Below are positions 1 through 64,000 of a stretch of DNA of 64,000 bases, piece by piece (within the stretch, counting starts at the first letter, position 1; the number at the start of each line of letters is the position of its first letter). The position numbers were made by a program, and so were the translations under genes. Source of the stretch: Candidatus Latescibacterota bacterium (GTDB lineage: Bacteria; Latescibacterota; UBA2968; UBA8231); assembly GCA_965203355.1 (NCBI GenBank), contig OZ241889.1, positions 672,001 to 736,000 on the forward strand, in the 5' to 3' direction. The notes below the pieces were generated by a model. The model was not told the DNA's origin and ran no database searches. It saw nothing but the letters and a program-made list of their open reading frames with translations.

Positions 1-1
1 C

Positions 2-1879
2 GGCTCTGTTGCGCCAACCTACTTCAACGGCCAGGAAAACATCCTTTCCAAGCTTCCGTTCTGGTCGCCCTTCAAGTTTCCCACCGACTTGGGCTACGAA
101 GACGGCCTCATTCCGCGAGTTTGGCGCGCAGCCAACGGCTTCTATTGGTTCACGGCCGGAACCCTGACGACCGAGTGGGTCGATGGCGACAGCTCTTCTT
201 ACAGCCCGCCGGTAGCGCGCGGCATCAATTCGGAGTGGTACACCTTCGACGTGGGGGTCCCAGTGCCCGCCAACGTAGTCGGATTCTACACGCCGCCGCA
301 CGGTTTTCGCGCCGACGGCAGACTCCTCCGCGACGACATCTTCAAGGCGTTTGAAGTCTCAATCGCCGAAGAGTTCGACCCGGTCCTCAACCTCGAAAAC
401 AACGACAACGACTATCACCGCTTGGAGACCTTAGTCGCCGATGTGCCGCTCAATTTCGACGCCAATGTCCAGCTTGAATTTCCCAAACAGTACGTGCGTT
501 TCATCCGCCTACAGCGCAAATCCTCCATTGACGACAAAGCCTTTGCCTCGGGCCAAGCCAATGTCCAGCAGGGAACCATAGGCGAGTTCGAGCTCAAAGG
601 CGAGGGGGTTCCCAAGCGAGTGTTTTATCTGTCTAAGATCATCTCCCTCGGCCGCACGGTGAATTTCGGGCGTCTATTCTGGGACGCCACGCCCATGCGA
701 ATGGTCAAAGGGGTGCCCACTCCCGTTGACAACGCCCAAGCCCGACTCGCGATCTCCGTGCGTTCTGGCCGCGACGACGACCCCAACGTCTATCACGAAT
801 TTACCGACACCGGTGCCGAGCGCCCGGTCGTGCGTGCGCGCTTTGAGAAAGAACTCAAGCAACCAGACCAAACTACCCAAGGCCAGATCCAAGAAGGCAA
901 ACCCGGTCTTAGAGCCTCCATCATTTACGACCAAGACAACTGGACCTTCTGGTCTTTTCCCATCGCCGAGCCCGGGCAACCTGCCCCGCTGGAGCGCGGC
1001 AACCACATCCAGGTGAGACTTACCTTCGAGAGCAGTTCTTTCTTCGACTTTGTGCGGCTCGATTCGCTGTGGATTGAGACCGCACCGCCATTGGCCTCGC
1101 AAGTGGTCGGCGAGGTGGCCCGCTTTGACGAGCCAACGCCCGCCGGCAGCCTAACCGAAGTGTACTTAGGCGAGATGACGGACTTTACCTACGACGTGCG
1201 TACCCGGTTCGACGGAGCGAGCCAACCGGGCTTCGATGCCATCCGAATCCGCACAGGCAGCCGCCCCCAGTTCAAACGGCTAGAGATGGGCCAGCCACTC
1301 CAAGTCATAGAGCCGACCGAGGTGATAGAAGCGGCAAGTGAACTAGTAGTGCGCTTGCCCCAGTCGATCACGCGCAGCCGCAACGAACCCGTGCGGCTGG
1401 TTTTCGGCACCGAGGTCTTCATCTTTGCCAACACGTTCGCTGGCGAGGTGTTTGACACAAACGAGGAAAGCCTACCGCAGCAGATTGAGGCCGGTAACGC
1501 CTCCGACGAGGTCAACACCAACAGCCTGCGGGTGTTGGGCGGCGCACAAGATGCCGGGGCACCCATCGAAAACCTAGCTTTTTCAAGCGAGATATTGACC
1601 CCCAACGGCGACGGTGCCAACGATGTGCTGGCCATCAGTTATACCTTGTTTCGCCTGCCCGGCCCGGTGCCCGTGGCCCTCAACATCTACGACTTGCGCG
1701 GCGGCCAGGTCGGCGGCCTCGAACTCGGAATGCAGGGAGCCGGACCGCAAACCGTGCATTGGGATGGCCGCGACGCGGACGGAGAACTGTTGGTACCCGG
1801 TCTATATGTGATGGAAATCGCCCTCAAGGCAGAACTTAAAACCTTCCGCCAGCAGCAGCCGCTGGGCTTGGCTTATTAG
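2..1879 (+). CDS. Large putative secreted/surface protein with C-terminal FlgD-Ig-like domain; 5'-partial
   Basis: Frame is open from base 2, so the start lies upstream of the window. C-terminus has TPNGDGAND...IYDLRG...WDGRDADG.LLVPGLY, typical of FlgD_ig/CTD-like domains. Confidence 0.7.
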   Translation, partial: GSVAPTYFNGQENILSKLPFWSPFKFPTDLGYEDGLIPRVWRAANGFYWFTAGTLTTEWVDGDSSSYSPPVARGINSEWYTFDVGVPVPANVVGFYTPPHGFRADGRLLRDDIFKAFEVSIAEEFDPVLNLENNDNDYHRLETLVADVPLNFDANVQLEFPKQYVRFIRLQRKSSIDDKAFASGQANVQQGTIGEFELKGEGVPKRVFYLSKIISLGRTVNFGRLFWDATPMRMVKGVPTPVDNAQARLAISVRSGRDDDPNVYHEFTDTGAERPVVRARFEKELKQPDQTTQGQIQEGKPGLRASIIYDQDNWTFWSFPIAEPGQPAPLERGNHIQVRLTFESSSFFDFVRLDSLWIETAPPLASQVVGEVARFDEPTPAGSLTEVYLGEMTDFTYDVRTRFDGASQPGFDAIRIRTGSRPQFKRLEMGQPLQVIEPTEVIEAASELVVRLPQSITRSRNEPVRLVFGTEVFIFANTFAGEVFDTNEESLPQQIEAGNASDEVNTNSLRVLGGAQDAGAPIENLAFSSEILTPNGDGANDVLAISYTLFRLPGPVPVALNIYDLRGGQVGGLELGMQGAGPQTVHWDGRDADGELLVPGLYVMEIALKAELKTFRQQQPLGLAY

Positions 1880-1913
1880 GCCCGGCCGCGCTTGGTCCAA
1901 ACGCGCCTATTCA

Positions 1914-2501
1914 ATGTCTGCCAGAGATGTAAGCCGCTTGGGCGAAGATATTGTATTTGAAGAGCATCTCCGGGGGCGCACTTTCACCTTCCACTCCACT
2001 TGGGGCCTTTTCAATCCCAAACGCATTGACCCGGGTACGCGGATGCTCATTGACCACATCAAAGCCGGACCGGCCGATTGCTGTCTCGACTTAGGGTGCG
2101 GATATGGTCCAATCGGCTTGGCGTTGGGCCACCTCTGCCCCGAGGGCGAGGTCCATCTGATCGACAAGGACTTCGTCGCGGTCGAGTACGCGGCGCAAAA
2201 CGCTGCACACAACGGGCTGACCAATTGTCTCGCCTATTTGAGTAATGCCTTCAGCCATGTGCCCGCCCACGTGCGCTTTGACACTATTGCCTCCAACTTA
2301 CCCGCAAAAACAGGCAACGAACTCCTGACGATCATCATGCACGACGCCCGCACTCGCCTCAAGCCGGGCGGGCACTTGTGGGTCGTCACCATTGCCGGGC
2401 TAAAGGAGTACGTCAAGCGCAATTTCAAGGAAGTCTTCGGCAACTACAAAAAGATCAAACAGCGGGGGACCTACCTATTGTCTTTGGCGATTAAAGAGTA
2501 G
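1914..2501 (+). CDS. Class I SAM-dependent methyltransferase, RsmC/MTS family
   Basis: GLF..IDPGT, LDLGCGYGPIG and SNLP motifs. Confidence 0.85.
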   Translation: MSARDVSRLGEDIVFEEHLRGRTFTFHSTWGLFNPKRIDPGTRMLIDHIKAGPADCCLDLGCGYGPIGLALGHLCPEGEVHLIDKDFVAVEYAAQNAAHNGLTNCLAYLSNAFSHVPAHVRFDTIASNLPAKTGNELLTIIMHDARTRLKPGGHLWVVTIAGLKEYVKRNFKEVFGNYKKIKQRGTYLLSLAIKE

Positions 2502-2522
2502 AGGTTCGGCTGCTTGGAGCAA

Positions 2523-3575
2523 CTATAGCAACGCCTCGTTCACCTCGACGCCAAATCCCGGGCCTTCGGGCAGTACTAAGTGACCTTCCTGCGGTTGCGG
2601 CTCACCTAACCACAGCTTATCATGCACCGCGTCGCGCCGGCCCATGACCATCTCGGCCAAGTTGTCTCCATAGCCAGCCGCCAAAAAGTGCAGACCCCAA
2701 ATCTCGCCGCCGCGGTGAGGCACCACCGGGATGCCGTAGGCTTGGGCGAGCTTGGCAATGCGCAGCGTCGCCGTCAGGCCGCCGCACCAAGTGACGTCCG
2801 GTTGCCACAAGTCCAGTGCCTGCATCTTAGCAATATGACCGAAATCCCGCGCAGTGAATTCGTGTTCGCCGCCAGCCAACAGAATTGGATGGATCTGCGG
2901 ACGCAACGCCGCCAAGCCATCTAGGTCATCGGGCAACAGCACGTCTTCAAACCAGTATATGTTGAATGGCGCGAGTTGCTGCGCCACGGCCACGGCAAAG
3001 CCGGGCGACCACGACATGTACGCGTCGATCATCAAGAGCGCGTCTTCGCCCAAGGTCTGGCGCGCCCCTTCGGCCCACTCAAGTACGCGCACTGCATCAG
3101 CAGCCTCGCTTCCTTGCCGCGTCTGCGAAGACTTGTGGGCACCAAAGCCCAAGTCGCGATACCAAGCGCAATCCGGGCCTGTAGCGTAGGCCCGCACCTC
3201 GTCCCGTTGCCGACCGCCCAACAAGTCGCAGACAGACTTCTTCTCGGCCCGGCCCAAGACATCCCACAGTGCCAAGTCCACGCCGCTGATAGCCATGACG
3301 GCGATCCCGCTGCGGCCGTAGGGCAAGCTGGCCTTGTACTGGTCGTCCCAGAGCCGAGCGATAGCTTCAATGCCGTTGATGCTGCGCCCCACCAGCAACT
3401 CGCGCAGGTGACGGTTAATCACCTCCACGGCCGCAATTCCACCGCCCCCCGCTCCCCAGCCGCTGATGCCGACATCCGTATTGATGCGCACGGCCACCTG
3501 CCAGAAGTGCCGACGCCAAGCCGCGGGCGCGCCGCGATAGCGGGGATAAACTGCTTGCACTCCGGTTATTTTCAT
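2523..3575 (-). CDS. Mandelate racemase/enolase-superfamily acid-sugar dehydratase (L-rhamnonate dehydratase-like)
   Basis: YGRSGIAVMAISGVDLALWD, metal ligands in MIDAY/WFED/GGEHE, QPDVTWCGG, PGFGVE. Confidence 0.85.
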   Translation of the reverse strand: MKITGVQAVYPRYRGAPAAWRRHFWQVAVRINTDVGISGWGAGGGGIAAVEVINRHLRELLVGRSINGIEAIARLWDDQYKASLPYGRSGIAVMAISGVDLALWDVLGRAEKKSVCDLLGGRQRDEVRAYATGPDCAWYRDLGFGAHKSSQTRQGSEAADAVRVLEWAEGARQTLGEDALLMIDAYMSWSPGFAVAVAQQLAPFNIYWFEDVLLPDDLDGLAALRPQIHPILLAGGEHEFTARDFGHIAKMQALDLWQPDVTWCGGLTATLRIAKLAQAYGIPVVPHRGGEIWGLHFLAAGYGDNLAEMVMGRRDAVHDKLWLGEPQPQEGHLVLPEGPGFGVEVNEALL

Positions 3576-3696
3576 GCGTAACCCCTTGTGTACATTTTGT
3601 TTTTATCGCCTCCCTTTTTGGTAATCGGTCGCTTCGTATAGTATTATTTATATATCAAACACCTTGTATTCTATATCCCCATTATAGGAACAGTCC

Positions 3697-4785
3697 ATGT
3701 CCTTAGGACGCAACCTGAAAGAGCTGCGACAGAAACAATCGCTCAACCAGAAAGACCTCTCAGATCGCTCCGGCGTCTCCCAGGCCACCATCTCCCGCAT
3801 TGAAACCGGCCGCGTACGCCAGCCAGGCTCGTCGGCCCTAAAAAGTTTAGCTGACGCCCTCGGCGTTTCGACCGACTCCCTAATAGACGACACGGCGCAC
3901 TTGGCCCGAGTCCACAAAGACCGTTTGCATCAAATCGCCGAGACCCTCAACGCCTTTGTCATCCACGAAAACAGACGTTTGCACTTCATCGGCCAGACCT
4001 TGGCCGGCCTATTGGGTTATCGCGAGGAAGAACTGCTTGCCAAAGACGGCGTTGAACTACTGTTCGCTCCCCAGTCCCGTCCTGAAGCTCGGTACATGGT
4101 CGCCAGCGGTTCGTCCAATACCTATGAAGTACTCATGGTGCGCCGGGACGGCAGCTTTCTTCCCGTCGAGATCACCAACGTCAATATCAGCGCAAAAGAG
4201 CACTTGGTCATTGTGCGCGACATCACCACTCACTGCTGCCAGCAAGGGGCCTTTCGCGTTTTGCAGGCTGGTTGCGACGCCAACAAGATGCGCGATCTAG
4301 GCAAGGTCGTGCGCATCCTCGGCGACGAATTAGAGGCGATGGGCGTCCAATTCGAGGCGGTTGACCTACAGATCATAGACGAACAAAGAAACCGCTTGGC
4401 TTGCTATCGCGCCTATTCCGCAGCACGCGGTTATCGCTCCTTGCAAACCGAGGTAAATCTCCAAGAATCGCTCGATCACTTTGCCTCTTTGCAGCGATTG
4501 GTTAGCTGTAGGAACCGGGACAAGGTCTGGGAGCGCGAGGCCGACGAGGATTTTCGCCAGATGACCCAAGAAATTTTCTCGGACTCGATGTATCGTCCCG
4601 GACTGCTGATCGACGTGTCTTTTGCCCAAGGGATGTTAGGGCTGGGGTTGCCCATGGGTAGCCCGAAGCCCCCCGAACAGCTACCGACCATCTTGCCCGA
4701 GTTCGCCCGCTCTATCTCTTTGGTCGTCAAGCGGCTGTTTGAACTCCAATCGCTGCGCGAAAAGCTGGACTCTACTGATGCTTAA
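3697..4785 (+). CDS. XRE-family HTH regulator with PAS domain and C-terminal GAF-like region
   Basis: N-terminal LKELR...GVSQATISRIETG HTH; PAS signature LLGY.EEEL...RRDGS.LPVE...VRDIT; C-terminal domain call is tentative. Confidence 0.75.
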   Translation: MSLGRNLKELRQKQSLNQKDLSDRSGVSQATISRIETGRVRQPGSSALKSLADALGVSTDSLIDDTAHLARVHKDRLHQIAETLNAFVIHENRRLHFIGQTLAGLLGYREEELLAKDGVELLFAPQSRPEARYMVASGSSNTYEVLMVRRDGSFLPVEITNVNISAKEHLVIVRDITTHCCQQGAFRVLQAGCDANKMRDLGKVVRILGDELEAMGVQFEAVDLQIIDEQRNRLACYRAYSAARGYRSLQTEVNLQESLDHFASLQRLVSCRNRDKVWEREADEDFRQMTQEIFSDSMYRPGLLIDVSFAQGMLGLGLPMGSPKPPEQLPTILPEFARSISLVVKRLFELQSLREKLDSTDA

Positions 4786-4837
4786 CCGAACGATTTTTTC
4801 ACGCCATCGAGACTTTCGCGCCCGGTAGGGGTCTGCG

Positions 4838-6196
4838 CTATGAACGCGCTTCTTCTGGGCGGACCTTCCGCTGGCCAGAGCCGAGCGGAGCAGCCTCTTT
4901 GATGTGGGGGCGAGTTTCTCCGGCTTCTTCCATGCGTCGCCAGAGCCGTTGCCGCATTACCTGAGCCACCTCTCGGTGTGACTCAAGGCCGACTAGATTG
5001 TTCAGTTCGTAGGGATCAACCTGTAGATCGTAGAGATACTGCTCCTCGTAGTGATCGGCTCCTGCCGCATCTCTTCCTTGCCCGTCTGGAGCATTCACCC
5101 CGTACTTCCACCGATGTGTGCGAACGGCCCGTCCCACTTGGGCCTCGCTGATCTGCACGAAAACCTCTGCGGGCCAATCGGTTTCTCCACCGCGCACAAG
5201 CGGCATGAGCGAGCGGCCCTGCATCTGCTCGGGGATTTCCAAGCCAGCCGCGTCCAAAAGTGTTGGCGGCAGATCGATTAGGCTGATCAGTTCTTGCAAT
5301 TGGCCGCCGTGAAAACCGGGTCCGGTCAAAACGGTCGGTACGCGGATCGAGCTTTCGTGGCAAGAGCGCTTGTACTCGTTGTTGCGCGTCTTGAAGTGAC
5401 AGCCGTGATCCGACGTAAAGAGCACGACAGTGTCGTCGGCTAGTGCCAAGCTCTTGAGCGCGTCGTGCAGGCGACCATAGGCTTCATCGAGCCGCTTGAC
5501 CATCCCGTAATAGCCGCCTAAGTGCTGGTGAGTCGAGCCGCCTAATGCCGCTAGATCGGGCGGGACCCAGCCTCCGGTATAGGCTTCCCGGTAGCCGTCA
5601 GGGGGTGGATAGTCGTCCAAGTGGTTCTGGTGATGGGGTTCAATGTAGGAGACAAACAGAAAAAAAGGACGATCTTGGCGTGCATCCACGTAGCGGATTG
5701 CGGCGTCCGTGACCGCGTCCACTCGATAACCGGGTAGGCGGACGGGTTGTTCGTCATGGTCGTAGAGGACTGTGCTGTAGGCGTCGGAAGTAAACTCGAG
5801 CACATTAGACGCCAACCAGTACTGATAGCCAAAGCGATCCGCGGCCGGCACTGGACCAGTGGTCCCTCGGTCGTGGAGATGCCACTTGCCGATATAGCCT
5901 GTGTCGTAGCCTGCCGCGGCAAAATAGTGGGCGAGGGTTTGGCTGTCTGTAGGCAGGGGAATGCCGTTGCGGTAACAACCTGTCGTCGTAGCGTAGAGAC
6001 CTGTTTGCAGACAAGAGCGCGCCGGGCCGCAGACGGGTTGGCACGTAAAGGAATGAGCCGCGTGGGTGTACTCGCGGGCGAGGCGATCGAGATTCGGCGT
6101 AAGGCCCATTGGATTGCCGTGTAGCCCGGTTGTGTCCCAGCGCTGTTGATCGGTAAAAAAGACGATGACGTTTGGTTTTTTGCGGCCTTCAGTCAT
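4838..6196 (-). CDS. Formylglycine-dependent sulfatase, no signal peptide
   Basis: PNVIVFFTDQQR, CGPAR (CxPxR), GKWH, TSDHG, LYDLQVDPYE. Confidence 0.92.
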   Translation of the reverse strand: MTEGRKKPNVIVFFTDQQRWDTTGLHGNPMGLTPNLDRLAREYTHAAHSFTCQPVCGPARSCLQTGLYATTTGCYRNGIPLPTDSQTLAHYFAAAGYDTGYIGKWHLHDRGTTGPVPAADRFGYQYWLASNVLEFTSDAYSTVLYDHDEQPVRLPGYRVDAVTDAAIRYVDARQDRPFFLFVSYIEPHHQNHLDDYPPPDGYREAYTGGWVPPDLAALGGSTHQHLGGYYGMVKRLDEAYGRLHDALKSLALADDTVVLFTSDHGCHFKTRNNEYKRSCHESSIRVPTVLTGPGFHGGQLQELISLIDLPPTLLDAAGLEIPEQMQGRSLMPLVRGGETDWPAEVFVQISEAQVGRAVRTHRWKYGVNAPDGQGRDAAGADHYEEQYLYDLQVDPYELNNLVGLESHREVAQVMRQRLWRRMEEAGETRPHIKEAAPLGSGQRKVRPEEARS

Positions 6197-6220
6197 TTTA
6201 CACGGCCCCTCCTTTTTCGC

Positions 6221-7543
6221 CTAGGGATCAAGCGTCTGATTCGCTACGCGCTGTAATTCCTCTGCCACCGATCCGACGTCCCCACCTTCAATGGCCTCTA
6301 TCATGGCCTCTTGAATCAACTTCCGCACTTGTTCATAGCCGACTATCGTCGGCTCCGACTTTCCGTAGTCCAACATGCCAAACGCCACTCCATAGTGCGG
6401 ATTTTCCGCAAAATAGCTTTCTAACTCCCGCGCCGTACTTTTGCGCACCGGAAAGTAGTTGCTTACCCGCACCCATCGCGCTTGCTGCTCGGGGGCCGTA
6501 AACCACTTGAGGAAAAGCCACGCCGCTAGCTGCTTTGCGGGCGGACCGGCGCAGATCGACACACTGGCCCCGTACACGTCGACAACCGGCCGCACCCCCG
6601 TCTGCGGCGGATGGGTTACTCCCCACTCAAAAGCCAACCCAGCGTCCTCAATGCCGCTCTTGTAAAAGGGCAATCCAGAGGAAGAATCCTGCGAGAAGAG
6701 GATATTACCAGTGACGAACTCGTTTAGCTCGGCATCTCGTTCACCGGCGATGTCTATTGCGCCGTCTCGTGCTAGTTCCTGCAACAGTTCTAGGACCGCT
6801 ATAACTTCGGGCGAATCCAGCGCATAGGCCGTGCCGGTTGCATCTACTAGGTCGCCGCCGCGGCTAAAGACCATCGCAGCGAATCGGCTGGCGTCAACAT
6901 CGAGCAAAAAACCCAAGCTGTGCACGGGGTTTTCGTTTTTGCTAAAGGGTTGCTCTTTGGCTTGGCGGCACATCGCGGCAAAATCGTCCCACGTCGCCGG
7001 TGGGGCGTCGTAGCCCAACTCGCGTAGCCAATCGACATTGTAGTAGAGCAGCTCCATTGAGCGATTCGGCGGGAAACCAACCTGCACTCCGCCGATATTG
7101 TCCTGCGCCAGAAACGCTTGGACATAGTCGCTCCTTTCTGCTGGAGACAAGCCCCACTTGGGCGAATCCATATAAGGCGCTATATCCACTATGCCGTCGG
7201 CTTGGTAGTAGGCGAGGGCTTGATTTTGGTAGGCGACGACCAAGCTAGCGGCCAGCGAGCCGCTCTGGATACCCACGTTCATCTTGTTGTAGATATCCCC
7301 ATAGCGCCCCATGTACTCGCCGCGAACCTCAATTCCAGAGCGATTGGTCTGGTTAAAGTCGGCAATCAACTTTTGCAGGGCATCTTCGCGCGGGCCGGTG
7401 TGTTGGTACCAAAAGACGATTTTCTGGCCTTGCGGGTCGAGGGCTTCGATATTGGTCTGCTGCTTGTATACGGCCTCCTGCTGGCCGCCACAGGCCCACA
7501 AAAAAGCACACCAAACCAACGTCATCGCACTTTTCGGTTTCAT
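6221..7543 (-). CDS. Carbohydrate ABC transporter substrate-binding lipoprotein (UgpB-like)
   Basis: Lipobox LWAC; LLYYNVD and AAWLFLKWF motifs of CUT1 binding proteins. Confidence 0.85.
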   Translation of the reverse strand: MKPKSAMTLVWCAFLWACGGQQEAVYKQQTNIEALDPQGQKIVFWYQHTGPREDALQKLIADFNQTNRSGIEVRGEYMGRYGDIYNKMNVGIQSGSLAASLVVAYQNQALAYYQADGIVDIAPYMDSPKWGLSPAERSDYVQAFLAQDNIGGVQVGFPPNRSMELLYYNVDWLRELGYDAPPATWDDFAAMCRQAKEQPFSKNENPVHSLGFLLDVDASRFAAMVFSRGGDLVDATGTAYALDSPEVIAVLELLQELARDGAIDIAGERDAELNEFVTGNILFSQDSSSGLPFYKSGIEDAGLAFEWGVTHPPQTGVRPVVDVYGASVSICAGPPAKQLAAWLFLKWFTAPEQQARWVRVSNYFPVRKSTARELESYFAENPHYGVAFGMLDYGKSEPTIVGYEQVRKLIQEAMIEAIEGGDVGSVAEELQRVANQTLDP

Positions 7544-7547
7544 CGCG

Positions 7548-8384
7548 TTATCCTTTGAGTCCAGATATGGAAATGCCTTCGGTGAATTCTCGCTGAATGA
7601 GAAAATACGCTAAAAGTACGGGAGCAGTCGCAATGACCGCTCCCGCCATTTGCAGGTGGACTTCGGTCCCAGCCTCACTAGCAAACTGCTGCAAACCCAC
7701 GGCAATCGGACGCCAATCCGGCGTATTGGTCACCAGTAGCGGCCAAGCCAAGGCGTTCCATGAACCAATAAACGTAAACATACCGACCGTCAAAAGGGGG
7801 GCTCGGCACAAGGGAACCGCAATCTGAAATAGAAAGCGCAGGTGGCCGGCTCCCTCAATCCGGGCCGCATCCCACAGCTCGTTAGGCAGGCCCCGCATAA
7901 ACTGGCGCAAAAGAAAAATGCTAAAAGCACTGGCCATAAAGGGAATAGTTAGGGCCGGCCAGCTATTGAGCCAAGCAAACGGCGTATTGCGGTGCAACCA
8001 AGTCACCACGAGAAAATTCGGCACGATGGTCACGGCCTCGGGGATCATCAACGTAGCCAAGACGCCGGTGAACACCACGTCGCGTCCGCGAAACTCCATC
8101 CGCGCCAACGGGTAAGCCGCCATCAGTGAGAAAAGCAGGGTCCCGCTAACTTGCAGAACGGCGATGATCAGCGAATTCTCAAAGTAGAGACCAAAATCGG
8201 CCTCTTGCCATGCTTCGATATAATTGTCCCACTGGATGCGTTCGGGCAGCAAGACCCGCCGCAGGGACTCGCCGCGGCTCATAAAAGAGGCCAACAGCAT
8301 CCACGCGAACGGAAAGCCCGCGGTCAGCCCCCCCAAGCTCAAGCCGCAGTAAACCAGCCTAGCATTTCCGCTCCTAGTCGCCAT
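7548..8384 (-). CDS. Carbohydrate ABC transporter permease (UgpE/MalG-like)
   Basis: EAA-like loop ELWDAARIEGA; several TM segments. Confidence 0.9.
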   Translation of the reverse strand: MATRSGNARLVYCGLSLGGLTAGFPFAWMLLASFMSRGESLRRVLLPERIQWDNYIEAWQEADFGLYFENSLIIAVLQVSGTLLFSLMAAYPLARMEFRGRDVVFTGVLATLMIPEAVTIVPNFLVVTWLHRNTPFAWLNSWPALTIPFMASAFSIFLLRQFMRGLPNELWDAARIEGAGHLRFLFQIAVPLCRAPLLTVGMFTFIGSWNALAWPLLVTNTPDWRPIAVGLQQFASEAGTEVHLQMAGAVIATAPVLLAYFLIQREFTEGISISGLKG

Positions 8385-9513
8385 AAAACACCCGCCTGCC
8401 GAGCACCCGGTTTTGCAGTAGCGTCAACGCCAAAATCGCAATGAAGAGCACAAAGGCCATCGCCGAGGCATAGCCCGCGTTGTGGTACTCGAAAACCTGG
8501 TCGAAAATGGCAATACTGAGCACATCGACCGAGTCTCGGGCACCCGGCGTTCGCAGAATATAAACATGATTAAAGGCTTTGAAGGTCCCAATGACGGCCA
8601 CCATCGATAAAAAGAACAGAGTCGGTGAGACTAAAGGCAGGGTAATGTGGCGAAAGACTTGCCACTCGCCCGCGCCGTCCATCTCCGCGGCCTCGTAATA
8701 TTGCCCGGGGATCGCACTGAGGCCGGCCAGTAAAATCACCGTATCGTAGCCGACATAGACCCAAATGTTGTAGAGGATGATCGAGGTCAGGGCTAGGCTC
8801 GGGAAGATGCTGTCCACCCACTCGGGGTAAGAAGCGAAACCGGCTCCCTGTAGTAACAGAGCTACAACGGACTTACTTTCGTAGAGCCAGCGCTGATTCT
8901 CCAGCCCCCAAAGGCTCCAGAAGCGATTGGCCAGCGAGGAAGGATGCGGGCTAAAGATGGTGCGAAAAACCACGGCGGAGGCGATGATCGGCGTGATATA
9001 AGGCAGGAAAAACAGCGTGCGAAACGCGCCCCTAGTCCGCGTGATCTTGAAGAGCAAATACGCTAGGCCGGTAGCCAAGCTCAGTTGGAACGGAATCGTC
9101 CCGGCTGCGTAGAAAAACGTGACCCTGAATCCGTTGTATAGCACTGGATCGCCCGTCGCAACTAAGCCTCTCAAACCCTGAGCCAATCCCACCCAAAGTC
9201 CCAACAGTACGACCGCGCCCCACGCAATGTGGACATAAAGGGGACGCAGACCGCGCTCGGACAATGGGGCGCACAGGCGATAGGCGACCCAGACGAGGCC
9301 GATCCCGGCGACGAAGGGCAACAAATACTGCGGATCACCCAAGGCGCGGACATAGTGGTCAAACCCTATCACCGCTTCTTTCTTGATCCGCCACTTGTGC
9401 AAGCTGACATACAAGGCATAGCCGATAGGGAAGAGTCCAAAAGCACCCAGCACGACAAGTGCCGGCGCGAGGAGACCCCAAGCAAGCTGTTGTTCTCGGA
9501 TGCGGGTACTCAT
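8374..9513 (-). CDS. Carbohydrate ABC transporter permease (UgpA/MalF-like)
   Basis: YEAAEMDGA EAA loop, FRHITLP, GYASAMA. Confidence 0.9.
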   Translation of the reverse strand: MSTRIREQQLAWGLLAPALVVLGAFGLFPIGYALYVSLHKWRIKKEAVIGFDHYVRALGDPQYLLPFVAGIGLVWVAYRLCAPLSERGLRPLYVHIAWGAVVLLGLWVGLAQGLRGLVATGDPVLYNGFRVTFFYAAGTIPFQLSLATGLAYLLFKITRTRGAFRTLFFLPYITPIIASAVVFRTIFSPHPSSLANRFWSLWGLENQRWLYESKSVVALLLQGAGFASYPEWVDSIFPSLALTSIILYNIWVYVGYDTVILLAGLSAIPGQYYEAAEMDGAGEWQVFRHITLPLVSPTLFFLSMVAVIGTFKAFNHVYILRTPGARDSVDVLSIAIFDQVFEYHNAGYASAMAFVLFIAILALTLLQNRVLGRRVFYGD

Positions 9514-9603
9514 TGGCGTGAGATATTGCTGCGGTGCGAGGCTATTTGCGAGGAGAATGTGGCCCCGTCCCGATTTTCGGCAGGATCTAGGCCTGAAGAA
9601 GAA

Positions 9604-9631
9604 GGCTCCCGAAGCGTTCCCTTCAGGAGCC
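9604..9631 (-). terminator. Hairpin just downstream of the tRNA cluster, possible terminator
   Basis: Minus strand GGCTCCTGAAG...CTTCGGGAGCC followed by TTCTTCTTC. Confidence 0.45.
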
Positions 9632-9636
9632 GAGAT

Positions 9637-9712
9637 TGGCTGCCCCCCTAGGGCTCGAACCTAGAACCTCCTGATCCAGAGTCAGGCGCACTTCCAATTG
9701 TGCTAGAGGGCA
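9637..9712 (-). tRNA. tRNA-Gln(CTG)
   Basis: Cloverleaf; anticodon arm CCTGA-CT-CTG-GA-TCAGG; GGTTCGAG T-loop; encoded CCA. Confidence 0.95.
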
Positions 9713-9724
9713 ACTAACCCAAAT

Positions 9725-9818
<94 letters not shown>

Positions 9819-9896
9819 GCGACCATTGCAAAATAAGTTTTTGACGTGTTCCCACCGCTAAAAGAGGTGGGATTGTAGCGGCATCAAATTGGTAAA

Positions 9897-9983
9897 TGGC
9901 GGAGGGTGAGGGATTCGAACCCTCAAGGGCGTGAGCCCGGCGATTTTCAAGACCGCTGCCTTACCAATTAGGTCTAACCCTCC
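9897..9983 (-). tRNA. tRNA-Ser(TGA)
   Basis: Anticodon arm GCGGT-CT-TGA-AA-ATCGC; long variable arm; G73-CCA. Confidence 0.95.
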
Positions 9984-10023
9984 TTTTTCCGGAGGAAAAA
10001 TATACATGAGGCCCTATCTTAGG

Positions 10024-12522
10024 TCAACCCAAAGCCTTCTCATCGGACTTGCCGTTTTCCACGCATGTCTCGTCCTCGTTGTTGGGCAGCGGGGCCATGT
10101 CGATAACCCGGTCTCCTTCGTCCAGATTGATCACCCGGACTCCTTGAGTATTGCGTCCGATGGTGGATAGCCCTTGTACAGAGATGCGGATCATAATGCC
10201 GTTCTGGGTTACCACCATGACCTCCTCTTCGCCTTCGATCTCCCTGCAAGCCACTACCGGGCCGTTGCGCGGGGTGGTCTTGATGTCGATGACGCCTTGG
10301 CCACCGCGGTGCTTACAGGGGTACTCGGCCTGAAAAGTGCGCTTGCCATAGCCGTTTTCGCAGATGGTCAGCAAGGAGCTACTTTCGCGCACCACGACCA
10401 TGTCCACCACTTCGTCGTCTTGGCGCAAGCTAATGCCTTTAACGCCCGTAGAAACCCGGCCCATCGCGCGCACTTCGCTTTCGCTAAAGCGCATGGCTTG
10501 GCCATTGCGCGTCAACAGGGCAATATCCTGCTGTCCGTCGGTGACCGCTGCCCCAATCAGGTCGTCGTCGTCTTGGATCTTCAGAGCGATGATCCCGTCG
10601 CGGCGGATATTCTGGTAGGCCGAGAGCCTAGTTTTCTTGACAATGCCGTTGCGCGTAGCCGTGAACAAGTACTGATCATCGGAGAACTCTTGGACGGGCA
10701 CGATGGCGCATATTTGGTCGTCTTGACCAAGCGGCAACAGGTTGGCTATCGATCGCCCTTGGGCCGTCCGGTCGCCTTCGGGTATGCGAAAGACCTTGAG
10801 CCAGTAACACTTGCCCTTGGCCGTCAAAAACATGATGTAGGAATGGGTTGACGCCACGAAGAGGTGTTCGACAAAATCCTCTTCCTTGGTTTTCATGCCT
10901 GTCACCCCGCGGCCACCGCGGTTCTGTACTCGGTAGGACCTAGGGGGTAGGCGCTTGATATAGCCGCTGCGCGAGATGGTGACGACCATGTCTTCTTCGG
11001 CAATCAGGTCCTCAATGTCGAATTCCTCGGCTGCATAGACGATCTCAGTGCGCCGCTCGTCACCGAAGCGCTCGGCCATTTCATCAATCTCGTCCTTGAT
11101 GATCTGCATCTGCCGCGCGCGGCTGGCGAGGATGGCTCTCTGGTCCTCAATCGTCGTTAGCAGATCCTTGTACTCGGCCTCGATCTTATCGCGCTCCAAG
11201 CCCGTCAGGCGCTGCAATGGCATGCTTAGGATCGCTTGGATCTGCCGTGCGCTCAACTCGAATTGCCCGGGCACCTCCGGGCGTAGGCTAGCCAGCCGCT
11301 CTTGAGCATCGGCCGGACTCGACGAATGGCGGATGGTCTCAATCACTAGGTCAATGTGATCTAGGGCGAAGCGCAGGCCCTCTAGAATGTGCGCTCGCGC
11401 TTCAGCTTTATCCAAATCGAATTGGGTACGGCGCACGATCACCTCGTGGCGGTGGTCGATATAGTGCTGTAGCATCTGCTTGAGATTGAGCGTTTCGGGA
11501 CGGCCATTGACAATGGCCAACATCATTACCCCATAGGTAGCCTGCAACATGCTATGGCTATAGAGCTGATTGAGCACCACCTCAGCTTGGGCTTCCCTCT
11601 TGCACTCAAACACAATGCGCAGCCCCCTGCGGCCCGATTCGTCGCGAATATTGGCGAGTCCGTCAATGGTCTTATCGCGCACCAAGTCGGCGATTTTCTC
11701 TAACAGGCTGGCCTTGTTTACTAAGAAGGGGATTTCGGTGACGACGATGTTTTCGCGCCCGTTCTTGAGGGTCTCAATATCCGCCCGCGCTCTGATATAG
11801 ATCAGTCCTCGGCCCGTTGCGTAGGCCTGCTGTACCCCGCTCATGCCGTAGATGATCCCGCCGGTGGGGAAATCAGGGGCTTTGACGTGATCAAGCAGTT
11901 CGGCAATAGAAATGTCAGGACGATCAATTATCACCTTGAGGCCACTGGCGACTTCCCGCAGGTTGTGCGGCGGAATCTTGGTGGCCATGCCGACGGCAAT
12001 GCCCATGGAGCCGTTGCATATCAGGTTTGGGAACCTAGACGGAAAAACTAGCGGCTCTTGTTGCGTCTCGTCGTAGTTGCTGGCGAATTCGACGGTATTC
12101 TTGTCGAGATCCGCTAGCAGTTCCATCGCTGGCCAGCTCAACCTCGCCTCTGTGTAGCGCATGGCCGCTGGAGGGTAGCCGTCAATGGATCCGAAGTTGC
12201 CTTGGCCTTGTACCAGCGGATACCGAAAACGAAAGTTTTGCGCCATATGCACTAGGGTCGGATAGACAATGTCTTCGCCGTGCGGGTGGTAGTTGCCAGA
12301 AGTATCTCCGGCTATCTTGGCGCATTTGCGGTACCCGCGGTTGGGAAAAAGGCTTAGGTCGTTCATCGCTACCAAGATGCGGCGTTGGGATGGCTTAAGC
12401 CCATCCCGAACATCGGGCAACGCACGCGACCGTATGAAGCTCATTGAATAGTCGAGGAAGGAGGTTTTGAGTTCCTCCTCAATCTTGACCCGAATGACCC
12501 GGCTTTCTTGCTGTTCGAGCAT
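10024..12522 (-). CDS. gyrA: DNA gyrase subunit A
   Basis: RALPDVRDGLKP, YHPHG, AAMRYTE catalytic Tyr, GyrA-box QNRGGRG, beta-pinwheel repeats. Confidence 0.98.
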   Translation of the reverse strand: MLEQQESRVIRVKIEEELKTSFLDYSMSFIRSRALPDVRDGLKPSQRRILVAMNDLSLFPNRGYRKCAKIAGDTSGNYHPHGEDIVYPTLVHMAQNFRFRYPLVQGQGNFGSIDGYPPAAMRYTEARLSWPAMELLADLDKNTVEFASNYDETQQEPLVFPSRFPNLICNGSMGIAVGMATKIPPHNLREVASGLKVIIDRPDISIAELLDHVKAPDFPTGGIIYGMSGVQQAYATGRGLIYIRARADIETLKNGRENIVVTEIPFLVNKASLLEKIADLVRDKTIDGLANIRDESGRRGLRIVFECKREAQAEVVLNQLYSHSMLQATYGVMMLAIVNGRPETLNLKQMLQHYIDHRHEVIVRRTQFDLDKAEARAHILEGLRFALDHIDLVIETIRHSSSPADAQERLASLRPEVPGQFELSARQIQAILSMPLQRLTGLERDKIEAEYKDLLTTIEDQRAILASRARQMQIIKDEIDEMAERFGDERRTEIVYAAEEFDIEDLIAEEDMVVTISRSGYIKRLPPRSYRVQNRGGRGVTGMKTKEEDFVEHLFVASTHSYIMFLTAKGKCYWLKVFRIPEGDRTAQGRSIANLLPLGQDDQICAIVPVQEFSDDQYLFTATRNGIVKKTRLSAYQNIRRDGIIALKIQDDDDLIGAAVTDGQQDIALLTRNGQAMRFSESEVRAMGRVSTGVKGISLRQDDEVVDMVVVRESSSLLTICENGYGKRTFQAEYPCKHRGGQGVIDIKTTPRNGPVVACREIEGEEEVMVVTQNGIMIRISVQGLSTIGRNTQGVRVINLDEGDRVIDMAPLPNNEDETCVENGKSDEKALG

Positions 12523-12548
12523 TAATTAAATCCTAGGCTTTTGTCGTT

Positions 12549-14843
<2,295 letters not shown>

Positions 14844-14869
<26 letters not shown>

Positions 14870-15932
14870 AACAGGCTTCCTGCCTTGTATTAGGTTCTTG
14901 GGGAGTCGTCGCTACGACCTGTTCAAACTCACCCACTATGTCCAATAGTTCTCCAATCCGGCCTGAATCCAACTCTGAAAAAGCATCGTCTAAGAGCAGT
15001 ACAGGTTGCCGACCCGTTTGCTCTTCCATGTAACGGGCTTCTGCCAGCTTCCACGATATGAGTACGGTTCTTAGCTGGCCTTCAGAGGCATAGACTTCGG
15101 CCGGTTCTCCGTTTAACGTGAATCTCAAATCATCGCGGTGCGGTCCACAGAGAGTATAGCCCATCTGGGTTTCCTGTTCCCTGCGGCGACTGAGTGCCTC
15201 GCGCAACTCGGCTCCAAGAGCCTCCAAGTCCTGTTCCTTGGCACCTTGATAGACAATAGCTGCCTCTTCACCAGCTAAGGCGAGGCGACCGTAATAGCGG
15301 AGAAAGGGCAATTTCAACCTATCCAGGGCCGCTAGGCGATACAGGCGAAGTTGGGCACCCAAATCCACTAGCTGGGCATCCCATGGTTCCATTATTTGAC
15401 CATTGATAAGCTCATGCCCCGCCTTCTTCGCAGTGCGCAATAAGTGGTTTCTCTGAGCTAAGACGCGGTAATAGCGCTGCATGTAGCGCAAGTACGCTGT
15501 GCTAGACTGCGCGATAAGTATGTCGAGGAGCCGCCTTCGCGGGGCGGGGAAACGCAACACCAGCGATACGTCTTCAGGAGAAAAGTGAACGGTACATAAG
15601 GTGCCCAGTAACTCCGAGACGCGAGGCAAGGGAGTGGCATCGATAAATGCCTTCTTGCCTCCCTTTTTACTGTAAAAGACGCGTACTTGCTGGTCGTGGC
15701 GGCCATCACTACACAAGGCTCGGATATCAAAGAAGTCTTCGCCATGTGGCACGACGTGTTGATCCTTGGCCCCGCGCACTGACTTACCGATAGATAAGTA
15801 GGAAATCGCTTCTAGAATATTGCTTTTACCGCGGCCGTTTGGGCCAAAAATCAGCACGCGATCTGCGGCAAAGCCCAAGTGAATCGCGGCAAAATTGCGG
15901 AAGGGTCTCAGAGTTAATTCGCGGATCCGCAC
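14844..15932 (-). CDS. recF: DNA replication/repair protein RecF
   Basis: FRNF, GPNGRGKSN Walker A, GPHRDD, SEGQ, LLLDD. Confidence 0.95.
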
Positions 15933-15946
15933 TACTACTGCTTACC

Positions 15947-17092
15947 TCATCCTGTTGGCCGCAAGGGCATTAGCAAGCAGAAGTAATCCTCCCCTTCCTT
16001 TTGTTCCACCGGTCGCAATAAGGCTGCAGTGACGTGGTCGTTGAGTTGGAAACGGACCTCGGACGTTTCCATCTTGCGCAGGATTTCCATCAGATATTGG
16101 GCATTGTAGCCAACCTCTAGCTCTTCAGCAGCATATTGGGCTGGTACGCTTTCCCTCGCTTCGCCACCGATTTCGGGGCTGGTGGCCGACAGTTCAACCT
16201 GGCCACTATTCAACTTAAAACGCACTTGGCGCGTATAAGAGCTGGAGAGTATGGATACCCGGCGTACGGCCGGCAGCAGGTCTTCGCTAGCTATTCTTAG
16301 CTCTTTTGTGTTGTTTTGCGGAATGACTTGGGCATAGTTGACATACGGTCCCTCAATCAGGCGCGACAGCAAATGCGTATGTCCTATATCAAACAGGATC
16401 TGGGTCTCGCCTAGCGTGACGTTGACTGACCCCTTATGGCTACCTAGCAACTTGACGATCTGGTTCAACACTTGGGGAGGTACGATGACCGCGGTCTCTT
16501 GGTCGCCCTGTACCTGCTCCTGCAAATCTATGGCTAATCTGTAACAAGCTAAGCGCGACCCGTCGGTAGCCACCATCTCCATTCCCTGCCCATCAATGCG
16601 CCAGAGCACCCCATTGAACACAGGCCGCGTATCATCGCCGGAAACGGCAAAGGCCGTCTTGTTGATCATATCTACCAGAACATCTCCCAGACTCAGGCTT
16701 ACGCCGTCGAGGGTTGTCGGCATAGGAGGAAACTCGTCAGCCTCTATTCCCGACAAGCTATACGCTCCTTCGCTGCTTTCAGCGTCCCCGAGCCGTCCTG
16801 AGAGCTTGAGGCGCTCGTCCTGCACCTCAATACTCACTTCCGTATCGGGCCATTCTCGAATGATTTCTGCCAGTTTGCGCCCCGAAACAGTCGTCCTCCC
16901 ATTCTCCTCCACTACAGCAGGGACTTGAGTCCGGATGGACAAGTCTAAATCCGTCGCCGATAGAGAGAGGATTTTCTCATCGGCCTCAAGCAGGATATTA
17001 GCCAACACTGGTAGGGAGGGTTTTGATGACACAGCTTCTAACACAGTATCAATGCCCCGCCATAATTCACTGCGATCCACTCTTAACTTCAT
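15947..17092 (-). CDS. dnaN: DNA polymerase III beta sliding clamp
   Basis: ATDLD, VATDGSRL, SRLIEGPY, LLMPLR; synteny with dnaA and recF. Confidence 0.97.
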   Translation of the reverse strand: MKLRVDRSELWRGIDTVLEAVSSKPSLPVLANILLEADEKILSLSATDLDLSIRTQVPAVVEENGRTTVSGRKLAEIIREWPDTEVSIEVQDERLKLSGRLGDAESSEGAYSLSGIEADEFPPMPTTLDGVSLSLGDVLVDMINKTAFAVSGDDTRPVFNGVLWRIDGQGMEMVATDGSRLACYRLAIDLQEQVQGDQETAVIVPPQVLNQIVKLLGSHKGSVNVTLGETQILFDIGHTHLLSRLIEGPYVNYAQVIPQNNTKELRIASEDLLPAVRRVSILSSSYTRQVRFKLNSGQVELSATSPEIGGEARESVPAQYAAEELEVGYNAQYLMEILRKMETSEVRFQLNDHVTAALLRPVEQKEGEDYFCLLMPLRPTG

Positions 17093-17199
17093 ATCGGAGA
17101 ATCCTTCTGAAATCCTTTTTTTAGGGGTTAGTTTGTTCCAGTCTTCCGACGGTGGTGGCGTGCTCGTTTTAGTCTGGCCGATAGCCCCTAAAATTCTCG

Positions 17200-17685
17200 T
17201 AAGTTAAAAAATTAAGAAATAAACTTAGCTTTTATCCCTACTGACGTCAAGTTAAATTCTATAATATAGGGTCCCATTTTTCAACAGAATAGAAAATTGA
17301 ATTGAACATATGAGTAGGTGTGTAAAAAAGTGTGTAGAATCAAAAGTCACAATCCACACCCATACTTCTAATAGGACTATACTTTTTGTGTTATTTTGTT
17401 TTCTGAGGTTATAGTTATGGTGTGGATATGTGGACAACTCTATTAAGAAGCTGTCCGTAAAGAATAAAAGGTATTGTTAATAAGATACTTATATAACCAT
17501 GTTAATAACTTGCCAACAGGAGTTTGTCTGTGGATTGTGAAGTGGAAAACTCTGGTTTTTCACACGCAAGGGGCCAAAAACGACGATTTTCTTCTTTTGA
17601 CAAACTTATCCACACCAATCAATACTTGGTTGGGGATAGATGTTGATAGTTTTCCACTGACAAATAGGCACTAATAAAGATGGGG
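17200..17685. other. oriC: Replication origin oriC (dnaA-dnaN intergenic)
   Basis: AT-rich. DnaA boxes: perfect TTATCCACA 17606-17614; TTTTTCACA 17556-17564; minus-strand TTTTACACA 17319-17327, TTCTACACA 17331-17339, ATATCCACA 17421-17429, TTGTCCACA 17429-17437; further degenerate boxes. Confidence 0.9.
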
Positions 17686-19083
17686 CTAGCGGCCTTGCCT
17701 ACGGATGGTATCCAACAAAGCCTCAACTAGTCTAGCAAAGGCGGGATCGTTTTCATACCGCTTCTTAACAGTGTTTACAGCGTGGATGACCGTGCTGTGG
17801 TCGCGACTCCCGAAGTGCAAGCCGATGGTAGTGAAGTGACTGCCGAGGAGAGTCCTGATCAAATACATGGCAATGTGCCGTGCCGTTGCCACGTCTTGCT
17901 TGCGTCCTTTACCAATGAGTTGATCACGAGTCAAATTAAAGTGGTCGGCGACCTGCTGTTGGATCGCCTCAATGCTCACTTCCGAAGGGCTGGGACCCAA
18001 TTCATCTAAAATGTGCTTGGCCGCCCCGAGGTCGAGTTCCTTCTTGTGGATTGAGCAGTAGGCCATCAAGCTAATCAACGTACCTTCGAGTTCGCGGACA
18101 TTCGACCGAATATGGTTGCCCAACAAAGCGGCCACATCGTGGGGAATCCGTATGCCGTTGCGCTCGGCCTTCTTGTGGAGGATGGCAATTCGAGTCTCAA
18201 GTTCAGGCGGGTTTATTGCGGTGGCTAAACCCCATATGAAGCGAGATTTTAACCGTTCTTCTAACCCATCAAGATGACCTGGGGGACTGTCGCAGGTCAT
18301 GACAATCTGCTTCTCGGACTGGTGCAAGGCATTAAAGGTGTGAAAAAATTCGTTTTGGGTCCGTTCGCCGTGAAGCAGAAACTGGATGTCGTCGACAAGG
18401 AGGATATCCGCGCTGCGGTAGAAATTCTTAAACTCACTCGTCTTATCGCGCCCTTGAGCAAGTGCTTGGACAAAATCGCCCATAAATTTTTCCGAGGTGA
18501 CGTAAACGACCTTCTCAGCGAGGTTGAGGCTATGAGCGCGATGCCCAATCGCTTGGAGCAGATGCGTTTTACCTAGCCCAGCATCACCATAAATAACGAG
18601 GGGATTAAATTCCGTCCTACCTGGGGCATTGGCTACGGCTAAGGCTGTCGCTAGGGCAATTTGATTGCTATCACCAATGATGAATTCTTCAAAGGTATAG
18701 CGCTTGTTGAGCGATTGGGCAGGAGCTGCTTCTATTTCTTTTTGTTCGTCTTCTGTGGGATCTCTTTTGTTTGCAGATACCTCCGGCTCAACAGGTCGCA
18801 CTCGATCGACAACAGATTGAGGGGCTTGTGTAACTACAAAGGAGATATCGGGAGTCAGTGCTGTCTCTTCCCACACTACGGACTGGATCATCTGCAAGTA
18901 GTGTTCTTCTATCCAAGCGGCTGAAAATGCGCTGGGGACTTGGATGACCAATGAGTCTTGGTCGAAATGACTCACTGAAGTCTGCTTAAACCAATTAGTA
19001 AAACTTTGAGGACGAACTTGACGCTCTATGTTGAGCAGACATTGGGCCCAGAGTTCTTGGGGATCTTGTATTTCCAGTGCCAT
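17686..19083 (-). CDS. dnaA: Chromosomal replication initiator DnaA
   Basis: FNPLVIYGDAGLGKTHLL, LLVDDIQF, EFFHTFN, NVRELEG, RDHSTVIHA. Confidence 0.98.
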   Translation of the reverse strand: MALEIQDPQELWAQCLLNIERQVRPQSFTNWFKQTSVSHFDQDSLVIQVPSAFSAAWIEEHYLQMIQSVVWEETALTPDISFVVTQAPQSVVDRVRPVEPEVSANKRDPTEDEQKEIEAAPAQSLNKRYTFEEFIIGDSNQIALATALAVANAPGRTEFNPLVIYGDAGLGKTHLLQAIGHRAHSLNLAEKVVYVTSEKFMGDFVQALAQGRDKTSEFKNFYRSADILLVDDIQFLLHGERTQNEFFHTFNALHQSEKQIVMTCDSPPGHLDGLEERLKSRFIWGLATAINPPELETRIAILHKKAERNGIRIPHDVAALLGNHIRSNVRELEGTLISLMAYCSIHKKELDLGAAKHILDELGPSPSEVSIEAIQQQVADHFNLTRDQLIGKGRKQDVATARHIAMYLIRTLLGSHFTTIGLHFGSRDHSTVIHAVNTVKKRYENDPAFARLVEALLDTIRRQGR

Positions 19084-19128
19084 TTATTAAACGAAGAACG
19101 AAGATCGCAGTCTTTAAGGGGGATTTTC

Positions 19129-19157
19129 AACCTATGAAGAAGGCATACATCAGTCAA
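19129..19157 (-). promoter_or_regulatory. Putative sigma70 promoter of dnaA
   Basis: TTGACT-N17-TAGGTT on the minus strand. Confidence 0.4.
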
Positions 19158-19291
19158 GAGTTTCCCGCGAAGTTTCATTGAGTCCGTTAGCGTTCAACGA
19201 GTTGAAAGTATTGACACTTATGAAATAGCCACTAAATTAAAATGTTTATGCGTATTCTGCACGTAAACCAACGCGAGGTGAGAATTTTATT

Positions 19292-19426
19292 TTGAAACGT
19301 ACATTTCAGCCTAGCAACAGACGCCGCCGCAATAAGCACGGTTTTCGCAAGCGGATGAGTACGCCGGCCGGTCGCAACATCATCAATCGTCGCCGGAGAA
19401 AGGGCCGCAAGAAGCTAGCTATCTAG
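19292..19426 (+). CDS. rpmH: 50S ribosomal protein L34 (not in the ORF track)
   Basis: TTG start after GAGGTG; translates [44 protein letters not shown]. Confidence 0.97.
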
Positions 19427-19429
19427 TGC

Positions 19430-19702
19430 TTGATGAATTGGATTAGAGGCCGCTTTTTTTGGATCCGCTGCGGTCGAGAAGATCGCGGTCAAATTTTTGT
19501 CGTCCGACGCAAGTTGGGCAATGCTGTAAAGCGCAATCGGCTCAAGCGGTGCCTGCGCAGTATTTGCCGCAGTCGCCCGTACTTTCCTTGTGATCTAGTC
19601 GTTTTCTGCCAACCGTTAGCCATTGAAGCTCCCTTTGCTGACCTAGAAAGGGAACTGGACTCCTTGGTGGCTAAAATACCTATTTTTCTTGCCCCACAAT
19701 GA
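19430..19702 (+). CDS. rnpA: Ribonuclease P protein component, unusually short at the N-terminus
   Basis: RNR motif [13 protein letters not shown]; position between rpmH and yidD. Confidence 0.85.
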
Positions 19703-19908
19703 AGCGAATCGCCATTTTAGTCGTCCGCGCCTACCGTCTTCTCTTGTCTCCATATCTTCCCCCGTCCTGTCGTTATCTACCAACTTGTTCCCAATATGCC
19801 GAAGAAGCACTGGATAAGTACGGACCATTCAAGGGCGGAATGCTTGCGCTCAAGCGGATTGGTCGATGCCATCCTTGGGGAGGGCATGGATACGATCCTT
19901 TGCGCTAG
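19699..19908 (+). CDS. yidD: Membrane protein insertion efficiency factor YidD
   Basis: [10 protein letters not shown]...[12 protein letters not shown]. Confidence 0.95.
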
Positions 19909-19952
19909 AATATGTTCATAACGCGTTGTTTATAAAATGGTAAGTAAAACCT

Positions 19953-21662
19953 ATGGAAGATAAGCGGACCCTGTTGGCCTTTCTCTTTATCGGCCTGATT
20001 TTCCTCTTGCTTCCCTATTATAATGAATGGCTAGGGCTAAATCCTCAGCCCCAGCCTCCGTCTCAGGAAGCCGTGCCGCAAAAGCCGGTGTCTGAACCTG
20101 TTGCTGACGAGCAATCTGAGGCCGAGCGCATACAAGATCCTAAGTATGCGGAACAACTCCATTCAGAAGAGCCATCCCCCGTTGTTCAGTCTCAGGCCAT
20201 TGAAAGAGTCGAATCGGCCGAGAATCCGTCTTTTACTCCGAAAGAAATCGCAGTACAAACTCCGCTCCAGAGTTTTGTTGTCTCCACAAAGGGCGGTACT
20301 ATTACGTCATGTAAACTCTTAAAATACAGGTACGTAGATGGAAGTATTGTCGAACTGCTACCTCCAACTGGCCGCGGCTTAGGAGTTCATCTACAACGAG
20401 CGAACTACAGGGAGGATATCTCCTCGGCGGAGTTTATTCCCAACCAATCGAGTCTGCAGGTTGGACCCGGGGAAGAGCAATCTCTAATCATGGTAGCCCA
20501 ACTCGGTGGCGGCAGAAGACTGGAAAAGGTCTTGACCTTTAATGGGGACCGCTATGGATTCGATCTCCAGCTACGCTACGAAGGCTTTGACGACGATACC
20601 GAAGCCATAATCACTTGGGAAAACGGCATAGCGTTTACCGAGCGTGAGCCGGAAATTGACCTACCTGAAATGCGGGCTTTTGCCTATATCAACGAAGAGC
20701 GGGTCGAACTCAAGGTGGATGGTGGAGAATCGGACGAATTAGAGGACAAAGGGTTGCTAAAATGGGCGGGTATTCGCAACAAGTACTTCTTGATTTCCTG
20801 CGTCCCTTCCGATAGAGAGCAGCGTTCTCTCGTCGTCTTACAGGGCAACCACCAAGAGGGGAATTTGCTGCCTAACTATTCTTTTCAGATAGGTCGTCGG
20901 CTTGAACGCTCTGGCTCTTGGCACAACACCATTTATCTGGGTCCACTCAACTACGACGAGCTTGTCGGCTATGAAGCTGAACTGGAGCAGGCTATTGATT
21001 TCGGATGGCCGATTGTAAGTCAGATAAGCCGCTTTCTACTCATTCTATTTATAGCCACCCATCAATACATCCCCAACTATGGTTGGATCATCGTCCTTTT
21101 CGCCGTTGTCATTAAAATTATCGTCTATCCACTTACCCACAAAACCTATGAGTCCGCGGCGAAAATGCAGGAGCTTCAGCCGAAAATTACGGCACTGCGC
21201 GAGAAGTACAAGAACGACAACCAACGCCTAAGTCGAGAGACTATGAAGCTCTATAAGGAAGAAGGGGTCAATCCTCTTGGAGGGTGTCTGCCTCTCTTGT
21301 TGCAGATGCCCATTTTTATTGCACTCTACAATCTTTTTGGCAAAACAATCGAGTTGCGTCAAGCCCCCTTTATTCTCTGGATCCAAGACCTTTCCCTTCC
21401 CGATGAATTGCTTGTTGGTGGTTTTGGCATTCATATTCTGCCATTGTTAATGGCGGTCTCCATGCTCATCCAACAGAAGATGACTATGAAGGACCCTAAG
21501 CAGGCCGTTCTGGTTTACATGATGCCGGTTCTGATGATCTTTATCTTTTGGAGCATGTCGTCGGGATTAGTGCTCTACTGGACTATCTTCAATGTCCTGA
21601 CCATCGGCCAACAGCTATTGGTCAATCATTTTAAGAAGGAAGCCACTCCTTCCAGCACTTGA
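19953..21662 (+). CDS. yidC: Membrane protein insertase YidC
   Basis: IDFGW, NYGWII, GVNPLGGCLPLLLQMP, WIQDLSLPD, GLVLYW. Confidence 0.97.
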   Translation: MEDKRTLLAFLFIGLIFLLLPYYNEWLGLNPQPQPPSQEAVPQKPVSEPVADEQSEAERIQDPKYAEQLHSEEPSPVVQSQAIERVESAENPSFTPKEIAVQTPLQSFVVSTKGGTITSCKLLKYRYVDGSIVELLPPTGRGLGVHLQRANYREDISSAEFIPNQSSLQVGPGEEQSLIMVAQLGGGRRLEKVLTFNGDRYGFDLQLRYEGFDDDTEAIITWENGIAFTEREPEIDLPEMRAFAYINEERVELKVDGGESDELEDKGLLKWAGIRNKYFLISCVPSDREQRSLVVLQGNHQEGNLLPNYSFQIGRRLERSGSWHNTIYLGPLNYDELVGYEAELEQAIDFGWPIVSQISRFLLILFIATHQYIPNYGWIIVLFAVVIKIIVYPLTHKTYESAAKMQELQPKITALREKYKNDNQRLSRETMKLYKEEGVNPLGGCLPLLLQMPIFIALYNLFGKTIELRQAPFILWIQDLSLPDELLVGGFGIHILPLLMAVSMLIQQKMTMKDPKQAVLVYMMPVLMIFIFWSMSSGLVLYWTIFNVLTIGQQLLVNHFKKEATPSST

Positions 21663-21684
21663 AACTTCAGCCGGACCGCGGACC

Positions 21685-23046
21685 TTGATACAGCCGGATA
21701 CTGTTGTCGCTATCTCTACGCCACGAGGGGAGGGGGGTATCGGGATAGTGCGTTTGAGCGGGCCAGAGGCCCTAGCGATAGGCCAACAGATTTTTCGGTC
21801 TCGTCCTCCGCTCGGCAAGCGAGTCCGATATGTCGAATATGGGCGTATATGGGCTGGTAGTCGAGCAATTGACACAGGCGTGGCTTGGGTCTTTGCAGCA
21901 CCTCATTCTTATACTGGTGAAGATACCGTTGAGATTAGCTGCCACGGCAGTATGGTCGTATTAGAGTCAGTCGTCGAGGAAGCACTTCGATTGGGGGCTG
22001 TCGCCGCTGCCCCAGGAGAGTTTACCCGTCGAGCGTTTCTCAATGGCCGATTGGACTTAGTAGAAGCTGAGGCTGTAATTGACCTCATCCAAGCCAGTTC
22101 TAAGGCGCATCTCGACAATGCCTATGGATTGGCCAGTGGCCGTCTATCTAAGATGGTAAAAGAGCTTAAGAATCAGTTGGTTAAGATGATCTCACTGCTT
22201 GAGATCGGACTCGATTTTTCCGACGAAGACATCGATAGGATTGGACGTCAAGAAGTACAGACCGCCCTGCGCGAGGTGGTTGAGTCTTCTTTGCGGCTTG
22301 CCGAAACATTCGAGGGAACAAGGCGTCGCCAAGAGGGATATCTAGTCGTACTCATCGGGCGTCCCAATGTCGGTAAGTCTACATTGCTCAACGTGTTACT
22401 CGGCGAAGATCGGGCCATAGTTACCCCCTTACCAGGAACGACGCGGGACTTAGTAGAAGGTCGGACTACGTGGGCAGGAGAGACGATCCGGCTAGTCGAT
22501 ACGGCTGGGATCAGGCAAAGCCACAACCTGATCGAAAAAAGGGGAATTGAACGAGCGGCACAGGCGATTGGGGAAGCGGATGTGGTTTTAGCGGTATTTG
22601 ACAGTTCGACTGAATCGCGTGAGGACGATATGGCTGTATTGGACCTGATTCTGCCGGACAAGAAGTCAATTGCTGTCTTCAACAAAATCGACTTGCCGGG
22701 TGCTAGCACCAGATCTAAAATTGAAGCACGGGTCTCGGTATCTATTGAAATATCAGCACTTAGGGAGTTCGATATTGAAAAGTTAAAGAGAGAAGTGGCG
22801 ACCCAGTTGCCACATAGGGCGGGAGCAGATGGGATCGGAATCACTCGCCAGCACCACCAAGATTGCTTGCTGCGAGTAGCTAAATCTGGTGCTATCGCAG
22901 AAGAGCTTCTGAAGTCTAGCCAGCCCGATGAGTGCGTCGTTGCCGAACTTCAGGACGCCTTGAATGCCTTGGGTGAGATGCTGGGAGAGACAGTAGAAGA
23001 AGAGGTTCTCGATTCCATCTTTTCCCAGTTTTGCATTGGCAAGTAA
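21685..23046 (+). CDS. mnmE: tRNA modification GTPase MnmE (TrmE)
   Basis: DTVVAISTP, SYTGED, GEFTRRAFLNG, GRPNVGKS, DTAG, C-terminal FCIGK. Confidence 0.97.
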   Translation: MIQPDTVVAISTPRGEGGIGIVRLSGPEALAIGQQIFRSRPPLGKRVRYVEYGRIWAGSRAIDTGVAWVFAAPHSYTGEDTVEISCHGSMVVLESVVEEALRLGAVAAAPGEFTRRAFLNGRLDLVEAEAVIDLIQASSKAHLDNAYGLASGRLSKMVKELKNQLVKMISLLEIGLDFSDEDIDRIGRQEVQTALREVVESSLRLAETFEGTRRRQEGYLVVLIGRPNVGKSTLLNVLLGEDRAIVTPLPGTTRDLVEGRTTWAGETIRLVDTAGIRQSHNLIEKRGIERAAQAIGEADVVLAVFDSSTESREDDMAVLDLILPDKKSIAVFNKIDLPGASTRSKIEARVSVSIEISALREFDIEKLKREVATQLPHRAGADGIGITRQHHQDCLLRVAKSGAIAEELLKSSQPDECVVAELQDALNALGEMLGETVEEEVLDSIFSQFCIGK

Positions 23047-23062
23047 TGTTCCACGTGGAACA
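23047..23062. promoter_or_regulatory. parS: parS site 1 (ParB binding)
   Basis: Perfect palindrome TGTTCCACGTGGAACA. Confidence 0.92.
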
Positions 23063-23108
23063 ACTGAGTTGGTTCGGTGCGGTTTAGAAGAGTCGGTAAG
23101 AGGTTCCA

Positions 23109-23124
23109 TGTTTCACGTGGAACA
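23109..23124. promoter_or_regulatory. parS: parS site 2
   Basis: TGTTTCACGTGGAACA within extended palindrome CCATGTTTCACGTGGAACATGG. Confidence 0.92.
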
Positions 23125-23133
23125 TGGTTGGAT

Positions 23134-23739
23134 ATGATGATCGAACTGCCGTCTGAAATATGCGAGGATTTCAATAAATTAAAAAGAGAAGGAATTATCT
23201 CTTGTTCTCTTGAGGATTTCTGGCCCAAGCTAGAGATATATCTACGTCTCTTGGATCAGTGGTCAAGAAGAATCAATCTGGTCTCGCAGGGAGACTGGTC
23301 CGTCCTAGCAACCAAGCACTTGAGACAGGCATTGACTATGGTTCCGGTTGTGGCAAGTATTCCTCGCCGGCTGGTTATGGATCTGGGATCTGGAGCTGGC
23401 TTACCGGCCATTCCCTTGAAGATCGCTCTCTCCGACTCGCACTTTGTGCTCGTCGAGAGTAGGAGAAAGCGGGCGCACTTTCTCAGGGAGGTTGTGCGAT
23501 CTGTGGGGCTTGACCGCATAGAGGTTGTAAACGAGCGGATAGAGAGTTTGAGTCCAGTGGGTGCGGACCTGGTAACGGCGAGAGCTGTGGCTTCTCCTGA
23601 TAAACTGCTTGCTTTAGTACAAAGACATTTATCTCCTCACGGCTGGATTCTTTCAACGCTTAAAAAAGATGCTGCTCATTCGGAGTTGTTGGCATGGAGG
23701 TCCGATAAGGTGAGTAGTGCATTAGGGCTATTCTACTAA
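23134..23739 (+). CDS. rsmG: 16S rRNA m7G527 methyltransferase RsmG (GidB)
   Basis: WSRRINLVS, DLGSGAGLP, LVESRRKR, VTARAV; start placed downstream of the parS sites. Confidence 0.92.
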   Translation: MMIELPSEICEDFNKLKREGIISCSLEDFWPKLEIYLRLLDQWSRRINLVSQGDWSVLATKHLRQALTMVPVVASIPRRLVMDLGSGAGLPAIPLKIALSDSHFVLVESRRKRAHFLREVVRSVGLDRIEVVNERIESLSPVGADLVTARAVASPDKLLALVQRHLSPHGWILSTLKKDAAHSELLAWRSDKVSSALGLFY

Positions 23740-23761
23740 TTGCCGGATGTTCCGAGTGTGG

Positions 23762-23930
23762 TTTTACACATACTTATCCACACTCAAGACTAAAAGAATT
23801 GTGAGATTGAGGCCTTTTGTAAGGACGTATATGTCTAATTTAATCCAATAGATAGGCCATAATTTAGCTAACCATTGAGTGGAGACGATGAGGAGTGATG
23901 TGGAAAACTGGTTCTTAGGGAAGTGGAAAA
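23762..23930. promoter_or_regulatory. Second DnaA-box cluster
   Basis: TTTTACACA 23762-23770 and TTATCCACA 23774-23782; reverse boxes TGTGGAAAA 23899-23907 and AGTGGAAAA 23922-23930; AT-rich spacer. Confidence 0.7.
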
Positions 23931-24044
23931 CTCAGCGGTAAATCCTTTGGAGAAAAAGAAAAAAACAAGTATATTTTTAACGTAGTTTCCGAGGACAAGG
24001 GTTCTCAATAGCGACTCTCAAGCGTCTGTGAAGTAGGTTCTTTT

Positions 24045-24662
24045 TTGCTAGATAAATATCTGAAAAAGTGGTGTTTGGTCATCCTTAGGCCGTTGGCGCG
24101 TTTATTTATTCGCTTGGGCTTCAGACCTGATTGGCTGACGCTGATGGGGCTAGTTATGAACGTGGGGGCGACTGTGGCGTTTGCCAAGGGTCATCTGCAA
24201 TGGGGGGCTCTCATTATGATAGTGGCGGGCCTCTGCGACATCTTGGATGGACAAGTTGCAAGAGAGGGCCACAAAGAGACCAAGTTCGGAGCCTTATTAG
24301 ATTCGACGACAGATCGATACTCTGAGATATTTATTTATTTTGGAATCGGTGCGTATTTGATTGGCTGCGATGAGTGGATTGCCTCGGGGATTCTCTTTTT
24401 TGCCATTACTGGTTCGCTGATGGTTAGTTATGTAAGGGCGCGTGCAGAGGGGCTGGGCGAGGATTGCAAGGTGGGCTTCATGCAGCGCCCAGAACGTCTA
24501 ACGGCTTTGGCTATGGGGAGCCTGATAGGCCACCAAGGTTTGGTTTTCGCGCTGGTTCTATTGGCCGTTACGACCAATTATACGGTTGTTGAGCGCCTTG
24601 CTCATATTCGCAACAGGCTGAAATCAGGTCCCAATTCGCCCGCCTCTGTCCAGCAGTCCTGA
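24045..24662 (+). CDS. CDP-alcohol phosphatidyltransferase family protein
   Basis: DILDGQVAR...FGALLDSTTDR motif; SYVRARAE...RPER. Confidence 0.9.
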   Translation: MLDKYLKKWCLVILRPLARLFIRLGFRPDWLTLMGLVMNVGATVAFAKGHLQWGALIMIVAGLCDILDGQVAREGHKETKFGALLDSTTDRYSEIFIYFGIGAYLIGCDEWIASGILFFAITGSLMVSYVRARAEGLGEDCKVGFMQRPERLTALAMGSLIGHQGLVFALVLLAVTTNYTVVERLAHIRNRLKSGPNSPASVQQS

Positions 24663-24680
24663 CAAACTTCTCCTGCCGTC

Positions 24681-25361
24681 GTGTCTCGGGGTCATTTCAT
24701 CGTTTTTGAAGGAATTGATGGGAGTGGAACTACGACCCAATCCCATTTGCTGGCGTCGTACTTAAAGGAAGCGGGTTTTCCAGTTATACTCACCAGAGAG
24801 CCCGGCGAGACGCCGATTGGAGAGCGGATTCGCCAGCTTGTTCTCGATCCAAGACAGGAGGCTATATCCCATGTGGCGGAGCTTTTCCTCTATGGAGCTG
24901 ATCGTGCCCAGCATGTAGAAGAGGTAATTCAACCATCGCTAGACCAAGGGAAAGTAGTTATTTGCGACCGCTACATCGCATCATCGCTAGCTTATCAGGG
25001 GTATGGGCGCGGCTTGGACCTAAAAATGGTCGAGCAAGTCAATAATCTGGCAGTAGGGAAATGTTTGCCGGAATCGACTATATACTTGGACGTACCCGTA
25101 GAAGTGACTTGGGCGCGGGTAAATCGCCAGTGGGATTTATTTAGACAAGAGGATTCATTTGCTCCCCGTGCTGAGGATCGCTTGGAGGAAGCCGGCGGAG
25201 AAAAGCTGCAAAAGAAAGTCGCCAGGGGTTACAAAAAGATCGCCGCGAGAGATGAGAATGCCTTGATTTTTGACGCGAAGCTCGAAATAGACCGATTGGC
25301 CGAAGATATTCGGAATGCGCTACGTCGGCAGTGGCCGTGGTTTCCCGAGGAGAAAAAGTAG
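24681..25361 (+). CDS. tmk: Thymidylate kinase
   Basis: FIVFEGIDGSG, TREPG, DRAQH, CDRY..SSLAYQGYGRG. Confidence 0.93.
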   Translation: MSRGHFIVFEGIDGSGTTTQSHLLASYLKEAGFPVILTREPGETPIGERIRQLVLDPRQEAISHVAELFLYGADRAQHVEEVIQPSLDQGKVVICDRYIASSLAYQGYGRGLDLKMVEQVNNLAVGKCLPESTIYLDVPVEVTWARVNRQWDLFRQEDSFAPRAEDRLEEAGGEKLQKKVARGYKKIAARDENALIFDAKLEIDRLAEDIRNALRRQWPWFPEEKK

Positions 25362-25363
25362 TT

Positions 25364-27220
25364 ATGCGATACCTCTTAGTCTGCTTGATTTTTTCATACG
25401 CCAGTGCAAACGCAATCCAGGCTGCGCCTACGGAAGATCCGTATGCGGAGGTAAATGCTAGTTGGGAGCGTTTCGGGGCCGTGTATTCGCGCATTCTGGA
25501 AAACTATTACGCACGTCTGGACCAAGGGGAGGTTATGAGCGCAGCCATCAAGGGCATGCTCGGCCGACTGGATCCATACAGCGAGTATTACGACGAGGAG
25601 GGTTTGCGGCAGTTGCGTCAAGACACGACGGGCAAGTTCGCGGGATTGGGGATCACAGTTGCCATAAAAGATCGCTTTCCCGTGGTAATTTCCCCTATTG
25701 AAGATACACCTGCCTTTCGAGCTGGGCTGAGACCGGGAGATTTGATTGTCGCTGTGGAGGGCAAAAGTACCTTGGATATGCAGCTTGAATCTGTGGTCAA
25801 CGCGCTACGCGGAGAACCTGGTACAAAGGTCGCAATCTCGGTCGCGCCCCACTTGGGAGCCACGCCGCACGAAGTTGAAATTCAACGGGAAATAATCACG
25901 ATCAAGAGTGTTGTGTTAGTAGAGGAACTTCGAGAAAAAATCGGTTATATAAGTATGCGCCAGACGCGTTTTTCCGAGCATACCTCCAGCGAAGTGGAAG
26001 AAGCTATAAAAAGCCTCCCTCGGGTTGAAGGGCTGATTTTAGATCTGCGAGGAAATCCCGGTGGCTTGCTTAGCCAAGCCACCCAAGTTGCCGATTTGTT
26101 TTTACCCCAAGGAGTGCCGATCGTTTCGGTTAAGGAACGCGATGGGCGGAGAGAAGAGGTCAAGTATTCTCACCGTCATTCTATTGTGCGCAATGTGCCC
26201 TTGGTGGTTCTGATTGACGAGGGAAGTGCCAGTGCGTCCGAAATCGTTGCTGGAGCCATCCAAGACAACGACCGAGGCGTGGTTGTCGGAGCGGCATCAT
26301 TCGGCAAAGGTTCGGTACAGACCATTTTCGACCTACGTGAACGCGAAGAAGAAGCCAGTGCCTTAAAGCTGACGACGGCACTCTACTACGCGCCCAGTGG
26401 ACGCAGTATTCACCGAGAACAGGACATTGCCATGCCCGTACATAGCGTTCTGTTCGGCGATAGGGAGCTACCGTATCAGTTGGTGATGGACCTTGTTTTG
26501 CGTTCAGAGAATAGAACTAAGGCCCTTTCTGCGCTCCAATCTCATTTTGATATGGATTCTGAGTCCGCAGAGCGCCTTCTCTTGGTCCGTTTGGGCGATT
26601 TAGTGGGTAAGTCCAAGCTCGGGACGACTGGATTGCCGGATAGTACGGCAAACCAAACCTATTATACCCAGCGAGGTCGCAAGGTCTTCGGGGGCGGTGG
26701 GATCAAGCCCGATATTAGCGTTGAGTCGGAACCATTTCCCCCTTATGTGCAAGAGTTAGAGCGTCGTCGGCTGTTCTTCGACTTTGTCATAGATTACGTC
26801 TCGGCCGACTCGTCTTGGGTCGAGGAATATCCAGCCCTGACCGTCAGCGATGAGATGGTTGCGGGCTTTATGGAGTTCGTCCGCACTGAGGACATAAGTC
26901 TAGACCAAGGCCAGAAAGGATTGAATCAAATAGCAGAACTTGAGGACTTGGCGGACAAAATGGATTGGGGGGAGGCTGCACAGGAGTCGATCCAGCAGCT
27001 ACGAGCCCAGGTGAAGCAGGATTGGGAGCGACGGTATAGCAGCGAGTTGGAACCGTATATCAAGAATGCTTTACGTCGAGAACTAATCTTGCGCTTCAGG
27101 GGGAGAAAAGCCCAACTACTTGAAGGATTGCAGGAGGATGTGCAGCTAGCCAAGGCGATAGAGGTGCTGGCAGACCAAGACCAGTATCTGGGGATATTGG
27201 CCGCGGAGGAAGCCAAGTGA
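25364..27220 (+). CDS. S41 carboxy-terminal processing protease (CtpA/Prc-like) with PDZ domain
   Basis: LDPYS, ILDLRGNPGGLL, SASASEIVAGAIQD, FGKGSVQ; signal peptide. Confidence 0.93.
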   Translation: MRYLLVCLIFSYASANAIQAAPTEDPYAEVNASWERFGAVYSRILENYYARLDQGEVMSAAIKGMLGRLDPYSEYYDEEGLRQLRQDTTGKFAGLGITVAIKDRFPVVISPIEDTPAFRAGLRPGDLIVAVEGKSTLDMQLESVVNALRGEPGTKVAISVAPHLGATPHEVEIQREIITIKSVVLVEELREKIGYISMRQTRFSEHTSSEVEEAIKSLPRVEGLILDLRGNPGGLLSQATQVADLFLPQGVPIVSVKERDGRREEVKYSHRHSIVRNVPLVVLIDEGSASASEIVAGAIQDNDRGVVVGAASFGKGSVQTIFDLREREEEASALKLTTALYYAPSGRSIHREQDIAMPVHSVLFGDRELPYQLVMDLVLRSENRTKALSALQSHFDMDSESAERLLLVRLGDLVGKSKLGTTGLPDSTANQTYYTQRGRKVFGGGGIKPDISVESEPFPPYVQELERRRLFFDFVIDYVSADSSWVEEYPALTVSDEMVAGFMEFVRTEDISLDQGQKGLNQIAELEDLADKMDWGEAAQESIQQLRAQVKQDWERRYSSELEPYIKNALRRELILRFRGRKAQLLEGLQEDVQLAKAIEVLADQDQYLGILAAEEAK

Positions 27221-27355
27221 ACGGCGATAAGCGGGGCGTTGAAATCGCCGATAACAAATAGTAATAGTGGTCATTTTGATCATATTATATTGCTATTTAT
27301 ATTCACTTAGCTTCACAACCTTGCATAGCTACTTATTCGATTGTAGTGTACCACT

Positions 27356-27973
27356 ATGGTTCTGATGGAAGTCAAAGGGGTCTTAAGCAGCAAATCTCTA
27401 TCTTTATATCCCGAAGTAGTACTCAAAGAAGTCGAAGGCAACTCTTATCTGCACATTGTCATCGGCCGCTTTGAGGCAGCAGCTATTTCCACAGCCCATA
27501 GCAAGCAGCAACCTGTACGCCCCATCAGCTACGATCTAGCCCATCAGATTCTCGCCCACGTTGACGCCCGGGTAATCCGGGTCGAAATTACGGACTTTAA
27601 CTCATGTGAGAGAACGTACTACGCCGAGATTCACCTCGTTGACGACGAGGGCAACACTCATACATTCGACGCACGTCCCAGCGATGCCATTGCCCTAGCC
27701 CTGCGCTTTGGCGCACCGATCTACGCTGCCGTCAAGGTACTCGAAGACGTGGGATGTGTTCATTCTGACGACGATGAATGGGTTACGGCTGAAGTTGATG
27801 CTATCACCAAATCCGTGGCCACACCGAGGAAAGAGCACCCTACTATCGCCACATCAGCCGTCAATCAGCTAGAACAACTCAAAAGACGCATGCACCAAGC
27901 GATTGCCGAAGAAATCTACGAGGAGGCGGCACGGCTTCGCGACGAGATTAGTCGCCTCAATGGAGATGACTAA
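27356..27973 (+). CDS. Bifunctional nuclease (DUF151) with C-terminal UVR motif, paralog 1
   Basis: IVIGRFEAAAI, RPISYDL, DARPSDAIALALR; C-terminal AIAEEIYEEAARLRDEI. Confidence 0.88.
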   Translation: MVLMEVKGVLSSKSLSLYPEVVLKEVEGNSYLHIVIGRFEAAAISTAHSKQQPVRPISYDLAHQILAHVDARVIRVEITDFNSCERTYYAEIHLVDDEGNTHTFDARPSDAIALALRFGAPIYAAVKVLEDVGCVHSDDDEWVTAEVDAITKSVATPRKEHPTIATSAVNQLEQLKRRMHQAIAEEIYEEAARLRDEISRLNGDD

Positions 27974-28668
27974 TGGGTACTACCTCTTTAGTCGAGATGA
28001 CCGTGGTCAAGGTGAGCCCCTACCTGCGCGAGGACAGACCCTTGGTATGGTTGAGCGAGAAGAACGGTAACCTCCCGCGGCTCCTGCCCATTCCCATCGG
28101 CGAATTTGAAGCGGCCGCCATTAGGATGCGGCTGGAAAACGATAGACCCATACGCCCAATTTCTTACGACTTGCTCGCCTCTATGGTAAATTCCCTTGCG
28201 ATACGCGTACGCCAAGTTGTCATCCACAACGTGCGCCGCTCCATTTACTACGCAAGAGTCGTTATTGAGAAGAATCACACGATAAAAGACGTCGACGCAC
28301 GTCCCAGCGATGCCATCGCTCTGGCCTTGCGCACGGGTTCGCCAATCTACGTTGCTCCTGCGTTGCTCAACGAGGTGGGCTTGGAGCCTTTGGAAACCGA
28401 CTTGGATGTTGGACACACCCTGAACCGCTTGTACGAACTTGAAGCGCAGATTTCCATGCCGCTCAATGCAGAAGCTGACTCGGGCAAGGTCCGCTCGCCG
28501 AAGCGGAACGCCGAAGCGGCTAACGCTCAACACCCGCCGAATGAAGAGAAAGACGAGCTCGGCCTGCTTCAATATCGGCTACAGCAGGCCGTCATATGCG
28601 AAGAATACGAAGAAGCGGCTCGTCTGCGCGACGCTATTGAATCGCTAGCTAAAAAAACCAAGCGTTGA
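27973..28668 (+). CDS. Bifunctional nuclease (DUF151) with C-terminal UVR motif, paralog 2
   Basis: LPIPIGEFEAAAI, RPISYDL, DARPSDAIALALR; C-terminal EEYEEAARLRDAI; TAATG coupling to paralog 1. Confidence 0.88.
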   Translation: MGTTSLVEMTVVKVSPYLREDRPLVWLSEKNGNLPRLLPIPIGEFEAAAIRMRLENDRPIRPISYDLLASMVNSLAIRVRQVVIHNVRRSIYYARVVIEKNHTIKDVDARPSDAIALALRTGSPIYVAPALLNEVGLEPLETDLDVGHTLNRLYELEAQISMPLNAEADSGKVRSPKRNAEAANAQHPPNEEKDELGLLQYRLQQAVICEEYEEAARLRDAIESLAKKTKR

Positions 28669-28748
28669 TCCCAATCCGGGTGGACGCAGACCTAACACCT
28701 ACCGAGTAACTGAAGTTGCCCAAGATACTGATTTGTGTGCTGCATACA

Positions 28749-29198
28749 ATGGCCCTACAACTATTTGTTTGTCTCGCCCTGCTCCTCGGCTGCAATAGCG
28801 AAGACATAGACCAACGTTTCTCGCATCCGGCCCAGACCTTCCAGACCTACAGGTCCGCGTTAGAAAACAGCGACTTTGACCTGCTTTGGGAATGTTTCAG
28901 TTCTTCGCAAGTGGCGGGCGAAGACCGTCAGAGCTTTGTCGAACGCTGGCGTCTTTTGCCGCCGGCCGAGATCAAGGCTCAACTGCGGCGAGAAATCGCC
29001 GAAGAGCGCATCATCAACGAGCGCATCGGTTACTTGCTCTTCGATTCCTCTACGCTAGGCGATGAGCGAACATCGCCATTTTTTTATTTTCTTCGCGATT
29101 CCAGTGGTTGGAAAATCACTTCCCACCTAGACAGCACCTTCCACCAAGAGTTAGAGCAAGCCATTGAGCGCGGCGAGTACAAACTGCCCGACTTCTAA
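28749..29198 (+). CDS. Hypothetical lipoprotein (possibly NTF2-like)
   Basis: Signal MALQLFVCLALLLG-C; FF..RDSSGWKI ending resembles NTF2-like lipoproteins; start uncertain (28716 or 28749). Confidence 0.6.
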   Translation: MALQLFVCLALLLGCNSEDIDQRFSHPAQTFQTYRSALENSDFDLLWECFSSSQVAGEDRQSFVERWRLLPPAEIKAQLRREIAEERIINERIGYLLFDSSTLGDERTSPFFYFLRDSSGWKITSHLDSTFHQELEQAIERGEYKLPDF

Positions 29199-29213
29199 CT
29201 CTTTTCTTTTTGC

Positions 29214-29747
29214 TCATCTAGGCGGCTCTAAGTTCCAAGTCCCGATAATGCCCATTATCATATCCCACTGCTTGTCGTCCATCGCGTCTACCAGAGCGAG
29301 CAGGCGTAACACATCGCGATCCTTCTGCTTATTGCGCGCCCGGGCAACGGCCTCCAACCACGGTTGGTCCCCGAGCAGAGCCAAAATTTCTGGCTTCGAT
29401 AATATCCCCAAGAGGGCTGGGTCCAACGGCTCTTCGCTAGACAGGAGCTTGTTGATGACTGGGTCCGACAGCGAGCGCATCATCTTGCCATAGAGCGCAC
29501 GTCCTTCCTCCGAACTCGCCTTGGCCTCGTAAGCAGCAATCAACGCTCTATTAGAGTCGAGTTCCAAAACCTCGGCCAACTTGAGACACACTTCGTCGGA
29601 AGGAACCTTCTCCCCTTTCTCAATTTGTCCTATATAGGTTGCCCATACGCCCTTGGGCCTTCGCGCCGTTACAAGTTGTTCGGCCAATCCCTGCTGGCTT
29701 AGGTGGGCTTGTAGCCGGGCCTCCTTGATCATTTCTGCAAACTGCAT
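29214..29747 (-). CDS. XRE-family transcriptional regulator
   Basis: MQFAEMIKEAR...LSQQGLA...TYIGQIEKGEKVPS...KLAEVL; start set at the ATG after AAAGGGA. Confidence 0.85.
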   Translation of the reverse strand: MQFAEMIKEARLQAHLSQQGLAEQLVTARRPKGVWATYIGQIEKGEKVPSDEVCLKLAEVLELDSNRALIAAYEAKASSEEGRALYGKMMRSLSDPVINKLLSSEEPLDPALLGILSKPEILALLGDQPWLEAVARARNKQKDRDVLRLLALVDAMDDKQWDMIMGIIGTWNLEPPR

Positions 29748-29854
29748 TTGCGGTCCCTTTGAATTGTTTTCAACCATCTTCTCTGTCAAAGATACGCACA
29801 CACTTGTAAGTGTGCAAGACTCCATTGTCACTTTCTTTGGGTGTGTTTTTTCGC

Positions 29855-29883
29855 TTGACAACACAATCTAGCGTGTGTATTTT
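29855..29883 (+). promoter_or_regulatory. Sigma70 promoter driving the ncRNA, with an operator-like spacer
   Basis: TTGACA-N17-TATTTT; the spacer ACACAATCTAGCGTGTG resembles ACACACTTGTAAGTGTG at 29798-29814. Confidence 0.7.
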
Positions 29884-29890
29884 TGTTTTT

Positions 29891-30093
29891 GAGTAGAGTG
29901 TGGCGGTCCGCCAGCGTGGATAAAGTCTTGATACGCGAAGCTCGGATTTCCCTTTTCGGGCCGTTGAGATCTTCAAAACTACCTCCCCACACCGCCTCGT
30001 TTGAGGATCTCACTTGTGTTTCAAGATTACACCTGTTCGGCCGCCATACTCTTTATCTTATAAGCAGCCCATTTTTAGATGGGCTGCTTTTTT
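29891..30093 (+). ncRNA. Structured non-coding RNA of unknown family (6S-like rod or novel sRNA)
   Basis: Closing stem 29895-29908/30039-30052; inner helices GTCTTGA/TCAAGAT and ACGCGA/TTGTGT; side hairpin 29940-29961; 13-bp stem 29965-29977/30000-30012 with a 22-nt C-rich loop; G-U pairs favour the + strand; own promoter and terminator. Confidence 0.75.
30062..30093 (+). terminator. Rho-independent terminator
   Basis: AAGCAGCCCAT-loop-ATGGGCTGCTT followed by a T-tract. Confidence 0.88.
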
Positions 30094-30127
30094 ATTTTTA
30101 GCCTTTACGCCAAATCCTTAATACGCC

Positions 30128-31243
30128 ATGCACATTTGTATGGTCGCCTTCACCGACCTTAATTTCGACTACCGCATCTACCGAGAGGCTACCTCGCTGC
30201 GTCGCGCCGGTCACCAAGTCGTTATTGTCACCTCCTCTTTCAACTCAGCCCCTCTCAAGGGATGGGACGATTTTGAAATCTACCCAATTCCGCTAGACCG
30301 GAGCCACTCGCTGCGTCGCCTCTATCCTTTGTTTTGGCAACGGGCCTACTCTCTTCTCGTCGAGGCCCAGCCGGACGCCTATCACGCCCACGACTTAGAT
30401 TCGCTCTGGCCAGCAGTGCGAGCTGCCCAGCGACTAGCTCGGCCCCTCGTCTATGACGCACATGAATTTTGGACCGAGCAGTCTTCACTGGTCAGCCGAC
30501 CGCTGATGCGGTCCTGCTGGCGTTTGCTGGAGCAGCGGCTGATAAGACGGGTAGATCGCGTCATAACTGTCAGCGGGTCTATCGCCCAATCGCTCATGGA
30601 GCGTTACTGCCTTGACGAGGTCGTCGTTCTGCGCAACTTGCCGCTATTCCGCGATAAGGTCCAAAGCAACCTGATACGCGAAACGCTGGACTTGCCCGAC
30701 GATCTCCCCGTTGTTCTCTACCAAGGAGGATTTCTCACCGAAAACGGCTTGCGCGAGCAAATTGAGGTCGCCGAGGGGCTTGCCGCCGCCCTAGTTCTCA
30801 TTGGGGATGGGCCAAGTGAACAGGCTCTGCGGAACCAAGTTCACGCTACGGGCTTAGAGGACCGGGTCTATTTTATTCCTCGGGTGCCCTTCTACCAACT
30901 TCACAATTACACTTGCTCGGCCGACTTGGGGCTGTGTCTGATCAAAGGCACGGGCAAGAGCTTCTACTACTCTCTGCCCAACAAGCTTTTCGAATACATG
31001 ATGGCCGGGCTACCGGTCTTAGCCAGCAACTTTCCTGAAATGGAGCGCATCGTCCGCGAAACGCATACCGGAGCCACGGTCGATCCAACCAATATAGCAG
31101 CCATTCGAGAGCAAATAGCCGCTTTTTTGGACAGTGCAGCGAAGCGAGAGGAGTGCGCCAAAGCGAGCTTGCAGGCGGCACGACACTATAACTGGGAACG
31201 AGAAGCCGCTCAACTCATCCAGCTTTACGAAACCTTAGCATGA
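30128..31243 (+). CDS. Glycosyltransferase family 4
   Basis: HAHDLD, LVYDAHE, LPNKLFEYMMAGLPV, YNWE. Confidence 0.9.
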   Translation: MHICMVAFTDLNFDYRIYREATSLRRAGHQVVIVTSSFNSAPLKGWDDFEIYPIPLDRSHSLRRLYPLFWQRAYSLLVEAQPDAYHAHDLDSLWPAVRAAQRLARPLVYDAHEFWTEQSSLVSRPLMRSCWRLLEQRLIRRVDRVITVSGSIAQSLMERYCLDEVVVLRNLPLFRDKVQSNLIRETLDLPDDLPVVLYQGGFLTENGLREQIEVAEGLAAALVLIGDGPSEQALRNQVHATGLEDRVYFIPRVPFYQLHNYTCSADLGLCLIKGTGKSFYYSLPNKLFEYMMAGLPVLASNFPEMERIVRETHTGATVDPTNIAAIREQIAAFLDSAAKREECAKASLQAARHYNWEREAAQLIQLYETLA

Positions 31244-32169
31244 ATGCCCCGCTGACGCTTAGCGTCGTAATACCTACTTATGACGAGCCTGAGCGCCTCG
31301 AAGCAGCACTCAAGAGCCTGTCGCAGCAGGATTACCCCCACGAAGCGACCCAAATTATCGTAGTGGACGATGCCTCCCCCCATTTGGACGCCGAGCGGCT
31401 ACATGCGGCGGGCGCGCCTCTACAGTTGCAGCTACTCCGCAACGAACAGAATCAGGGACGCGCTCGGGCGCGCAACACAGCCCTGCGGGTCGCCAGCGGC
31501 GATATCGTCGTCTTTCTCGACAGCGATATGACCGTCGGTGCCAATTTTCTCCGCGCCCATGCCCAACGGCATCAAAACCACGCGGAAGCCGTTTTTGTCG
31601 GCAACATCCGCTTCGCCCGTGAGATTCCCGCTACATCCCTGACTCGCTATCTCGAAGAGAGAGGGGTCCATCGGGTTGATGCGGATAAGACCATACCTTT
31701 CAAGTGCTTCGTCACTGGCAACTCCTCGGTGCGTCGGTCTTCCCTGATCCGCGTAGGGTTTTTCGACGAGGACCTCACGGCTTATGGCGGCGAAGATCTA
31801 GAATTAGGGTATCGCCTACACTTGGCCGGTATTCCGCTTTACTATGCCCCTGAAGCTCTGTCGCACCACAATCACTTGCGTTCGTTGGAGCCGCTCTGCC
31901 ACCTAATGCAGATCTACGGCAGCAAGTCAATCCCGGTCCTCTTAAAAAAGCATCCCGAGCTTGACGCCGTACTCCGGTTGGACTTTATCAGAGCCGCTGC
32001 TTTTTCTCCGCGACGGCTCGCGCTCCAGCTAGCCTTGTTGTCGCCGATTCACTACCCAATTCGCTGGGTGACCCGCTGGCTTGTGAAAACTTATGTCCCG
32101 GATCTGTTTTTTAATTATTTATTTTGGTCTAGCCGCACACGGGGTTACATGTGCGCTCTAAACGAATGA
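31240..32169 (+). CDS. Glycosyltransferase family 2
   Basis: SVVIPTY, IIVVDDAS, ARN, FLDSD, FDE...GGEDLELGYRL. Confidence 0.9.
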   Translation: MNAPLTLSVVIPTYDEPERLEAALKSLSQQDYPHEATQIIVVDDASPHLDAERLHAAGAPLQLQLLRNEQNQGRARARNTALRVASGDIVVFLDSDMTVGANFLRAHAQRHQNHAEAVFVGNIRFAREIPATSLTRYLEERGVHRVDADKTIPFKCFVTGNSSVRRSSLIRVGFFDEDLTAYGGEDLELGYRLHLAGIPLYYAPEALSHHNHLRSLEPLCHLMQIYGSKSIPVLLKKHPELDAVLRLDFIRAAAFSPRRLALQLALLSPIHYPIRWVTRWLVKTYVPDLFFNYLFWSSRTRGYMCALNE

Positions 32170-33005
32170 AAAACAACGACATGCACACACACTATCCCCG
32201 CTTCTCCCAAGTTCTCCGCGTAGTGCTACCTGCGCTCCTGCTGGCCCACTTCATAGTTTGGCCCATCGTCGGCCTTTTATCCCTACATGCTGGTATTATT
32301 GCCGCCGAATGTACCCTTTTGTGGTTTGTTGTTCTTTATATTCGCCGTCATCGCTTAATTGCCGAAGATCTACTTCTGTTCAACGCCACACCGGCTGCGA
32401 CCCTGTTGCTGACAATCCCGGTGACTATTTGCTGTAGCCTCGCAATCGCCGAACTCGACTTGTATCTGGCCTATCTTCTCGGCCTGATAGACCTGTCCAC
32501 GCCGCTGTCTTTTCAGAAAAACCTGTTAGAGATTCAGATTGTCCGCGAATGGGTGGAGATCCCAAAGGGACTGGTAACGCTAGTGCTAGTACCTGTGTTT
32601 TGCGAAGATCCCCTCTTCCGCGGACTTATATTCACGAGTCTGTGCGCCCATTATGGGCCGCGCTGGGCACTTGGCGGTTCGGCCTTGCTGTTTGCCATTT
32701 CTCACTTCAACCCTTGGCAAATGATCGCCCTCTTCCTCTTTGGGCTCTTCCTCGGCGCTTTAGTCTACTGGACTCACAGCATCTATCCTGCCATGCTCGC
32801 CCACGCGGTCAATAATTTGACTTCGATAATTGGGATCAACTTGCGCACTTACTTAGGGCTGGATGGCCTCGGTCCCTCCCAACACCTACCCATGCCTTTG
32901 GTCCTGCTCGTCGGCCTACTCCTGCTCGCCGGCCTCCTGCTTCTCAGCCGCCGCCCCGCCATTATGCCGCTGTTGACTAAGAGGGAATTCGCTTCGCCCG
33001 ATTGA
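32166..33005 (+). CDS. CPBP (Abi/CAAX) intramembrane metalloprotease family protein
   Basis: EDPLFRG, FAISH, AHAVNN motifs; ATGA overlap with the GT2 gene. Confidence 0.82.
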   Translation: MKNNDMHTHYPRFSQVLRVVLPALLLAHFIVWPIVGLLSLHAGIIAAECTLLWFVVLYIRRHRLIAEDLLLFNATPAATLLLTIPVTICCSLAIAELDLYLAYLLGLIDLSTPLSFQKNLLEIQIVREWVEIPKGLVTLVLVPVFCEDPLFRGLIFTSLCAHYGPRWALGGSALLFAISHFNPWQMIALFLFGLFLGALVYWTHSIYPAMLAHAVNNLTSIIGINLRTYLGLDGLGPSQHLPMPLVLLVGLLLLAGLLLLSRRPAIMPLLTKREFASPD

Positions 33006-33036
33006 TAGTTACGTAGAAAAACGTTCCCCAATTAAA

Positions 33037-33906
33037 TCAGCTCAGTACCTTCGCTACCGTTTCCCCAATTTCCGCCGGACTCTCGCAGATGTGAATCCCC
33101 GCTTCCCGCATCGCCGCCATCTTGTCCTCGGCCGTTCCCTTACCGCCTGAAATAATAGCACCTGCATGTCCCATCCGCCGCCCCGGCGGGGCCGTGCGCC
33201 CCGCGATAAAACCAATGACGGGCTTGTCGTAGCACTCTTTGATATAAGCGGCCGCTTCCTCTTCAGCCGTGCCGCCAATCTCGCCGATCATCACGACCGC
33301 ATCGGTCTCGGGGTCGTCCTTAAAGAGTGCCAGCGCGTCCACAAAACGCGTACCGATGATTGGGTCGCCGCCAATGCCGATGGCTGTGGACTGGCCTAGG
33401 CCCCGCTCAGTGAGCTGCCCCACGGCTTCATAAGTTAGCGTTCCGCTGCGCGAGATAATCCCCACGCGACCTGGCTGGTGAATAAAGTGGGGCATAATGC
33501 CGATCTTACACTTCCCAGGCGAGATGACGCCAGGGCAATTAGGCCCGATCAGCCGAGTAGATCGCACTTGGATATAATGATGGGCTTTAACCATGTCGCT
33601 CACGGGGATGTTCTCGGTGATACAGATGACTAGCGCTAGACCAGCATCGGCCGCTTCCATGATGGCGTCGGCGGCAAAGGGAGCTGGTACAAAGATGATT
33701 GAAGCATTGGCACCTGTGGATTCGACGCCTTCGGCGACCGTGTTAAACACCGGAACGCCTTCAAATTCTTGGCCACCTTTGCCAGGTGTTGCTCCTCCGA
33801 CCACTTTCGTGCCATATTCCAGCATTTGTCGCGTGTGAAACGATCCCTCCGCCCCCGTAATCGCCTGTACAAAGACCTTAGTGTTTTCGTCGATTAAAAT
33901 ACTCAT
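33037..33906 (-). CDS. sucD: Succinyl-CoA synthetase alpha subunit
   Basis: MSILID start after GAGGAA; [28 protein letters not shown]. Confidence 0.97.
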
Positions 33907-33919
33907 CCTTGTATTCCTC

Positions 33920-35077
33920 TTACTGAATAATCGCCTTGACCATCGCCGCTGCTTCTTGCAGCCCGTGCCCAACGGCAAAGTCCATGTCGGAGTTTTCCAG
34001 CATCTCGGCAGCCACATCTGCGTTGGTCCCAGCCAGCCGCACGACGATCGGTACGCTGACTTCAATGTTTTTGCGCGCCTCAATCACGCCAGCGGCCACG
34101 CGGTCGCAGCGCACAATGCCACCGAAAATGTTGATGAGAATGGCCTTTACATTCGGGTCGGAGAGCAAAATGCGGAAGCCATTTTCCACGGTTTCAGCAC
34201 TGGCCCCCCCGCCTACGTCCAAGAAATTGGCCGGCTCAGCACCAGACAGCTTGATGATGTCCATGGTGGCCATCGCCAGCCCAGCACCGTTGACCATGCA
34301 ACCGATATTTCCGTCGAGCTTGATGTAGTTTAGATCGTATTTAGCCGCTTCGACTTCTAGCTCTTCCTCTTCATCCAGATCGCGCATTGCCGCTAAGTCA
34401 GGGTGGCGGAAGAGTGCGTTGTCGTCCAAGTCTATTTTGGCATCCAGTGCCAAAAGCCGCCCATCGGCGGTCGCCACTAAAGGATTGACCTCGACCAGTG
34501 AGCAGTCGGCATCGACATAGGCTCTGTAGAGGCTAAGGATAAAACTGGCTGCTTGGCGAACCTGCTTGCCCTCAAAGCCAAGCCCAAATGCTAGGCGCGT
34601 CGCTTGGAATGCCTGTAGCCCCACTGCGGGATCGACCGTCTCCTTGAGAATCTTTTCTGGGGCCGCCGCAGCCACCTCCTCGATCGCAACGCCGCCCTCT
34701 TGGCTGACCATGACCACTGGCTTGCACTGGGCCCGGTCGAGCGTGATGCCCAGATAAAACTCGCGTTCTATATCCGAGGCCTGCTCTACGAGGACTTGCT
34801 TGACCTTTTGGCCTTCCGGGCCGGTCTGGTGCGTAACGAGCTGCATACCGAGAATCTCGCTGGCCGCTTGGCGAACCTCTGCGGGATTAGCGGCCAGTTT
34901 GACACCTCCGCCCTTGCCGCGACCTCCAGCGTGGATTTGGGCCTTAACTACGACCTTTCCACCCAATTCATCAGCCGCGTGTGCGGCTTGGTCAGCCGTG
35001 GTGGCCACGTTGCCACTCGGTACGGCGACCTGATACTGGCGCAAAATTTCTTTGGCTTGATATTCGTGAATTTTCAT
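33920..35077 (-). CDS. sucC: Succinyl-CoA synthetase beta subunit
   Basis: [37 protein letters not shown]. Confidence 0.98.
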
Positions 35078-35246
35078 GAGTGTTATCTATCTATTAGGTG
35101 AAATGAACGCAAAAGAGTATAAAAACCTTCCCCTACCAGCAAGGCGATCCCAAAAGCGGCCAACGCAAGTACCAAACGAGGGCTGTTGATCCTTGAGAAA
35201 GCCCCGTACTATTCAGGTACATCCAAAAACTTCGAGGAGATAGCCC

Positions 35247-35435
35247 GTGAAAATCTTGTTAGTCGGCGGGGCCGGTCACGTCGGCACCTGTACTACTCCC
35301 TACCTTTGCACAGGTCATGGCCGCTGCGACACCTTCTTCATATCGGGCGACGCCGACCACCGTGAGATGAACATGTCCAAAGCACGAACTGTCTTGGGCT
35401 GGGAGCCTAAGTCGCACCTGATGCTGGAGGAGTGA
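35247..35435 (+). pseudogene. Remnant of an NAD-dependent epimerase/dehydratase (in-frame internal deletion)
   Basis: N-terminal MKILLVGGAGHVG Rossmann motif joined within 62 aa to the C-terminal SKARTVLGWEPK motif; GAGGAG RBS retained. Confidence 0.7.
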
Positions 35436-35441
35436 AAGACC

Positions 35442-35476
35442 AAAAAAAACAGGCCCGACCATTCTGGTGAGCCTGT
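35442..35476 (-). terminator. Rho-independent terminator of rplU-rpmA
   Basis: ACAGGC...GCCTGT hairpin with an A-tract on its left (U-tract on the minus strand). Confidence 0.7.
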
Positions 35477-35505
35477 CCCAATTCTATGGATCAGTAACGC
35501 ATTTC

Positions 35506-35760
35506 TTAGGCAGCGTAAACGCTCACCCGCTTGCCCTTCCCGCCAAAGGACTCAAACTTCACTTGCCCGTCAATGGTGGCGAAGAGTGTGTCATCTCCGC
35601 CCTTCTTGACGTTGACGCCCGGATGAATGCGCGTCCCGCGCTGCCGCACGATAATCGTGCCGGCACTGACCTTCTCTCCGCCGAAGCGCTTAACGCCTAG
35701 ACGCTGTGCATTGCTATCGCGCCCGTTTTTAGAGCTGCCGACCCCCTTTTTATGAGCCAT
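35506..35760 (-). CDS. rpmA: 50S ribosomal protein L27
   Basis: [16 protein letters not shown]...IIVRQRGT. Confidence 0.98.
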
Positions 35761-35780
35761 ACTACCTAGTCCTTTCGCAC

Positions 35781-36098
35781 TCAGTTAGGAAGAACGATGT
35801 CCTCGACCCGAATCTCAGTGTAATCTTGGCGGTGGCCGGTGCGCCGCCGATATTTCTTGCGCCGTTTCTTCTTGAAAACGACAATTTTGTCGCCGCGACC
35901 GTGGCCGACGACCGTCGCCGAAACACTGGCTCCCTCGACCATGGGACTGCCAACCCTAGTTTCGTCGCCGCCGGAAACTAGCAGGACATCGGTAAATTCC
36001 TGGGTACTACCTTCTTCGGCCTGAAGCCGGGGTACGCGCAGACACAGACCCTTATCGACTTTGACCTGATGGCCGGCGATACTGACAACTGCATACAT
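35781..36098 (-). CDS. rplU: 50S ribosomal protein L21
   Basis: MYAVV..AGHQVKV...[16 protein letters not shown]; start could be 36107. Confidence 0.97.
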
Positions 36099-36174
36099 GA
36101 ATTGCACTCCTAGGCTAAGACTAACTCGCAGTCAACCAAGAAAATTCTAAAGATATGGGTCGGAATTTTTTCTG

Positions 36175-37698
36175 TCAAACTCGAAACTCAGCCGTCACAT
36201 CTAGGCTACGTTTGGTTGAGAAGAAGCGATAGTCCTGGGGGGCCAACGTGGAATCGGTTTCTATTTGAAGGCGCGCTTTGGTCGCCTTGCGCAATGATCT
36301 GAGCCGTTCTTCGCGGTTTTCTAGCATATAGGTGGCCACCTCGGGATGGACCTTTAACACGTAGCGTCTTTCGCGAGTGGCTGCATAGGAACGCTGAAGC
36401 CACCGTTCAATCCAAGTCAGGGTGGTATCTGGCCCCATAATCCGGCCCGTGCCGCTGCAAACCGGACAAGGTTCACTATGAGTGTGCAAAAGGTTTGGCC
36501 GGACGCGCTGGCGCGTCATTTCGACCAAACCAAACTCGCTGATATTCGGGCTGATGGAGACCTTCGCCCGATCCCTTTTAAATTCCTCGACTAAGCAGTC
36601 AACGACCTTTTTGCGGTTGCGCTCCTCGTTCATATCGATAAAGTCTATGACGATAATACCGCCAATGTCGCGGAGCTTGAGCTGACGGGCAATCTCACGA
36701 GCGGCCCCCAGATTGGTATTGAGATTGTTTTCCTCCTGATCGTCGGAGCCGAGGTAACGGGCTGAATTCACGTCGATGAAGGTCCCCGCCTCAGCGTAGT
36801 CGATGACCAAGGCTCCGCCGCGGCGCAACCACACGGTGCGATTGGTCGCCTTCTCGATATCTTCCTCAATATTGAAAGCATCGAAAATGGGCCGATGGTC
36901 CCGGTAAAATTCAACCCGTTGGCGCAATTCAGGTGAAACTTGGCGCAAATAAGCGGTGATCTCCTTGTACAACTCTTTGCTATCGACGACCAGCCGTTCC
37001 ACACTGTCGGTAAAGAGGTCGCGTATTACGCTGGAGGTCATGCCCATTTCCTTGTACACTAGGGCAGGTGCTTCGACCTTCCTGCTCGCCTTGATCAGAC
37101 GCCCGTAGTTCCTCACTAGCTGCTTCATATCGCGTTTGAACTCGCGCTCACTATGCCCCTGCCCTTCGGTGCGCACGATTACCGAGTAGCCCTCAGGTTT
37201 GATCTTAAATACCAGATCTCTCAGTCTTTTGCGTTCGTTCCGACTGGTGATCTTGTGGGAGACACCAACCCAGTTGCCTCGCGGGACCAACACCATAAAA
37301 CGACCCGGCAGCGACAGTTGAGTAGTCACACGGGCCCCTTTGGTGCCGATACGCTCTTTGGTGATTTGCACCAGCACCTGTTCGCCCTTCTTGATCAGGT
37401 TTTGAATGCTAGGATAACCGCGATGGCGCGGGCGGTGCCCGTTGCGCGTCCCATCGGTATCGTCTCTATCCGCTGCCATCATATCGTGCACTTTGAGAAA
37501 CGTGGTGCGGTCATGGCCTACCTCGACAAAGGCGGCCTGTAACCCGGGCAAAACGGCCGTTACAATCCCTTTGTATATATCCCCTACTGTCCGCTCATTT
37601 TCGGGTCTTTCGATCCAAACTTCAGCTAGACGCCCACCTTCCAAGATGGCAATACGGGATTCGTGAATGCCTTGGTTGATAAAAATTTCTGTTTGCAC
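36175..37698 (-). CDS. rng: Ribonuclease G/E family endoribonuclease (catalytic domain only)
   Basis: VLPGLQAAFV, KGARVT..LSLPGR, IDVNS, LRDIGGIIVIDFIDM, CPVCSGTG Zn-link. Confidence 0.93.
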   Translation of the reverse strand: MQTEIFINQGIHESRIAILEGGRLAEVWIERPENERTVGDIYKGIVTAVLPGLQAAFVEVGHDRTTFLKVHDMMAADRDDTDGTRNGHRPRHRGYPSIQNLIKKGEQVLVQITKERIGTKGARVTTQLSLPGRFMVLVPRGNWVGVSHKITSRNERKRLRDLVFKIKPEGYSVIVRTEGQGHSEREFKRDMKQLVRNYGRLIKASRKVEAPALVYKEMGMTSSVIRDLFTDSVERLVVDSKELYKEITAYLRQVSPELRQRVEFYRDHRPIFDAFNIEEDIEKATNRTVWLRRGGALVIDYAEAGTFIDVNSARYLGSDDQEENNLNTNLGAAREIARQLKLRDIGGIIVIDFIDMNEERNRKKVVDCLVEEFKRDRAKVSISPNISEFGLVEMTRQRVRPNLLHTHSEPCPVCSGTGRIMGPDTTLTWIERWLQRSYAATRERRYVLKVHPEVATYMLENREERLRSLRKATKARLQIETDSTLAPQDYRFFSTKRSLDVTAEFRV

Positions 37699-37784
37699 GA
37701 TCTGTCCTCACGCTTAGTAGTGATAATATTATTTATTACGTCTATTGATCTCAACATCCCCCAAAAAATGCCCCCAGCACGAAA

Positions 37785-37817
37785 ATTATCACTGCTATTA
37801 TCACTGCTATTATCATT
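37785..37817. repeat. 12-bp tandem repeat (ATTATCACTGCT)x2 plus a partial third copy, in the rng leader
   Basis: Seen directly; inverted near-copy AGTAGTGATAATA at about 37716-37728. Confidence 0.85.
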
Positions 37818-37861
37818 ACGTCTTCGGAAATCGCTCTTCACTTTTTTAATAGGATGCGTGA

Positions 37862-37891
37862 AATATAATACGACGTAAAAGCAGGTGTCAA
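37862..37891 (-). promoter_or_regulatory. Putative sigma70 promoter of rng
   Basis: TTGACA-N18-TATATT on the minus strand. Confidence 0.55.
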
Positions 37892-37905
37892 CCAGCTAGC
37901 GCCTC

Positions 37906-38067
37906 TTACCCCTCCGGCAAATCATCCTCTTTGTCTTTCAGCTTCAACTCGAGTTCTGCGAGCTGGCGACCCAGTTCCCCAGTGCGCCGATTTAGATGCG
38001 CCAAATAGGCAAAAAGCACGATCCACACGGCCGCGAAGGCAGCAAATAAGTAGTGGAGATTGTCCAT
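37906..38067 (-). CDS. ccmD: Heme exporter protein CcmD (not in the ORF track)
   Basis: MDNLHYLFAAFAAVWIVLFAYLAHLNRR... 53 aa; one TM plus charged tail; directly after ccmC with GAGG RBS. Confidence 0.85.
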   Translation of the reverse strand: MDNLHYLFAAFAAVWIVLFAYLAHLNRRTGELGRQLAELELKLKDKEDDLPEG

Positions 38068-38073
38068 AGCCTC

Positions 38074-38745
38074 TTACGTTTCGTTCGTTAGTTTTTGCCG
38101 CAGGAGTGCCACGGCTCTTTCAATGCGGGCTAGCTCCATGCGTTGCGCTATGAGGCGAAAGAGCAGCAAGAAAAAAGCCGCGTAGCAGATCCACTTGGTG
38201 TATTGCATCGTCGGCTCAAGTTCTACGTTGCGCGGCGGATGTAGCTGTTGGTCGGCAGCCCACAGATCGACAGCATAGTACACCAAAGGAACGTTGGCGA
38301 AGGCGAGAATGCCCAGTACAGCACTGATGCGTTGTACCGGAGTGGAGTTTGCCCCGTATCCCCGCACCATTAGGTAAGCCACGTAGATGGTGAAAGTAAT
38401 CAGCATGGAGGTCAGGCGCGGCTCCCAGCGCCAGTAAACCCCCCAGACGGGCTTGGCCCACAAAGGGCCCGTGATCAGTACGATCAACGCAAAGATCACG
38501 CCCAATTCGGCGGAGCATAGTGCTAGGCGATCCCACTTGTCCGCACGAGTGTACAGATACTGTACGCTGCCGACGAACACCAAAAAAAAGGCCAAAAACG
38601 AAGAAAACGCCGCCGGTACGTGAAAGTAGAAGATTCGCTGGACGATTCCCATTTCTTTTTCTGTGGGGACCCACAGAAAGATCGCGCCTAAGGCGACGAG
38701 CATGACCACGAAAATCAAACAGGAGAATGGGACTGAACGCATCAT
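38074..38745 (-). CDS. ccmC: Heme exporter CcmC
   Basis: RIFYFHVP, TGPLWAKPVWGVYWRWEPRLT (WWD motif), LHP. Confidence 0.93.
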   Translation of the reverse strand: MMRSVPFSCLIFVVMLVALGAIFLWVPTEKEMGIVQRIFYFHVPAAFSSFLAFFLVFVGSVQYLYTRADKWDRLALCSAELGVIFALIVLITGPLWAKPVWGVYWRWEPRLTSMLITFTIYVAYLMVRGYGANSTPVQRISAVLGILAFANVPLVYYAVDLWAADQQLHPPRNVELEPTMQYTKWICYAAFFLLLFRLIAQRMELARIERAVALLRQKLTNET

Positions 38746-39419
38746 TCCTCGATTGCGTATTCAAAAAGTATTAGCGATAGCACCGTGAAAACCACCGCGT
38801 ACACCCCCAACATTCGCAGGTGCGGGAAGAGCTTTTCGCAACAGTCATTGGCCAGCACTAGCCCGGTCGCCTCCACGCAGGAAATCAACGCCGGCAAGAT
38901 CATGGGCAAGAGCAAAAGGGGCAGCATCAACTCGCGCAAACGCATGTTGTTCGACAATGCCGCAAAGAGCGTACCCGTCGCCGCCATACAAGCTGATCCC
39001 AAAACGAAGACAGCCAGCAGGGGGAGCAAGAAAAAGCCTGGAGACAGGTTAAAAAAGAGCGCAAAAAAGGGCAAACTCAGAAGTTCGATTGCTAAAAGAA
39101 AAACAAAATTGCCCATCATTTTACCTAGGTAGATGGCACCGCGGTCCCCCGGTGCCAACAGCAGTGCGTCGAGCGCGTCGTTGTCGCGTTCATCAGTAAA
39201 AGAGCGGCCCAGACTTAGCAGACTGGCGAAGACATAGGACGACCACAGGGTGCCAGGCCCAATCTCGCGTAGAGCAGCCCCGCCTAAATCGAAGGAAAAG
39301 TTGAATACCAGCAACATCAACAGTATAAAGAAGATCATCGGACTGAGGCGTACCTTAGTGCGCCACTCGGCCTTCAGATCTTTGTTCAGTATCGCCAGCG
39401 TACGCCTGAAAAAGCTCAT
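38742..39419 (-). CDS. ccmB: Heme exporter CcmB
   Basis: KDLKAEWR, ERDNDALDALLLAP, IYLGK, LPLLLLP. Confidence 0.92.
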   Translation of the reverse strand: MSFFRRTLAILNKDLKAEWRTKVRLSPMIFFILLMLLVFNFSFDLGGAALREIGPGTLWSSYVFASLLSLGRSFTDERDNDALDALLLAPGDRGAIYLGKMMGNFVFLLAIELLSLPFFALFFNLSPGFFLLPLLAVFVLGSACMAATGTLFAALSNNMRLRELMLPLLLLPMILPALISCVEATGLVLANDCCEKLFPHLRMLGVYAVVFTVLSLILFEYAIEE

Positions 39420-40129
39420 GGGTTGGCGTCGAGATAGGGCGCGCAGAGCGGACGCAGTTGGTTAGAATCTTCCGTCAGGATTTGGTCCAAGCGCCATTGA
39501 CCGCGTTCGATCACCAGCAGGCGATCGACTAGGCCCTCGGCCTCGTCGAGCCGATGCGTTACCAAGACGCAGGTGCGCCCTTCCCGCCGAAAGCGGAGTA
39601 AGAGGCGGTGCAATGCAGCACTGGCACTCGAGTCGAGGCCAGTGAACGGCTCGTCGAGTAAGAGAATAGAGGGGTCATGCAGGATGGCCCGGGCAATAGC
39701 TAGACGCTGCTTCATACCGCGGGAGAACGAACCCACGCGCTGGTCGAGCCGCTCGTTCAAGTCAATAGCCGCTAAGGCCGCAGCGAGCCGTTTATCAGGG
39801 TTGTCCAAGTCATAGAGTTGGGCGAAGAAACTCAAGTTCTCTCTCGCCGTCAGTTCGTCGTAGAGCAAAGGTTGATGCGAGAGTAGACCGATATCCGCCC
39901 GCGCCTCGGTAATGCGTTGGGGATCGCGACCGTTGATTTTCACGCTCCCCGTCGAAGGTCGGCAGAGGCCGGCCACCAGCCGCAACAGGGTACTCTTGCC
40001 CGCACCGTTGGCTCCAGCAAGCAGCGCCGCTTGCCCACGCGGGACGACCAGATCGATGGGATGCAGGGCTGTGTGGGTGCCGAAGCGTTTAGCTGCGCCC
40101 GCTAGGACGATGGCATCGGCTCCACTCAT
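39416..40129 (-). CDS. ccmA: Heme ABC exporter ATPase CcmA
   Basis: GANGAGKST, FSRGMKQR, LLLDEPFTGLD; adjacent to ccmB. Confidence 0.9.
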   Translation of the reverse strand: MSGADAIVLAGAAKRFGTHTALHPIDLVVPRGQAALLAGANGAGKSTLLRLVAGLCRPSTGSVKINGRDPQRITEARADIGLLSHQPLLYDELTARENLSFFAQLYDLDNPDKRLAAALAAIDLNERLDQRVGSFSRGMKQRLAIARAILHDPSILLLDEPFTGLDSSASAALHRLLLRFRREGRTCVLVTHRLDEAEGLVDRLLVIERGQWRLDQILTEDSNQLRPLCAPYLDANP

Positions 40130-41202
40130 CACGCATCAAGCGATTGAGTCAGGGCAATCGCTTCGCGCATTAGCTGCGCCCGTTGGTCGGTGTAGTGCGG
40201 ATCTTCGGGCCGGTCGGCAAAAGAGTCGTCGAGCCGGGCGAGTTCCTCAATGAGATGCCGCCGTCGTTTCAGCGCGTGTACGCGCTCGGTGCTTGGGTGT
40301 TGGCGGCTCAATGCCAGCGCGCCACCTCCGGTGAGGAAGGCGCCAGCCAGCGCGATCCATTTGAGCGACCAACGCAGCGAGGGAGCGAGGGGTAAAGGGA
40401 TCGCCACTTGCTGACTGGGCTGTAGGTTTTCCATGGCCGCTTTCCGGTACTGGCGGCCGTGCTGTTCAACGATACCTAGATCGATAAAAGGCGGTTTGAT
40501 CGCCGTAGAGGGGGGGTCGAGAAAAACCTCTAAGCGGTCGGTCGGATATATCACCTGATGCACATAAGGGCTGGCGGACTTGCGGGCGTCGAGATTAAAA
40601 GAAAAGCTCCGCTGCGAGCGGCCCGGAGGCAGGGGTTGGTTGTCGAAGAAACGACCTTCTCCGGCTTGGTGAATCAGCCCCGAGTGGCTTTGGAGATTGA
40701 AGATGCCCGTTGGCAAGACAAGTTCAGTCACTTGCCGCTCGCGTCCGGTCCCACGGCCTGCGTACGTGCGCTCGCGGGGGTTGTGAATTTGCAGGAGTTG
40801 GATGCACTCAATCGCGTTCTCGCGCAGCGCGAAAAAGAGGTGATGAGTTCCAATGCGGATGCCGGAAGGGTCCTCGGTTCTTTCGTACACTTCGAGGATG
40901 ACCTGTTGTTGTGCACCGGCCTCAAGAGTCGAAGAAAAGTAGGGGATGTCGTCGTAGAAGGCGGCTAGCCCGAAGAGGAGTCCACTCTGTAGAAAAGGAC
41001 CGGCAAAAGAGAAGTGGCCCTCGGCGTCGGTTTCCTTGCGCAGCATTTCGAGGATTTGGCCGTCTTGGCGGACGTAGAAGGCCACGGGAATGCCCGGAAC
41101 TCGCGCTTGGGTGAAAGGGTTGAGTACATAACCGCTGATCGCCGCGCCCCACAGGTCAGAAGCGCAAAGGACGGTTGCAACACAAAGTGTGCGCAGAACC
41201 AT
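40129..41202 (-). CDS. Ccm-cluster-associated periplasmic beta-rich protein with C-terminal TM and helical tail
   Basis: Signal peptide; TDAEGHFSF carboxypeptidase-regulatory-like start; C-terminal TM then LIEELARLDD. Confidence 0.6.
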   Translation of the reverse strand: MVLRTLCVATVLCASDLWGAAISGYVLNPFTQARVPGIPVAFYVRQDGQILEMLRKETDAEGHFSFAGPFLQSGLLFGLAAFYDDIPYFSSTLEAGAQQQVILEVYERTEDPSGIRIGTHHLFFALRENAIECIQLLQIHNPRERTYAGRGTGRERQVTELVLPTGIFNLQSHSGLIHQAGEGRFFDNQPLPPGRSQRSFSFNLDARKSASPYVHQVIYPTDRLEVFLDPPSTAIKPPFIDLGIVEQHGRQYRKAAMENLQPSQQVAIPLPLAPSLRWSLKWIALAGAFLTGGGALALSRQHPSTERVHALKRRRHLIEELARLDDSFADRPEDPHYTDQRAQLMREAIALTQSLDA

Positions 41203-41205
41203 GGC

Positions 41206-41643
41206 TTAGCCAGATTCCACTAGCGAAGCACCGCATTGCGGACAGAATCGATCGCCCTCGCGTCGCAGGGCCCCGCAGCCGCGGCAACGAGGAACAGCCG
41301 TCTTTTGGCGCAGAGCCGCAACCTCTTCACCGATGCGTCGTTCGAGTTGAGAACGGCTCGCGCCGTTGAGCCGATCCAACTCGCCGATAACCGCCAGCGT
41401 CTCGGCCTCCAGTTCGGCAAAGAGGCGCTGAAAGTCCTCTGCGGACACTTTCCCAAGCTCGCGGTCGAGCTCCAGCTCGACGATCTCGCCCAAAAGCTGT
41501 TCCTTGCGCTCAAAGAGCTGTCGCGTTGATCCATTCGCCGCGCCCGTTCGTCCGCTCGCTAGGAGGGGATGTGCCAGATAGAGCAACAGTCCCAACAGCA
41601 GTGCGATAGAACACAATATGGGTAAAAGTTCTAATACCTTCAT
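41206..41643 (-). CDS. CcmI-N-terminal-like membrane protein with C-terminal zinc ribbon
   Basis: TM, ELELDRELGKVS coiled segment, CRGCG...FCPQCG. Confidence 0.7.
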   Translation of the reverse strand: MKVLELLPILCSIALLLGLLLYLAHPLLASGRTGAANGSTRQLFERKEQLLGEIVELELDRELGKVSAEDFQRLFAELEAETLAVIGELDRLNGASRSQLERRIGEEVAALRQKTAVPRCRGCGALRREGDRFCPQCGASLVESG

Positions 41644-41682
41644 TATATATAGCCTCTGTAGGCCCGCGCCCGTTCTGCCAAG

Positions 41683-44133
41683 CTAGCCATCGTCGTAGCG
41701 ATCCAATTCGCGTCTCAAACGGTCCGAGTTTTGGCTGCGGTTGGCTGGCTGGGGCTTGGACGGTGCTTGGCCTTGGTCCTTCCAGCGAACTAGCAGGGTG
41801 CGTACTAGGGCAACGCCAAACAAAAGAGCCAAAAAGGGCGCGACCCAAGCGAGCAAATTAAAGCCCTCGTGCGGCGGAGTGGCTAAGATCATCGGGCCAA
41901 AACGCGCTACATAGCCATCGATGATCTGCTTCCGAGTTTGGCCTTGGTCGAGGGCTGAGCCAATCGCCTCGCGTTCGGGGACCGCGAAGTCAGTACAAAG
42001 ACAGGTGGCTAGGGATTCCCGCGGACAATTACCACAGAGACAGACCATCTCCTCAGCCACGGCCTTGATTTCCGCCGTCGTTGCCGCGCCTACTGGCGAG
42101 AAGCCCAATGCCAACGCCGCGAGCACGGGCGCGTATATACCCGACCTCCGGGCGATGACCGAGTCCATTGCGGTCTCGCGATCGATCCGCGCTAGCCGCC
42201 GGTCTCGCGGCGTGGGCCACATCGCCCACAGTGCGCCCAGCACTAGGACGACAGCACCGAGCCACACGAAGTTGATGAGCGGGTTGATATAGATTTGGAA
42301 TTTGGCACTTTGGTCTTCGGCGGATCCCACCAGAATTACATAAAAGTCCTCGCGCCATGTTGAGTAAATGGAGACTTCAGTAGTGCCTTGGTCAAAAGCT
42401 GGATAGTAGCGTCGCTCTGGCAGCAGCGTACCGAGGAATTGATCGCCGCGATGCAGAGCCAAAGCCGCCGCGGTCGTGCTGTGATTGGCGTTTTCGGCAA
42501 AGGCCAGCGACGCGAAGGTAAGCCGGTATTCACCGACTTGACTCGAAGCCCCTTGGTCAAGGACGACTTCGGCTTCTTGAGTAAAGGCTTTGCCAGTAAA
42601 GCCAGCAAAAAGCAATACGAGTCCAAGGTGGGTCAAATACCCGCCGTAACGCCGCCGATTTTTGGCACAGAGGCGATACAATGCCACTGGATAGGACTCA
42701 CCCGTACTGTGCCGCCGCGCCCGCGCCCCGGCGTGGAATTCGGCAGTGAGCGCGATGAGTACGAAGACGCATAGCCCGAATGACAGCACCACATAGGGAT
42801 CGCGTATGCCAACAATAAAGAAGACCCCGCAGGAAAGTGCGCCTGCCGTCACCGGGAGAATAAAGTTTTTTCGCAGACTCTCGCGGGAGGTGCGGCGCCA
42901 GGCAAAGAGTGGACCAGCACCTGTCAACAACAGAAGCACTAGGCCGATGGGAATCGTGACTTGGTTAAAAAAAGGAGGCCCGACCGTGATTTGCTCATTG
43001 GTCAGTGCCTCGGAGACCAGCGGGAAAACCGTGCCCCAGAACACGGCGAAGAGCATTCCCAAGAGAATCCAGTTGTTGAGCAGAAAAGCCGTCTCGCGCG
43101 AGGCAAATGATTCGAGGCGATTTTCGGCCTTGAGCAGGGGTAGCCGCAGCCACAAAAGCCCAAAAGAGAAAGTCAGCGTCAGGACTAGAAACGTGCCAAG
43201 AAAGGGGCCAATGTTGGATTGGGCAAAGGCGTGAACTGAGGAGATAATGCCACTGCGGGTCATAAAGGTGCCGAACAGGCACAGCCCATACGTGAGAATC
43301 GCCAGTGCCACATTCCACACCTTGAGCATGCCCTTGCGCTCTTGGATCATAATCGAGTGCAGAAAAGCGGTGGCGATCAGCCAAGGCATCAGCGAGGAGT
43401 TCTCCACCGGATCCCAAGCCCAATAGCCGCCCCACCCCAGTTCGACATAGGCCCACTTGCCGCCTAGCAGGAGGCCGAAGCCGAGAAAGGTCCAAGGGAT
43501 GAGCGTCCAGCGTCGCGCCGCGCGGAGCCAAGTAGCGTCCAACCTGCCGGTCAAGAGTGCGGCAATGGCAAAGGCAAAGGGTACGACCATGCCCACCATC
43601 CCCAAGTAAAGCATCGGCGGGTGAATGGCCATGACGGGATGTTGTAGAATCGGGTTGAGCCCGCGACCATCCTCTGGCGTGAAGGGCAGGCGCGAGAACG
43701 GGTCGGCGGCAAAAAGATGCACAATGCAAAAGAAGAAGCTGGTAAAAGATAGGGTCGCTATCGCGTAGGGCATCAACTCGCGATAGCGCTGGCGGTAGAG
43801 TGCCACCAATCCCGCCGAGTAGATGGACAGAATCCAGCCCCAAAACAACAGCGATCCGTTCTGCCCGCCCCACAGTGCCGTTATTAAATAGAACAAAGAC
43901 ATGGCGCGGTTGCTGTTTTCGGCCACGTACTCGACTTGGAAGTCGTGGGAGAGGAGAGCGTGCCACAGCGCGAGAACCGCCAGCGTCAGCAGGCCACAGG
44001 TCGCCAAGACCCCGTTTTCGCCCGAGCGCACCAAGCCCAAGTGGCTACGCCTCGCCCCGAAGGCCGACGCCAGCCCCCCATAGCCCGAGGCTAGGAGTGC
44101 TAGGCACAAGGCAAAGTAGCCGATATCAACCAT
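41683..44133 (-). CDS. ccmF: Cytochrome c heme lyase CcmF fused to a C-terminal CcmH(CcmL)-like domain
   Basis: GLNPILQ, HPPMLY, WAYVELGWGGYWAWDPVEN, SVHAF; C-terminal MVCLCGNC...YVARFG..ILATPP..GFNLLAWVAP. Confidence 0.93.
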   Translation of the reverse strand: MVDIGYFALCLALLASGYGGLASAFGARRSHLGLVRSGENGVLATCGLLTLAVLALWHALLSHDFQVEYVAENSNRAMSLFYLITALWGGQNGSLLFWGWILSIYSAGLVALYRQRYRELMPYAIATLSFTSFFFCIVHLFAADPFSRLPFTPEDGRGLNPILQHPVMAIHPPMLYLGMVGMVVPFAFAIAALLTGRLDATWLRAARRWTLIPWTFLGFGLLLGGKWAYVELGWGGYWAWDPVENSSLMPWLIATAFLHSIMIQERKGMLKVWNVALAILTYGLCLFGTFMTRSGIISSVHAFAQSNIGPFLGTFLVLTLTFSFGLLWLRLPLLKAENRLESFASRETAFLLNNWILLGMLFAVFWGTVFPLVSEALTNEQITVGPPFFNQVTIPIGLVLLLLTGAGPLFAWRRTSRESLRKNFILPVTAGALSCGVFFIVGIRDPYVVLSFGLCVFVLIALTAEFHAGARARRHSTGESYPVALYRLCAKNRRRYGGYLTHLGLVLLFAGFTGKAFTQEAEVVLDQGASSQVGEYRLTFASLAFAENANHSTTAAALALHRGDQFLGTLLPERRYYPAFDQGTTEVSIYSTWREDFYVILVGSAEDQSAKFQIYINPLINFVWLGAVVLVLGALWAMWPTPRDRRLARIDRETAMDSVIARRSGIYAPVLAALALGFSPVGAATTAEIKAVAEEMVCLCGNCPRESLATCLCTDFAVPEREAIGSALDQGQTRKQIIDGYVARFGPMILATPPHEGFNLLAWVAPFLALLFGVALVRTLLVRWKDQGQAPSKPQPANRSQNSDRLRRELDRYDDG

Positions 44134-44165
44134 AAAGTGTTGGGAAAAACCAAAAGGTATGCGGG

Positions 44166-44600
44166 CTAGCCGTTCGGGCTATTCATCGCCTGCACGTGAC
44201 CTTCGTAGCTTTGTCCCTCGTATTTGGAGGGGCATTTGGCAAAGACGATCTCAGCGGCAAAAATCTGGTCGGCTGTATCGTATTGGCCTTCGAGAACTAC
44301 CAGCGCTTCGTCTTTGAAGGTATCGGGCAGCACGGCGTGGCCGATGTAGCGCACTCGCAAGGTGTGTTCCCCGTCGGTAATCACAAATTCGGGGCGCGAG
44401 CGATACCGGTCCCATTCAATCGAACCGGGCACCACGGTGCTGCCGCCTAGTTGGATGCGCTGGCCCTCGTCTAGCGTTCTGTCCATCAGGGTTTGCAGCG
44501 TCATGTGAGTCGCCGTTGACTGTTGGACGCCAGCGACAAAGAGGTAGATCAAGCCAGCGGCAATGACCAGAGAGCCGAGGGTGAATTTGTGCTGTCTCAT
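44166..44600 (-). CDS. ccmE: Heme chaperone CcmE, CxxxY variant
   Basis: GSI, VRY.G..LPDTF, VVLEG, AKCPSKY. Confidence 0.92.
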   Translation of the reverse strand: MRQHKFTLGSLVIAAGLIYLFVAGVQQSTATHMTLQTLMDRTLDEGQRIQLGGSTVVPGSIEWDRYRSRPEFVITDGEHTLRVRYIGHAVLPDTFKDEALVVLEGQYDTADQIFAAEIVFAKCPSKYEGQSYEGHVQAMNSPNG

Positions 44601-44666
44601 AAAAGTAAATCTGCTCAATTTCCCCTTTTTGTCAACGAGTATCCCCGTTGGCGTAAAGGGCCGCAT

Positions 44667-45806
44667 TCATACTTCGAGTACCTTGGGTAGGCTGCATAAG
44701 TTCTCGTAGCCGCCGGCGCAAACGACAACCGTATCCTCGATCCGCACACCCCCCAAACCCCGGTAGTAGAGTCCCGGCTCCATCGTCACGATATGGCCGG
44801 ATTCAAGCACATCGCCGTGCGGGCCGATCCTCGGCCCTTCGTGGATCTCTAGCCCTAGCCCGTGTCCCGTGCTGTGGATGTAGCCCTGCATGTAGCCGTC
44901 TCGCTCTCCCGTCTCGTAGCCGGCGTCGCTGAAAAACTGTTGGATTACTTCGTGAATAAGATGACCTTCGGCGCCCGGACGGATGTGCTCTAAGCCCAAT
45001 TGTTGAGCCTCCAGCACGGTTTTGTACAGATGCCGCAGCGGCTTGGAGGCCGGTCCCTTACAGACGGTCCGCGTCAGATCTCCGTAGTAGCCGCTCGCCT
45101 CATCGCGCGGAAAGATGTCGATGATGATGGTCTCGCCAGCGCGCAAAGGCCCGAAGCCCACTTGGTGTGGGTCGCAGCCTTGGTCGCCGCCGGCGATGAT
45201 GGTATGTTCGCCAATGCTGTCGCAATCCATGAGCGTCTGATGCACCATGCGCCGCAGTCGCTCTGACGTGAGAACGTCGCCGTTGAGGAAGAGTACGCCG
45301 TCGCGCACATCGGCTACACGCAGCCCTTCAATCGCCGTTTCCATGCCTGCTTCGGTGGCCCGCATCGCCCGGCGCACATGCTCGACCTCTGTGGCGTCCT
45401 TAATTTTGCGCTGGGGGAAGAGCGGCTCAGTCGCGATGGCTAGTTCGATGCCTTTCTCCCGCAGAAAATCGGCCGTACCGAGGGGAAAATCAGCGGGCAC
45501 TTGCAGCTTCGCCAAGCCGAGGTCGCGCAAAAGTTCCAACAACACGGCGTTGCTGTTGGGATGTTCTCGGCCTCTCTCCTTGGCCCGCTGCTCGTACTGG
45601 GTGTAAGACAATACCCGATTGACGCTGGCTTGGTCGCGGGCGCGGTCGATCTCGAGGTTGTTGGCGAGCATGAGTTTTTCGCTGGGAGTCCATAGAAAGA
45701 CGAAGGGATCCGGGGCGCGAAAGCGGGTGGCGTAGAATAGATTGGCGCAGCGTTCGCTGTTGCCGATCATCAGCAGGGCATCGGCCCCTTTTAGGTCGGG
45801 CGTCAT
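44667..45806 (-). CDS. Xaa-Pro aminopeptidase (M24)
   Basis: IIIDIFP, YYGDLTRT, HSTGHGLGLEIHE, TMEPGLY, GVRIED. Confidence 0.92.
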   Translation of the reverse strand: MTPDLKGADALLMIGNSERCANLFYATRFRAPDPFVFLWTPSEKLMLANNLEIDRARDQASVNRVLSYTQYEQRAKERGREHPNSNAVLLELLRDLGLAKLQVPADFPLGTADFLREKGIELAIATEPLFPQRKIKDATEVEHVRRAMRATEAGMETAIEGLRVADVRDGVLFLNGDVLTSERLRRMVHQTLMDCDSIGEHTIIAGGDQGCDPHQVGFGPLRAGETIIIDIFPRDEASGYYGDLTRTVCKGPASKPLRHLYKTVLEAQQLGLEHIRPGAEGHLIHEVIQQFFSDAGYETGERDGYMQGYIHSTGHGLGLEIHEGPRIGPHGDVLESGHIVTMEPGLYYRGLGGVRIEDTVVVCAGGYENLCSLPKVLEV

Positions 45807-45810
45807 GGTT

Positions 45811-47292
45811 TTACTCTGGAATCCTCAGTGCTCGGACCTCAATTCCGGTACCGGGTCGCCAAAACCAGAAAAACGCAAACTGCCTCTCCTCCAGTTCGGA
45901 AACAAAGCGCACAAATTGCTCCAACGAGGTAACGCGTTCTTGATCCACCTCGGTAATCACATCGCGCACTTGAATCCCTTTGTCTGCGGCTAGCCCCTCT
46001 GGATCTACTTCAACTACTACCACCGGCTCCTCGCCTTGTGCAAAACCCAGTTCAGCCGCTAACTCGCGGATAAAACCCAACTCGTCGGCCAATTCAGCGG
46101 GCAAGGTCTCAACTGAAATCCCTAGCTTTGCTAGCCGCTGATGGCCTTGGGAAAGGAGTCGGTCCTCTTCGCGCTCGCCGAGCACCACGGCGACGTGGTG
46201 GATTTGATTTTGGCGCGTGATTTGCAGGTTGACCGATTCGCCGGGGTCGCGGCCGTAGATCAGCGTCTGTAGGTGGTTGGAGTGATTCACCTCAATGCCA
46301 TCAAGCGACAGGATGACGTCCCCGACGAGCAGACCTCCGCGTGCGGCCGGGCTGTTGGGCTGCACATCTCTTAGGTAAACGCCTCGTGGCCGTTCCATGC
46401 CGAGGCTGTGTTCGCGGATCAGCGCTGGGGTCATCTCAGATTCCATGGTCACACCCAAGTAGCCGCGTACGATCCGCCCGTGGACCAGCAGATCATCCAC
46501 CACCTCGTGCGCTAGGTTGATCGGCACGGCTAGTCCATAACCGATGTAGTAACCAGTGCGCGTTGAAATGGCCGTGTTGATTCCTACGACTCGGCCCTGT
46601 AGGTCGAGTAGGGGGCCGCCGGAGTTGCCGGGGTTAATCACGGCGTTGGTCTGGATGAAACTCTCGATGGCGTAGCGGTTTTCTTCGTCGCTTCTGCGGT
46701 TGAAAACACCTGCTTGGCGCCCTAGGGCACTGACGATGCCGTGCGTCAGCGTTGACCCCATGCCCAAGGGATGGCCAATGGCCAGCACCCAATCGCCGAT
46801 TTGCAAGTGGTCTGAGTCGGCCAACTGCACAGTAGGTAGCCCCTGCGCCTCAACCTTGAGCAGGGCGATGTCAATCAGCGGGTCAAAGCCGATGATCTTA
46901 GCCCGAAAGGTGCGGCGGTCCGAGAGGGTGACTTGGATGGAGTCGGCCTCAGCGACGACGTGGTAATTGCTCAGAATGTAGCCATCGGCGCGAACGATGG
47001 TGCCGGAGCCTATGCCGCGAAAGTCTTCGGGAATCTCCGGGTGGAAGGGGGGCAATGCGCTCTTTTGCCGCGATCGGGTCGTCGCCGCGATTAAAACCAC
47101 GGCTGACTTTGCTTGTTCGTAGGCGTGGCGGAAAGCCCTGCTGAGGTCCGCGATTGGCGAAGTGTTCTCCGCCGGCATTTGCGCCCCAGCCGGGCGTGTG
47201 CCCGCGAGCAACGCGGCAATAAGCGCACCGCTCACCCACGGACGACAGATGCTGAGGTTGTCGCGCCTGACGGCGCGGTGAGGGGGCTTCAT
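45811..47292 (-). CDS. HtrA/DegP-family serine protease with two PDZ domains
   Basis: GSG, SNYHVV, DIALLKV, INPGNSGGPL. Confidence 0.93.
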   Translation of the reverse strand: MKPPHRAVRRDNLSICRPWVSGALIAALLAGTRPAGAQMPAENTSPIADLSRAFRHAYEQAKSAVVLIAATTRSRQKSALPPFHPEIPEDFRGIGSGTIVRADGYILSNYHVVAEADSIQVTLSDRRTFRAKIIGFDPLIDIALLKVEAQGLPTVQLADSDHLQIGDWVLAIGHPLGMGSTLTHGIVSALGRQAGVFNRRSDEENRYAIESFIQTNAVINPGNSGGPLLDLQGRVVGINTAISTRTGYYIGYGLAVPINLAHEVVDDLLVHGRIVRGYLGVTMESEMTPALIREHSLGMERPRGVYLRDVQPNSPAARGGLLVGDVILSLDGIEVNHSNHLQTLIYGRDPGESVNLQITRQNQIHHVAVVLGEREEDRLLSQGHQRLAKLGISVETLPAELADELGFIRELAAELGFAQGEEPVVVVEVDPEGLAADKGIQVRDVITEVDQERVTSLEQFVRFVSELEERQFAFFWFWRPGTGIEVRALRIPE

Positions 47293-48854
47293 TGGAGGTC
47301 GTATTCGTTCAGTTTCCGATAGAGTGTGCGAGTGCTGATGCCGAGGATAGCGGCGGCCTTCCGGCGATTGCCGCCGACCCGGTCGAGGGCCTGTTCAATG
47401 GCTTCCCGCTCGCGGTCTTTGAGCGAGGGCAAAGGCTCAATAGCTGCGTTTTCGGGGATGCGCACTGCCGCGGATTTCTGGGATTCAGCGGGATGGTAAG
47501 GGGTGTCCTCAACTGGATAGATCGGTTCCTCGGGCGAGACCGGGCGAACGCCCCTTGGTGCTACGGGAGACGTAGAGGACGGCATCACGGAGGTATTGCG
47601 CTCAATCGCGGCCCTTAGCTCGGCGACCTCGCGCTTGAGGTCCAAGAGCGCAAAGTAGATCAACTCACGCTCAGACTGGTCCGGCGTCTTGTTGGTTGGC
47701 ACAGGCAAGTGGCGCGTGGGCTGGAGCCCGAGATGGGGCGACAGGTCTTCGGGTTCGACGAGGGCACGCGGAGCGAGGAATACCAAGTGCTCGATTAGGT
47801 TGCGCAGCTCGCGCACATTGCCAGGCCAAGCATAGTTTTGCAAAAGATCCACTGCCGCCGCCGAGAACCCTTCTAGACGGCTCTTGTTGTTTTGGGTCAA
47901 CTCGCAGATGAAGTGCTCAATCAAAAGGGGAATGTCCTCGGCTCGGCGGCGCAGCGGCGGAATGTCGAGCTCGACGACCTTGAGTCGGTGGTATAGGTCG
48001 AGGCGGAATTCGCGCTGGTCAACCGCCTTTTGTAGGTCGCGGTTGGTCGCGGCGATGACGCGAATGTCCACCGAGATAGGTTCGCTACCGCCGATGCGGA
48101 CCACCTCGCGCTGCTCGAGCACCCGCAAGAGGCGCACTTGCGCTGCTTGCGACATCTCGCCGATTTCGTCTAGAAAGACCGTTCCACTGTCCGCTTGTTC
48201 AAAGATGCCTCCGTACCGAGTGTGTGCGTCGGTAAAGGCTCCCTTTTCGTGCCCGAAGAGTTCGTTTTCCAGCAGACTTTCTGGAATGGCGCCGCAGTTG
48301 AGCGGACGAAAAGGACGTTCGCCTCGTCTGCTGTAGCGATGTAGAGCCTCGGCAACTAAGTCCTTGCCCGCGCCGCTTTCGCCCGTTAGGAGGATAGAGG
48401 AAACTGGCGTTGGTGCCACGATTAAGATGCGCTCGCGCAGTTGGCGCATTAAGGGCGACTGACCTACCAGTTCGGCCCCGTGCAAAAAGTCCCCGCGATC
48501 TAGTAGTTGGTCCAGGTGTCGACGCAGAACTGGGGCCTCAAAGGGCACGGCAATTTGGTCTTTGAGAGGCGAACCCCACAAAAGTCGGTCCCAACTTTCA
48601 TCGGCGTTGCCCAAGCCTAGCATGGGCACATCGCGGTACTGGTCGAGTGCGGCGACGCCCTCTGCGAGGATGGCGGGTGGGAGTTCCAGATCAAATGCGA
48701 CCAGATCCACTCCGCGCCGCAGTAACCGCCCAAGCGCATCGCCGTTAGCCGCGCTGAGTGTGCGCAGCCGCACGTCGTGGACTGCGGACTTGAACTCCGC
48801 TTCCAACTCTGCTTGCTGAGTCAGGAGTAGAATGCGACGTTGAGTTGGGGCCAT
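47289..48854 (-). CDS. Sigma54-dependent Fis-family transcriptional activator
   Basis: GESGAGK, ELFGHEKGAFTDA, FLDEIGE, WPGNVREL, C-terminal HTH; degenerate receiver-like N-terminus. Confidence 0.92.
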   Translation of the reverse strand: MAPTQRRILLLTQQAELEAEFKSAVHDVRLRTLSAANGDALGRLLRRGVDLVAFDLELPPAILAEGVAALDQYRDVPMLGLGNADESWDRLLWGSPLKDQIAVPFEAPVLRRHLDQLLDRGDFLHGAELVGQSPLMRQLRERILIVAPTPVSSILLTGESGAGKDLVAEALHRYSRRGERPFRPLNCGAIPESLLENELFGHEKGAFTDAHTRYGGIFEQADSGTVFLDEIGEMSQAAQVRLLRVLEQREVVRIGGSEPISVDIRVIAATNRDLQKAVDQREFRLDLYHRLKVVELDIPPLRRRAEDIPLLIEHFICELTQNNKSRLEGFSAAAVDLLQNYAWPGNVRELRNLIEHLVFLAPRALVEPEDLSPHLGLQPTRHLPVPTNKTPDQSERELIYFALLDLKREVAELRAAIERNTSVMPSSTSPVAPRGVRPVSPEEPIYPVEDTPYHPAESQKSAAVRIPENAAIEPLPSLKDREREAIEQALDRVGGNRRKAAAILGISTRTLYRKLNEYDLQ

Positions 48855-48876
48855 GGTACTCTCTGTGGGTGTCGCT

Positions 48877-51800
48877 TCAGTTGAAGGTCTCTAGCTGGCG
48901 GCGCAGGGCATCGATCCGCTCGCGGGCTAGCTGCCCCTGTGGGCTCTGGCCCCCTTCGCGACGTGTGATGCGCTCGTAGATGGTCATGGCCGTGGCGTGT
49001 TCGCCCAGCGATTCGTGGCAGCGGGCGCGCTGGAAATCCGCCGAAGTGATCCACATGCTGAGTCCTTGGCTACCGTGGTAACTGACTTTGTAATAGGCTT
49101 GGATCGCCTTGCGGTACTCGCCCATGTTCTGATAGGATTCGCCGATGTAAAACCGGGCTTCTGAAGCACTGTTGCCATTGAGTAGCTGTTGGGAGAGCAG
49201 TTCGTCTAGCTGTTCAATGGCTTGGGCGTATTGGCCCTTATTCTTGAGGATGATACCCAGTTCGAGCTGGACCTCAATGGCTTTGGGGTGCTCGGGGTAC
49301 TGGCTCAGAAGCTGATCGGCCACTTGGTGAGCGGCCTCGTACTCGTGGGCGCTTTGGTAGCTTTTGATCAGTTTCCACATCGCATCTTGAGCCTGATCAC
49401 TACTGACTTCTGGCGCGTCCCAGGCGTGTTTGTAGGCTCCTGCCGCTTGTAGGAAGTTGTGCAGCGAAAAGTGGTAATCCCCGAGGCGCAAGTAGGCGTC
49501 GGCTACCTGAGGACTCGTCGGATATTCTCGGACAAAGCGCGATATGGCCTCCAAGGCGAACATCGCCCCCTCCTCGCTGGGCGTCGCCTTGTTTCGTTTC
49601 CACAGCGTTATAGCCATCCAATAGGCCCCGTCGTCGGCCCACATGCCGCCTTGCTTTTCCACCTCTTGAAACAGTTCGTACGCCTTTTTGTAGTTGCCAG
49701 CCTGTAAATAGTAATTCCCTTCTTCAACCCGGAAGTGCTGACGCCACGCCGTTTCTTCCTTGAACCGCTTGGCAAACCGCTTGGCTGCCTTGCGCCCCTC
49801 CTCTATGCGCTTGAGTCGGAACAAGGCGAGGACGGCTTGTCCGTGAATTAGGATGTCCTCGCTTTGCTTCAGCAAGGGCTGATAGAGTTGGTAGGCTTGG
49901 TTGTATTGCTGGCGGGCAAAGGCGACGTGGCCGGCCCGCGCCGAGGCTTCGGTCGCCAATCCGCTGGAGGCAGATTCTTGGCTGACCTTGCGGAAGAGCC
50001 GAAGGGCGTCGTCTTCCTGACCTAACTTCAGTTGCAGTACCGCTTGGGCGAAGTAGATGCTGTCTAGTCCAGCCGGGTTTGGCTCTTCGGCGAGTATTTG
50101 CCGATAGGTCTCCATGGCCTCGCCATAGCGGTTGAGATGGTGGTAAGCGCGGCCAATTCGTCGCAGGATCGGACCTCTGTCGTCGGAGACTGTCGAGTTG
50201 GAGACCAACGGTTGATACAACTCGATGGCGGCGGCGTATTGGCCGAGCTGAAAATAGGTATCGCCCAACAGTTTCTGAGCAGCGCGGCGCTGGGGAAAGG
50301 CCGGATAACCCCAGCGCAACTCTTGCAGTCGGGCAATAGCTTCTTGGGTCCGCTCTTGCGCTAAACGGATATGGCCCAGTTCAAAGAGCACAGGTGCCGT
50401 CAGCGGACTGTTGGGATAGTCCCGCAGAACGCGCTCGAGCAAATCGGCCGCTGCTTTGTGTTGGCCTTTTTCCACTAGGCAAAGACTCTTTCCGTATAGA
50501 GCGTGGGGTACGAGTGGACTGTCAGAAGAGAGCTGGCGAAGCTGATCGTAGGCCGCAATGGCTCCGGCGAACCAAGTAGTGTCGGTCGCCCCGAGCTGGC
50601 GGCGAGCATCGCCTAGCTGCAAAAGGGCTTGCGCTAGATGGGCACTGCGCCCGTCGGAAAACTCGGCGACGAAAGCGGCAATCTCCTCTTCGAGCGTTGG
50701 TAGCCGCAGTGAGTCGGGGCGGTCCTCAGCTTCGAGTTTAATGAGGCTAAGCCGTGCGCGCTGCGCCCAAGTGTTGTCGGTGGGGGTTTGCTCGGTGAGA
50801 ACGCGGTATTCCCTTAGAGCTAGATCCCGTAGCGAGTCTGCGCTGGCAGGCTGCGCCTCTAGCTGGCGTTGGCGGGCGAGTCGGAGCAGACTTTCGGCTA
50901 GAAAATACTGCGCCTCGTCGTTGTAGAGGGCGTCTGGATAGGCCGTGGCATAGTGTTTGAACGATTGGGCGGCTGCGATAAAATCGCGATGCGAGAACAG
51001 GACTCTAGCGACCGCTAGCTGCACTAGCTGGCGCGACTTGCCGCTCAACTCATCGAGCCAAGCTTTTTGCAAGGTCCGGTTGAGACCGGCCGGGTCCAAG
51101 ACGGTAAATTCGCGCAGATATTCGATTCGCTGGCGCACCGCCTCGCTCTGGCGGTCGGCGGGGAAGAGTTCGAGGAAAACCACGTACTCGCGCAGTGCCG
51201 CACTCGGTTGTCCGCTTTGCTCAAAAGTTCGGGCGAGGGCAAATTGCGCTTTAGCTGCCACCTCGCTCCGACCCGAAGCTAGCTGGCGATAGAGAGATAT
51301 GGCTTCTTGGTAGTGGCCGGTTGAGGCATAGAGTGCGGCGAGTTCGAAGCGTACGGCGTCGGCATCGGCGGCCTCATCGGCTTCCCTTAGGTAGCGGCGG
51401 TACCAAGTTATCGCACGGCTGTGGAAAGCAGCAATCCCCTCTCCGAAAGTCAATGATCGCAGCGAGTCGGCCTCGCTGTCGCCGCGCCGTTTGTAGAGGG
51501 TGCCTAACTCCCGCAGCGCACTAATGGCTTCGGGACTGTCGCCAGTCTGGATCAATCCTTGAAAAAGGCCTGCTGCGCGGGCGAATTGTCCGGCTTGGCC
51601 CAGAACGATGGCTCGGCCCAGTTGCGCCTTTAGGTACGCAGGGTGTCCAGGTTGGATCATGGCACTCAGTTTGTCGTAGTGGGCGATGGCTTCGCTCGTC
51701 TGATGACTCTGGCGGCGGGCGTCGGCCAGCCCTAGGAGTGCGCTTTCTTTGAGAGCACTGTCGCCGATTTTGTTAAAGGCCCGCTGATAGGCGTCTCCAG

Positions 51801-52596
51801 CTTGGCTAAAAAGGTGCGAGCGATAGAAATAGTCTGCGCGATCTAGATAGGCACTGTCGGTCTGCGCCGCCTTGGGAAAGTGCCGCTCTAGCGACTTGAA
51901 CTGCTTCTCCGCTGTTTCCCGGTTGCCCATAAAGAGAGCGATGCGCCCTCCGAGGAGCAGGGCACTAGGAGCGAGGGAAGGTGGAGGTTTAGTGGCGGCG
52001 ATTTGCTCGAGGAGTTGTTGGGCTTCTGCGGCCCGACCAGCCGCAAAGCGCAACTGGGCTAGCTGATAGCGGGCCAAATGCGCTTGCTCAGACCTCGTGT
52101 AATCGGCCAGCAGACGTCCATAAGCCGCTTCGGCTTGTCGCAAATTTTCGGCGCGGGTATAATTGATTGCTGCCTCAATCAAGGCACTGGCGGCGAAATC
52201 GCTGGTGCTGAAGCGACGCTGCAACTCTTCATATGATCGGGCAGCCAGCAAGTATTGACCTTGCTCGGCCAAACAAGCCGCTCGCTCGCGCCGTGCGTTG
52301 GCGGCGTTCAACAAGTGATCGGGATGTTCGAGATAAAACGTCTCGTAGGCTGGCACCGCTAGGTCGCAACGGCTGCTCTGGCGGTACGCACGGGCGAGCA
52401 TTAGTCTGGCTTCGGCTAGCTGCGGGCTATCGGGATAATTGCGAATAAACTCGGCGAATAGCCCGGCAGCCGTGGCGTAGTCGCCGGCATCCCGGAAGAG
52501 ATTTCGGGCCAGTTTGAAGTCGTCCTCTGCGCTCGTTTGCGCCCAGATCTGGGTGTTTAGGCAGAGGAGAAGCACTAATATCAACTTTGGCAACAT
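48877..52596 (-). CDS. Large exported TPR-repeat protein (CpoB/BamD-like repeats)
   Basis: Signal peptide; many TPRs with YP.S motifs; start could be 52635. Confidence 0.85.
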   Translation of the reverse strand: MLPKLILVLLLCLNTQIWAQTSAEDDFKLARNLFRDAGDYATAAGLFAEFIRNYPDSPQLAEARLMLARAYRQSSRCDLAVPAYETFYLEHPDHLLNAANARRERAACLAEQGQYLLAARSYEELQRRFSTSDFAASALIEAAINYTRAENLRQAEAAYGRLLADYTRSEQAHLARYQLAQLRFAAGRAAEAQQLLEQIAATKPPPSLAPSALLLGGRIALFMGNRETAEKQFKSLERHFPKAAQTDSAYLDRADYFYRSHLFSQAGDAYQRAFNKIGDSALKESALLGLADARRQSHQTSEAIAHYDKLSAMIQPGHPAYLKAQLGRAIVLGQAGQFARAAGLFQGLIQTGDSPEAISALRELGTLYKRRGDSEADSLRSLTFGEGIAAFHSRAITWYRRYLREADEAADADAVRFELAALYASTGHYQEAISLYRQLASGRSEVAAKAQFALARTFEQSGQPSAALREYVVFLELFPADRQSEAVRQRIEYLREFTVLDPAGLNRTLQKAWLDELSGKSRQLVQLAVARVLFSHRDFIAAAQSFKHYATAYPDALYNDEAQYFLAESLLRLARQRQLEAQPASADSLRDLALREYRVLTEQTPTDNTWAQRARLSLIKLEAEDRPDSLRLPTLEEEIAAFVAEFSDGRSAHLAQALLQLGDARRQLGATDTTWFAGAIAAYDQLRQLSSDSPLVPHALYGKSLCLVEKGQHKAAADLLERVLRDYPNSPLTAPVLFELGHIRLAQERTQEAIARLQELRWGYPAFPQRRAAQKLLGDTYFQLGQYAAAIELYQPLVSNSTVSDDRGPILRRIGRAYHHLNRYGEAMETYRQILAEEPNPAGLDSIYFAQAVLQLKLGQEDDALRLFRKVSQESASSGLATEASARAGHVAFARQQYNQAYQLYQPLLKQSEDILIHGQAVLALFRLKRIEEGRKAAKRFAKRFKEETAWRQHFRVEEGNYYLQAGNYKKAYELFQEVEKQGGMWADDGAYWMAITLWKRNKATPSEEGAMFALEAISRFVREYPTSPQVADAYLRLGDYHFSLHNFLQAAGAYKHAWDAPEVSSDQAQDAMWKLIKSYQSAHEYEAAHQVADQLLSQYPEHPKAIEVQLELGIILKNKGQYAQAIEQLDELLSQQLLNGNSASEARFYIGESYQNMGEYRKAIQAYYKVSYHGSQGLSMWITSADFQRARCHESLGEHATAMTIYERITRREGGQSPQGQLARERIDALRRQLETFN
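51418..51479. repeat. 57-bp palindromic in-frame insertion flanked by GCTGT direct repeats, inside the TPR gene
   Basis: GCTGT at 51418-51422 and 51475-51479; hairpin CAGCGAG/CTCGCTG; interrupts a TPR helix-turn. Confidence 0.55.
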
Positions 52597-52683
52597 ATCA
52601 ATCCTCAAGGGAATGCCAATCTGACACTTAATCAACTAATAAGAGTGTAAAATTATAGTGAAATGTGGTCAAGGTGTACATCT

Positions 52684-53541
52684 ATGGAGAGTCTGCTGGT
52701 CGAAAAAGCATACGCAAAAATAAACTTGGGGCTTAAGGTTGTCGGTCGTCGTCCCGATGGCTACCACGACATCCTCAGTGTGGCTCAATGCGTGGATTTA
52801 GCGGATGTCTTGTACTTTGAATTAGCTTCCTCCAATCAATTGACTTGTAGCCTCGATAACCTATCGACGGGGGCAGACAACTTGGTGTGCCGCGCAGTTG
52901 ATGCCTTTCATGCTCGGCTCGACCGCCCCGCCCAGTCGTTCCGCGTCCACTTAGCAAAGAACATACCCATAGGCGCGGGCCTAGGCGGGGGCAGTGCCGA
53001 CGCGGCCGCGGCCCTGCGAGCACTCAATCGCTTCTATGGCCACCCATTCTCTAACGTAGGTCTCCGCCAGATCGCCGCCACCCTTGGCTCGGACATTCCC
53101 TTTCTAGTGGAAGGGGGCACCGCTCGAATGAGAGGCCGAGGTGAGATACTCGAAAAGCTGAGTTGGAAGGGCGCGGTTTTTTACGTGTTGGCATATCCCG
53201 AGGTCGAGATCAGCACGGCTTGGGCTTATGACCAACTCGGCCCTATCTTGACAGAAAATTCTCCCTATTTTAACTTTATTATTTCCCTGAGCGGCGGGTG
53301 CGTTGACCACGACAGGTTATTTGAAGTGCTGGAGAACGACTTCACGCCCGCGGTAGATCGCACCTATCCCATCGTCGCAGAACTTCGTTCTCAACTGGAC
53401 CGAGTGGGTGCTCGCGCCACGTCCATGTCGGGCAGCGGCTCCACTGTTTACGGTATCTTCGACGACCGGAAGACCGCCTCTCAGGCGCACAACGCACTGC
53501 AAAGGCAAGGTTGCCGGTCTTTTTTATGTCAGCCAGTCTAA
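52684..53541 (+). CDS. ispE: 4-diphosphocytidyl-2-C-methyl-D-erythritol kinase
   Basis: AKINLGL, RPDGYH, KNIPIGAGLGGGSADAAA, GSDIPF, MSGSG. Confidence 0.96.
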   Translation: MESLLVEKAYAKINLGLKVVGRRPDGYHDILSVAQCVDLADVLYFELASSNQLTCSLDNLSTGADNLVCRAVDAFHARLDRPAQSFRVHLAKNIPIGAGLGGGSADAAAALRALNRFYGHPFSNVGLRQIAATLGSDIPFLVEGGTARMRGRGEILEKLSWKGAVFYVLAYPEVEISTAWAYDQLGPILTENSPYFNFIISLSGGCVDHDRLFEVLENDFTPAVDRTYPIVAELRSQLDRVGARATSMSGSGSTVYGIFDDRKTASQAHNALQRQGCRSFLCQPV

Positions 53542-53571
53542 CTCGGGGTAATGCGAGGCACAGAGATAGGT

Positions 53572-53646
53572 AGCCCGGTCGTTCAATTGGTAGGACAACG
53601 GATTTTGGTTCCGTTTATCGAGGTTCGAGTCCTCGCCGGGCTGCCA
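53572..53646 (+). tRNA. tRNA-Gln(TTG)
   Basis: AGCCCGG/CCGGGCT acceptor stem; anticodon arm ACGGA-TT-TTG-GT-TCCGT; GGTTCGAG; CCA; canonical position after ispE. Confidence 0.95.
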
Positions 53647-53690
53647 TTATGCCATTGATATTTGATTGAGTCTTTTGAGGAGATTTTTCG

Positions 53691-54377
53691 ATGCCGCAAG
53701 TTCCGCTACACATCCAAGCGCGCGAGCAGGTTGCGCTCAAGATCCAGTCCCGCCAGGAGCAGGGCAAGGGGCCGGTGGGCCAAATGCGTCGCTTACAGGG
53801 CCAGTTGCCCGGAGTGATTTACGGCCACAATCAGCCCGCTGAGTCCTTTAAGACGGATGCTCATACCTTGGAACAGATCCTGAGCAAGGGCGGGCAAAAC
53901 GCGATCATTTTGGTTGAGCACGAAGAGTCCGATAAGGACCCTGAGCAGGCTCTGATTCGCCACATCCAATACCACAAGGTGCGCGGCGATGTGCTGCACT
54001 TAGACCTTCTGCGCATTGACCCGAGCGAGACGCTGCGTGCCAATGTTCCAATCCTGACTGAGGGAGTGCCCGAAGGCGTCCGCAACGAGGGCGGGGCCTT
54101 GCAGCAGACGCTGACCTCAATCGAAATGGAATGCGTCGTCTCGGAAATGCCCTCCACGATGGTGATTGACATCTCTTCGCTGGTCATTGGCGATAGCCTG
54201 CACGTGAGCGATCTCATCGAACAAGAGCCGCGCATTACCACCGACCCGGATCGCACGATTGTCAACATTTTGGCTCCGCGCTTGATCGCTGCCGAGGAAG
54301 AAGCCGAAGAAGGCGAAGGCGAAGGCGAAGAAGAAGGTGGCGAAGGAGGCGAAGGCGAAGAAGGCGGCGAAGAGTAG
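53691..54377 (+). CDS. rplY: 50S ribosomal protein L25/Ctc
   Basis: PGVIYG, IQYH...LHLD, GVRNEGG, IGDSLHVSD; acidic Glu/Gly tail. Confidence 0.93.
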   Translation: MPQVPLHIQAREQVALKIQSRQEQGKGPVGQMRRLQGQLPGVIYGHNQPAESFKTDAHTLEQILSKGGQNAIILVEHEESDKDPEQALIRHIQYHKVRGDVLHLDLLRIDPSETLRANVPILTEGVPEGVRNEGGALQQTLTSIEMECVVSEMPSTMVIDISSLVIGDSLHVSDLIEQEPRITTDPDRTIVNILAPRLIAAEEEAEEGEGEGEEEGGEGGEGEEGGEE

Positions 54378-54379
54378 GT

Positions 54380-54937
54380 TTGCAAGTAACTTTGGGTTTG
54401 GGCAATCCCGGTGTGCGCTACGCGTCAACGCGGCACAATATAGGATTTATGGTGGTAGATCATCTAGCGGCGCGCTGTGGTGTTGACTGGCAGCATCAAG
54501 CGGATCTACAGGGCCAAGTGGGCCAAGTGGTGCTGGGTGGTCGGGAAGTGCTCTTGGCCAAGCCCCAGACCTATATGAACCGCAGCGGCCGCACGGCCGC
54601 TGCCCTTTGCGCTCAATGGGAAGTGTCTCCCGAAGACGTACTGGTCGTCTTCGACGACTTTCTCCTCGACTTCGGGCGTCTGCGCTTTCGCCGCGGCGGT
54701 AGTGATGGTGGGCACAACGGTTTGGCTTCGGTGCTCGAAGCACTCAACACGGAGGCGGTGCCGCGTCTGCGCCTAGGTATCGGTATTCCACCCGCAGGCG
54801 CGGACATCATTGACTACGTTCTGGATCCGTTTTCTCCAGCAGATGAAGTAGAAGACCTGATTGAGCGTGGGAATGCGGCACTTGAAGTGTACTACGCCGA
54901 AGGCATTGAGGCGGCCATGAACAAGTTCAACAGTTAA
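54380..54937 (+). CDS. pth: Peptidyl-tRNA hydrolase
   Basis: [36 protein letters not shown]. Confidence 0.96.
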
Positions 54938-54972
54938 TAAAGAAACGTAGCCGAGGGAGGATACAAACGCAT

Positions 54973-57015
54973 ATGGAGGTCTGGACAAGCGCAGCGCCAT
55001 TCATAGGTCTGGGCGGTTTGCTTTGCTCGCTTTTGCTGTACTTTTACATCAAAAGGTCTCCGGCTGGTACTCCAGAGATGATGGAAATCTCAGAGGCTAT
55101 CCACGAGGGAGCGATGGCCTTTCTCAAACGCGAGTACACCATCCTCGCCGGATTTATCGTCATCGTCTTCGCCCTCCTTTTTGCCTTCGTGGGCTTCCAC
55201 ACTGCGTACGCTTTCTTGGCGGGAGCCGTTTGTTCCATTTTGGCCGGTTATACCGGCATGAAGGCGGCCTGCCACGCCAATGTTCGCGCCGCCCAAGCGG
55301 CCAACCAGCACGGCCAAGGACCCGCGCTGAACATCGCTTTTTCAGGAGGGGCAGTGATGGGACTTGCCGTGGCTGGCTTGGGTCTTTTCGGCATTGGTGC
55401 CTTGGCTAGTGCCATTGGTATGTGGGACGACATAAGCCAAGCATCCACGATCAATGGCTTCGCTATGGGGGCCTCTTCGATCGCTCTTTTCGCGCGCGTT
55501 GGCGGTGGCATCTTCACCAAGACCGCGGATGTGGGGGCCGACTTAGTAGGCAAGGTGGAGGCGGGGATTCCCGAGGACGACCCCCGCAATCCAGCCGTTA
55601 TTGCCGACAATGTAGGCGACAATGTAGGCGATGTCGCTGGCATGGGTGCCGACATCTTTGAATCGTATGTCGGGTCGGTCATCGCTACCATTGCCATCGC
55701 TGCCACCGCGTCCGCGTCCCTGCTGGCCACTATTGCTCCCAGTATCTCCGATCCGACTCAGGCGAAACTCGCGGCGATGAGCTTCCCGCTGATCGTCATT
55801 ATGATCGGTATAGCCGCGTCGCTGCTGGGCGTGTTGATGGTGCGGATACTACAAAATTTTGACCCCGGTGCCGCATTGCGCTACTCGACTTGGGCTGCTG
55901 CCGCACTCATGATTTTGGGTGCTTGGTGGGTCGCCGGGACAATCGGCCTGTCCAAGCAGCCAGTGTGGGCCCTGTGCGCTGGCTGCTTGGCCGGGATCGC
56001 TATCGGCCTTTTTACCGAGTACTACACTGGCGGCAAACCCATCCGCACCATCGCTGAAACCTCCAAGACCGGCGTGGCGACTAACATTATTTCCGGTCTG
56101 GCCATAGGCATGGAGAGCGTTGTCTTGCCGACCTTGGGTATCGTCGTCGCCATTGGCTTGGCCTTCCACTTTGCCGGGCTTTTTGGGATTGGCATTGCCG
56201 CTGTCGGTATGCTAGCCACAGTGGGTATCACCATGTCGGTTGACGCCTATGGCCCCATCGCCGACAACGCCGGTGGCATTACCGAAATGGCGGGCTTGGG
56301 CGAAGACACGCGCAAGATCACCGATGGTCTCGACTCCCTCGGCAACACGACCGCGGCCATGGGCAAGGGGTTTGCCATTGGCTCGGCGGCGTTGACGGCG
56401 TTGGCACTTTTTTCGGCCTATTCCTCCGCCATAGAGAAGAAAACCGGTGAGCCGGTCGTCATTGACGTGACTGAGCCGATTGTCGTCGGTGGGCTTTTTA
56501 TCGGCGCGATTATTCCCTACCTCGCGGCCTCCATAACCATGACCTCGGTCGGCAAGGCCGCCTTCAAGATGGTTGAGGAAGTCCGGCGCCAGTTCCGCGA
56601 GATCGAGGGCCTGATGGAAGGCAAGGCCAAACCCGATACGCGACGCTGCGTGGAGATTAGCACGACGGCGGCCCTGCGCGAAATGATTCTACCGGGCCTG
56701 TTGGCGGTGTTGGCGCCGGTCGCGGTTGGTTTCGGTCTCGGTCCCATTGCCTTAGGCGGGATGCTCGCCGGGGCGACGGTCAGCGGCGTCTTGTTGGCAC
56801 TGATGATGGCCAACAGCGGTGGGGCTTGGGACAACGCCAAAAAGTGGATCGAAGAGGGCCACTTGGGTGGCAAAGGCTCCGACCCACACAAAGCCGCTGT
56901 CGTCGGCGATACGGTCGGCGACCCATTCAAGGACACCTCGGGGCCGTCTCTCAACATACTCATCAAGCTGATGTCGGTGATATCTCTCGTCCTGGCACCG
57001 CTTTTAGCGGTCTGA
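54973..57015 (+). CDS. hppA: Membrane-bound pyrophosphatase, K+-dependent (likely Na+-translocating)
   Basis: [26 protein letters not shown] (Ala marks K+ dependence), [10 protein letters not shown]. Confidence 0.95.
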
Positions 57016-57054
57016 GGGATGTGCCCCAGACCAGAACCAAGAAAGCGCAATACA

Positions 57055-57585
57055 ATGAGAAATTACGAACTCGTATGTATCTTGGATCCCCAAGCCGACG
57101 AGGGCCAATACGATCAACTCGTCGAAAAGTACGAGGCTCTACTTGAAGAAAATGGCGGGCAAGTCGCCCGAATCGACAACTGGGGCTTGCGGCGTCTGGC
57201 CTATACTTCGGCTAGCTTGAAGAATCGCCGTCAAGGCTACTACGTGCTCTATCAGTTTTCTGCCGAGCCGACGGTGATCGAGGGGCTGGAACAGACGCTC
57301 AAGCTCGAAGAAGCGGTGCTGCGCTATCTCATCACGGCGGTCGAAGGCGAGTTCATCCACGTACCCCAGCTGGCCGCCGACAATTTCTTTGAAGAAGCCT
57401 TTGCCCGGCCGACCCGCGGCCCGAGGGATCGAGGTGGCCTACATCGGGACTCCCGTGAACCGAGGGACCGCGACGCCAGCCGCCGCGATGCTGCCTCTGA
57501 GGACAATAAGCCTAGTGAGGCGTCAGAGGAGGCACCCGAGGAGGCACCCGGGGAGGCCGTAGTCCAAGAGTCCGACGACTCTTAG
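57055..57585 (+). CDS. rpsF: 30S ribosomal protein S6 with long charged C-terminal tail
   Basis: MRNYELVCILDP, WGLRRLAY, GYYVL, VLRYL. Confidence 0.93.
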   Translation: MRNYELVCILDPQADEGQYDQLVEKYEALLEENGGQVARIDNWGLRRLAYTSASLKNRRQGYYVLYQFSAEPTVIEGLEQTLKLEEAVLRYLITAVEGEFIHVPQLAADNFFEEAFARPTRGPRDRGGLHRDSREPRDRDASRRDAASEDNKPSEASEEAPEEAPGEAVVQESDDS

Positions 57586-57597
57586 CGTCGGCAGCCG

Positions 57598-58413
57598 ATG
57601 CTGATTCTGCTGGGCATAGTGCTGGCAGTCGTTTCGCTTTTGACCAGTTTGCGCTACGGCTCGCGCGGTGCCTTGCCCTTGATCGGCCTACTCTGCTTGG
57701 GCACCGTCATGCTGCTAGGTGCCATGTTGGGGCTAGTGCCCATTATGGGGTTGCTCGCCGTTTTGCAAATAGAGCGTCAGCAGACCTATGGTCGCGTCTT
57801 GGCCATGGTCTGCACACCGCCAGCTATCTTGTGTTTCTGGCAGTTAATTCAGGGGCTCGATGGCGCACATCGCCAAGAGCAAGCCGCCGCCTTCTTGGAG
57901 CAGTTCCAAGCCCTAGGGATGGCTGTAGAAGAGGAAAGCGGCCAGACGCTAAGCGCGATGATTGACGCGGTCCTGCGAGTGCAGCCGGCCATTGAGATGG
58001 CGATTCTGCTTTTGATTTTTGTCGTGGCGTATCGGTTGAGCCGAGGCTTGGCCTTGCGGCTGGGGCTGTCGTTGCCCTCTCCCCTGCCGTTGCTGTTGTG
58101 GCGGCCTTGGGAAGAGCTGATCTGGGTATTGATCGCGGCCTTGGGCCTAAGTCTTTTGGGCGACGGATTGTTGGCCGATTTGGGCCTCAATTTGATCGTG
58201 TTGATGGGGATTGTCTACGCAGTGCAAGGCTTGGCTGTCTTGCGCTTTTTCGCCCTGCGCCAACGGGTGCCGGCATTGGTTGAACTGTTGTTTTACGTAG
58301 GGCTTTTTTTTGTCGCAGGCTTGGCGTTTCTACTCTTGGCGGGCCTAGGGCTTTTGGATACTTGGTTTGATTGGCGCCGGCTGCGTCCTGCTCCCACAGA
58401 GGAAGAAGCGTAA
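57598..58413 (+). CDS. DUF2232 (YybS-like) membrane protein
   Basis: YAVQGLAV, GLLDTWFDWRR; usual neighbour of rplI. Confidence 0.8.
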   Translation: MLILLGIVLAVVSLLTSLRYGSRGALPLIGLLCLGTVMLLGAMLGLVPIMGLLAVLQIERQQTYGRVLAMVCTPPAILCFWQLIQGLDGAHRQEQAAAFLEQFQALGMAVEEESGQTLSAMIDAVLRVQPAIEMAILLLIFVVAYRLSRGLALRLGLSLPSPLPLLLWRPWEELIWVLIAALGLSLLGDGLLADLGLNLIVLMGIVYAVQGLAVLRFFALRQRVPALVELLFYVGLFFVAGLAFLLLAGLGLLDTWFDWRRLRPAPTEEEA

Positions 58414-58456
58414 GGATCAAACAACATCGCCTTTTCTATGAAGTGGAGGAAAAATA

Positions 58457-58900
58457 GTGAAAGTAATTCTATTAAAGGACATTGAATCCTTGGGTTCGGC
58501 CGGCGAGGTCGTGGAGGTAAAGAACGGGTATGGTCGCAACTTCCTGATCCCTCGCAATGAGGCCCTGATCGCCAGTGCCGCCAACATGGCTCAATTTGAG
58601 TCTAGGCGCAAACAGCAAGAGACCTTGGCCGAGCGCGACCGCCGCGCCGCCGAGGCCCTCGCCAAAAAGCTGGAAGCGGAGTCGCTTACCGCGCAGGTCA
58701 AGGTTGGCGAGGAGGATCGCCTCTTCGGTTCGGTAACTGCTCAGCATATCGCCGAACTGCTCGATGAAAAGGGCTACGACATAGATCGCCGCGCCATCCA
58801 TCTCGAAGACCCCATCCGCGAACTGGGTGTTTACAATGTCGAAGTGCGTCTCCACCCGGAGGTAGCAACAGCGGTCAAGTTGTGGGTCGTCAAGGAATAG
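58457..58900 (+). CDS. rplI: 50S ribosomal protein L9
   Basis: MKVILL, VKNGYGRNFLIP, LFGSVT, LHPEV. Confidence 0.97.
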   Translation: MKVILLKDIESLGSAGEVVEVKNGYGRNFLIPRNEALIASAANMAQFESRRKQQETLAERDRRAAEALAKKLEAESLTAQVKVGEEDRLFGSVTAQHIAELLDEKGYDIDRRAIHLEDPIRELGVYNVEVRLHPEVATAVKLWVVKE

Positions 58901-58938
58901 CGCAAGGCTAGGCTCTCCCTCCTCAACGGAGGTAATTC

Positions 58939-59868
58939 ATGCCAAGCAGGGTCTTGCTCCTTTGCTGGATATGTGCGGCAGCCAGTGGTTGCGCCCTAGA
59001 GCTTTCGGAAGGCCCCTTTGCGCGCGTTGAGCAGGAAGTATGGCGCACCGTAAATAGAAGCCACCGGGGTGCCGATGGCGTTTTGGTGCAGGCCGCCTTG
59101 CATACTTTCGCCTACGAAATTGCCCACGCCTATGCGCGGGCTGAGCGCGAGGACTTGGGGCAAGAGCAGCTCGAATTTCGCATCAAACAGCTACTCTACT
59201 CCTACGTTGATGGCACCTATCCGACCGAAGACGGCACGGACATCAACAGCCTTTACTTTCAGTATCTCATCTACGTAAATCCGTCCTTTGATGCGCGCAA
59301 TCCCCTGCACAAAAGTGCCTTCGATATATGGAGGGCCGAATACATACGCCGGGTCGTCGATGCCATATACGACCCCAAGTTTCCCATCCTGCGCGACCGG
59401 TACGATGACCGTTGGGGCTTGACGCTCTACAGTCGCTTGGTCTTCACCGTTTATCTGTCGAGCGGAGAGTCTCAACTCAAGCCCTATATTGCCGATATTG
59501 GTGCGCGCACATTCTTGGTCAATCAGCAAGGTGTGCGCTTCCAGCCCAGCGGGACGTTTAATTTTTATCCATACGAGAGCGATCGGCCCGAAGGAGAGGT
59601 GCTTGACGGCAAGACTCACTACCGAGTCTTCTTCCCCAATCGCAAAAGCGACGACAAGACGCCTATTGTCGGGCTCGACGACGAATATCTCGAGTTGCAG
59701 ATTGAAAACTTAGGTGACGTTCCACTGCGAACCCTGCGATGGGAGCTGCCGCTTGCGTATCCAGAAATGCCCGCACGGCGCTTGCCGACAGAAGCCGAGG
59801 TGGCTGAGCGCAAGGCAATCGAGCGGGCCGAGCGCAAGGCGCGGGCTGAGGCCGCGAAGACCAAGTAG
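58939..59868 (+). CDS. Hypothetical lipoprotein
   Basis: GGAGGT RBS, signal ending ASG-C, 309-aa ORF, no recognisable motif. Confidence 0.65.
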   Translation: MPSRVLLLCWICAAASGCALELSEGPFARVEQEVWRTVNRSHRGADGVLVQAALHTFAYEIAHAYARAEREDLGQEQLEFRIKQLLYSYVDGTYPTEDGTDINSLYFQYLIYVNPSFDARNPLHKSAFDIWRAEYIRRVVDAIYDPKFPILRDRYDDRWGLTLYSRLVFTVYLSSGESQLKPYIADIGARTFLVNQQGVRFQPSGTFNFYPYESDRPEGEVLDGKTHYRVFFPNRKSDDKTPIVGLDDEYLELQIENLGDVPLRTLRWELPLAYPEMPARRLPTEAEVAERKAIERAERKARAEAAKTK

Positions 59869-59941
59869 TACCGTAGGTCTCGTTGGTCTATTAGGATGTC
59901 ATTCTATGATTTATCTTTGCGTACCCAAACAAAAACTTTGC

Positions 59942-60040
59942 GGGAGCGGATGTGTGCCTGGTGGCTGCCGCGGACTTCAAATCCGTTGCGGCGTAGCGAG
60001 AGTTGCGCTGGGTGGGTTCGATTCCCACACGTTCCCGCCA
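59942..60040 (+). tRNA. selC: tRNA-Sec (anticodon TCA)
   Basis: Anticodon arm GCGGA-CT-TCA-AA-TCCGT; extended D arm; long variable arm; GGGTTCGATTCCC; G73-CCA. Confidence 0.93.
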
Positions 60041-60047
60041 TTCGCCC

Positions 60048-61094
60048 CTATTGCAAATCCAGCCCGAGGCTGTGTGCGGCCTCGACGATGTGGCCCCAAG
60101 TCGTGTCGTCGATGGGAATACCTTCTTCTTGACGCTGGCGTCCCGTGCGGTATTCGGGGTCGCCGGGCAGCAGGATTTCGCCGATGTGCGGATCGACCCG
60201 GCTGGTGGATACGTGGCGGATGAGGCTTTCGAGTTCGTCGAAGTAGTAGTCTTTTTCAACGAAGTGCTCGATGTTGTACACCGTCAGGTGCAGTCCGTTG
60301 CTCTGCATGACGGTCTCGCCGTTGGCACAGCCCTGACCGCTAAGGGCTCCGCCTAAGATCTCAACGATCATACTCAAGCAGTACCCCTTATAGGCCACCG
60401 GCCCGCCGAAGGGCAGGATCGCGCCGGGCGGATCGCCGACAAATGCTATCGGGTCGGTAGAAGGGTTGCCATCGCGGTCGATGATTCGGCCTTCGGGTAG
60501 CTGTTCTCCGCGGTTGTAGGCAACGCGGACCTTGCCTTCGGCGCAGACCGAGGTGGTCATATCGACCAAGATCGGATCGGCGTTGCGCCGAGGCGCGGCA
60601 CAGGATATGGGGTTGGTGCTGAGCTTGCCGTCAATCCCACCGTAGGGAGCGATTTGCCGCCCGAGGTGACCGGCGTTGCAAAAGGCTAGGCCAATCATCC
60701 CTTGACGAGCGACCTGCAGCGGATAGGCCCCCACCCGGCCAACGTGTCCGCAGTTGCGCAGAGTGGCAGTAGCGACTCCGTACTGAGCGGCCTTGTCGAT
60801 GGCTAGCTGAGTAGCGAAAGTTCCGCCGATCTGGCCCATGGTCCCGCCGCCATCGACGACCACTGTGCAGGGTTTTTCGCTGACAATAGAAGGCTGGCCT
60901 TTAGGATCAAAGATGCCGTCTTGGATCTGCTTGATGTATTCGTAGAGGCGCAGGCTGCCGTGTGAATCGTGTCCGTAGAGAGAGGACTCGACTAAGTGAT
61001 CGGTCACGGCGCGGGCGTTTGCGGGAGGGCAGCCTGCCGTCTCGAAGAGCTGGTAGCCGATCTTGCGCAGGTCGTCGGGATTGATGTGCGGCAT
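60048..61094 (-). CDS. Ldh_2-family (type 2 malate/L-lactate/sulfolactate) oxidoreductase
   Basis: GHDSHG, GHVGRVG, STNPI, YKGY, LPGDPE. Confidence 0.9.
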   Translation of the reverse strand: MPHINPDDLRKIGYQLFETAGCPPANARAVTDHLVESSLYGHDSHGSLRLYEYIKQIQDGIFDPKGQPSIVSEKPCTVVVDGGGTMGQIGGTFATQLAIDKAAQYGVATATLRNCGHVGRVGAYPLQVARQGMIGLAFCNAGHLGRQIAPYGGIDGKLSTNPISCAAPRRNADPILVDMTTSVCAEGKVRVAYNRGEQLPEGRIIDRDGNPSTDPIAFVGDPPGAILPFGGPVAYKGYCLSMIVEILGGALSGQGCANGETVMQSNGLHLTVYNIEHFVEKDYYFDELESLIRHVSTSRVDPHIGEILLPGDPEYRTGRQRQEEGIPIDDTTWGHIVEAAHSLGLDLQ

Positions 61095-61909
61095 TAGTTA
61101 GTTGCTCCTCCGAGGACGCGCTCGACTTCCCGTTCCCAAGTCCCAGCGACGCGCACACCGTATTCGGCTTCGCCACCCGTGGCCTCCGACCCGACCAAGA
61201 TGGGCTGGCCGCGTCGTTCGCCGATGAGTCTGGCACGCTCGACACAGGAAGCGTGCAGGAAGTGGAAGGCAAGTCCAGCGCGCTCGCGATTGGTGGTATT
61301 TGCCTTGGTAGCATGGGCGGTGCCGTAGCAGAAGAAGGCGACGCCACCGGCCTTTAGCTCAATGGGCACGGTGCGCTCCTCGGGTACTTGGCAGTGAATG
61401 TGGTGGTCGGAGTAGGGGTCGCGGTCGTGCGGGTATTCCTCCTTGAAGGAGTCGTGCACGACGTGGATGGTGCCGTTTTGGATGGTTGCGTCGTGAACGG
61501 CGACCCACATGGCAGTGCCTTTTAATGGGTCGGCGATTTTGAAATAGGCGTTGTCTTGGTGCCAGTCCGTGCCCATGCCGTGCCCAGCCGGCTTGAGAAA
61601 CATCTGGTCTAGGTGTAGGAGGAAGGGTGTGCCGATGAGTTGTGAAACGGCAACGGTGATTTTTTCGTCAAAGGGCAGGGCGCGAATGAGATCGCTTTTG
61701 TCGTACAGGGGAATCAATTGCAGGTTGACCTTGGTGGAGGATGGGGTCTGGCCGTCGCCCTCGGTGGCGACATTGCGAACCAAGCCCTCGCGTTTGAAGC
61801 GCTCGACTTCGGCTTGCAAGGCTCGGACTTCGCGGGGGTCAAAAAAATCGGGAACTGCGGCGTAACCGTGGTTTTTGAAATGGGTTACTTGGGCTTGGGA
61901 AAGCGACAC
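61094..61909 (-). CDS. Phytanoyl-CoA dioxygenase (PhyH) family Fe(II)/2OG enzyme
   Basis: FLKP, WHQDNAY (HxD), DATIQNG, distal His in AHATKAN. Confidence 0.9.
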   Translation of the reverse strand: MSLSQAQVTHFKNHGYAAVPDFFDPREVRALQAEVERFKREGLVRNVATEGDGQTPSSTKVNLQLIPLYDKSDLIRALPFDEKITVAVSQLIGTPFLLHLDQMFLKPAGHGMGTDWHQDNAYFKIADPLKGTAMWVAVHDATIQNGTIHVVHDSFKEEYPHDRDPYSDHHIHCQVPEERTVPIELKAGGVAFFCYGTAHATKANTTNRERAGLAFHFLHASCVERARLIGERRGQPILVGSEATGGEAEYGVRVAGTWEREVERVLGGATN

Positions 61910-61942
61910 AGATGGCTCCTTGCCTTGTGCAGAATAGCGGAA

Positions 61943-63355
61943 CTAGGATGTGCGCTGGGAAGCCTTCGCCAACTCGCATAAGAGCGCGGCCGCAGTGCGG
62001 ATGCCACGGTGAAAGTCGCGCATGGAAAAGCACTCGTTGGGGCCGTGCCAGTTGTCGGTGATTTGCCCTAGCCCGATGAGCAGGACCGGTGCGCCTGTCG
62101 CGGCGGCAAAATCGACGACAATGGGGATGGAGCCGCCTTCGCGGGTAAACACCGGCTCAACTCCGAACCCCTTGCGTATCGCCTCAAGTGTCGGCTCGAC
62201 TAGGGGATGGTCTAGGTCCAAGTAGTAGGACGGTGAGCAATGCTGGTTTTTGAACTCGACGCGCGTGTCGGCTGGCAGCCGAGCGCGGATGTGTCCTTCG
62301 AGGGCGGCTTGGATGCGTTCGGGATTTTGGTCTGGCACTAATCGGCAGGAGATGGCCGCTCGGGCTACAGCCGGAATGACCGTGCGCGGACTGCCGCCGC
62401 TGAGGAGATTGATGTCGAGCGTGGGACGAGTCCAGCGCCTTTCGAGAATGGGGTACTCCTGCTCTCCCGCTAGCGATCCTACGCCCAAGGTGCGGCAATA
62501 AGCCTCCTCGTCCACCGCGAGGGCTGCGTAGAGTTTCTTTTCGCGGGCCGAAAGCGGCTGCACTTCGTCGTAGAAACCGGGCACAGTGATATGCCCTTCA
62601 GCGTCAATGAGGTCGGATAAAGCGTTGACGAGCAGTTGATTGGGGTTGTGGACAATGCCGCCAAAAAGGCCGGAATGCACGTCCTGCATCGGCCCAAAAA
62701 CCTCGACCTCGGTATAGACAATGCCGCGCAGCCCCAAAGTCAACGAGGGCTGATCCGGTCCATACATGCTGGTGTCGGAAATCACCGTACAAAGCACTGG
62801 GGCAAATTCGTCAAGCCCACCCTCGGCCACAAACTGGCTCAACGCCGTGCTGCCGCATTCCTCCTCGCCCTCGATCAGAAAGACCAGATTAAACGGAAGC
62901 CGATCCCCCCGGGCGAGGACGACTTCGGCCGCCTTCAGATGCGCGAAGCAAGGCCCCTTATTGTCGCTGGCCCCTCGGGCGATGAGGAAGCCGTCCCGCT
63001 CTTCGGCGGCAAAGGGATCTACCACCCAGGCCGAGCGTGGATTGTCCACTCCTTGGACATCGTAATGACCATAGAGCAAGACGGTGGGTCGATCCGACGA
63101 GAACGCGGGACTGCGGGCGACGACTAGGGGATTGGTAGCGGCCCCCACTTGGATCTTTTCGACTTCAAACCCCATTTGGTCGAATTGGCCGACGAGGAAA
63201 TGGGCCGCTTGAGTGAGGGCGTCGCTGGTGTCTTCATCGGCACCAGTGCTGATGCTGGGAATGCGGATGAAGGATTTCAGTTGTTCGATGTAGGTCCGCT
63301 GCTGCTCATCAATGCACAGCAGTGCTTTCTCCAAGGCTATGTCTTGCTCGCGCAT
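61943..63355 (-). CDS. M20-family dipeptidase/metallohydrolase
   Basis: YGHYDVQ, ARGASDNKG, EGEEE, HSG.FGG, GGSIP, HGPNE. Confidence 0.92.
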   Translation of the reverse strand: MREQDIALEKALLCIDEQQRTYIEQLKSFIRIPSISTGADEDTSDALTQAAHFLVGQFDQMGFEVEKIQVGAATNPLVVARSPAFSSDRPTVLLYGHYDVQGVDNPRSAWVVDPFAAEERDGFLIARGASDNKGPCFAHLKAAEVVLARGDRLPFNLVFLIEGEEECGSTALSQFVAEGGLDEFAPVLCTVISDTSMYGPDQPSLTLGLRGIVYTEVEVFGPMQDVHSGLFGGIVHNPNQLLVNALSDLIDAEGHITVPGFYDEVQPLSAREKKLYAALAVDEEAYCRTLGVGSLAGEQEYPILERRWTRPTLDINLLSGGSPRTVIPAVARAAISCRLVPDQNPERIQAALEGHIRARLPADTRVEFKNQHCSPSYYLDLDHPLVEPTLEAIRKGFGVEPVFTREGGSIPIVVDFAAATGAPVLLIGLGQITDNWHGPNECFSMRDFHRGIRTAAALLCELAKASQRTS

Positions 63356-63479
63356 CACTTCTCTGTTCTTTGATCGTCCGCCCCGTCCTTCAGCCTAGCC
63401 CGCCCGCCTTGCTGAGGTCGGGTTTATTAATTAGCTTCTTGCAACGCAAAAAGTTGAGATCAAGTCCGCTTTGCCCGCC

Positions 63480-63504
63480 TTGCACACTTCCCGCAACTGT
63501 GCAA
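63480..63504. promoter_or_regulatory. Inverted repeat (putative operator) in the divergent M20/gap promoter region
   Basis: TTGCACA-N11-TGTGCAA immediately followed by TATAAG. Confidence 0.5.
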
Positions 63505-63652
63505 TATAAGTTTTTACATCGGGCTGTAAAGCTCCGTTCATCCGTTCGCTACTTATTCGTTTGGCTAGTCGCATGGCCCGCAGGGATGAGCGGCTGACTT
63601 TTCTCAGACCCCCATATCTACTGCCGTTTATTAGGAAGGAATACGCCGGAAA

Positions 63653-64000
63653 ATGGGAGAGCTAGCTGTTGCTATTAATGGCTTTGGTCGAATCGGTCGC
63701 TTGGTGTTCAGGGCGACTGTCGAGCAAGGTGGCATCGAGATCAAAGCCATCAACGATCTAACCGACGCCCAAACACTTGCCCACCTACTCAAATACGACT
63801 CCACCCATGGCCGCTTCGCTGGCGAGATAGAGGTTGCTGGCGACGACTTGATCGTCAATGGTCAAGCTATTCGTATCTTGGCCGAGCGCGACCCCGCCAA
63901 CCTGCCTTGGGGTGATTTGGGGGTCGAAGTGGTGCTGGAGTCAACGGGATTTTTCACCGAGGCCAGCAAGGCTCGTGCTCATATCGACGCTGGGGCCAAA
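63653..64000 (+). CDS. gap: Type I glyceraldehyde-3-phosphate dehydrogenase; 3'-partial
   Basis: [18 protein letters not shown]...AINDL...[11 protein letters not shown]...PW...VLESTG.F; runs off the window. Confidence 0.96.

Follow-up and report, generated by a model that had tools for sequence, protein, structure and literature searches.

Within a 64-kb stretch of Candidatus Latescibacterota DNA (the window), we characterized a gene for a structured RNA that lies between a divergent gene for an XRE-family protein and an operon encoding two glycosyltransferases (GT4 and GT2) and a CAAX-type protease (Table 1). The predicted RNA has a core of ~155 nt followed by a terminator, ~205 nt in total. 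An earlier note, made by reading the sequence, had bracketed this RNA between a promoter and an intrinsic terminator, and our scans recovered both signals. With its own sigma-70-like promoter and its own terminator, the RNA has the makeup of an independent transcription unit, and its start would lie near 29890.

Table 1. Features of the RNA gene and its neighbors in the window.
Feature	Position	Strand	Basis and remarks
Divergent XRE-family helix-turn-helix gene	29214-29747	-	Pfam HTH_3, HTH_31; start at 29747, longer starts possible
Palindrome CACACTT-GT-AAGTGTG, candidate XRE operator	29799-29814		Inverted-repeat scan; between the XRE start and the RNA promoter
Sigma-70-like promoter TTGACA-17-TATTTT	29855-29883	+	Consensus scan, 10/12 consensus matches
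Inverted repeat ACACA/TGTGT	29861-29865/29874-29878		Within and beside the promoter spacer
Predicted primary transcript, ~205 nt (structured core plus terminator)	29891-30097	+	Fold and signal scan
5' strand of the long interrupted rod, with invariant GAGUGUGGCGG	29895-29938	+	MFE; helices 1-5 with compensatory changes
Hairpin 1, 7 bp, with conserved C-rich loop UUUCCCUU (29947-29954)	29940-29961	+	MFE
Hairpin 2, 13-bp stem with 22-nt loop ACUACCUCCCCACACCGCCUCG (29978-29999), proposed pairing seed	29965-30012	+	MFE
3' strand of the rod, with invariant CGCCA(C/U)ACUC	30014-30052	+	MFE, alignment, covariation
Intrinsic terminator, 12-bp G+C-rich hairpin (30062-30089), then T-run	30062-30097	+	Scan
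GT4 glycosyltransferase	30128-31243	+	Pfam
GT2 glycosyltransferase	31240-32169	+	Pfam
CAAX-type protease	32151-33005	+	Pfam

We performed secondary structure prediction on both strands. The plus strand reached a minimum free energy (MFE) of -89.1 kcal/mol, against -50.9 +/- 4.5 kcal/mol for 200 shuffles (z = -8.54), and none of the shuffles was as good; the minus strand reached -75.9 kcal/mol (z = -5.79). The MFE structure is a rod with a three-way junction, with 68 pairs, 8 of them G-U. It holds exactly the helices that the earlier note had listed by eye, including the long rod and the junction, the TTTCCC-type hairpin, the 13-bp stem with an exposed C-rich loop, and the roughly eight G-U pairs on the plus strand. 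We assigned the RNA to the plus strand based on these G-U pairs, the terminator, and covariance model scores of 174 to 176 bits on the plus strand versus 13.5 bits on the minus strand. The alternative fold that had been considered possible, with the large loop pairing to the 5' arm, was set aside: the loop and the arm share just two separate 6-nt matches, which are not collinear.

The two hairpins are well maintained among homologues. Hairpin 1 is paired in 95.7% of alignment cells (50 distinct sequences), and its CCCUUU loop is invariant in 32 sequences. The stem of hairpin 2 shows compensatory changes at 9 of 12 pairs, with 97.2% of cells paired, and its loop, which does not vary within the main clade, is held open by this covarying stem, as would be found for a conserved single-stranded seed. 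Three parts of the RNA are conserved in sequence beyond what pairing demands: the terminal helix GUGUGGCG/CGCCACAC and the loops of both hairpins (CCCUUU in hairpin 1).

To place the RNA among relatives, we gathered 41 loci with the divergent XRE protein, from assemblies of Candidatus Latescibacterota and a few labelled Gemmatimonadota. In 35 of these loci, nhmmer located the RNA on the strand opposite the XRE gene and upstream of it. A covariance model added one more (L036), for 36 of 41; nhmmer and the covariance model found no RNA in L034, L035, L038, L039, and L041. The covariance model gave exactly one sense-strand match per genome in all five complete Latescibacterota genomes. Of 150 genomes sampled across the phylum, 43 had a match, one apiece. 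When 32 sequences were aligned with MAFFT, blind to structure, the MFE structure had 94% of cells paired, compared to 37 to 47% with partners slid, and compensatory double changes occurred in 17 of 53 pairs, a level that none of 500 shuffles reached. An alignment of 73 matches (50 distinct sequences), fitted to a covariance model built on the window's MFE structure (R2) and leaning towards structure by construction, showed compensatory changes in 33 of 52 pairs and 92.6% of cells paired, compared to 38 to 50% when slid. The homologues beside XRE orthologs and their covariation both speak for the RNA, which is conserved in sequence and structure over dozens of genomes, far beyond chance.

The transcription signals recur with the core. 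A TTGACA box lies upstream of the RNA in all lineages inspected, in most of them ~95 nt farther from the core than in the window, and other lineages again have the TTGACAACACA box upstream of the RNA. Downstream of the core, 48 of the 50 distinct homologues have a hairpin and T-run resembling a terminator, with covariation in the stem; two homologues (L033 and L036) have no clear terminator.

A coding function did not emerge, in agreement with the earlier reading that the region has no credible open reading frame (ORF). Mechanical ORFs do cross it, with 72 amino acids on the plus strand (29883 to 30101) and 61 and 68 amino acids on the minus strand. Close homologues (L008, L013, L019, and L011) differ by single-base indels, the longest open stretch ranges from 37 to 79 codons among the 50 distinct homologues, and substitutions in the homologues track base pairing, with no sign of a protein.

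Comparison to known RNA families returned no significant match. At Rfam 15 gathering thresholds, the whole window contains five tRNA-type matches, none of them at this RNA. With lax filters (E ≤ 10), none of 4227 Rfam models identified a 6S, SRP, or other structured family between 29700 and 30250. The weak matches at this level (PyrG leader, STnc430, tsr26, and others) owe their scores to the terminator and stay far below the cut-offs. As these include the sole small RNA matches, we rejected RsaE or another described small RNA family; the same search held no described aptamer or cis-regulatory leader family. SRP RNA (RF00169) was likewise rejected, with no match in the region and a separate, above-cut-off SRP RNA elsewhere in each of the five complete genomes. 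With no Rfam match, strong covariation, and a single copy per genome, the novelty proposed earlier stands: this is the gene of a structured, presumably stable small RNA and a new family limited to one branch of Candidatus Latescibacterota. A search of open-access full text found no paper joining Latescibacter* with noncoding RNA, 6S RNA, or small RNA.

The earlier note had also entertained a very divergent 6S RNA. 6S RNA is an abundant, stable RNA of ~180 to 200 nt, present once per genome, in which a closing stem and a long terminal stem flank a large two-sided central bubble. It associates with RNA polymerase holoenzyme and serves as template for product RNAs that release it. The 6S model (RF00013; gathering score, 46.4 bits) had no match in the whole window, nor at E ≤ 10 between 29700 and 30250. 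In the fold supported by MFE and covariation, the three-way junction has a hairpin on its 5' side and only 1 to 4 nt on its 3' side, and the 13-bp stem bears a 22-nt apical loop; there is no two-sided 6S bubble. Identity with 6S RNA is not supported by any tested criterion of model match or bubble, and we dropped this part of the earlier proposal.

The other part of that proposal, control by XRE, fared better in some lineages than in others. All 41 XRE-bearing distinct loci have ACAC-N(3-12)-GTGT palindromes in the 200 nt preceding the core, compared to 2 of 9 XRE-less loci. In the window, they are the palindrome at 29799 to 29814 and another across the promoter spacer. Their distribution fits XRE operators, and where the XRE gene is present, XRE probably regulates the RNA promoter through them. 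However, XRE is an optional neighbor: no XRE gene was detectable in ten RNA-bearing loci (L072, L074, L076 to L081, L083, and L084). Because these ten loci retain the RNA, we place XRE outside the core system.

We looked for expression in metatranscriptomes. Sixteen RNA-labelled runs hold 5 to 14% of the words of the 1.5-kb stretch around the RNA, and we examined four of them as contigs. In one (X1), short contigs confined to 29925 to 30033 had depths of 1200 to 6900 (one duplicate, 25), and long contigs over XRE and GT4 had depths of 33.6 and 13.9. In a second (X7), the core contig had a depth of 183, compared to 11.9 and 3.2 to 4.7 for the flanks. An excess over the core was thus seen in these two runs, but not in X2 and X3, with depths of 20.6 and 9.4 throughout. 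The excess in two of the four metatranscriptomes hints that the RNA is very abundant; it is no more than a hint, because the depth of contigs reflects expression poorly and sums all strains sharing the conserved core.

The C-rich loop of hairpin 2 led us to a candidate partner. Genome-wide counts of the loop complement (17-mer, ≤3 mismatches) in the five complete genomes were not above a reversed-pattern control. Each of these genomes nevertheless has one further occurrence in the same kind of unit, and it is this conserved context, not overall enrichment, that singles the site out. The unit is small and consists, in order, of a sigma-70-like promoter, ~10 to 16 nt, the site CGAG(G/A)CGGUGUGGG..., an adjoining hairpin, and a T-run. 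It lies directly upstream of, and on the same strand as, zwf or a transaldolase gene (tal), based on Pfam G6PD and TAL_FSA. Of 23 such mini-units inspected, 12 precede zwf and 11 precede tal, with the zwf assignment in two genomes (G119 and G130) inferred from a start shared with G067. The complementarity between loop and site spans 17 to 19 nt. Five of 14 pairs in the mini-unit hairpin covary, a small 5' hairpin of the mini-unit is predicted to enclose part of the site, and mini-units from 8 loci had no Rfam match at E ≤ 1.

Site and RNA occur together. The exact 18-nt site pattern was found in 33 of the 150 sampled genomes, with context inspected in 17 of the 33, and 29 of the 33 are among the 43 RNA-positive genomes. 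The other four (G130, G139, G129, and G141), with a site and no RNA match, are all fragmented assemblies. Conversely, no mini-unit was found in nine RNA-positive genomes (G071, G081, G082, G083, G095, G096, G103, G122, and G145). Seven of these are divergent (G071, G081, G082, G083, G095, G103, and G122), and the region upstream of their tal-zwf operon is without the unit. Pattern searches with the divergent genomes' own loops matched only the RNA gene itself and coding-like sites. The loop is invariant exactly in the lineages with a mini-unit and variable where none was found.

Several further candidate sites were rejected. Those with 1 to 3 mismatches in G065, G090, G102, G117, G081, and G083 (L120, L122 to L126, L141, and L142) fall within coding-like sequence, as do those in G081, G083, and G104 (L094 and L096 to L105).

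In one instance, loop and site also change together. In G003 and G004, a loop with CCGUCUCG accompanies a site with CGAGACGG; in the other genomes, a loop with CCGCCUCG accompanies a site with CGAGGCGG. This is the only double compensatory loop/site event, and it is common to two related genomes. An A-A mismatch lies in the middle of the duplex in G065 and G090. Predicted loop/site duplexes had energies of -34 to -42 kcal/mol in all 19 genome pairs, but these values carry a circularity, since complementarity was how the sites had been picked.

A motif of 15 to 18 nt shared by the RNA gene and the zwf/tal unit could instead be a double-stranded DNA operator of one transcription factor, in which case the two RNAs would never meet. 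In double-stranded DNA, a motif cannot be told from its reverse complement, the mini-unit site lies ~10 to 30 nt past the promoter, a common position for a repressor, and the change in G003 and G004 alters both sites alike. However, the motif is not palindromic, and it falls exactly in a single-stranded loop carried by a helix with 9 of 12 covarying pairs, which argues for selection at the RNA level. In addition, three single changes (in the loop of G087, in the site of G060, and at the first base of the G117 site) make the DNA sites differ yet retain a G-U pair, and the site 3' ends differ (GGGGGGC, GGGAGGC, and GGGGAGG), each still able to pair with CCUCCCC. We therefore regard a DNA operator as very improbable and RNA pairing as the likelier basis of the complementarity.

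The constant genomic neighbor of the RNA is the GT4-GT2 operon. By tblastn, the RNA belongs to a conserved block of two genes with bifunctional-nuclease domains, a 160-amino-acid gene, XRE if present, the RNA, GT4, GT2, and the CAAX-type protease. The GT4-GT2 operon lies downstream on the same strand in nearly all loci, including the ten XRE-less loci, and the core ends a median of 76 nt before the GT4 start codon (range, 58 to 276; located in 43 of 50). This tight, conserved link to the glycosyltransferase operon had been missed by the earlier note. This spacing leaves only ~30 nt between the terminator and the GT4 start codon. The RNA thus occupies the 5' leader of a conserved same-strand operon, and since the operon begins so close past the terminator, read-through would make the RNA transcript the operon leader as well.

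This arrangement raises the possibility that the RNA acts purely in cis on GT4-GT2-CAAX, as a riboswitch-like, protein-binding, or antitermination leader, and that the 200-nt species is a terminated by-product. The fold would then sense a ligand or protein and set read-through of the terminator, with the loop as a ligand, protein, or tertiary-contact site. The position directly upstream of the operon with or without XRE is what such a leader predicts, and the ~30-nt gap leaves little room for a separate promoter. In L033 and L036, the two homologues with no clear terminator, the RNA would belong to the 5' untranslated region; like the short gap, these two homologues agree with a solely cis-acting leader as well as with a trans-acting RNA. 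Consistent with read-through, in X1 and X3 one contig spans from inside the RNA into GT4, though a contig does not prove a single transcript. Yet inspection of the window and the alignment showed no mutually exclusive antiterminator pairing between core and terminator, and in the homologue alignment the sequence of the terminator stem varies freely, whereas the core does not. In G060, a promoter-like box and a different first gene follow the RNA and terminator, and in G004 the RNA is intact despite an insertion-sequence remnant of ~1.6 kb between it and GT4. The very large depth excess over the core in X1 would be unusual for a by-product, no cis-regulatory family in Rfam matches, and the complementary unit at zwf and tal would be left unexplained. 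We consider an exclusively cis-acting leader, the main rival to trans pairing, unlikely.

A role like that of 6S RNA, distinct from identity with it, also has to be weighed. The RNA could do the work of 6S RNA, or be some other housekeeping RNA that sequesters a protein, with its invariant terminal helix and loop binding RNA polymerase or another abundant protein, and the genome-encoded complementary mini-RNA would release that protein as a product RNA does. In size (~205 nt), rod-like shape, single copy per complete genome, and apparent high abundance (high-depth contigs in two of four runs, depth being a weak measure), the RNA resembles 6S RNA, and both have a short complementary RNA, here a predicted one. 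The sequence conservation of the terminal helix suggests recognition by a protein. As for the separate ssrS gene that the earlier note wished to see checked, RF00013 had no match at E ≤ 10 in any of the five complete genomes. The place of 6S RNA thus seems unoccupied, which is itself notable; however, the same search was positive in only 7 of 14 control genomes, and a missed canonical 6S RNA is quite possible. It is this apparent absence, together with the conserved terminal helix, that keeps a 6S-like role alive. In other respects the RNA is unlike 6S: no 6S or 6S-like family matched at E ≤ 10 among the 4227 models, and its covariation-backed fold has a three-way junction in place of the two-sided bubble, with a large conserved loop at the apex and no long terminal stem. 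Its putative complementary RNA is encoded in the genome and not copied from the RNA, and its occurrence in 43 of 150 sampled genomes, part of one phylum, is narrow for a housekeeping RNA. A 6S analogue appears improbable.

We favor the reading that the RNA is a new trans-pairing small RNA whose loop pairs with the zwf/tal mini-unit and which doubles as the leader of the glycosyltransferase operon, and we assign it a probability of about 0.55. According to this reading, the RNA would be transcribed from its own sigma-70-like promoter, on which XRE would probably act in XRE-bearing lineages. Most transcripts would stop at the intrinsic terminator, and the terminated product would accumulate. The C-rich 22-nt loop of hairpin 2 would then pair in trans, over 17 to 19 nt, with the G-rich 5' segment of the mini-unit. 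We infer that this pairing occurs in vivo and would link the level of the RNA to the expression or fate of the zwf or tal-zwf leader or mini-RNA, through activation, repression, or sponging. Transcripts that read through the terminator would become the GT4-GT2-CAAX leader. The earlier note had proposed trans action through a C-rich loop; the conserved complementary partner fits such pairing, but the nine RNA-positive genomes in which no unit was found speak against it.

Small RNAs that work in a comparable way are known. RsaE/RoxS are trans-encoded base-pairing small RNAs with C-rich seeds, linked to central carbon and redox metabolism. RosA has been described as an RNA sponge of RsaE/RoxS, a C-rich-seed small RNA of Firmicutes (PMC8216469). 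The Latescibacterota RNA shares with the RsaE/RoxS-RosA system its own promoter and terminator, unpaired C-rich loops, and a conserved G-rich complementary RNA partner, and its presumptive partner at zwf and tal would likewise connect it to central carbon and redox metabolism. It is unlike RsaE/RoxS in that it has no sequence or model similarity to them and occurs in another phylum. It is also roughly double their length and comprises a ~35-bp rod and a three-way junction. Its complementarity spans 17 to 19 nt in place of a short seed, and the proposed partner sequence is found at the 5' terminus of a leader or mini-RNA, a long way from a ribosome-binding site.

An extension of the trans-pairing reading is that two distant operon leaders, the 200-nt rod RNA and the ~55-nt zwf or tal-zwf mini-leader, pair in trans and reciprocally couple pentose-phosphate and envelope-glycosylation genes with no dedicated protein. 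Both leaders stop at a terminator that immediately precedes the operon concerned, and pairing might couple read-through or RNA fate at the two. In a bolder version, the rod RNA would also use its invariant terminal helix to sequester a protein, which the mini-RNA would release, much like 6S product RNAs. We regard such reciprocal coupling as speculative and rather unlikely. SreA and SreB of Listeria, which are terminated riboswitch transcripts that also act in trans, are a comparable case: here, too, a structured RNA and a terminator directly precede an operon, and the product of termination might target an RNA encoded elsewhere. The Latescibacterota RNA differs from SreA/SreB in matching no known aptamer family, in having no antiterminator that we could find, and in having a trans partner conserved across many genomes.

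Latescibacterota are an uncultured phylum, in which this RNA would be clade-defining and, apparently, very abundant. It has a testable candidate partner at the entry to the pentose-phosphate pathway and a physical link to an envelope glycosyltransferase operon, and it may exemplify trans communication between the leaders of two operons. The loop and its site make up a defined RNA-RNA pair that can be tested wholly in vitro, which matters because the organisms cannot be grown. The covariance model can be used to annotate Latescibacterota genomes.

The mini-unit itself may in some lineages be more than a leader. In G067, G119, G130, and G139, a TTTACC-17-TATATT box lies between the mini-unit terminator and zwf, and in these four genomes the mini-unit may be a tiny gene of its own.

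Upstream of the rod RNA, the pair of bifunctional-nuclease genes and the 160-aa gene are kept at nearly all loci, and a UVR motif also occurs in the first gene of the pair. In one genome (G004), a degenerate IS3-type element, consisting of HTH_21 and rve fragments with stops, sits between the RNA terminator and GT4, the first glycosyltransferase gene of the downstream operon. Most of the XRE side in this genome is replaced by a DDE transposase fragment.

At both ends the RNA is invariant (GAGTGTGG ... CCA(C/T)ACTC). These ends look like the half-sites (CACACT / AGTGTG) that make up the putative XRE operators, and they remain invariant in XRE-less genomes too. In two related genomes, the terminal helix has a tandemly duplicated 3' arm (GGCCGCCACA), and thus the 5' arm has two alternative closing partners there. 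On the 5' side, the TTGACA promoter box lies ~95 nt from the core in most lineages, with a second CACAC..GTGTG palindrome in the intervening stretch (fetched loci L024, L053, L059, L027, L031, L065, L068, L030, L040, and others). No such 5' extension exists in the lineage to which the window belongs.

The 6S RNA model RF00013 matched none of the five complete genomes (G001 to G005, reached via loci L004, L012, L030, L040, and L016) at E <= 10, and SRP RNA was present in all five. In their Latescibacterota lineage, 6S RNA is either too divergent for the RF00013 model or missing.

In 23 Latescibacterota genomes, a mini-unit of ~55 nt, composed of a promoter, a site complementary to the hairpin-2 loop of the RNA, a hairpin, and a T-run, lies in front of the pentose-phosphate genes zwf or tal. 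The mini-unit, for which a search of Rfam returned no match, is an undescribed element. With a separate promoter-like box behind it in four genomes, the unit may represent an independent gene for a tiny RNA.

Matches to CGAGGCGGTGCGGG(A/C) were in excess over the reversed control in two genomes, with 24 + 16 versus 7 + 12 in G087 and 12 + 12 versus 7 + 11 in G104. All three matches inspected in these genomes fell in coding-like sequence; instead of marking RNA targets, the excess may stem from a repeat bias in codons or peptides.

Coordinates of the features in the window and at related loci
Feature	Location	Strand	Remark
Three tRNA genes	window 9640-9983	-	clustered within 350 nt
Two bifunctional-nuclease domain genes	window 27356-28668	+	tandem
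160-aa gene	window 28716-29198		no Pfam match
Invariant RNA ends	window 29895-29908 and 30039-30052
Selenocysteine tRNA	window 59942-60036	+	70.3 bits
Duplicated terminal-helix 3' arm	L016:2687-2852 and L017:2687-2852	-
IS3-type element, G004	L086:4400-5950
Mini-unit	L087-L093, L095, L119, L121, L127-L140		site near locus middle; outside window

Because the window encodes a selenocysteine tRNA, the organism probably makes selenoproteins.
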